A stretch of DNA of 10,391 bases, taken from the UHGV virus genome UHGV-0229635. One strand, written 5' to 3'. Shown piece by piece: positions 1 to 10,391 of this stretch. Each line of letters opens with the position of its first letter. Within the stretch, counting starts at the first letter, position 1. The notes under the pieces are model-generated. The model had not been told where the DNA came from. It searched no databases and saw nothing but the letters and a program-made list of their open reading frames with translations. Source of the DNA: a virus. The position numbers and the translations under genes are program-made.

Positions 1-116
1 GGCTGTTCTCCGGTACTGGTTACAGCAACAAAGCGGTCATGAAAGCAAACCTTGAACCCGTTGCGCTTAAGGAACTTGTACGCAATCTGACAGAGTTCGT
101 GGTGTGTTAACGCCAT
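1..116 (-). CDS. hypothetical protein, N-terminal 38 codons only (gene continues past the window start); begins MALTHHELCQIAYKFLKRNGFKV
   Basis: ATG at 116..114 sits one nt after the TGA stop of the upstream gene (118..120), a typical coupled junction; open frame runs to the window edge. Not in the ORF track because it is truncated. Confidence 0.35.
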   Translation of the reverse strand, partial: MALTHHELCQIAYKFLKRNGFKVCFHDRFVAVTSTGEQ

Positions 117-117
117 A

Positions 118-675
118 TCACTCTCCTTTGATGCGAATGCCAGCGGCGCGGGAATCATTCCATCGCTTTACTTCTTCACGAATTACGTCAATGCATTCTT
201 TCGAATCCATTAGGTAATCTTCATCAAAAAGACGTTCCTGTTCGTTTTCTATCGCAACAATGATTGCTTCAACTAACTTTTGTTCCTGAGAATCACTTTC
301 TAACTCTGCTATGCGCTTACTCCCATCCGAGATAACACCTTCGTAATATTCACGCTGTTCGTTGAGTTTTGATTTTGTCTCCTCAAGCTCAACGCGCAGC
401 TTCCCTACCGTTAGCGCAATATCCTCGTTCTCCTGGTCGCGGCGTTTGATGTATTGCTGGTTTCTTTCCTGTTCATCCAGTAGTGCCAAAGCAACCTTTG
501 GATTAAAGGCAGCAATAAATTCAGCGTTGTTTTTCAGAACGTGTTGCGCAATGGCCTGACTACTTAGTCGGACCTCATAACCACGTGCGCCACGGTGTGG
601 TTTATATGAGTCCCAGCCTCCCCACGTTGCTTTCTCTGCCGCCTCACGCAGTGCCTGATAGTCAATCTTGCTCAC
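118..675 (-). CDS. 185-aa coiled-coil hypothetical protein, possibly Ead/Ea22-like (weak recognition)
   Basis: ORF track; GTG start overlapping the TGA stop of the upstream gene (GTGA); GGAGG 8 nt upstream; charged heptad-like central region. Confidence 0.5.
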   Translation of the reverse strand: MSKIDYQALREAAEKATWGGWDSYKPHRGARGYEVRLSSQAIAQHVLKNNAEFIAAFNPKVALALLDEQERNQQYIKRRDQENEDIALTVGKLRVELEETKSKLNEQREYYEGVISDGSKRIAELESDSQEQKLVEAIIVAIENEQERLFDEDYLMDSKECIDVIREEVKRWNDSRAAGIRIKGE

Positions 676-896
676 TCTTCATCCTCCAAGTCTGCAACGG
701 CGTCCATCACATCAGAACCGCGAATAACCTCAAAAGCACGGCAGGCCATTTCAAACACCTGTTGTTCTTGCGGATGCGGTGACTCCCAATACTTAAAACC
801 AGGTCGATGCTCGTAACCCATCATGGAATAAAAATCGCCAGCAAGTTCAATCGCGGCATCAACAAGTTCGCGATTTGTCATCGTCTGTTCTGTCAT
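672..896 (-). CDS. 74-aa acidic hypothetical protein
   Basis: ORF track; ATG at 896 overlaps the stop of the upstream gene (ATGA); AGGAG 8 nt upstream. Confidence 0.5.
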   Translation of the reverse strand: MTEQTMTNRELVDAAIELAGDFYSMMGYEHRPGFKYWESPHPQEQQVFEMACRAFEVIRGSDVMDAVADLEDEE

Positions 897-1168
897 TTTG
901 TTTTCTCCTGTCTGAACATCACTATCATCAGGTCGCCTTTTGTCGCTATCCTGGCTGTTGTACCTGGTTCAATGCGGCTAAGCTCAAATGCGTCATAGAA
1001 CGCTTCTAATGCCTTCTGGCGTAATTCCTGTTTGCGCCGTTTTTTCCACTGTTTCAGGAAAATGGAACCCAGCCATCGCCATGTACTGGACATGATGTAA
1101 AGCCAACCGAGAAGTGCCAGACCGGTATTTAGGGCCGTATCTATCGTTATCGTAGTGTCGATATTCAC
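893..1168 (-). CDS. 91-aa small protein with an N-terminal hydrophobic segment (membrane-anchored?)
   Basis: ORF track; GTG start overlapping the upstream stop (GTGA); AGGAG 8 nt upstream; hydrophobic stretch LALLGWLYIMSSTWRWLGSIFL. Confidence 0.5.
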   Translation of the reverse strand: MNIDTTITIDTALNTGLALLGWLYIMSSTWRWLGSIFLKQWKKRRKQELRQKALEAFYDAFELSRIEPGTTARIATKGDLMIVMFRQEKTK

Positions 1169-1413
1169 TGTGGTGGCTCCTGCTTTTCTGCCTTCAATAC
1201 CATGCGAGAACCATCATCCAGCTCCCAATTAATTTCACCGCCTTCAGCCATGACTAGATGCCAAACGAGTTGTGCGGCCTCGTTGGTTACATCGCGACCG
1301 CGATCATTGCCGACACGACGTTTTGTTCCATCCCCTAAGTCACGCATTTTTGCCAACACGATTGTTTTTGATAGCGGTGAAAAACCAAGCTGTAGTCGTG
1401 CTGAATTGCTCAC
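1165..1413 (-). CDS. 82-aa hypothetical protein
   Basis: ORF track; GTG start with AGGAGG 7 nt upstream; GTGA overlap with the upstream gene. Confidence 0.5.
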
Positions 1414-1610
1414 TGGTTGCCTCCTTTGCGCCGCATCGCATTCAGATATTTGTTGTCATTAACAGAACCGAAACTATTTCTCTTAAGCAATTCTTCTCTC
1501 GATGGCATTGGCTTTACGCGTTGGTGAATAATCATTTCTGCCGGAAGAATGCCGGGATTGTATGCAAGTCCTCTCATGGTAAATTCCTCAGTCATTACTG
1601 ATAGCGCCAT
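1410..1610 (-). CDS. hypothetical small protein; true start may be the internal ATG at 1577 (55 aa, MRGLAYNPG...)
   Basis: ORF track frame; ATG at 1577 is preceded by GAGGA with a 7-nt spacer and lies just after the upstream gene's stop, whereas the ATG at 1610 has no Shine-Dalgarno. Confidence 0.45.
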
Positions 1611-1884
1611 AGCGTGAGCGGTAATTACGCAGGCGCGGGTCGATATATTCAGGGAAGTGGGTATATGTGAATTTGCGGAATGGTCGGATTGATGTTTCGT
1701 TTATTCTGTCTTTTTCCTGTTTTTCTGCGAGTTGTATATCGCGTCGGTACTTCCGTTCTTCTTTTGTTTCTGGTGGCAGAGCAAGAAACGCGTCGAGATT
1801 ATTCTTGATATTTTCCAGCACCTCCGATATGGAATTGCCGGAACAGCGGCGAGCGTCATCCGCACCATACAGAGGCGCTGGCAT
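1588..1884 (-). CDS. 98-aa hypothetical protein
   Basis: ORF track; ATG at 1884, 23 nt after the stop of the upstream gene; weak AAGG Shine-Dalgarno. Confidence 0.5.
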
Positions 1885-1907
1885 AATGGGAGCCTTATTT
1901 TCAGTAA

Positions 1908-2495
1908 TCAGAAAGGAGGGTAATCGTTCTGGCTGTAACCATAATCATCTGCATGATTCTGGCTTACGTTTTTAGAGCGATTGTCTTTATCTTTGAGGCT
2001 GGCAACCATGTTGGCGATAGTTTCTGGTTGCTTGCCTTCCGCCTTTTCTTTAAGTGTTTGACCTGTTTGTGCAATAAACGGGATGCGTATTTCCATCTGG
2101 TAACTGTCTGCACCAGTCTTTTTGTTTGTGGTTAATACTTTCTGTAGCACTAACCCGATTTTCTTTCCGTGAAACTCAGGAGCAACAAATTTACTGGCGG
2201 AAACCATATGCTGCGTTAATTGTCCAATCCCGGCACACCCCATCATGGCGTGAACGACATTTGCGCCAAATTTGTTTTCCGTTCCGTCATTTTTCTGAAC
2301 ACAGACGCTAAGATATTGGATTTTACGTCCGTCGTCGGATTCGCCAGAAAACTCAATAAATTTGGCTCCTTTTTCTGATTGCTTTAGTTCTGCTTCAGTA
2401 ATGGTAATGATATGAGCGCCAGTTTCGTTAATAAAACCACCTTGCCCTGCGGTCAGTGCTGCTTCTTCGTTATAAGTAAAAATCACGTTGCTCAT
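1908..2495 (-). CDS. putative ssDNA-binding partner of the Sak4-like ATPase (Gp2.5/SSB-like); 195 aa
   Basis: Immediately downstream of and coupled to the Sak4-like gene (ATGA overlap); acidic C-terminal tail ending in aromatic residues and a terminal Phe (..DDYGYSQNDYPPF), as in SSB and T7 gp2.5 tails. Family assignment is by recollection only. Confidence 0.55.
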   Translation of the reverse strand: MSNVIFTYNEEAALTAGQGGFINETGAHIITITEAELKQSEKGAKFIEFSGESDDGRKIQYLSVCVQKNDGTENKFGANVVHAMMGCAGIGQLTQHMVSASKFVAPEFHGKKIGLVLQKVLTTNKKTGADSYQMEIRIPFIAQTGQTLKEKAEGKQPETIANMVASLKDKDNRSKNVSQNHADDYGYSQNDYPPF

Positions 2496-3172
2496 GCGGC
2501 GTTTTCCTTAATTTGATGATCATTATTGATGCCGTAGTAATCACAAATAGTGGCATCGACGAAAGAGAGATCGTTATCAATCTCATTGGAGTCAAACATT
2601 CCCATTGGGGATTTAACAGTGTCTGCACCGTTGTTTTTTGTGGTGAAAAAGAACTGGTCATCACGGGTAAGGGTGCGAAGAACTATAGTAAACATGCCTT
2701 CGACAGTGATTTTCTCGTCCAGCATTTTGCCGATAGTCTTCATTTTCACACGCCCCATAGGAGTTTCTTCGGTGTGCGCAAGAAAATAGACTCTCAGGTC
2801 ATCAGGCGCATCCTGTGCAGCCTTAATGACCTCCCATGCGTGACGGCCTATCTCAGTGAATTTATCAAACGACTTTTCTTCTGAGCGGCGCATAAACTCA
2901 TTGCTCATCACATACTGGAAGTCATCAACAATAACGATTCTTTTCCCGTATTCGTGAGCACGCTTAATTACGGCAACTATTACGTCCCATTTGTCAGTGG
3001 TAACTACGGTTCCTTTTTTTGCTCTGGCATCCCATGCCAGCCAGTCTTTTGATTTAAATGGAAGCGGCTTGCCTATTGGTTTTATAAGTATTGCTTCCTC
3101 TGGATTGATATTTCTCATGCTGGTTGATTTTCCGGTGCCAGATTCACCGAGTATTAATGTCGCAGTTCCCAT
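2492..3172 (-). CDS. Sak4-like P-loop ATPase (RecA/Rad51-core single-strand annealing protein of phage recombination modules); 226 aa
   Basis: Walker A GESGTGKST near the N-terminus and Walker B-like hhhhDD (RIVIVDD); size and context match Sak4 of HK620-type phages; GAGGTG Shine-Dalgarno before the ATG. Confidence 0.75.
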   Translation of the reverse strand: MGTATLILGESGTGKSTSMRNINPEEAILIKPIGKPLPFKSKDWLAWDARAKKGTVVTTDKWDVIVAVIKRAHEYGKRIVIVDDFQYVMSNEFMRRSEEKSFDKFTEIGRHAWEVIKAAQDAPDDLRVYFLAHTEETPMGRVKMKTIGKMLDEKITVEGMFTIVLRTLTRDDQFFFTTKNNGADTVKSPMGMFDSNEIDNDLSFVDATICDYYGINNDHQIKENAA

Positions 3173-3180
3173 AATTCACC

Positions 3181-3369
3181 TCAGAATGGTAATTCGGATG
3201 GGGAGGAAAGAAATTCGCGCTCATTCATGCGCTCTCTTTGCGCCTGCCATAAACAAAGTTGTTTCTTTGATTTATCTCCCGCTTTACGCCAGTAACGAGC
3301 CTCAGCAATGTGATATTCTCTTTTTAATCGACTTAACTCTGGAGTTTTCGCCAGTTCTACCGGAATCAT
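3181..3369 (-). CDS. 62-aa basic hypothetical protein, sitting where lambda has gam
   Basis: ATG at 3369 is preceded by GGAGG (spacer TCAAA) and overlaps the kil stop (ATGA); the ORF-track start at 3381 is an in-frame upstream ATG with no Shine-Dalgarno. Confidence 0.5.
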   Translation of the reverse strand: MIPVELAKTPELSRLKREYHIAEARYWRKAGDKSKKQLCLWQAQRERMNEREFLSSPSELPF

Positions 3370-3479
3370 TTTGACCTCCATTTTCTGTAGGCTTCTACGG
3401 CCTCACGAAACATCTTTTCATCGCCAATAAAAGTGGCGATAGTGAATTTAGTCTGGATAGCCATAAGTGCTTGATCCAT
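3366..3479 (-). CDS. kil: Kil-like host-killing/cell-division inhibitor peptide (37 aa, MDQALMAIQTKFTIATFIGDEKMF...)
   Basis: Begins inside the 3' end of cIII in a different frame, as lambda kil does; N-terminal sequence matches my recollection of lambda Kil. The ORF-track N-terminal extension to 3569 overlaps cIII and is not credible. Confidence 0.65.
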   Translation of the reverse strand: MDQALMAIQTKFTIATFIGDEKMFREAVEAYRKWRSK

Positions 3480-3618
3480 TTTTTGGGACTCCTGGCTGAT
3501 TAAGTATGTCGATAAGGCGTTTCCATCCGTCACGTAATTTACGGGTGATTCGTTCAAGTAAAGATTCATTTAGTTGGAAGGCACCCATGCGAGCGCCTCC
3601 CGCGATTGCGTAAATCAT
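3448..3618 (-). CDS. cIII: CIII, inhibitor of FtsH-mediated CII degradation (56 aa)
   Basis: Translation MIYAIAGGARMGAFQLNESLLERITRKLRDGWKRLIDILNQPGVPKNGSSTYGYPD is near-identical over residues 15-56 to lambda CIII (..SLLERITRKLRDGWKRLIDILNQPGVPKNGS.TYGYPD); AAGGA Shine-Dalgarno. Below the ORF-track size cut-off. Confidence 0.85.
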   Translation of the reverse strand: MIYAIAGGARMGAFQLNESLLERITRKLRDGWKRLIDILNQPGVPKNGSSTYGYPD

Positions 3619-3642
3619 GGGTGGTTCCTTATGTTGGTTTTA

Positions 3643-4611
3643 TTAGTAGGTTATTTTTGTTGCGAATACTTCGCCTTTTGCGATGGCTATTATGATATTT
3701 TTAGCAACATCTTCTGATGCGCCAACCTTGATAAGGTCAGCAAGTATTTTGTTATTTACTTCTCTCCGGTGAGCTTTATCCTTTGCTCTACGCTCTTCTT
3801 CGTCCTTGATTCTTTTTTCTTCTGCTATTCTGGCTTGCTCTTTTGCTTCAGCCTCGCGCCGGATTCGTTCTGCCTCCTCCTGTGCTTTTCGGCGTTCTGC
3901 TTCAATTGCTGCCTGCTTTTCTCTTTCAGCTCGTTCTGCTGCCTCTTTTGCTTCGCGCTGTGCTCGTTGCTCGGCTTCAATGCGTTCACGCTCTGCACGT
4001 TCCGCTGCGGCCTTAGCTTCTGCTTCTCGCCTTGCTGCTGCTTCAATTTCGGCTTTTGCCTTTGCTTCGGCTTCAGCTCTGGCTTTCTCTTCAGCTTCTC
4101 TTTTTAAGCGTTCTTCATGCTCTCGCTTTTCCTGCTCCGCTTTGAGTCTTGCCTCTTCTCTTTGGCGGTCAAATTCGCGATCCATCAAAATCGCTATTTC
4201 ATGGTCAGACTCAATTTGCTTTGCGAGAGCTTCAGCTGCTGCCTTAGCTTCTTCTTCGGCTTTAATCCGCGCCTGTTCTTCCTCATAATCAGTAAGAGGC
4301 TGGCGTGCCTTGGCTTTCAGCTCATCAAGGCGATCACGCACTGTCTTGCGGTTAGCATCAATTAGCTTTGGAATTTCCTTCAGTTCAGCAACAAGGTCTT
4401 TGCCAAGACCATCGAGATATGTTTTCGTCTGCGCAACTTTATACGCCAGAGAAGCGATCTCCTTTCTTCCCTTTGCCGTTGTGATATCAGGCACAAAGGA
4501 CATAACTTCACGTTCAACCTTTTGAAGGATTTCTTCAATCTGATCGGCAGACTGAAATACAGTCATTGCATTTGCTTTTTCAATAACAACTAAATCTGTT
4601 ACTTCACTCAT
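3643..4611 (-). CDS. 322-aa protein with a globular N-terminus and a long Ala/Glu/Lys/Arg-rich coiled-coil (KfrA/TolA-like low complexity)
   Basis: ORF-track frame; start reassigned to the ATG at 4611 (GGGGGA Shine-Dalgarno), because the track's TTG start at 4665 would place an intrinsic terminator hairpin inside the coding sequence. Confidence 0.7.
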   Translation of the reverse strand: MSEVTDLVVIEKANAMTVFQSADQIEEILQKVEREVMSFVPDITTAKGRKEIASLAYKVAQTKTYLDGLGKDLVAELKEIPKLIDANRKTVRDRLDELKAKARQPLTDYEEEQARIKAEEEAKAAAEALAKQIESDHEIAILMDREFDRQREEARLKAEQEKREHEERLKREAEEKARAEAEAKAKAEIEAAARREAEAKAAAERAERERIEAEQRAQREAKEAAERAEREKQAAIEAERRKAQEEAERIRREAEAKEQARIAEEKRIKDEEERRAKDKAHRREVNNKILADLIKVGASEDVAKNIIIAIAKGEVFATKITY

Positions 4612-4623
4612 ATTTCCCCCGTT

Positions 4624-4650
4624 AAAAAAATCGCCCTCACACTGGAGGGC
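4624..4650 (-). terminator. rho-independent terminator on the minus strand (stem GCCCTC/GAGGGC, loop CAGTGT, then T7 tract)
   Basis: Read directly: plus-strand gccctcacactggagggc preceded by aaaaaaa, giving a hairpin plus U-tract on the leftward transcript. Confidence 0.6.
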
Positions 4651-4754
4651 AAAGAAGATTTCCAATAATCAGAACAAGTCGGCTCCTGTTTAGTTACGAG
4701 CGACATTGCTCCGTGTATTCACTCGTTGGAATGAATGCACAGTGCTTATTTGTA

Positions 4755-5225
4755 CTAATAAAATACCCAATTTTCTGTTTCTTGGTTGTGTCCAAAGTTA
4801 TATTCAATATCTGGTGTTGATGTATCAATATTCTTCATCTCATCAACAAGAGTTGATACAACAGCCAAATCTTGTTTGATTCTCATTAAATGGTATTTCT
4901 TCCGGCGCAATAAACTTTCAATGGCAAGTTTCTTCGTTGGGAATGCAAAAGATCTTTCTGCATTTTTTGCTACTTTCTTAATTGCATATCTATTTCTCTT
5001 TTGTTTCCATTCCTGTAACCACTGATTTGGTGCTGGTTTAAAATTAACAATCCAATGCGCAGGAACCAACCATGCATAATGCTCTGTCTGATGAAAAGCT
5101 ATATATTGAAGTGCGAATATTTTGATTCCATCTTCTTCAACTGTCGCCTGGAATCTCCAGAAAACAGGCATTCCATCATGTTCAGTTTCTGATTCAGGAA
5201 AAGGTACGCTCCATGATTTTGTCAT
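4755..5225 (-). CDS. 156-aa hypothetical protein encoded by an AT-rich moron
   Basis: ORF track; GAGGTG Shine-Dalgarno 5 nt upstream of the ATG; visibly more AT-rich than flanking genes; followed by 89 nt of non-coding sequence and the terminator at 4624..4650. Confidence 0.6.
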   Translation of the reverse strand: MTKSWSVPFPESETEHDGMPVFWRFQATVEEDGIKIFALQYIAFHQTEHYAWLVPAHWIVNFKPAPNQWLQEWKQKRNRYAIKKVAKNAERSFAFPTKKLAIESLLRRKKYHLMRIKQDLAVVSTLVDEMKNIDTSTPDIEYNFGHNQETENWVFY

Positions 5226-5282
5226 ATCTCACCTCAAATAATTCAGTGCAGTGTTTATTCTGTTGCTTATTCCAAAGCAAAT

Positions 5283-5525
5283 TTAACCAGCAACAAACTC
5301 TTCTGGTAATTTATCAACCACTTGATGGCTTATTATCAGCCATTTGCCATCCTTCGTTCCGTATGCATATTTCTGGTCTTTTATCATCATGTGTTCAGCT
5401 ACTGCCTTAACTGCCTGTTCGGTTACATCTTCTTTCTTTCCCACCCACATTCCTTTTTCAGTGTTTAATGTTCCTTGAAAAATACGACCACTTAATGGGC
5501 TTGCGCCCATAGTTTTGATTTTCAT
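5283..5525 (-). CDS. 80-aa hypothetical protein (MKIKTMGASPLSGRIFQG...)
   Basis: ATG at 5525 is preceded by AAGGAG (spacer ACAT), directly after the terminator at 5533..5561; the ORF-track extension to 5588 lacks a Shine-Dalgarno and overlaps the terminator. Confidence 0.55.
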   Translation of the reverse strand: MKIKTMGASPLSGRIFQGTLNTEKGMWVGKKEDVTEQAVKAVAEHMMIKDQKYAYGTKDGKWLIISHQVVDKLPEEFVAG

Positions 5526-5532
5526 ATGTCTC

Positions 5533-5561
5533 CTTAAAAATAAAGGCCGATTATGCGGCCT
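5533..5561 (-). terminator. rho-independent terminator on the minus strand (stem AGGCCG/CGGCCT, loop CATAAT, then T-rich tract)
   Basis: Read directly; lies immediately 3' of the membrane-protein ORF stop (5566) and 5' of the Shine-Dalgarno of the next gene. Confidence 0.55.
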
Positions 5562-5565
5562 GAAA

Positions 5566-5904
5566 TTAATTAACCAATGATGCTGCATATTCGATAAGGT
5601 AAAGCTTTGGGGCCAGCCAAATTTTTAACCAAGTCATATTGGTTACTGCACCAATAATAAAATCCCCCCACAGAGTCAAAACTCCAACCAATGGCACGAT
5701 AAGAAGATTAATATCACCTTTGCTATCCCAAACCATTGTCGGCCTGTATTTGGGATTTCCTTTCTCCCATGAATATCCTTCATCACCGATTTCACCTGTC
5801 TCAACTCTTTGGCACTGCTTCTTCATAAACCAGAAAACCAGTGGGATTGTTAGAATGGCTATTAATGTTTTAATCAGACTGTCAACCATATTCCATAGCA
5901 GCAA
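5566..5904 (-). CDS. small multi-pass membrane protein (about 107-112 aa); possible superinfection-exclusion-type protein
   Basis: ORF track; three hydrophobic segments (LIKTLIAILTIPLVFWF, INLLIVPLVGVLTLWGDFIIGAV, WLKIWLAPKLYLI). No good Shine-Dalgarno before either the TTG (5904) or the ATG (5889) start; the frame stays open upstream to 6018 without a canonical start codon. Confidence 0.45.
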   Translation of the reverse strand: MLLWNMVDSLIKTLIAILTIPLVFWFMKKQCQRVETGEIGDEGYSWEKGNPKYRPTMVWDSKGDINLLIVPLVGVLTLWGDFIIGAVTNMTWLKIWLAPKLYLIEYAASLVN

Positions 5905-6094
5905 CTGATGAACAACATCAGGAATCTGTGCCTGGCTAAATGAAACAGCCGCGTCTATTCCATTGCTGGCTTTTTGCAGTAGTTCTACGAGAATCTTGTT
6001 TGCTTGTTCTTCCGTATATCACCTTAAATAGTGGATTGCGGTAGTAAAGATTGTGCCTGTCTTTTAACCACATCGGGCTCGGTGGTTCCTCCAC

Positions 6095-6143
6095 TTTCCA
6101 CAGTCAAAGGAAATGGGTAGACTGTTGTTTCCACAGTCAAAAG
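6095..6143. repeat. two direct copies of TTTCCACAGTCAAA(G/A)G, 33 bp apart centre to centre
   Basis: Read directly: copies at 6095..6110 and 6128..6143; the second ends 12 nt before the ATG of the plus-strand small gene. Confidence 0.6.
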
Positions 6144-6155
6144 AAGGGCTTTGTT

Positions 6156-6320
6156 ATGACAGATATTGTTAATCCCAAAACCAACCCACACGAAGCCGCT
6201 CAACAGATTATTGTTGAGCTTATCAGAGCCGGTAATCTTGCCCCTGGCATTGACGGAAAGCCAAGCACAGTTGTTTATGAAAAAATTCTTGATGAGATTA
6301 TCAGAATAAACAGTAAGTAA
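6156..6320 (+). CDS. 54-aa hypothetical protein (MTDIVNPKTNPHEAAQQIIVELIRAGNLAPGIDGK...), transcribed antisense to the pL operon
   Basis: ATG at 6156 with a GAAGGG Shine-Dalgarno-like sequence upstream; the ORF-track extension to 6051 has no start signals; convergent with the minus-strand gene ending at 6321. Confidence 0.5.
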   Translation: MTDIVNPKTNPHEAAQQIIVELIRAGNLAPGIDGKPSTVVYEKILDEIIRINSK

Positions 6321-6615
6321 TTAAGAGAACAAAATTTCGAATGCCTGGCGGATGGTTGCAACATCTTCGTTCGTCAGTTTTTTTCGTTCATCTGATGACA
6401 TCGATAACAATGCATTCCTCTCAATCAACGTAGCCAGCAGTTTAGATGCTATATTTTGAACGTCAGGGCTTAACTCTAAGAATTTATTTCGACTACGTTC
6501 GAGAATAAGTTGTGTCGCGGGTGTATCTTTTAACTCAGATATTTTTTTTGTCCAATACATCAAGCATTTCTTTCGTTTTCTCAATTAGTAATTGTTCAAT
6601 ACATGAAATATCCAT
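6321..6615 (-). pseudogene. gene immediately downstream of N, interrupted by a +1 frameshift in an A8 homopolymer (plus-strand T8 at 6542..6549); the intact product would be about 97 aa
   Basis: A 26-codon ORF (6535..6615, MDISCIEQLLIEKTKEMLDVLDKKNI*) starts at an ATG with GAGG 5 nt upstream, two nt after the N stop. Removing one A from the run reads straight into the 6321..6584 frame (..DKKISELKDTPATQ..). The downstream frame alone has only a TTG or ATG start without a Shine-Dalgarno. Confidence 0.5.
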
Positions 6616-6617
6616 AA

Positions 6618-6926
6618 TTACCTCGCCGTCAGTTGTTTTGATTTCCGATAGCCTGCCACGTAGATGGCTACGTTTGGCAGGCAAATGCTTCCATTGCATT
6701 CGTCGGTATTTTGGTTACGAATGTTGCCGAGTGATATTGCTTTTTCAGAAAGGCTTAAACGCTTTCTCGGTTCTTTCTGAACAGGTTCATCACTGTCTGT
6801 ACCGAAGATCGAATCGATGATGTTGCATATAGCATCACGCTCGATAGCCAGCTTTCTGCGCCGCTCATGACGGCGAGTTTTGGCATTTCCTGTAAATGTT
6901 GATTTCCCGTACACGATTACCGTCAT
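6618..6926 (-). CDS. N: N-type transcription antitermination protein, P22 gene 24 type (102 aa)
   Basis: N-terminal arginine-rich motif GNAKTRRHERRRKLAIERD matches the P22 N boxB-binding peptide; GAGGA Shine-Dalgarno; long 5' leader carrying nutL. Confidence 0.85.
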   Translation of the reverse strand: MTVIVYGKSTFTGNAKTRRHERRRKLAIERDAICNIIDSIFGTDSDEPVQKEPRKRLSLSEKAISLGNIRNQNTDECNGSICLPNVAIYVAGYRKSKQLTAR

Positions 6927-7105
6927 GATGTTTTCCTCATGTAAAATGGCTTTGGTGGTGAGGTAGGTGGGAGACCCATTTCGACCTGTTTCGGCCTACT
7001 TCAATTCGGCAATAGTCCCGCAGGCCTCGCCGCTTTACGTGCGACATATTCCCGTCCATGAACCCTTCACCACACCGCCAAACCCATCTCGTTTGGTATC
7101 TGTTT

Positions 7106-7139
7106 GCGCTTTGTCAGCGCCCCATCGAAGTTAAAGAGC
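7106..7139 (-). promoter_or_regulatory. nutL: nutL: boxA-like GCTCTTTAA (7131..7139) followed on the leftward transcript by boxB GCGCTGACAAAGCGC (7106..7120)
   Basis: boxB is identical to the P22 nutL boxB hairpin as I remember it; boxA matches the CGCTCTTTA consensus at 8 of 9; sits about 180 nt upstream of N on its leader. Confidence 0.75.
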
Positions 7140-7186
7140 CCGCCAATCTGTTCCGTTTGGCTTCCAACGTCCTGCTGATGGCGATA

Positions 7187-7215
7187 ATAATGAACCAGTA
7201 GTTCGATATTATCAA
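7187..7215 (-). promoter_or_regulatory. candidate pL early leftward promoter (-35 TTGATA at 7215..7210, 17-nt spacer, -10 CATTAT at 7192..7187)
   Basis: Sigma70-like hexamers about 45 nt upstream of nutL boxA on the minus strand; overlapped by a 10-bp imperfect inverted repeat (7195..7204 / 7216..7225). No experimental support. Confidence 0.4.
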
Positions 7216-7493
7216 GAACTATTGGTACGAATCGTTTATGATTTATTAACTCTACGAAATATGATTTTGATATATAAGGAAATTTATTTTTGTAAATGTT
7301 GCGGATGAAGGTTATGCGGCAGGGATCAGAATTGCGTGGTTTAGCAAGTTGTATCTATTTATTTTTCAATAAATACAATTGGTTATGTGTTTTTAGATGG
7401 TGGATCGGGAGGCAAAGAAAACTGCTAGGTAGAAAACTGTGGGCACAAAAAAGCTAATGTGGAGTTGTTTGATCTTTTTAGGGGAATAAGAAA

Positions 7494-7517
7494 ACCCGCC
7501 GAAGCGGGTGTTTTTGG
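7494..7517. terminator. bidirectional intrinsic terminator (stem ACCCGC/GCGGGT, loop CGAA, T-tracts on both sides)
   Basis: Read directly: aaaacccgccgaagcgggtgttttt; the stem starts 9 nt after the stop of the 40-aa gene. Confidence 0.65.
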
Positions 7518-7640
7518 TTATGCTGCCATTGGAAGCTTTGATGCTAGCATTTCTGCTTTTCTCTGCTTCATTTCAGCAATAATCTGATTGATTCGATCCG
7601 CACTTTTAAGCATATCTTTGATATGTTCAGTTCTAGACAT
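7518..7640 (-). CDS. 40-aa hypothetical peptide (MSRTEHIKDMLKSADRINQIIAEMKQRKAEMLASKLPMAA), second gene of the cI-proximal cassette
   Basis: ATG preceded by GGAGGA (spacer TAAAC); ends directly at the intrinsic terminator; below the ORF-track size cut-off; predicted helical and amphipathic. Confidence 0.45.
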   Translation of the reverse strand: MSRTEHIKDMLKSADRINQIIAEMKQRKAEMLASKLPMAA

Positions 7641-7663
7641 GTTTATCCTCCGCTCTGTAAGTG

Positions 7664-8026
7664 TCAAAGACCCGATTTAGCACTCTTGAGTAGTTTTGAT
7701 CCCTCAGAGCACAAATCAGGATTCTTTTCTCTTATGTTTTTGATTAAAATCTGTGCAAATATGATGATTTGCTTTAAGTTTAGTTCATTGATTGCATCAG
7801 CTTTTTGGTCAAGTTTCTCTAGCTCTGCATCTAATTCGTCAAGAGATGGGTTTGTTAACTCATGCAACCCTTCAATTCCAAGCTCTTCAAGACTGGTTGT
7901 AACAAATTCAATCAGACCGATTACAGCCTTTTTGACGCTATATATCTGCTTCTCCTCTGCGGAGGCCTCTGCACTTGGAACCAATGCTAAGGTTTTCAGA
8001 TATTCATTCGTTTCATCTTGGGTCAC
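7664..8026 (-). CDS. 120-aa acidic helical hypothetical protein, first gene of the cI-proximal cassette (position of lambda rexAB)
   Basis: ORF track; GTG start with AAGGAG 8 nt upstream; same strand as cI and 166 nt downstream of it; AT-rich relative to cI. Confidence 0.6.
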   Translation of the reverse strand: MTQDETNEYLKTLALVPSAEASAEEKQIYSVKKAVIGLIEFVTTSLEELGIEGLHELTNPSLDELDAELEKLDQKADAINELNLKQIIIFAQILIKNIREKNPDLCSEGSKLLKSAKSGL

Positions 8027-8192
8027 TAACTATACTCCTTATATATGCTCGATCAACCCATTTTGCAACCGCATTTACTGGGATAGAGCTTTTTTTACAA
8101 TAGTCTTATGTGTATATTTACAACGTTGTTTGTGGATAGGGTTATGATTTGTACCTAAAACCTGTCGCATTTTCGTCTCTATGCTATTGGTA

Positions 8193-8900
8193 TTAATAAT
8201 TTCTCAGCCACTCCCTTGCCTCGATGTCATCCAGATGGCGAGATTGCTTCAGAATACCAGCCACATACTCCACCTTTGCTACTTGATGATAAGGCAACGT
8301 TATTGGTCTGTGGTCCTGGTTGATGCTTGTAAATTGGTATTCTCCATCTCTGTCATAGCCAAGAATCTTGATCATGTTGTGTCCTTCGATGGTTCTGACA
8401 AACACCTCATCACCCGGGAATACTTTGGTGTTAGGCTCAATGAGTACATATTCTCCTGATTTTATTCTGGGCCACATGCTGTCTCCTTTCACACGAAGAC
8501 CAAAGGCATCTGGATCATCGCTATAAATCTTGAGCCACCCATCGCGTTCTTCGGTCATCTCGATGGCACCATCAACACCAAGAATTGCCTCACCAACCAC
8601 GCGCACTAACCCTTTTTTTAATTTGCCAACAAATGAAAGAGTATCTTCATCATTCGCTCCATTTAACGAAGTGCCGTGCTGAAGCCAAACAACATCAACG
8701 TTTAGAAATTTCGCAAGCGCATTCATTTTTTCCTGACGCGGTAAAGACTCAGCATTAAACCATTTGCTAACGCCTTTGGACGAAAGAGAAAGGGCACGGG
8801 CTATAGCCATTCCCCTACCATGTTCATCAAGACCAGCTTCTTTACAGGCTTGCGCTAGCCGCTGGGCGAATTCTTTGCGCACTTTTTCATTCTGAACCAT
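8193..8900 (-). CDS. cI: CI-type prophage repressor: N-terminal HTH domain plus C-terminal LexA-like S24 peptidase domain (235 aa)
   Basis: Divergent from cro across an operator region; S24 catalytic motifs GDSM (Ser141) and Lys178 with LexA-like spacing; no Shine-Dalgarno before the ATG, consistent with a leaderless pRM-type transcript. Confidence 0.85.
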   Translation of the reverse strand: MVQNEKVRKEFAQRLAQACKEAGLDEHGRGMAIARALSLSSKGVSKWFNAESLPRQEKMNALAKFLNVDVVWLQHGTSLNGANDEDTLSFVGKLKKGLVRVVGEAILGVDGAIEMTEERDGWLKIYSDDPDAFGLRVKGDSMWPRIKSGEYVLIEPNTKVFPGDEVFVRTIEGHNMIKILGYDRDGEYQFTSINQDHRPITLPYHQVAKVEYVAGILKQSRHLDDIEAREWLRNY

Positions 8901-8978
8901 GAGTACGATACTAAAGCACTTGCAAAAACTTTCAGTTCAATCATAATGCGTACTGAAAGTACGAAAAAGGATATTCCT
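8901..8978. promoter_or_regulatory. OR-type divergent control region (pRM/pR plus operators): candidate pR -35 TTGCAA (8920..8925) and -10 CATAAT (8942..8947); perfect palindrome CGTACTgaaAGTACG (8949..8963); 9-bp inverted repeat ACTTTCAGT/ACTGAAAGT (8928..8936 / 8952..8960)
   Basis: Read directly; position between divergent cI and cro. Confidence 0.7.
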
Positions 8979-9206
8979 ATGCAAAATCTTGATGAGCCGA
9001 TTAAAGGTGTCGGCATACCTGAAGTTGCGAAGGCTTGTGGAGTTAGCGAAAGGGCTGTCTATAAGTGGCTCAAAAACGGCTTCCTCCCTAAGACTGAGTT
9101 TTTTGGGAAAACGAAATACGCCTCAAAAATCGAAGAGATTTCTGGTGGCAAATATCAAGCAAGCGAAATGCTTGAAATAAGTAAAAAGAACCTTCTGGCT
9201 GCATAA
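8979..9206 (+). CDS. cro: Cro-like HTH regulator (75 aa)
   Basis: First gene rightward of the operator region; HTH signature (..VAKACGVSERAVYKWLKNG..); AAGGA Shine-Dalgarno 8 nt before the ATG at 8979. The in-frame ORF-track ATG at 8946 lies inside the candidate pR -10 and is unlikely to be used. Confidence 0.75.
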   Translation: MQNLDEPIKGVGIPEVAKACGVSERAVYKWLKNGFLPKTEFFGKTKYASKIEEISGGKYQASEMLEISKKNLLAA

Positions 9207-9213
9207 GTAACAC

Positions 9214-9248
9214 CGCTCTTTATCAATCTGCACCGCCGACAACGCGGT
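9214..9248 (+). promoter_or_regulatory. nutR: nutR: boxA CGCTCTTTA (9214..9222) and boxB hairpin ACCGCCGACAACGCGGT (9232..9248)
   Basis: boxA matches the consensus exactly; boxB matches the P22 nutR boxB as remembered; located between cro and cII as in lambda and P22. Confidence 0.75.
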
Positions 9249-9260
9249 AACTAATTAAGC

Positions 9261-9278
9261 ACTCATCGAAAGATGAGT
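9261..9278 (+). terminator. tR1-like hairpin (ACTCATC gaaa GATGAGT) followed by T-rich sequence
   Basis: Read directly; lies between nutR and cII where lambdoid phages carry tR1. The U-tract is imperfect, so it may be weak or rho-dependent. Confidence 0.35.
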
Positions 9279-9312
9279 ATTAGTGATTATTTACCTATGG
9301 AAATAGTAAGAA

Positions 9313-9609
9313 ATGGAAAGAACAAGTTACAGCAAACTATCACAGCGTGACGTTGATCGCGCAGAAACAGATTTACTTATCAATCTGTCAGCTATTACCC
9401 AGCGCGGTCTGGCAAAGATGATTGGCTGTCATGAATCGAAGATAAGCAGAACGGACTGGCGGTTTATTGCTTCGGTCCTGTGTGCTTTCGGAATGGCATC
9501 AGACATCAGTCCGATTAGCAGGGCTTTTAAGTATGCGCTTGATGAAATCATCAATAAAAAACGCCCGGCGGCAACCGAGCGTTCTGAACAAATCCAGATG
9601 GAATTCTGA
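9313..9609 (+). CDS. cII: CII transcriptional activator (98 aa); C-terminal 20 residues identical to lambda CII
   Basis: C-terminus ..NKKRPAATERSEQIQMEF is identical to lambda CII; the N-terminal two-thirds is divergent; located between nutR/tR1 and O. Confidence 0.85.
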   Translation: MERTSYSKLSQRDVDRAETDLLINLSAITQRGLAKMIGCHESKISRTDWRFIASVLCAFGMASDISPISRAFKYALDEIINKKRPAATERSEQIQMEF

Positions 9610-9641
9610 GATCATTACTGGATCAATCCACAGGAGTCATT

Positions 9642-10391
9642 ATGACAAATACAGCAAAAATACTCAACTTCTGCAGAGGTAACTTTGCCAAACAGGAGCG
9701 TAATGTGGCAGATCTCGATGATGGTTACGCCAGACTATCAAATATGCTGATTGAGGCTTATTCAGGCGCAGATCTGACCAAGCGACAGTTTAAAGTGCTG
9801 CTTGCCATTCTGCGTAAAACCTATGGGTGGAATAAACCAATGGACAGAATCACCGATTCTCAACTTAGCGAGATTACAAAGTTACCTGTCAAACGGTGCA
9901 ATGAAGCCAAGTTAGAACTCGTCAGAATGAATATTATCAAGCAGCAAGGCGGCATGTTTGGACCAAATAAAAACATCTCAGAATGGTGCATCCCTCAAAA
10001 CGAGGGAGGTTCCCCTAAAATGAGGGACATCCCTCAAAACGAGGGAAAATCCCCTAAAACGAGGGATAAAACATCCCTCAAATTAGGGGATTGCTATCCC
10101 TCAAAACAGGGGGACACAAAAGACACTATTACAAAAGAAAAAAGAAAAGATTATTCGTCCGAGAATTCTGGCGAATCCTCTGACCAGCCAGAAAACGATC
10201 TTTCTGTGGTTAAACCGGATGCTGCAATTCAGAGCGGCAGCAAGTGGGGAACAGCAGAAGACCTGACCGCCGCAGAGTGGATGTTTGACATGGTGAAGAC
10301 CATCGCACCATCAGCCAGAAAACCGAATTTTGCAGGGTGGGCTAACGATATCCGCCTGATGCGTGAACGTGACGGACGTAACCACCGCGAC
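9642..10391 (+). CDS. O: replication initiator O, lambda type; first 250 codons, continues past the window end
   Basis: Translation MTNTAKILNFCRGNFAKQERNVADLDDGYARLSNML... is near-identical to lambda O; the iteron origin lies inside the coding sequence; GGAG Shine-Dalgarno. Not in the ORF track because there is no stop in the window. Confidence 0.9.
   Translation, partial: MTNTAKILNFCRGNFAKQERNVADLDDGYARLSNMLIEAYSGADLTKRQFKVLLAILRKTYGWNKPMDRITDSQLSEITKLPVKRCNEAKLELVRMNIIKQQGGMFGPNKNISEWCIPQNEGGSPKMRDIPQNEGKSPKTRDKTSLKLGDCYPSKQGDTKDTITKEKRKDYSSENSGESSDQPENDLSVVKPDAAIQSGSKWGTAEDLTAAEWMFDMVKTIAPSARKPNFAGWANDIRLMRERDGRNHRD
9990..10160. other. iteron-type replication origin (ori-lambda type): six 17-19-bp iterons (9990..10113) followed by an A/T-rich region (10114..10160)
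   Basis: Read directly: TCCCTCAAAACGAGGGA, TCCCCTAAAATGAGGGA, TCCCTCAAAACGAGGGA, TCCCCTAAAACGAGGGA, TCCCTCAAATTAGGGGA, TCCCTCAAAACAGGGGGA, then acacaaaagacactattacaaaagaaaaaagaaaag. Confidence 0.85.

Follow-up and report, generated by a model that had tools for sequence, protein, structure and literature searches.

Phage lambda produces an Hfq-dependent RNA of ~88 nt, LPR1/PreS, which is processed to ~68 nt (Silverman et al., bioRxiv 10.1101/2024.10.31.621285). The gene is located in the ral-ea10 interval, with the terminator tL2a forming the 3' end of the RNA (bioRxiv 10.1101/2024.10.31.621285). Its expression is restricted to lytic growth. PreS stimulates translation of dnaN, represses alaS, and supports lambda DNA replication and phage yield (bioRxiv 10.1101/2024.10.31.621285). 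Two small protein families of lambdoid phages are also relevant here, namely the family of HK97 gp45, 933W L0079 and phi24B vb_24B_11c, and the family DUF7446; in the literature we found nothing on the function of L0079, DUF7446, HK97 gp45 or vb_24B_11c. Lambdoid phages reportedly also carry morons. We compared these systems with a locus in a window of 10,391 nt, by which we mean the whole stretch of DNA that was analyzed. The window stems from a mosaic lambdoid phage, of which it comprises the immunity region and the early-left region (Table 1). The parts of the locus are catalogued ones, namely tL2a/PreS, the HK97 gp45 family, DUF7446 and a terminator that is common after ral, and their mosaic combination is new. 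We consider it likely, with a probability of roughly 0.8, that the locus represents a lambda-type ral-ea10 segment with two ORF-only cassettes and N-dependent delayed-early expression.

Table 1. Coordinates of the locus and of its surroundings in the window (SD, Shine-Dalgarno sequence).
Feature	Position	Strand	Details
Sak4-like annealase and SSB	after cIII/Kil		
cIII	3448-3618		overlaps Kil 3366-3569
322-aa coiled-coil gene			SD and ATG at 4611, directly after the downstream terminator
Downstream intrinsic terminator, lambda tL2a, PreS 3' end	4624-4652	(-)	hairpin 4652-4631, T tract 4630-4624
PreS (LPR1) sRNA gene	4625-4711	(-)	87 nt, zero mismatches to lambda, including the mutated seed region TTGTTCTGATTATTGG
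156-aa gene, HK97 gp45 / 933W L0079 / phi24B vb_24B_11c family (phrog_1636)	4755-5225	(-)	within the 504-bp block 4746-5249
Leader of the 156-aa gene	5226-5276	(-)	SD GAGGTGAG; left GCACTG copy 5249-5244
80-aa gene, Pfam DUF7446 (PF24233) / phrog_1578	5283-5525	(-)	262-bp block ~5277-5535, including SD AAGGAG 5535-5530
Upstream intrinsic terminator	5536-5561	(-)	stem AGGCCG-cataat-CGGCCT and tail TTATTTTT
N antiterminator gene	6618-6926	(-)	P22-type arginine-rich motif; Pfam N_peptide PF25694, E 2.8e-38
nutL	7106-7139	(-)	boxA-like GCTCTTTAA 7139-7131 and boxB GCGCTGACAAAGCGC 7120-7106, the latter presumably of the P22 type
Candidate pL promoter	7187-7215	(-)	TTGATA-17-CATTAT, from a promoter scan; putative assignment
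cI	8193-8900	(-)	
cro	8946-9206	(+)	
cII	9313-9609	(+)	

A reading of the DNA made without database searches (the sequence-only reading) had placed the genes for the 156-aa and the 80-aa protein in the pL operon, and this is borne out by the N gene, the boxA and boxB elements and the pL-like promoter. The candidate promoter lies where pL is expected from lambda: a stretch just past OL (lambda 35709-35807) corresponds to window 7321-7422. Both ORFs were also thought to lie between two minus-strand terminators, each followed directly by the SD of the next gene. This arrangement was confirmed: the upstream terminator is followed by an SD and the ATG at 5525 (AAGGAGacatATG), and the downstream terminator by the SD and ATG of the 322-aa gene (GGGGGAaatATG). 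Three ORFs, one of them on the opposite strand, and one terminator separate the 156-aa gene from N. A terminator scan revealed no terminator-like site on the minus strand from N to 5561, which makes the hairpin at 5561-5536 the first intrinsic terminator downstream of N. On the minus strand between 4600 and 5700 a sigma-70 consensus scan, which weak or activator-dependent promoters escape, gave no promoter-like site before either ORF. The exact arrangement of the window was found neither in 50,697 phage records nor in 5,426 complete E. coli genomes.

The flank downstream of the 156-aa gene turned out to be an element of lambda. Window 4625-4745 and lambda 33925-34045, which belongs to the ral-ea10 intergenic region, are identical at 120 of 121 positions (99.2%), with the sole mismatch at 4737. 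The published PreS primers P810 and P1104 map exactly to 4711-4692 and 4648-4625, respectively, and the M1 wild-type 49-mer maps to 4695-4647. By this agreement, the window carries an intact PreS gene; Hfq binding, lytic expression and up-regulation of dnaN are known for lambda only. Rfam gave no match in the region, PreS included, and therefore probably nothing flags PreS there. The annotation is thus corrected, and the former "non-coding flank" becomes a PreS sRNA gene with the classical lambda terminator tL2a. The hairpin of this terminator has 8 pairs and the tail TTTTTTT (-12.9 kcal/mol, z-score -3.07), and in the GenBank record of HK97 the same hairpin is already annotated as a "putative terminator" after gene 45. 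Since the flank and the second terminator are lambda PreS and tL2a, the layout of the locus is ordinary. A 134-nt PreS/tL2a query matched 385 of the 50,697 phage records, 318 of them over at least 80% of its length. As other identities of the flank, the EHEC anti-sRNAs AsxR/AgvB and the Pas sRNAs were considered and dropped; both map to the late pR' region.

The upstream hairpin (5561-5544) is formed by 6 pairs, with a folding energy of -9.7 kcal/mol and a z-score of -2.25. Of the 24 terminator-like sites in the window, where shuffled sequences lead us to expect 10.2 +/- 3.8, both terminators of the locus rank in the top four. In E. coli ZH063 and 19AR1724 the same 26 nt as in the upstream hairpin stand before the leader of the 156-aa gene, and in Gally they close a module with a TM-protein gene. 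In phi367 and SE1 another stem (GGCTGCC/GGYGGCC) is found after ral and before the same TTTATTTTT tract, with -16.5 and -13.9 kcal/mol, respectively. The fact that two different upstream stems both pair argues for a conserved terminator function. The lambda copy of the hairpin is degenerate and, at -5.3 kcal/mol, on par with shuffled sequences. The upstream hairpin, too, is a backbone element that is common to many lambdoid and P22-like phages, where it follows ral or other genes.

Comparison with related phages, which the sequence-only reading had proposed as a check on an inserted accessory unit, revealed that the site is empty in lambda and Gally and that the otherwise collinear prophages of E. 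coli 19AR1724 and ZH063 and phage phi367 lack the 80-aa gene. Window 5244-5276 is homologous to lambda 34040-34072. At the empty site of lambda and Gally this stretch and the one that matches window 4625-4745 abut (...AATAAACACTGCACTG|TGTATTCATTCC..., with TGTATTC after the junction), and the 156-aa ORF with its SD is consequently a presence/absence block of 504 bp. The block is flanked by the hexamer GCACTG (5249-5244 and 4745-4740). It ends 33 nt before the 5' end of PreS, which is left intact. In the three loci without the DUF7446 block, the hairpin and its T tract run into the leader of the 156-aa gene (...GGCCTTTATTTTTGGCATAAACAACAGAATAAACAC...), and 5536 is joined to 5276 via a TTT microhomology. 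Junctions of the 156-aa block were determined in eleven independent loci with varying neighbors and are located at 5241 or 5276 on the left and at 4608-4627 on the right. Upstream neighbors in these E. coli-type loci include N, ral, a TM protein, an Nmad5-family gene and DUF7446, and downstream neighbors include gp17, ea10/ssb, DUF2528, the 322-aa coiled-coil gene and cIII. Because three loci lack the DUF7446 block and SE1 has it after ral, we conclude that the 156-aa and the 80-aa gene assort independently. Thus, the idea of accessory genes holds in so far as both genes are present or absent between related phages, but they form two separate blocks and not one unit. Each block consists of SD and ORF only (262 bp for an ORF of 243 bp and 504 bp for an ORF of 471 bp). 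The empty site of Gally keeps both terminators, and lambda keeps tL2a and the degenerate upstream hairpin. Because the empty site has these terminators as well, they belong to the backbone and not to the inserts. These data show at base resolution how single ORFs come and go in lambdoid early operons, namely at short repeats (GCACTG, TTT) within conserved linkers. The cassettes contain ORFs only, in contrast to promoter-bearing morons; otherwise this is typical lambdoid mosaicism.

Both ORFs encode conserved protein families. The 156-aa protein matches phrog_1636 over residues 1-156 (E 8.5e-111) and is 98.1% identical to HK97 gp45 and 98.7% identical to 933W L0079; relatives of 98-99% identity also include phi24B vb_24B_11c and an unannotated ORF between N and gene 17 of H-19B. 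Pfam and NCBIfam gave no match for this protein. At 56-98% identity the family is restricted to prophages of Enterobacterales, and it is characterized by many invariant aromatic residues and a C-terminal FGHNxET..W.F motif. Its charge is unevenly distributed, with 17 K+R versus 4 D+E in residues 61-125 and two acidic ends. The basic central helix probably binds nucleic acid or an acidic partner, which is our best guess from the charge pattern. An exhaustive HMM/profile search starting from the family identified 86 further representatives, mostly phage proteins of ~140 aa (phrog_13631, phrog_25384), and none of these 86 carries a functional annotation. Three of them, for which the contigs were inspected, lie among small genes of phage type. 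The ORF alone was found in 80 of the 50,697 phage records and in 598 of the 5,426 complete E. coli genomes (11%); this count refers to a query with the ORF only, and a query that included the PreS/tL2a element gave an inflated number of 2,259 E. coli genomes.

More distant homologs (43-59% identity) are located between N and cIII or kil in one Cronobacter prophage and in two metagenome-derived contigs, and the homologs of Pectobacterium and Brenneria are found just before xis-int, away from N. All E. coli-type copies that we examined are followed by PreS/tL2a. Downstream of the homologs in Cronobacter, Pectobacterium, Brenneria and the metagenome-derived contigs, PreS-like sequence is missing; the flanks in the other genera are unrelated. 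In the three other genera a non-homologous terminator hairpin directly follows each homolog, and in Pectobacterium one precedes the homolog as well. A terminator thus stands directly after the members of the 156-aa family, the PreS-making one in E. coli phages and non-homologous ones in other genera.

The 80-aa protein was identified as a member of DUF7446 with an E value of 2.4e-28 (98.2 bits, cut-off 24.1), and residues 4-72 align to positions 2-70 of the 70 profile positions. The mechanically called ORF extends to 5588. We regard the start at 5525 as correct, because AAGGAG is found 5 nt before this ATG and DUF7446 aligns end to end. The AF2 model of the protein has a pLDDT of 91. DUF7446/phrog_1578 is widespread in gammaproteobacterial prophages, and the allele of the window was recovered from 45 of the 5,426 complete E. 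coli genomes.

Base composition had been taken as a sign of insertion, with the 156-aa gene and its flanks described as markedly AT-rich. Indeed, the gene has a GC content of 0.355 and a GC3 of 0.274, which makes it practically the 471-nt stretch of lowest GC in the window (0.9th percentile, window mean 0.432), and the upstream spacer (5226-5282) is similar with 0.333. However, the downstream non-coding region (4612-4754) has a GC content of 0.434 and is not AT-rich. The interval from N to 4612 is AT-rich as a whole (0.385), including the two upstream genes (0.39). In four other lineages, the GC content of the homologs of the 156-aa gene falls short of that of their own loci by 5-7 points. Since the same deficit recurs there, low GC is a trait of the family and does not indicate recent foreign origin.

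We propose the following model for expression of the locus. The backbone, in transcription order, consists of a terminator hairpin, a short linker, the Hfq-dependent PreS and tL2a as the PreS 3' end. Immediately behind the first hairpin and its T tract comes the DUF7446 cassette, and the gp45-family cassette is placed 33 nt upstream of PreS. By analogy with lambda, RNA polymerase starting from pL would be modified by N at nutL and then pass the first hairpin, and DUF7446 and the 156-aa gene would be transcribed as delayed-early genes. The mRNA of the ORFs would end or be processed at tL2a, so that PreS would be the 3' UTR of the 156-aa gene, and antiterminated polymerases would go on into the 322-aa gene, cIII and kil. 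For the phage of the window, the need for N, the efficiency of termination and the production of PreS are all extrapolated from lambda. N-dependent delayed-early expression is the natural reading here, because, beyond N, the upstream hairpin is the first intrinsic terminator to be met. To this extent the sequence-only reading, in which the terminators impose N-dependence, is plausible for the window, but the dependence is not intrinsic: in 933W the gene follows N with no evident terminator. Since the 156-aa gene directly follows N in 933W, HK97 and H-19B, delayed-early timing depends on the arrangement rather than on the gene itself. The 933W and HK97 copies would share a transcript with N, with tL2a as the first terminator.

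Two other accounts of the origin of the locus have to be weighed against two ORF-only cassettes in a lambda-type backbone. A classic autonomous moron, with its own promoter and terminator and expressed from the prophage, e.g. for lysogenic conversion or superinfection exclusion, would agree with terminator-bracketed genes of low GC that are present or absent between related phages, and the sequence-only reading had indeed described the locus as a moron bracketed by terminators. We consider this very unlikely. The consensus scan detected a promoter-like site before neither ORF, the terminators belong to the backbone, as the empty sites of Gally (both) and lambda (tL2a) reveal, the blocks contain nothing but SD and ORF, and low GC is shared by the family in four other lineages. 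An ancestral position of the 156-aa gene in the pL operon is a serious possibility, though we put it somewhat below even odds. In this case the gene would not have been inserted here, and lambda-type phages would have lost it by microhomology-mediated deletion. The distant homologs between N and cIII/kil in Cronobacter and metagenomic lambdoid prophages point in this direction, the 6-bp GCACTG at both ends suits deletion as well as insertion, and Gally and lambda keep a remnant of the leader (5244-5276). On the contrary, the ORF is found in only 80 phage records compared to 385 (318 at the 80% threshold) that match the PreS/tL2a query, and the homologs of other genera have unrelated flanks and no PreS. 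An ancestral gene alters the history of the locus alone and not its nature.

Concerning function, the statement that neither protein matches anything holds for activity, while families can be named for both, phrog_1636 (HK97 gp45/L0079) and DUF7446/phrog_1578. No function could be assigned to either protein by Pfam, NCBIfam or PADLOC, the PADLOC hits being marginal (E about 0.01), and searches of PDB sequences with single-family and superfamily profiles gave best E values above 0.4. A structure comparison found no fold relatives of either protein, known inhibitors included, and neither matched an anti-defense family by homology or fold. Our best guess is that both proteins might be non-essential early host-interaction factors. 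The more specific proposal that both are anti-defense or host-takeover factors expressed in early lytic growth only is doubtful to us. The interval from N to cIII in early operons elsewhere holds ral, sieB, gp17, Nmad5-family genes and ea10, which speaks for it, as do the presence/absence polymorphism of both genes, the small size of the proteins, which have no housekeeping homology, and the adjoining PreS, which is lytic-only in lambda. However, location alone is weak evidence, the searches named above gave no link to defense systems, the part of the supplementary text of one accessory-gene screen that was covered contains neither protein sequence, and we found no experimental literature on L0079 or vb_24B_11c. 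It also seems unlikely that the HK97-gp45/L0079 family represents a new early host-manipulating or anti-defense protein whose adjacency to a terminator might reflect functional coupling, e.g. with translation tuning PreS biogenesis or read-through into cIII/kil. Very improbable is a 156-aa protein that acts with the neighboring PreS RNA, e.g. to process, stabilize or deliver it, so that their linkage would be functional. Such a role would suit the presence of PreS/tL2a after every E. coli-type copy examined, a block that stops short of PreS and leaves it intact, and the strongly basic center of the protein. But lambda PreS is functional without the 156-aa gene, nothing resembling PreS follows the homologs of Cronobacter, Pectobacterium and Brenneria, and no RNA-binding domain was detected in the protein. 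The 156-aa gene is widespread and unstudied, and its position between N and PreS in 933W, phi24B, H-19B and HK97 makes it a cheap and well-defined target for knock-out or anti-defense screens. With its place beside N in the main Stx phages, this family is the better target of the two proteins.

With the ral-ea10 region of lambda the window shares more than the nearly identical 121 nt: the hairpin with its U tract is the same, as is the position within the pL operon, and in both cases the SD of another gene comes next. The T tract of tL2a is T7 in the window and T6 in lambda. The lambda segment follows ral, precedes ea10 and has no ORF inside, whereas the window has two ORFs inside or upstream of the segment, and the 322-aa coiled-coil gene replaces ea10. 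HK97, 933W, phi24B and H-19B encode a 98-99% identical protein in the same operon, with the same 3' UTR and terminator. In 933W, HK97 and H-19B the 156-aa gene is found directly after N, to which it is not adjacent in the window. The left junction of 933W and HK97 corresponds to window 5241, and the spacer between N and the gene is 58 nt in 933W, with no evident terminator. In the P22-like Salmonella phage SE1, a DUF7446 block of 94% nucleotide identity follows ral, the same kind of hairpin and the TTTATTTTT tract, and is then followed by a TTTGG..AACAG linker, as in the window. After this block SE1 has a 96-aa gene where the window has the gp45-family gene, and its PreS-like sequence, upstream of c3, is diverged (83.6% over 55 nt). 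With the morons of lambdoid phages the locus has in common extra genes that are present or absent between conserved neighbors, and flanking terminators. The low GC of the 156-aa gene recalls the deviating composition of morons but recurs in the homologs. It differs from them in that the genes have no promoter of their own, the terminators belong to the backbone, and the site is in the early operon and not at the typical late-operon sites.

The arrangement of a 156-aa-family gene with a terminator is conserved despite non-homologous terminators. In Pectobacterium, Brenneria and Cronobacter (loci L008, L009 and L018) an intrinsic-terminator-like hairpin lies directly 3' of the homologue, and this hairpin is different in each. 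In Pectobacterium, a second terminator-like hairpin is found immediately 5' of the gene. A site without the two ORFs was observed in phage Gally, where positions 2358-2503 carry the upstream terminator, a leader remnant, PreS and tL2a, but no ORF, within a stretch of about 490 nt that has no annotated gene. PreS matches of the 80-90% class were recovered from about 60 phage records. The P22-like Salmonella phage SE1 contains a diverged PreS-like stretch (1990-2044; 83.6% over 55 nt) that covers the 5' part of PreS. In P22-like phages the PreS-like stretch is positioned upstream of c3.

Features in the window and hairpins beside the 156-aa gene homologues
Feature	Coordinates	Strand	Remarks
322-aa gene	3643-4611	-	next gene after tL2a
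Region of the plus-strand ORF	6004-6320	+	start either TTG 6051 (89 aa) or ATG 6156 (54 aa)
87-aa ORF	6321-6584	-	
Bidirectional hairpin terminator	7494-7509	both	-11 kcal/mol; after 49-aa ORF
49-aa ORF	7518-7667	-	overlaps 120-aa ORF
120-aa ORF	7664-8026	-	3' of promoter-like TTGATC-16-TATAGT
Promoter-like TTGATC-16-TATAGT	8056-8029	-	
Intrinsic-terminator-like hairpins	L008 5952-5972 and 6500-6530		Pectobacterium homologue
Intrinsic-terminator-like hairpin	L009 6510-6545		Brenneria homologue
Intrinsic-terminator-like hairpin	L018 5478-5500		Cronobacter homologue

The 322-aa protein is a highly charged coiled-coil protein (phrog_1376), named "TolA" or "coiled-coil domain-containing" by PGAP; in lambda, this position is occupied by ea10. 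The mechanical start of its gene, TTG at 4665, was rejected. Since an ORF from this codon would traverse the terminator, we regard ATG at 4611 as the real start.

The plus-strand ORF occupies the lambda sieB position, antisense to pL, and matches phrog_27767 weakly. At 6004-6088 the window shares 96% identity with lambda 34346-34430, the stretch just upstream of sieB. The 87-aa ORF, for which no family match was obtained, converges head-on with the plus-strand ORF, with zero spacer.

GC dips most sharply at 7201-7400 (GC 0.295, with strongly positive GC skew), between the bidirectional terminator and pL. Window 7321-7422, partly in this dip, shares 85% identity with lambda 35709-35807.

Between cI and pL, downstream of the former and upstream of the latter, a two-ORF unit (7494-8056, minus strand; GC 0.35-0.39) takes the lambda rexAB position. 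Neither of its proteins gave an informative family match. The unit, with a promoter-like site, two ORFs and a terminator, matches the classic definition of a moron more closely than the 156-aa and 80-aa genes do.

Follow-up and report, generated by a model that had tools for sequence, protein, structure and literature searches.

Paired repeats upstream of a small gene antisense to the pL operon belong to a control cassette related to the P22 sieB/sas region

Why should two near-identical direct repeats lie immediately upstream of a small gene that runs against the leftward early transcript of a lambda-like phage? The locus that raises this question is part of the virus genome UHGV-0229635, of which a stretch of 10,391 nucleotides (the window) was analyzed. 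A sequence-only reading of the window had taken the repeats for either a regulator binding site or an RNA structural element, had likened the gene to lysogen-active exclusion genes, and had suggested antisense interference with the leftward transcript from the convergent layout. Comparison with related sequences revealed that the repeats belong to a portable control cassette of many lambda-like prophages, which was first studied in P22 (Table 1). The lysogen-type gene antisense to pL and the antisense interference were upheld by this comparison, whereas the reading of the repeats as a regulator site was not. The sequence-only reading had made no mention of a −10 hexamer between the copies, of the covariation of the copies, or of a cassette that drives many cargo genes.

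Table 1 Features of the paired-repeat region and its neighbours in the window.
Feature	Position	Strand	Basis or remark
Anchor, 3' side of the sas-like RNA	6055–6087	−	both stems covary across genera
Anchor stem S1, GCCTG with CGGGC	6055–6059 with 6074–6078		
Anchor stem S2, AACCAC with GTGGTT	6066–6071 with 6082–6087		
Covariance-model match, homologue of the P22 sas RNA region	6059–6155	−	53.3 bits, E 3.6e-11 (rough)
Hairpin B, 5'-UUCCUUUG-A-CU-GUGGAA-AG-UGGAGGAA-3'	6112 down to 6086	−	RNAalifold, covariation
Repeat copy 1, TTTCCACAGTCAAAGGAA	6095–6112	+	sequence and repeat search
Weak −35 candidate, TTTCCA	6095–6100	+	17-bp spacer to TAGACT
−10-like hexamer, TAGACT, between the copies	6118–6123	+	sequence; TAnnnT conserved
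Repeat copy 2, TTTCCACAGTCAAAAGAA	6128–6145	+	sequence and repeat search
Shine–Dalgarno sequence of the 54-aa gene, GAAGGG	6143–6148	+	7 nt before the ATG at 6156
54-aa cargo gene (MTDIVNPKTNPHEAAQQIIVELIRAG...)	6156–6320	+	ORF, RefSeq, phage family match
Convergent 79-aa pL-operon gene	6321–6560	−	stop adjoins the stop of the 54-aa gene
N antiterminator gene	6618–6926	−	PF25694

The repeats and the small gene behind them

The two copies were identical at 17 of 18 positions with a start-to-start spacing of 33 bp, confirming the near-identical direct repeats of the sequence-only reading at a slightly greater length than it had given. A search for the 18-mer with up to three mismatches found only these two sites in the 10.4-kb window, where the number expected by chance was 0.07, and two matches occurred in none of 200 dinucleotide-preserving shuffles. 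On the plus strand, copy 1 covers the −35 position of a predicted rightward promoter; read as minus-strand RNA, it makes up the loop of hairpin B together with the 5' arm, and copy 2 provides the leftward RNA with a second copy of this arm-and-loop sequence. The purine-rich run AGGAA that follows copy 1 resembles the Shine–Dalgarno sequence that follows copy 2, so the repeated unit is a whole leader-like module.

The promoter with the TAGACT hexamer between the copies scored 8/12 against the consensus, and the promoter scan at a threshold of 9/12 returned no site; a poor −35 was common to all cassette types. Since copy 2 begins 4–8 nt after the −10 hexamer, at the expected distance of an mRNA start, transcription is predicted to begin at approximately 6128–6131, and copy 2 would then make up the first ~10–18 nt of the cargo mRNA. 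Three published sets of start-site data yielded no transcription start for the sieB gene of the K-12 Rac prophage. In the leftward direction, the scan predicted no promoter inside the 54-aa ORF, and a promoter using the TTGACT found in the reverse complement of each copy was rejected, as no variant had an acceptable −10 at a distance of 15–18 nt.

The 54-aa plus-strand ORF pointed out in the sequence-only reading proved to be a real gene: its Shine–Dalgarno sequence is in place, identical DNA in E. coli 214-4 is annotated in RefSeq (WP_164997364.1, hypothetical protein), and the profile search proposed for its product gave a match to the phage family phrog_27767 (E 1e-9). The profile searches returned no match to any Pfam, NCBIfam, or PADLOC model, and a defence-system identity of the cargo was dropped on the result with the PADLOC models. 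Relatives with a conserved N-terminus were found in Yersinia, Izhakiella, and a viral contig without known host, and had the same cassette type; the protein is otherwise rare, with three clusters in a large protein collection. Within the ORF, a 26-nt direct repeat (6202–6227 and 6280–6305, 81% identical) codes for QQIIVELIR and KILDEIIR, a pattern suggestive of a short helix that was duplicated within the protein.

Both the N gene and the 79-aa gene converge on the 54-aa ORF from the right, and to the left of the repeats the minus strand carries the membrane-protein gene that the sequence-only reading had placed there (phrog_3054), followed by further pL-operon genes. With N and the 79-aa gene on one side and these genes on the other, the 54-aa gene lies on the opposing plus strand, in the slot between N and the ral-side genes of the lambdoid pL operon. 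In lambda and P22 this slot is taken by sieB, which is the classic example of an exclusion gene that is expressed in the lysogen and transcribed against pL, and the proposed likeness to a lysogen-active exclusion gene antisense to pL was thus supported. The stop codons of the 54-aa and 79-aa genes abut at 6320/6321 with zero spacer, and no terminator-like site was predicted in the region 5850–6700, hence none between the two genes; rightward transcripts would accordingly be expected to read on, in antisense, through the 79-aa gene and into N.

Two further differences from related genomes were observed in the surroundings. On the minus strand at 6013–6015, the window has ACG at the position of the ATG of orf28 in lambda, and the leftward gene of E. 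coli 09-00049 has an ATG there with the Shine–Dalgarno sequence AAGGTGAT; with this replacement the phrog_3054 membrane protein is left without its usual start and would begin at TTG 5904 or ATG 5889, ~40 codons shorter. In E. coli 214-4, the nearest complete genome for the repeat region, the IS66-family element ISEc43 lies between N and the immunity region (positions 7475–9900 of that locus, L001, corresponding to approximately 7054 of the window) and is absent from the window. No complete E. coli genome carries 80% of the window as one piece, so the window represents a mosaic that is unrepresented in that collection.

A portable cassette with matched copies

Positions 6080–6147 of the window were present in 12 of 5426 complete E. 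coli genomes, six of which continued into the 54-aa gene and six into other DNA. In the alignment, the block 6052–6147 was kept and was followed at once by the Shine–Dalgarno sequence and ATG of unrelated plus-strand ORFs. A scan of viral contigs with an anchor pattern that did not include the repeats yielded 120 loci; apart from a few that lacked the cassette or contained a truncated one, these shared a single layout, consisting of the anchor, copy 1, a purine-rich run, TAnnnT, ~6 nt, copy 2, a Shine–Dalgarno sequence, and ATG. This architecture was seen in 73–82 unique cassettes, or ~80 variants. The TAnnnT hexamer was located 4–8 nt before copy 2, and 5–8 nt before the copy-2 core, in 72 of 73 unique cassettes, the first ATG followed the copy-2 core by 19–30 nt in all but four of the 73, and every cassette had a purine-rich Shine–Dalgarno sequence 6–9 nt before the ATG.

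At least 25 different cargo proteins were found behind the cassette: SieB of the P22 and lambda types, other membrane proteins, CxxC proteins, several families of ~165-aa coiled-coil plus zinc-ribbon proteins, YmfI-like 93-aa proteins, and several families of 50–85 aa. The cassette, which is ~100 bp long and bidirectional, would thus mark the place where the lambdoid prophages of many Enterobacterales plug in small lysogen-expressed genes; most of these genes are without known function, and some are probably anti-phage. As a combined signature of sequence and structure, it could be used to find such genes, including some that are unannotated.

Cargo was unevenly distributed over the cassette types described below. 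YmfI-like 93-aa proteins occurred only behind the TTCCACAGTCAA type, at 46% of those loci, and SieB was almost confined to the ACCCCTACAG type (44% of those loci vs 2% of window-type loci). An 84-aa plus-strand ORF (MSDVSLVKIIEDLN...) that RefSeq leaves unannotated lies behind the same cassette in E. coli F5505-C1 (L002, 3076–3330) and in a second locus (L004); its end overlaps an annotated minus-strand gene. In five loci (L018, L023, L047, L081, and L109) copy 2 is cut short, and a G+C-rich hairpin (CCCCCTTATTTTGTCAGGGGG) is present in its stead, with no cargo ORF.

The repeat itself differed between cassettes, but the two copies matched each other within a cassette, at a spacing that was always 33–35. 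Seven types of matched pairs were distinguished: ACCCCTACAG, TTCCACAGTCAA, TCCCCAACAAC, TCCCCAACGA, CCCCAATGCAA, CCCCAACATAA, and CCCCCACAA. The 12-mer of copy 1 agreed with the copy-2 position at 10.1 of 12 nucleotides in its own cassette vs 7.7 of 12 where the other cassette had another copy 1, a match reached in none of 10,000 permutations, a statistic that is inflated by sequence relatedness. Even so, seven distinct matched pairs would be hard to obtain by drift. One natural hybrid was encountered (L050), which combines a lambda-type copy 1 with a CCCCCACAA-type copy 2.

The sequence-only reading had counted an absence of the repeats from related genomes among the findings that would speak against it; both repeats are conserved there. 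The exact pair TTCCACAGTCAA N19–23 TTCCACAGTCAA was present in 25 species representatives across Enterobacterales, from genera that include Providencia, Proteus, Yersinia, Photorhabdus, Xenorhabdus, Serratia, and Rahnella as well as Pantoea, Erwinia, Mixta, Klebsiella, Enterobacter, Leclercia, and Trabulsiella. In these 25 species the anchor, spacer, and Shine–Dalgarno region had diverged; the scan demanded exact repeats, and their conservation in it is therefore partly by construction. In the anchor-based sample, which involved no selection for the repeats, both 12-mer cores were intact in 11 of 12 window-type cassettes, with variable spacer and flanks.

Two further candidates for recognition of the cassette did not extend over its types. 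Comparison with the motifs of the alternative sigma factors sigma-E, sigma-28, sigma-54, and sigma-S gave partial matches in one cassette type only, and these factors were rejected; CsrA-type GGA sites occurred in cassettes of the window and CCCCAAC types but were absent from the lambda type and so are not general.

Kinship to the sas region and structure of the leftward RNA

Sequence comparison and a covariance model identify the segment 6055–6155 as a homologue of the P22 sas RNA region and, in the opposite orientation, of the sieB promoter; the model was built from other repeat types only and had no window-type cassettes in it. The P22 sas RNA is listed with 127 nt on the minus strand in a 2026 small-RNA study (PMC13397905), and its published sequence corresponds, as reverse complement, to the lambda-type cassette in P22-like contigs; starting at the sieB start codon, it takes in both CUGUAGGGGU copies as well as the anchor. 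It is described as a cis-antisense RNA, which infecting P22 uses to switch off SieB synthesis (PMC12197685, PMC7067206), and the P22 sieB/esc/sas system goes back to Ranade and Poteete (1993), as cited in PMC12197685 and PMC3224144. The antisense interference suggested from the convergent layout agrees with this known RNA, whose sequence is the reverse complement of a homologous cassette. A discrete leftward RNA of about 105–127 nt is known for P22 only; for the phage of the window we infer one.

The window and lambda share a block up to GGTGGTTC (...ATATCACCTTAAATAGTGGATTGCGGTAGTAAAGATTGTGCCTGTCTTTTAACCACATCAGGCTCGGTGGTTC), which in lambda lies upstream of sieB, and diverge after it. Lambda has its own repeat at the same place, two copies of ACCCCTACAG that are spaced by 34 bp and enclose TAAACT. 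The window resembles the sieB loci of P22 and lambda in several respects: the cargo occupies the same pL-operon slot on the strand opposite pL, the anchor is homologous, the hairpin, −10 hexamer, leader, Shine–Dalgarno sequence, and ATG follow in the same order, and a paired repeat lies at the same two positions, with CUGUAGGGGU appearing twice in the published sas RNA. It differs in the repeat (ACCCCTACAG there, TTCCACAGTCAA in the window), in the hairpin loop (GGGG there, GUGGAA in the window), and in the cargo, which in the window is the 54-aa phrog_27767 protein unrelated to SieB. Because of this unrelated cargo, the window has neither a SieB/Esc pair nor the accompanying switch of translation between two in-frame starts; as its cargo is not a SieB with an internal Esc start, the window has the cassette and not the sieB system. 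The element of the window is a variant of the known, little-studied sieB promoter/sas cassette, in which the repeat sequence and the small cargo differ.

The sieB gene of the K-12 Rac prophage is preceded by a diverged cassette, ATACCCCTACAG ... TAACAT ... ATACCCTTACAG (L127, 3074–3171), and the covariance model detected this upstream region at 41.8 bits. The KilS sRNA of Rac (L127, 2906–3003) was considered as well and is a separate element, located further left of the sieB cassette.

RNAalifold on 31 variants in the sas orientation predicted two helices, hairpin B and the invariant AACCAC/GUGGUU. Paired cells amounted to 96.1%, compared with 83.6% in shuffles (none of 500 as high), and 58 cells, compared with 21 in shuffles, were changed on both sides, with double changes in six of the eight hairpin-B pairs; these covariation counts are inflated by relatedness among the sampled sequences. 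When the partners were slid by 1–3 columns as a control, pairing fell to 33–47%. The same hairpin picture was obtained by RNAalifold on 32 window-type variants. In lambda and P22, hairpin B has the form UCUCG-C-UGUA-GGGG-UACA-CGAGA; in the window its loop, GUGGAA, is the complement of 6096–6101. The hairpin-B cells comprised 197 Watson–Crick pairs and 32 G·U pairs when read on the minus strand, and only 4 G·U pairs if read on the plus strand, an excess that points to selection of hairpin B in the leftward RNA. For copy 1, which on the leftward strand furnishes the 5' arm and the loop of a hairpin whose stem has changed in a compensatory manner, the RNA structural element envisaged in the sequence-only reading was the right one of its two options.

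The anchor on the 3' side is predicted to adopt the topology of an H-type pseudoknot, in which S1 (GCCUG/CAGGC) and S2 are joined through an A-rich loop. Compensating variants were found in other genera for both stems: CCACG/CGUGG, CCAUG/CAUGG, and ACCCGC/GUGGGU for S2, and CCGGG/CCCGG and CUGGG/CCCAG for S1. The pseudoknot was scored sequence by sequence, as the pair register shifts between types in the MAFFT alignment, and this topology was scored in 81% of 26 variants vs 0.4% of shuffles. The window has G instead of A at 6075, resulting in one C·A mismatch in S1 on the minus strand.

The folding stability of the leftward RNA of the window was ordinary (z −0.6), and neither copy was distinctive in predicted accessibility; the evidence for the hairpin is comparative, drawn from covariation among related cassettes, and not thermodynamic. 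Many cassettes contained a stem of 5–11 bp between the −10/discriminator region and the region near the Shine–Dalgarno sequence, but a conserved hairpin around copy 2 was rejected, since the register of this stem varies, RNAalifold gave no consensus for it, and its G·U pairs, 36 vs 39 by strand, were without strand bias. An intrinsic terminator similar to tL1 was likewise discarded, as no U tract follows the hairpins and the terminator scan found none at them.

Rfam 15 gave no relevant match at or near a gathering score in the window, a P22-type locus, lambda, or K-12 Rac. As far as the literature was surveyed, it contains no description of the covarying repeats, of the hairpin with its strand specificity, or of the pseudoknot-like anchor; these repeats, hairpin B, and the anchor, absent from Rfam, would extend the single case of 1993, P22 sas, to a family with several specificity types.

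A proposed mechanism and its alternatives

We consider it likely, though far from certain, that transcription from pL silences the lysogen-expressed cargo gene by antisense pairing, and that the hairpin loop acts as a second site for the mRNA 5' end. The rightward promoter, with TAGACT and its poor −35, would in the lysogen start an mRNA at ~6128–6131 that consists of copy 2, the Shine–Dalgarno sequence, and the 54-aa gene. Upon prophage induction or phage infection, the same DNA would be transcribed leftward from pL into a sas-homologous RNA, in which the copy-2 complement would be followed by hairpin B, with the copy-1 complement as its 5' arm and loop, and by the pseudoknot-like 3' anchor. 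This RNA would pair with the leader and Shine–Dalgarno sequence of the cargo mRNA, and the gene would be off during lytic growth.

The hairpin would contribute to such pairing through the identity of the copies. Since copy 1 equals copy 2, the loop (GUGGAA; GGGG in lambda and P22) is complementary to what would be the first mRNA nucleotides (UUCCAC; CCCC), and the 5' arm beside the loop would be complementary to the next mRNA bases; hairpin B may thus offer the mRNA 5' end a second, loop-presented site. If two sites have to match, this would account for repeat types that stay frozen as stems and flanks drift. Against the need for a second site, a perfectly complementary cis site should already be enough for antisense pairing, neither copy stands out in predicted accessibility, copy 2 lies in no consensus hairpin, and the hybrid L050 exists with copies that differ. 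If the match between loop and mRNA 5' end is functional, the cassette would be a compact natural design by which a lysogen gene is turned off when the lytic promoter fires.

A further step, which we regard as rather unlikely, is that the leader types belong to a modular antisense switch of prophages across Enterobacterales and are specificity groups in the conflict between phage and prophage, such that the pL RNA of an infecting phage, with the anti-leader once in linear form and once in the loop of hairpin B, would silence a lysogen-expressed accessory or exclusion gene of a resident prophage of the same type in spite of a different cargo. The leader types would then act somewhat like the immunity groups of repressors, and the need for two simultaneous changes would account for types that stay frozen in distant hosts.

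It is quite unlikely that the repeats serve instead as two DNA operators for one phage or host protein, placed at −35 and +1 and activating or repressing the rightward promoter, with the different cassette types corresponding to different protein specificities. The geometry would suit such sites, as the direct repeats flank the −10 hexamer approximately three helical turns apart; the −35 is poor, as in activator-dependent promoters, and the 12-mers are very strongly conserved. Each window-type copy also agrees at 8/9 positions with the relaxed DnaA box, TTWTNCACA; however, this agreement is found in the window type only, the lambda-type and CCCCAAC-type repeats being unlike DnaA boxes. A search of 4 kb on either side revealed no repeat-type-specific protein cluster except the cargo, which varies within a type, and this result tells against the regulator binding site of the sequence-only reading. 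Moreover, a given type can be accompanied by different anchors, N genes, and repressors, and the flank of copy 1 evolves by compensatory changes with a G·U bias to one strand, which is a signature of RNA and not of DNA binding. The CII-type sequence TTGC N6 TTGC was absent at the repeats.

An intramolecular switch in the pL RNA, in which the copy-2 complement, being made first, would compete with the copy-1 complement for the 3' arm of hairpin B and the choice of fold would determine how the pL transcript is processed, how stable it is, or whether it terminates, appears very unlikely. It would account for a repeat unit that spans the whole 5' arm and loop of hairpin B and for the resemblance of the purine run AGGAA after copy 1 to the Shine–Dalgarno sequence after copy 2, two runs that change together in some genera (AAGGGA in L146, UAGGGA in L133 and L140). 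However, the flank of copy 2 is unable to pair with the 3' arm in several cassettes, such as L134 and L142, no terminator-like U tract follows either fold, and RNAalifold gives the local hairpin only.

That the match of the copies is functionless, the leader having once been duplicated and the copies then kept alike by linkage or by recombination between phages, is hardly probable: a hybrid with non-matching copies (L050) does survive in nature and relatedness of the sampled sequences does inflate the statistics, but matched pairs are seen for at least seven different repeat cores, both cores are intact in 11 of 12 window-type cassettes of the anchor-based sample while spacer and flanks vary, and independent drift would have separated the copies.

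The silencing by pL transcription that we favour has a functional analogue in IS10, in which the 5' end of RNA-IN pairs with the loop of RNA-OUT. As there, an antisense hairpin of the window would expose in its loop the complement of the very 5' end of its target mRNA, and pairing would cover the ribosome-binding region. The analogy is one of function only, without any sequence relation, and the loop site of the window differs in being a second, non-collinear copy, while the complement that is collinear with the mRNA is located 33 nt upstream of it in this antisense RNA.

Two comparisons can also be drawn within phage biology. Lambda OOP RNA, which acts against cII (PMC12197685), is likewise a short cis-antisense RNA of the lambdoid early region that lowers the expression of a convergent gene; unlike the putative antisense RNA of the window, which would cover the 5' leader and probably arises from pL read-through, OOP has its own promoter and intrinsic terminator and targets the 3' end of cII. 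Morons are independently transcribed accessory prophage genes that are set against the flow of a phage operon (PMC7067206). The 54-aa gene resembles them in its predicted lysogen-type promoter, in being a small accessory gene antisense to a lytic operon, and in the highly mosaic nature of the cargo. It departs from them in having no terminator of its own within 5850–6700, with the convergent gene beginning at the next base, and in a promoter region whose opposite strand specifies a conserved structured RNA, a property outside the definition of a moron.

Follow-up and report, generated by a model that had tools for sequence, protein, structure and literature searches.

The window, by which we mean the whole 10,391-nt stretch of DNA analyzed here (UHGV virus genome UHGV-0229635), raises the question of why a gene directly downstream of the antiterminator gene N, opened by a strong start codon, should stop after 26 codons just past a run of eight As (A8), with the remainder of its apparent coding sequence continuing in another frame. 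An earlier note made from the sequence had proposed a homopolymer sequencing error, a genuine inactivating slip in a prophage gene, or a slippery site giving phase-variable or programmed frameshifted expression. The features on which the question turns are the following.

6618..6926, minus strand: antiterminator N gene, 102 aa (Pfam N_peptide E = 2.8e-38; phrog_271 4.3e-39)
6621..6624, minus strand: Shine-Dalgarno GAGG, within the final N codons and 5 nt upstream of ATG6615
6620..6618, minus strand: TAA stop of N, 2 nt ahead of the split-gene start
6615..6613, minus strand: ATG start of the split gene, separated from GAGG by the 5-nt spacer TAATT
6535..6615, minus strand: 5' fragment, from the true start through 26 codons (MDISCIEQLLIEKTKEMLDVLDKKNI) to the premature TGA at 6537..6535
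6542..6549, minus strand: A8 run (plus-strand T8), ATAAAAA in intact alleles
6321..6541, minus strand: 3' fragment, ancestral codons 25-97 (ISELKDTPATQ...FEILFS) and stop, in the +1 frame
6156..6320, plus strand: convergent 54-aa ORF (MTDIVNPKTNPHEAAQQIIVELIRAGNLAPGIDGKPSTVVYEKILDEIIRINSK; phrog_27767 9.6e-10)

Each element of the start described in the earlier note, namely GAGG, a 5-nt spacer, and an ATG at 6615 coupled to the N stop, is present, and the frame it opens does end after 26 codons just beyond the A8 run. Predicted anti-Shine-Dalgarno pairing at ATG6615 has a duplex energy of -7.8 kcal/mol, beyond the window's 5th percentile, and GAGGTAATT-ATG was present throughout the 32 loci. 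The +1 frame is open across 6321..6584, with the ATA codon for Ile-25 (6542..6540) taking its first base from the A8 run, and it contains two potential starts, TTG 6584 and ATG 6560. Against a background median of -2.2 kcal/mol for predicted pairing in the window, TTG6584 reaches +0.4 kcal/mol and ATG6560 -2.7 kcal/mol, the latter with its pairing badly spaced at ~19-22 nt upstream. These energies bear out the further claim that the downstream frame has no credible start.

By itself the A8 run is ordinary (1 observed vs 3.7 expected in shuffles), and we take the frameshift as real because of the match to intact relatives rather than because of the run. The earlier note had predicted that deleting one A would give a coherent 97-aa protein, and the resulting product indeed matches proteins of Escherichia coli and E. 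albertii from end to end at 95-97% identity. A search of 5.8 billion proteins yielded 10 clusters of intact proteins, all of which carry DIKISE (Asp-Ile-Lys-Ile-Ser) at the site. The gene is present in 6 of 5,426 complete E. coli genomes, in five of which it is an uninterrupted 294-nt ORF. We collected 32 loci, with the window itself and repeated retrievals of E. coli 214-4 counted in. The 13 distinct, truly intact alleles (from 18 fetched loci) all have ATAAAAA within a continuous 97-codon ORF and read GAC ATA AAA ATA TCT at the site, whereas the window reads GAC AAA AAA AAT ATC TGA; the A8 allele thus measures 295 nt rather than 294 nt and has AAAAAAAA in place of ATAAAAA. Codons 1-22 of the 5' fragment are the same as in the intact orthologues. 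Among intact alleles, 11 changes are synonymous and 6 non-synonymous (dN/dS ~0.15, binomial p = 1.7e-4), a sign of purifying selection which indicates that the ancestral ORF is a real coding gene.

On sequence comparison, this gene is an Escherichia-restricted ORFan of 97 codons that was not previously described; it occurs in a group of Escherichia lambdoid prophages, where it lies, translationally coupled to N, at the start of the pL (early-left) operon. The ancestral protein had no significant match in Pfam, NCBIfam, or PADLOC and only a weak one in PHROGs (phrog_517, 'HTH', E = 1.4e-3). A HMMER search of 1.84 billion representatives returned the family itself and one spurious coiled-repeat protein, with no outside homologue; PDB sequences included no relative; the gene was absent from 50,697 phage genomes searched by tblastn; and a scan of a contig collection with one genome per species gave no match. 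AlphaFold2, run on the single sequence, predicted four helices with low confidence (pLDDT 61.5), and Foldseek of this model against viral structures returned nothing below E = 0.4. In the model, helix 1 spans H3-26, which would place the frameshift at its end and spare helices 2-4. Rfam and terminator scans found nothing relevant inside or near the gene.

Automated annotation treats the locus differently. PGAP calls the intact orthologues as 125-aa proteins (L002 1548..1925; L003 1503..1880) that start inside the N coding region, at a position corresponding to ATG 6699 of the window, which has no Shine-Dalgarno sequence and a pairing energy of +0.4 kcal/mol. The 97-codon start deserves much more credence, given its conserved GAGG and its position 2 nt past the N stop. 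For E. coli 214-4, PGAP records the frameshifted copy as an intact 79-aa hypothetical protein (the ATG6560 version), not as a pseudogene.

The surroundings of the gene are those of a lambdoid early-left region. Upstream of N lie a boxA-like element, GCTCTTTAA (7139..7131, minus strand), and a P22-type boxB hairpin, GCGCTGACAAAGCGC (7120..7106, minus strand), and N itself has an arginine-rich motif, GNAKTRRHERRRKLAIERD, which we take to be of the P22 type. The promoter-like TTGATA-17-CATTAT (7187..7215, minus strand) is probably pL. Between it and a 120-aa ORF downstream of the repressor gene is a GC-rich hairpin, ACCCGC-CGAA-GCGGGT (7494..7509), with T-runs on both strands, resembling a bidirectional terminator. 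In relatives such as L002, the same C-terminal third of N follows a phage-21-like N-terminal arm, pointing to a mosaic junction inside N. The end of the convergent 54-aa ORF abuts the split-gene stop with zero spacer (TAA/TTA). It has no Pfam, NCBIfam, or PADLOC match, and it is called beside the gene in every gene table, from intact and frameshifted loci alike, wherever the fetched locus reaches that far, so we regard it as part of the same cassette. The C-terminal third of N, the gene, and the 54-aa ORF appear to move as one cassette beneath differing N arms and immunity regions. In lambdoid phages, the N-proximal accessory slot often holds anti-restriction or exclusion functions. The slot from N to cIII/kil is packed with uncharacterized accessory genes, and these ORFs of the pL operon and immunity region have no Pfam match.

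3643..4665, minus strand: ORF, 340 aa
4755..5225, minus strand: ORF, 156 aa
5566..5904, minus strand: ORF, 112 aa
7664..8026, minus strand: ORF, 120 aa

We then consider how widely the A8 form occurs. Contigs bearing an exact match to the 79-aa product of the downstream frame (MYWTKKISELK...) number 192 across NCBI, ENA, and Logan (348 index blocks), and two IMG/VR prophage contigs, L005 and L009, proved in a pattern scan to have this A8 as well. Aligning the orthologous regions and counting As, the check suggested in the earlier note, showed ATAAAAA in a single ORF in the intact relatives and A8 in 12 independently fetched frameshifted loci, all 12 of which are identical to the window over the full 295-nt gene. 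Among these 12 are drafts of isolates, two chromosomes, metagenome contigs in SPAdes and MEGAHIT style, and prophages from IMG/VR, and they show at least four downstream arrangements (Ral or DUF7446; Gam/RecT/YqaJ or Rad52/SSB; with or without IS66). The window is colinear and gap-free with L013-L015, L021, and L022 (99.84% over 5,767 nt) and with L020. A8 carriers share 99.55-99.86% identity across 5.8-6.9 kb, and because they are so closely related, the lack of further decay in the 3' fragment is uninformative either way. The 192 contigs with the A8 allele compare with roughly 230 for all intact alleles combined, a frequency that one would not expect a purely deleterious lesion to reach, but compatible with neutrality or with over-sampled clones.

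A decaying prophage had been considered as the setting of the window region and was dropped, as full-length comparison showed no IS and colinearity with other prophages. Over 701 nt the window is 100% identical to the chromosome of E. coli 214-4, in which an IS66 element adjoins N. At that locus (L004, NZ_CP025840.1 4931838..4934263), an IS66-family ISEc43 lies between the immunity region and N, and the 214-4 prophage also has a second IS66-like element beyond Q and an ead/Ea22 gene annotated as frameshifted. Unlike the window, whose early region looks intact, 214-4 has a decaying copy of the prophage.

The A8 tract itself probably did not cause the frameshift. A metagenome contig, L011, carries ATAAAAAA, in which the extra base is present and the ancestral T is kept. 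Its alignment with the window is gap-free and shows 15 mismatches in 1,782 nt; L011 has 186G, 254T (A85V), and 288C in common with the A8 allele and lacks 68A and 241A. No intact protein bearing V85 was found in the protein collection. Given this contig and the missing V85-bearing intact protein, the most parsimonious order puts the insertion first and A8 afterwards, an order that rests on the single metagenome contig L011 at 3.6x coverage. In the first step, one A would have been inserted into the A5 run of ATAAAAA to give ATAAAAAA; in the second, T>A at position 68, together with A81T, would have given AAAAAAAA and with it the A8 tract. On these sequences, the homopolymer is probably a consequence of the frameshift, a by-product of the later T>A, rather than its cause. 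The suggestion of a slip in A8 therefore keeps its one extra A and loses A8 as the origin, the insertion having probably occurred in the A5 run, as the intact ATAAAAA and L011 indicate. The T>A change also turns ACA TAA of the downstream frame into ACA AAA, which removes the TAA and opens that frame back to ATG6560; this loss may be coincidental or may have been compensatory. Changes specific to the lineage number 3 non-synonymous vs 1 synonymous, which is compatible with relaxed constraint and does not differ significantly from the intact alleles (Fisher p = 0.27).

As these alignments have it, A8 is a derived +1 frameshift allele that is real and is inherited both vertically and horizontally, and the explanation that we consider likely is that it is a tolerated null (pseudogene) allele of a dispensable ORFan accessory gene. 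Ribosomes starting at the strong, N-coupled ATG6615 would halt after 26 codons, and the other 73 codons (25-97) are predicted to be left without a functional start; together these make it most likely that the allele is null. As lambda biology suggests, it would be tolerated both because the gene is a dispensable accessory and because N-modified RNA polymerase resists Rho, so that the premature stop should exert little polarity on downstream pL genes. The allele may have spread by hitch-hiking with the immunity/N module. Of the proposal of a genuine inactivating slip, the inactivation is thus supported, while the notion of a lesion private to one prophage gives way to a widespread inherited allele. 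Frameshift pseudogene alleles of lambdoid-prophage accessory genes are a fitting comparison: they likewise differ from intact orthologues by a single-base indel, are tolerated and inherited, and sit, as this gene does, in the variable pL slot beside N, which in other phages holds ral and similar genes. The A8 allele differs from the usual cases in being unusually widespread, with 192 contigs or about as many as all intact alleles together, and in its setting, which is not a single decaying prophage but several early regions that appear complete.

Against the null reading stands the view that the A8 allele is alive, making either a 79-aa re-initiation product or a low level of full-length protein via slippage, in a two-step course of 'break then patch'; we regard this as unlikely, though worth keeping in mind. 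Its first form, slightly less probable when taken alone, is a truncated yet functional protein: after termination at TGA 6537..6535, ribosomes would re-initiate ~23 nt upstream at ATG6560 and produce 79 aa, that is, MYWT followed by residues 23-97, lacking helix 1 only. Such short-range re-initiation after termination is established in bacteria and was reportedly described by Adhin and van Duin in 1990. Lying where predicted helix 1 ends, the frameshift would leave helices 2-4 intact, but the helix model is of low confidence. With ACA TAA in the downstream frame of L011 and ACA AAA in the A8 form, only the latter has an ORF that reaches ATG6560, and it is the A8 form that occurs on 192 contigs, ATAAAAAA having been encountered once. 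This gap in abundance is also explicable by hitch-hiking or sampling, however, and the other change on the A8 branch, A81T, is non-synonymous, as expected with relaxed constraint. ATG6560 moreover lacks a properly spaced Shine-Dalgarno sequence, and its -2.7 kcal/mol is about the background median.

Recoding, in which some 97-aa protein is made because transcriptional slippage on the A8/T8 tract drops one A from a fraction of the transcripts, or because of a +1 slip of tRNA-Lys on AAA AAA A, has a still smaller chance of being correct. A P-site tRNA-Lys slipping +1 from the second AAA would re-pair perfectly and read ATA TCT GAG, which is the ancestral frame. Eight-A runs seem to be productive slippage sites in some bacteria, and roughly one-tenth of human apoB's product is rescued at an A8 run (PMC1088944). 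In gfp reporters transcribed by E. coli RNA polymerase, +1 frameshifts were restored by 1-nt deletion at ~10% on T8, and the poly(A) runs that were tried, of which the longest mentioned had eight As, gave zero deletion rescue (PMC6260861); the split gene has poly(A) on its sense strand and requires a deletion, which is the combination without rescue. Its run of only 8 nt is also under the 9 nt from which selection against A/T runs is typically evident (PMC1088944).

The case for a shift by the ribosome meets similar objections. The A-site codon, AAT, is common and neither slow nor a stop; no Shine-Dalgarno-like element was seen in the sequence upstream of A8; the 92 nt downstream fold like shuffled sequence (z = 0.21); and a -1 shift gives merely KYLS-stop, or four codons. 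The slip site is missing from all intact relatives, which have a single ORF and a run interrupted by T. With the site not conserved in the family and no stimulators present, the proposal of a slippery site for programmed frameshifting found no support. Genes that are rescued by transcriptional slippage on A/T runs include Shigella mxiE (T9), Thermus thermophilus dnaX (A9), IS elements, and Citrobacter rodentium tssM (PMC1088944, PMC4256274). The locus resembles them in having two ORFs linked by an A tract, which a 1-nt change in the mRNA would fuse, and is unlike them in that its run is 8 nt long and sense poly(A), needs a deletion, and is not conserved in the family. Programmed ribosomal frameshifting is +1 in prfB and -1 in dnaX (A AAA AAG) and lambda G/G-T. 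A lysine-codon A-run is intrinsically shifty here as it is at those sites, but the split gene has no stop or rare A-site codon, no upstream Shine-Dalgarno-like element, and no downstream structure, and its frameshift is not conserved among orthologues.

A phase-variable (contingency) switch, in which replication slippage on A8 would turn the gene on and off within populations, is highly improbable. A8 is a mutable tract, and there is one in-frame A7 copy, on a Logan contig (L023, ERR10608951), but wherever the tract consists of A only it is A8, in all 12 independently fetched frameshifted loci and the window. The exact products of A10, A4, A5, and A11 tracts are absent from ~15 billion proteins, A9 being a length that would leave no detectable product. 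Compared with its nearest A8 relative, L015, the contig with the A7 copy has four 1-nt deletions in 7.3 kb, all in homopolymers, one of which splits a neighboring 156-aa gene.

L023 positions 522, 2068, 3726, and 7226: single-base deletions relative to L015

Because of the three other homopolymer deletions, we rejected this 'repaired' A7 allele (P0012/L023) as ancestor or revertant and treat it as a probable read error; since error-prone Logan contigs of this kind exist, homopolymer variants confined to them are untrustworthy. The claim of phase-variable expression thus loses its ground, with A8 constant in the fetched carriers and the sole A7 on an error-prone contig. Like the homopolymer contingency loci of Haemophilus and Neisseria, the gene has a homopolymer in its 5' coding part and is in an OFF frame; unlike them, it shows no tract-length polymorphism among A8 carriers and no reliable ON allele, and its tract is shorter than that of typical contingency switches.

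The PacBio RS II platform is prone to homopolymer indels. The carrier E. coli 214-4 was finished on it (PMC6446980), but the reading that A8 is a homopolymer assembly or sequencing error in the record, the true sequence being A7, is refuted to near certainty by the identical A8 in 192 contigs from many projects, sources, and assemblers, including short-read-style metagenome contigs, with no reliable A7 copy found.

These results matter chiefly for annotation, in which the locus ought to be entered as a 97-codon gene carried here as a frameshifted allele. They also illustrate that finding a homopolymer where a frame shifts does not necessarily mean that it caused the shift, as the tract here seems to have been completed later. 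If 'break then patch' were true, it would explain why the A8 allele is as common as all intact alleles combined. Under the tolerated-null explanation that we prefer, many strains would carry a natural null allele of the gene, which would be a convenient entry to its phenotype.

Follow-up and report, generated by a model that had tools for sequence, protein, structure and literature searches.

The stretch of DNA analysed here (the window; 10,391 nucleotides of the virus genome UHGV-0229635) contains an uncharacterised mobile cassette of two genes, orfA and orfB, directly after the cI gene of a lambda-like prophage. The two are real genes, they are linked and co-diverge, and the C-terminal tail of the small OrfB peptide is conserved at the protein level. 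Because this tail resembles a protease-recognition tag, the pair may be a new protease-timed switch, and it is read here as a proteolysis-gated, toxin-antitoxin-like exclusion module with a ClpXP-labile peptide, a reading that is regarded as possible rather than probable. Relative to an earlier note on the same DNA, two observations are new, namely the conservation of the peptide tail and the constant spacing between a promoter-like TTGNAA-17-TATATA element and the start codon.

The limits of the cassette were determined by blastn against two junction references, L040 and BP-4795 (L057), which have cI, cro, cII and N in common with the window and carry different cargo. In both comparisons the homology was lost at exactly position 8198 and regained at 7422, with aligned flanks that were 92-98% identical. 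These junctions delimit a mosaic unit of 775 bp (7423..8197, minus strand), exchanged between the final cI codons on one side and, on the other, DNA matching lambda just downstream of rexB. The latter belongs to a conserved, lambda-like backbone flank towards oL/pL (7300..7422, minus strand), for which hundreds of E. coli genomes have matches at 82-94%; its L040 counterpart matches lambda 35739..35828, at the rexB end. The earlier note had placed a two-gene cassette that ends in a terminator of its own at the position of rexAB, flanked by cI and N, and this placement holds: the junction at 7422 abuts the lambda post-rexB DNA, the upstream neighbour and constant partner, outside the cassette, is a cI repressor with HTH and Peptidase_S24 domains (8193..8900, minus strand), and the gene on the other side is N (N_peptide, E 2.8e-38).

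Horizontal exchange, which had been proposed from the AT-richness of the block, is borne out by the identity of the junctions against two same-cI phages with other cargo. Among phages with this cI, the slot is filled either by a 28%-identical allele of the orfA-orfB pair or by an unrelated three-gene block; the three-gene block is the cargo of BP-4795 and H-19B, whose cI, cro and cII are as in the window. The exact cassette was found in 4 of 5426 complete E. coli genomes. Its lower GC content is real, but modest: 0.386 for the cassette (0.349 in the gap upstream of orfA, 0.388 in orfA and 0.366 in orfB) versus 0.451 for cI, 0.460 for N and 0.432 for the whole window, with GC3 values of 0.355 and 0.293 for the cassette genes versus 0.415 and 0.466 for their neighbours. 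With sharp junctions in otherwise near-identical backbones, a terminator of its own and a base composition unlike that of its neighbours, the cassette is a phage moron, i.e., an autonomous accessory unit (promoter-like element, orfA, orfB and terminator) in a mosaic backbone.

In lambda, the same slot, from the cI stop to the DNA just downstream of rexB and before oL/pL, holds rexA and rexB. As in the cassette, the two genes are co-directional and read with cI, and a terminator precedes pL. Another likeness may be an internal promoter that favours the second gene, the role of pLit in lambda and possibly that of the candidate P2 (see below) in the cassette. The products are different, as OrfA and OrfB are soluble helical proteins of 120 and 40 aa, whereas RexA has 279 aa and RexB is a membrane protein of 144 aa. 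Homology to RexA or RexB was found in none of the Pfam, PHROG, NCBIfam or PADLOC searches, and the second product is not a polytopic membrane protein like RexB: neither OrfA nor OrfB has a transmembrane segment (maximum 19-residue Kyte-Doolittle means of 1.17 and -0.07, respectively, with a threshold of ~1.6).

The BstA system consists of one protein (~300 aa), which has a domain of the KilA-N type, and of a self-immunity element based on DNA; neither the domain nor the element was seen in the cassette. The likeness lies in a conserved synteny, with prophage repressors of diverse kinds immediately upstream in Gram-negative bacteria, and in lysogen expression (predicted for the cassette) and an own Rho-independent terminator, both of which are BstA features (PMC8585504). 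The slot downstream of cI, which the earlier note had called a hotspot, is indeed a published one and is home to both RexAB and BstA (PMC8585504). Every lysogen transcribes the cI-to-N slot, and these two systems have already come from it; a compact and widespread third occupant is therefore a good candidate for a new mechanism of exclusion or proteostasis.

The first gene, orfA (7664..8026, minus strand), starts with GTG and encodes 120 aa, while orfB (7518..7640, minus strand) starts with ATG and encodes a basic amphipathic-helix peptide of 40 aa that ends in ...LPMAA. The longest form of the orfB ORF has 49 aa (TTG start, 7518..7667); all orthologues back the 40-aa ATG form. Between the window and Serratia, the differences at codon positions 1/2/3 number 17/12/87 in orfA, with 73 synonymous and 21 non-synonymous codons, and 13/12/22 in orfB. 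This third-position bias counts against the view that one or both ORFs arose by chance in AT-rich spacer DNA, a view that could appeal to the shortness of both, to the absence of either from curated families and to the lack of annotation of the peptide gene in many database records. Length, frame, Shine-Dalgarno sequence and tail are moreover kept in 49 peptide alleles, more than 30 OrfA clusters and a dozen genera, and the two genes co-diverge, so that a chance origin is already refuted by the comparative data and its probability is close to nil. As orfB is so often unannotated, prophage annotations systematically miss half of the system. An antisense ORF of 174 aa (7623..8147, plus strand) is spurious, because the substitutions fit the orfA frame.

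The question raised earlier of whether the two genes travel together has a clear answer, since both were present at every informative locus, at identities from 99% down to ~28%. Their divergence is correlated as well (Mantel r=0.85; 0 of 2000 permutations reached this value). Members of a dozen Enterobacterales genera, among them Klebsiella, Serratia, Enterobacter and Citrobacter, carry the pair, and it also occurs in E. coli prophages whose cI belongs to the type known from Stx-converting phages. The upstream same-strand gene was a cI-like repressor in 12 of 12 distinct IMG/VR representatives, and a Pfam scan of 10 of these 12 repressors detected Peptidase_S24 in all 10; four genome loci likewise have a cI-like repressor upstream of the pair. 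Throughout the Enterobacterales, an HTH+S24 repressor immediately precedes the pair in almost all loci for which the sequence is long enough. These repressors are very diverse, with at least eight unrelated sequence types, and the flanks have no shared DNA homology.

Within the Enterobacterales, to which the statement applies, this near-exclusive location downstream of cI, as opposed to a scatter over defence islands, could indicate a role in lysis-lysogeny. The pair would then be an accessory regulator of the lysogeny switch and not an anti-phage system, and it would, for example, set the induction threshold via RecA-dependent cleavage, clear cleaved repressor fragments or act on Cro or CII. 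The synteny with so many unrelated HTH+Peptidase_S24 repressors favours such a role, and there is a precedent in the removal by ClpXP of LexA cleavage fragments with an exposed VAA C-terminus, reportedly observed by Neher et al. in 2003. However, BP-4795 and H-19B work without the pair although they have the same cI, cro and cII, and the pair is therefore not a core component of the switch. In addition, one copy, in Pantoea, is located at the edge of a prophage and lacks an adjacent repressor, a distant relative adjoins tail genes, and the defence genes rexAB and bstA have the same synteny. Overall, a switch regulator is considered unlikely.

The most conserved feature of the system is the tail of the peptide. 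An alignment-based search provided 49 distinct orfB homologues, encoding peptides of 30-42 aa, whereas a single-sequence search with the 40-aa peptide recovered only itself. Ala-Ala forms the end of 43 of these 49 peptides, and Lys occupies position -3 in 43/49; the other ends are VA, SA, AV or VV, plus one frameshifted copy. Position -4 is R or K in 28/49, and positions -4 to -6 are free to vary. All four kinds of Ala codon are in use in the tails, which indicates that selection acts on the protein. The window allele, with its C-terminal Met-Ala-Ala codons at 7521..7529 (minus strand), is unique in having Met and not Lys at -3, and its tail is of the ssrA-like nonpolar-Ala-Ala type; distant relatives end in KKAA, KRAA, RKAA, KKVA or KKSA. 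The conserved Lys-Ala-Ala-type C-terminus is the most informative feature of the cassette and had been missed by the earlier note.

These tails recall two classes of ClpX signal, the C-motif 1 of ssrA (...LAA) and the C-motif 2 of MuA, whose degron ends in RRKKAI (PMC12723719). The resemblance extends to [KR][KR]-A-A, to K-K-V-A and to the P-M-A-A of the window, while the commonest tail, x-K-A-A, is unlike either signal in being a hybrid of both motif classes. At the level of sequence, OrfB has what a ClpX C-degron displays, a free Ala-Ala-type C-terminus after nonpolar or basic residues, and its tail is a candidate degron of this type. In a screen of C-terminal tags in E. coli, the terminal Ala-Ala was critical in strong ClpXP degrons, and was necessary, but not sufficient, for degradation; tags with fewer than five suitable residues were weak, and no effect of Lys at -3 was documented (PMC10862746). 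OrfB is also strongly amphipathic, with a hydrophobic moment of 1.41 versus 0.57+/-0.29 in shuffles. The possibility of an arbitrium-like signalling peptide was discarded, because OrfB is hydrophilic and has no signal sequence.

A peptide with such a tail might act on the protease itself, as a decoy or modulator. OrfB would then be a competitive substrate or inhibitor of ClpXP, in the way of CIII and FtsH, with OrfA buffering, storing or delivering the peptide, and the stability of O-type replication proteins, host antitoxins or repressor fragments would be altered to the benefit of the prophage; this explanation is rather unlikely. Lambda CIII, an amphipathic helix of 54 aa, is both substrate and inhibitor of FtsH, and it is comparable to OrfB as a tiny phage amphipathic helix that would engage an AAA+ protease. 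It differs in its unrelated sequence, in the protease that is predicted, in its expression from pL as opposed to the lysogen, and in that OrfB has an obligatory partner of 120 aa. A CIII homologue is encoded in the window itself (3448..3618), and both the match to ClpX C-terminal signals and the rank of the tail as the most conserved feature would fit a decoy. [quoted passage not shown] Nevertheless, OrfB is related to RexB or CIII neither in sequence nor in fold, competition by a single-copy prophage peptide is doubtful because the flux of ssrA-tagged substrates through ClpXP is large, and the strict conservation and co-divergence of the 120-aa partner would be left unexplained. More generally, the pair may represent a class of prophage switches not described before: a ClpX-tagged mini-protein (30-42 aa, [KR][KR]AA) would time or sense for a helical-bundle effector, or be a dedicated ClpXP decoy, although such a class is doubtful.

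OrfA is acidic and helical, as the earlier note had described it, with a pI of 4.60 (22 D/E versus 13 K/R) and an AF2 model that has helices throughout and resembles a four-helix bundle. Its family is small: in a set of 1.84 billion representative proteins, a threshold of E<=1e-3 yielded only 30 clusters. Residues G50, P60 and S61 are invariant and Q86 is nearly so, the associated motif being [ND]PS[LI][DE][DE]L; the invariant residues look structural, helix-cap-like. Neither protein had been recognised at first sight, and the Pfam, NCBIfam, PADLOC, PDB and fold searches likewise gave no match that assigns a function to OrfA or OrfB. The Pfam and NCBIfam searches with OrfA were without a match, the sole Pfam signal being the sub-threshold UPF0184, while PHROGs returned phrog_16322 (unknown function) at E 1.7e-6 over a partial stretch only. 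The profile search of PDB sequences gave only noise (E ~0.1, the helical hairpin of influenza HA2), and no enzymatic motif or known toxin fold emerged from the fold searches. An Ocr-type role in anti-restriction by DNA mimicry is unlikely, because the net charge of OrfA is only about -9. At one locus, orfA is interrupted by a nonsense mutation, from which it follows that the gene is dispensable, and nothing further.

Comparison with type II toxin-antitoxin and Abi pairs with a protease-labile partner (e.g. RnlAB, MazEF) revealed common traits: there are two genes, small and adjacent, they are strictly inherited together, and one partner has an apparent built-in degradation signal. The exclusion module would nevertheless be an atypical member of type II, as the large gene comes first and the small partner, of 30-42 aa, has no DNA-binding domain or fold. 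No toxin or antitoxin domain was recognised by Pfam or NCBIfam, and the defence models of PADLOC-DB v2 gave no significant match, the best being AbiEi over a partial stretch (14.8 bits, E 0.0041). The earlier suggestion of an exclusion, defence or toxin-antitoxin module is plausible, but it has gained no significant PADLOC hit, domain or informative fold match. A different explanation is that the two proteins form a stable complex for an unrelated lysogenic conversion (host physiology, stress or virulence), for example as small helical regulators of the Hha/TomB kind, with Lys-Ala-Ala as a binding or structural motif and not a signal for degradation. This is distinctly unlikely. The fold match to TomB/YmoB-Hha is generic, the small partner is half-size and the conserved feature is a different one, the tail; moreover, there was no Pfam match to TomB/YmoB at E<=1, and YmoB was absent from the PDB-sequence profile search at E<=10.

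For the exclusion module, the following mechanism can be envisaged. Given the location of the cassette between cI and oL/pL, expression would take place in the lysogen, via read-through from pRM, from an own promoter, or both. OrfA and OrfB would act as a pair, presumably as a complex in which the helix of OrfB probably packs onto OrfA; the latter probably works by binding, because it has no catalytic signature. If the [K/M]-Ala-Ala-COOH tail is an active ClpX-type C-terminal degron, OrfB would be made and destroyed continuously, and the OrfB:OrfA ratio would report normal host expression and proteolysis, like a labile antitoxin. A superinfecting phage that halts host expression or perturbs ClpXP would shift this ratio, and free OrfA could then block a host or phage target, leading to exclusion or abortive infection.

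The system is very small, with proteins of 120 and 40 aa, 775 bp of DNA and its own signals, and the two terminal alanines offer an experimental handle on the central hypothesis. If the peptide is timed by ClpXP, the pair would be a minimal natural case of phage-borne, degron-gated control, and AAA+ proteolysis would be wired into the lambdoid immunity region across the Enterobacterales. It would also be a mechanistic counterpart to the anti-proteolysis activity of lambda RexB, a long-standing puzzle that it could help to explain.

As regards the expression signals, the ORFs, Shine-Dalgarno sites, terminator and lower GC content described in the earlier note were all recovered at the same positions. 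The Shine-Dalgarno sequence of orfA, AAGGAG (8035..8040, minus strand), is 8 nt upstream of the GTG and lies within a near-invariant block of 19 nt, TATATAAGGAGTATAGTTA, that is kept among alleles whose coding DNA is only ~69% identical. That of orfB is GGAGGA (7646..7651, minus strand), and a GGAG-type sequence also precedes the peptide gene in other alleles. The candidate cassette promoter P1 consists of a -35-like TTGCAA (8063..8068, minus strand) and, after a 17-nt spacer, a -10-like TATATA (8040..8045, minus strand), the last base of which is the first base of the orfA Shine-Dalgarno sequence. For this overlap the earlier note had called the promoter uncertain; the overlap is confirmed, but the positional conservation of the pair across alleles had been underrated. 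In 13 of 14 core alleles, the distance from TTGNAA to the start codon is exactly 42 nt, and in the remaining one it is shifted by 1 nt; [TC]ATATA occurs in 13/14, while the sequence further upstream of TTGNAA is unconserved. The Morganellaceae-type alleles L037 and L038 retain TTGATA-17-TATATA despite a different Shine-Dalgarno region. Because a single-sequence promoter scan was at chance level (5 promoter-like sites versus 4.7 expected), it is conservation only that argues for P1, whose predicted transcript start, near 8033, would fall after the orfA Shine-Dalgarno sequence.

A second candidate from the scan, P2 (8029..8056, minus strand), combines TTGATC (8051..8056) and TATAGT (8029..8034) with a 16-nt spacer. 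Among the core alleles, TAT[AG][AG]T is invariant and a TTGAT-like -35 occurs in ~9/14; the predicted transcripts would begin just inside orfA, near 8022, and would serve orfB only. An Rfam search of 6900..9300 detected no RNA family, all three matches being far below the gathering scores. At the other end of the cassette, an intrinsic terminator (7484..7517, minus strand) consists of an A-run, a stem-loop at 7494..7509 with a 6-bp stem (5 GC) and a 4-nt loop, and a T-rich tail, which reads TTTCTTATTC on the gene strand. It was scored on both strands, has an RNAfold energy of -11.0 kcal/mol, and a hairpin with a T-run is present 3' of orfB in 19 of 19 distinct alleles.

The DNA in the window comes from a lambdoid prophage and covers its immunity and early-left regions, with the leftward genes on the minus strand. 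The genes comprise cI (8193..8900 (-); Peptidase_S24, E 4.2e-16, and HTH_3), cro (8946..9206), cII (9313..9609; Phage_CII, E 9.6e-32) and N (6618..6926; N_peptide, E 2.8e-38), and cI matches the cI genes of BP-4795, H-19B and numerous Stx-converting phages at 99% identity over its 3' end. Between cI and pL, the earlier note had described an AT-rich pair: orfA (7664..8026), which encodes 120 aa from a GTG after AAGGAG, and orfB (7518..7640), which encodes 40 aa from an ATG after GGAGGA. Both ORFs, with these Shine-Dalgarno (SD) sites and starts, are present as described, the GTG lying 8 nt 3' of AAGGAG and the ATG 5 nt 3' of GGAGGA, and so is the bidirectional terminator after orfB, a stem-loop at 7494..7509 (6-bp stem, 5 of them GC, and 4-nt loop) that scores on both strands. 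The cassette is indeed more AT-rich than its neighbors (GC 0.386 versus 0.451 for cI and 0.460 for N), and OrfA is acidic (pI 4.60) and all-helical by prediction, as proposed; OrfB is basic (pI 9.82).

Comparison with the Serratia orthologue, about 69% identical in cassette DNA, revealed 17, 12 and 87 differences at codon positions 1, 2 and 3 of orfA (73 synonymous and 21 nonsynonymous codons), and the same trend in orfB (13, 12 and 22). Judged by this pattern, orfA and orfB are real genes, and chance ORFs are excluded. An antisense ORF of 174 aa was rejected as spurious because the codon-position differences fit the orfA frame.

Two related phages, BP-4795 (L057) and an E. coli prophage from IMG/VR (L040), have cI, cro, cII and N as in the window. 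The homology of both to the window ends exactly at 8198, five bases inside the cI 3' end, and restarts exactly at 7422. Between these points the window has a 775-bp unit, L040 has 702 bp with an allele of this gene pair at 28% identity, and BP-4795 and H-19B (L058) have about 1.5 kb in the slot, which may be another uncharacterized cargo set. The L040 allele (3968..4519) specifies a 126-aa protein and a peptide of 33 aa with the tail HTKKAA, and the cI upstream is 98% identical to that of the window. Three unrelated hypothetical genes are annotated in BP-4795 at 2745..4086 (ORF22, 95 aa; ORF21, 218 aa; ORF20, 134 aa), and no gene is annotated in the equivalent interval of the H-19B record. The right flank of the cassette matches lambda 35739..35828, at and just past the rexB end; thus, the assignment to the rexAB position is valid at the sequence level. 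The description of this slot as a known hotspot also agrees with the literature, which describes the stretch from cI to N as a hotspot for mosaic diversity, occupied by rexAB in lambda and by bstA in BTP1 (Owen et al., PMC8585504).

The exact cassette is rare: of 5426 complete E. coli genomes, 4 carry it, and PGAP calls both genes hypothetical there. The L040 allele is found in 32 of the 5426, where RefSeq annotates the larger gene only and misses the peptide gene. In E. coli 214-4 (L001, 10271..12696), an IS66-family element, ISEc43, lies between the terminator of an intact cassette and N, within the region expected to contain oL/pL and nutL; lytic growth of this prophage is probably severely impaired.

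Searches for the OrfA family returned 21 matches among 5.8 billion clustered proteins and 30 clusters (E<=1e-3) among 1.84 billion representatives, and no family member found in either search carries a name or a Pfam domain. All organisms named for the OrfA and peptide matches are Enterobacterales, in the genera Serratia, Pectobacterium, Edwardsiella, Pantoea, Photorhabdus, Raoultella, Salmonella, Klebsiella, Hafnia, Citrobacter, Enterobacter, Morganella, Providencia, Kosakonia, Rosenbergiella and Xenorhabdus. The two genes travel together: in every locus with enough sequence (five distinct genome or phage contexts, 47 IMG/VR loci in about 13 distinct groups, and distant relatives at <=30% identity), an ORF of 30-42 aa begins 12-70 nt past orfA with its own SD and is followed by a GC hairpin and a T-run. 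Furthermore, the pairwise divergences of OrfA and OrfB are strongly correlated (Mantel r=0.85, 0/2000 permutations). In one IMG/VR copy (L055, 3968..4252), a nonsense mutation shortens the OrfA homologue to 94 aa within 1.1 kb that is otherwise 99.9% identical to its siblings; it is therefore a natural orfA-null copy.

A cI-like repressor is encoded directly upstream, on the same strand, in four genome loci as well as in each of the 12 distinct IMG/VR representatives; all 10 of the latter that were scanned with Pfam gave a Peptidase_S24 match. Such constancy is what an accessory regulator acting on the S24-repressor switch might show, a role that we consider quite unlikely. The repressors belong to many sequence types that are unrelated to one another, and the loci share no DNA homology beyond the cassette. 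Exceptions to the synteny are a Pantoea copy adjacent to a tRNA-like sequence and a umuC-like gene at the edge of a prophage, a distant relative adjoining tail genes, and L066 (1..3100), in which a frameshifted peptide gene lacking orfA directly follows the type I restriction-modification genes hsdM and hsdS. In this short metagenomic contig, where misassembly is possible, the frame past an A-run still reads ...YNKAA, and the start of the next gene is presumably that of a JAB-type tail gene. Another contig, L067, encodes a 45-aa peptide variant (138..275) with the altered tail …SQKQGRAV, near a glutaredoxin gene and ribonucleotide reductase small-subunit genes split by an HNH endonuclease gene; orfA would fall past the contig end, and the surroundings suggest a virulent phage more than a lambdoid prophage.

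The most striking feature of the cassette, missed in the earlier note, is the tail of OrfB. Ala-Ala terminates 43 of 49 distinct peptides and Lys occupies position -3 in 43 of 49; 28 have Arg or Lys at -4, and -5 and -6 are free to vary. All four Ala codons appear, in many combinations, at the terminal alanine positions; selection therefore operates at the protein level. Among the most distant alleles the tails are KKAA, KRAA, RKAA, KKVA or KKSA, and Pro-Met-Ala-Ala, an ssrA-like tail of the nonpolar-Ala-Ala kind, is unique to the window allele. When random C-terminal tags were screened in E. coli, strong degrons were ClpXP-dependent and 91% of the top 100 tags ended in Ala-Ala, which was necessary, not sufficient (PMC10862746). 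The basic MuA tail RRKKAI represents a second class of C-terminal ClpX signal (PMC12723719), and by resemblance the tails of OrfB appear to be hybrids of these two classes.

The remainder of OrfB forms a strongly amphipathic helix (hydrophobic moment 1.41 versus 0.57+/-0.29 in shuffles), and its Ile, Leu and Met in a/d-type spacing suit packing onto a helical bundle. The AF2 model of OrfA (19-sequence alignment; pLDDT 72.8, pTM 0.54) has five helices with a four-helix-bundle-like core and gave no Foldseek match in PDB or BFVD at E<=0.001; the protein has no predicted transmembrane segment. Only G50, P60 and S61, and nearly Q86, are invariant across the wide family, and these residues lie in the motif [ND]PS[LI][DE][DE]L, which is more suggestive of a turn and helix cap than of an active site. 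OrfA therefore most likely acts through binding something. The pair could form a stable complex with another lysogenic-conversion role, the tail being no degron, which seems very unlikely to us.

A 56-aa ORF at 3448..3618 (-) bears the motif ESLLERITRKLRDGWKRLIDILNQPGVPKNG and, identified by eye only, is taken by us to be a homologue of lambda CIII, the FtsH inhibitor; besides OrfB, the phage would then encode another small peptide directed at a protease. By analogy with CIII and FtsH, OrfB may be a decoy or modulator of ClpXP, a somewhat unlikely reading that also recalls the reported protection of MazE by RexB (PMC4255059).

Tentatively, we favor a two-protein switch that is gated by proteolysis and would lead to exclusion or abortive infection, because this reading accounts together for several features: the cassette is mobile and self-contained, it is placed on the lysogen side after the repressor, its genes co-diverge, the free C-terminus of OrfB is under strong selection and matches ClpX recognition signals, and allelic diversity is deep within identical phage backbones. 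OrfB would be continuously made and destroyed, and would restrain OrfA or be presented by it; an incoming phage that disturbs host expression or ClpXP would then release the effector, with exclusion or abortive infection as the outcome. This kind of element, an accessory cassette in the cI-N hotspot that may be toxin-antitoxin-like, is already known; what is new is that OrfA and OrfB fall in no described family and that a dedicated mini-protein partner bears a degron-like tail. The finding is well supported and simple to test, and its functional reading is a proposal.

The 42 nt 5' of the orfA start are conserved far more than the surrounding noncoding DNA, with the pattern TTGNAA, 17 nt, [TC]ATATA, AGGAGTAT[AG][AG]T[TA]A, GTG, and the TTG lies at a constant distance in 13 of the 14 core alleles. 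The TTGCAA/TATATA pair that the earlier note had suggested as a promoter is present (candidate -35 at 8063..8068, candidate -10 at 8040..8045); a scan of the single sequence was at chance level (5 sites versus 4.7 expected), and the case for a promoter therefore depends on conservation. In the divergent alleles of L037 and L038, TTGATA-17-TATATA is retained and the SD region is changed, which favors the promoter reading. The scan also gave an overlapping promoter-like pair, TTGATC-16-TATAGT (8056..8029), whose transcripts would begin just inside orfA and express orfB alone. In lambda, pLit drives rexB, and the arrangement would resemble this. Nearly all core alleles begin orfA with GTG or TTG, and this conserved non-ATG start suggests that OrfA translation is held down relative to that of OrfB.

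Directly 5' of the GTG, the 19-nt block TATATAAGGAGTATAGTTA (8027..8045) is near-invariant among alleles whose coding DNA is about 30% diverged. Its conservation exceeds the need of an SD alone and could reflect overlapping promoters, a translational operator, or both. A putative 31-aa ORF, MRQVLGTNHNPIHKQRCKYTHKTIVKKALSQ (8075..8170 (-)), lies within the allele-specific 120 nt from cI to the cassette promoter. In Serratia prophages (L003, 3726..4000; L007 and L008, 3607..4000), about 200 nt of noncoding DNA 5' of this promoter is conserved across different immunity types, and L007 and L008 have a gene for a 34-aa YoaK-family small protein between repressor and cassette. Elsewhere in the window, a 340-aa ORF (3643..4665 (-)) with a long Glu/Ala/Lys/Arg-rich low-complexity central region and strong AT skew at 3700..4200 is kept at 98.6% in L040.
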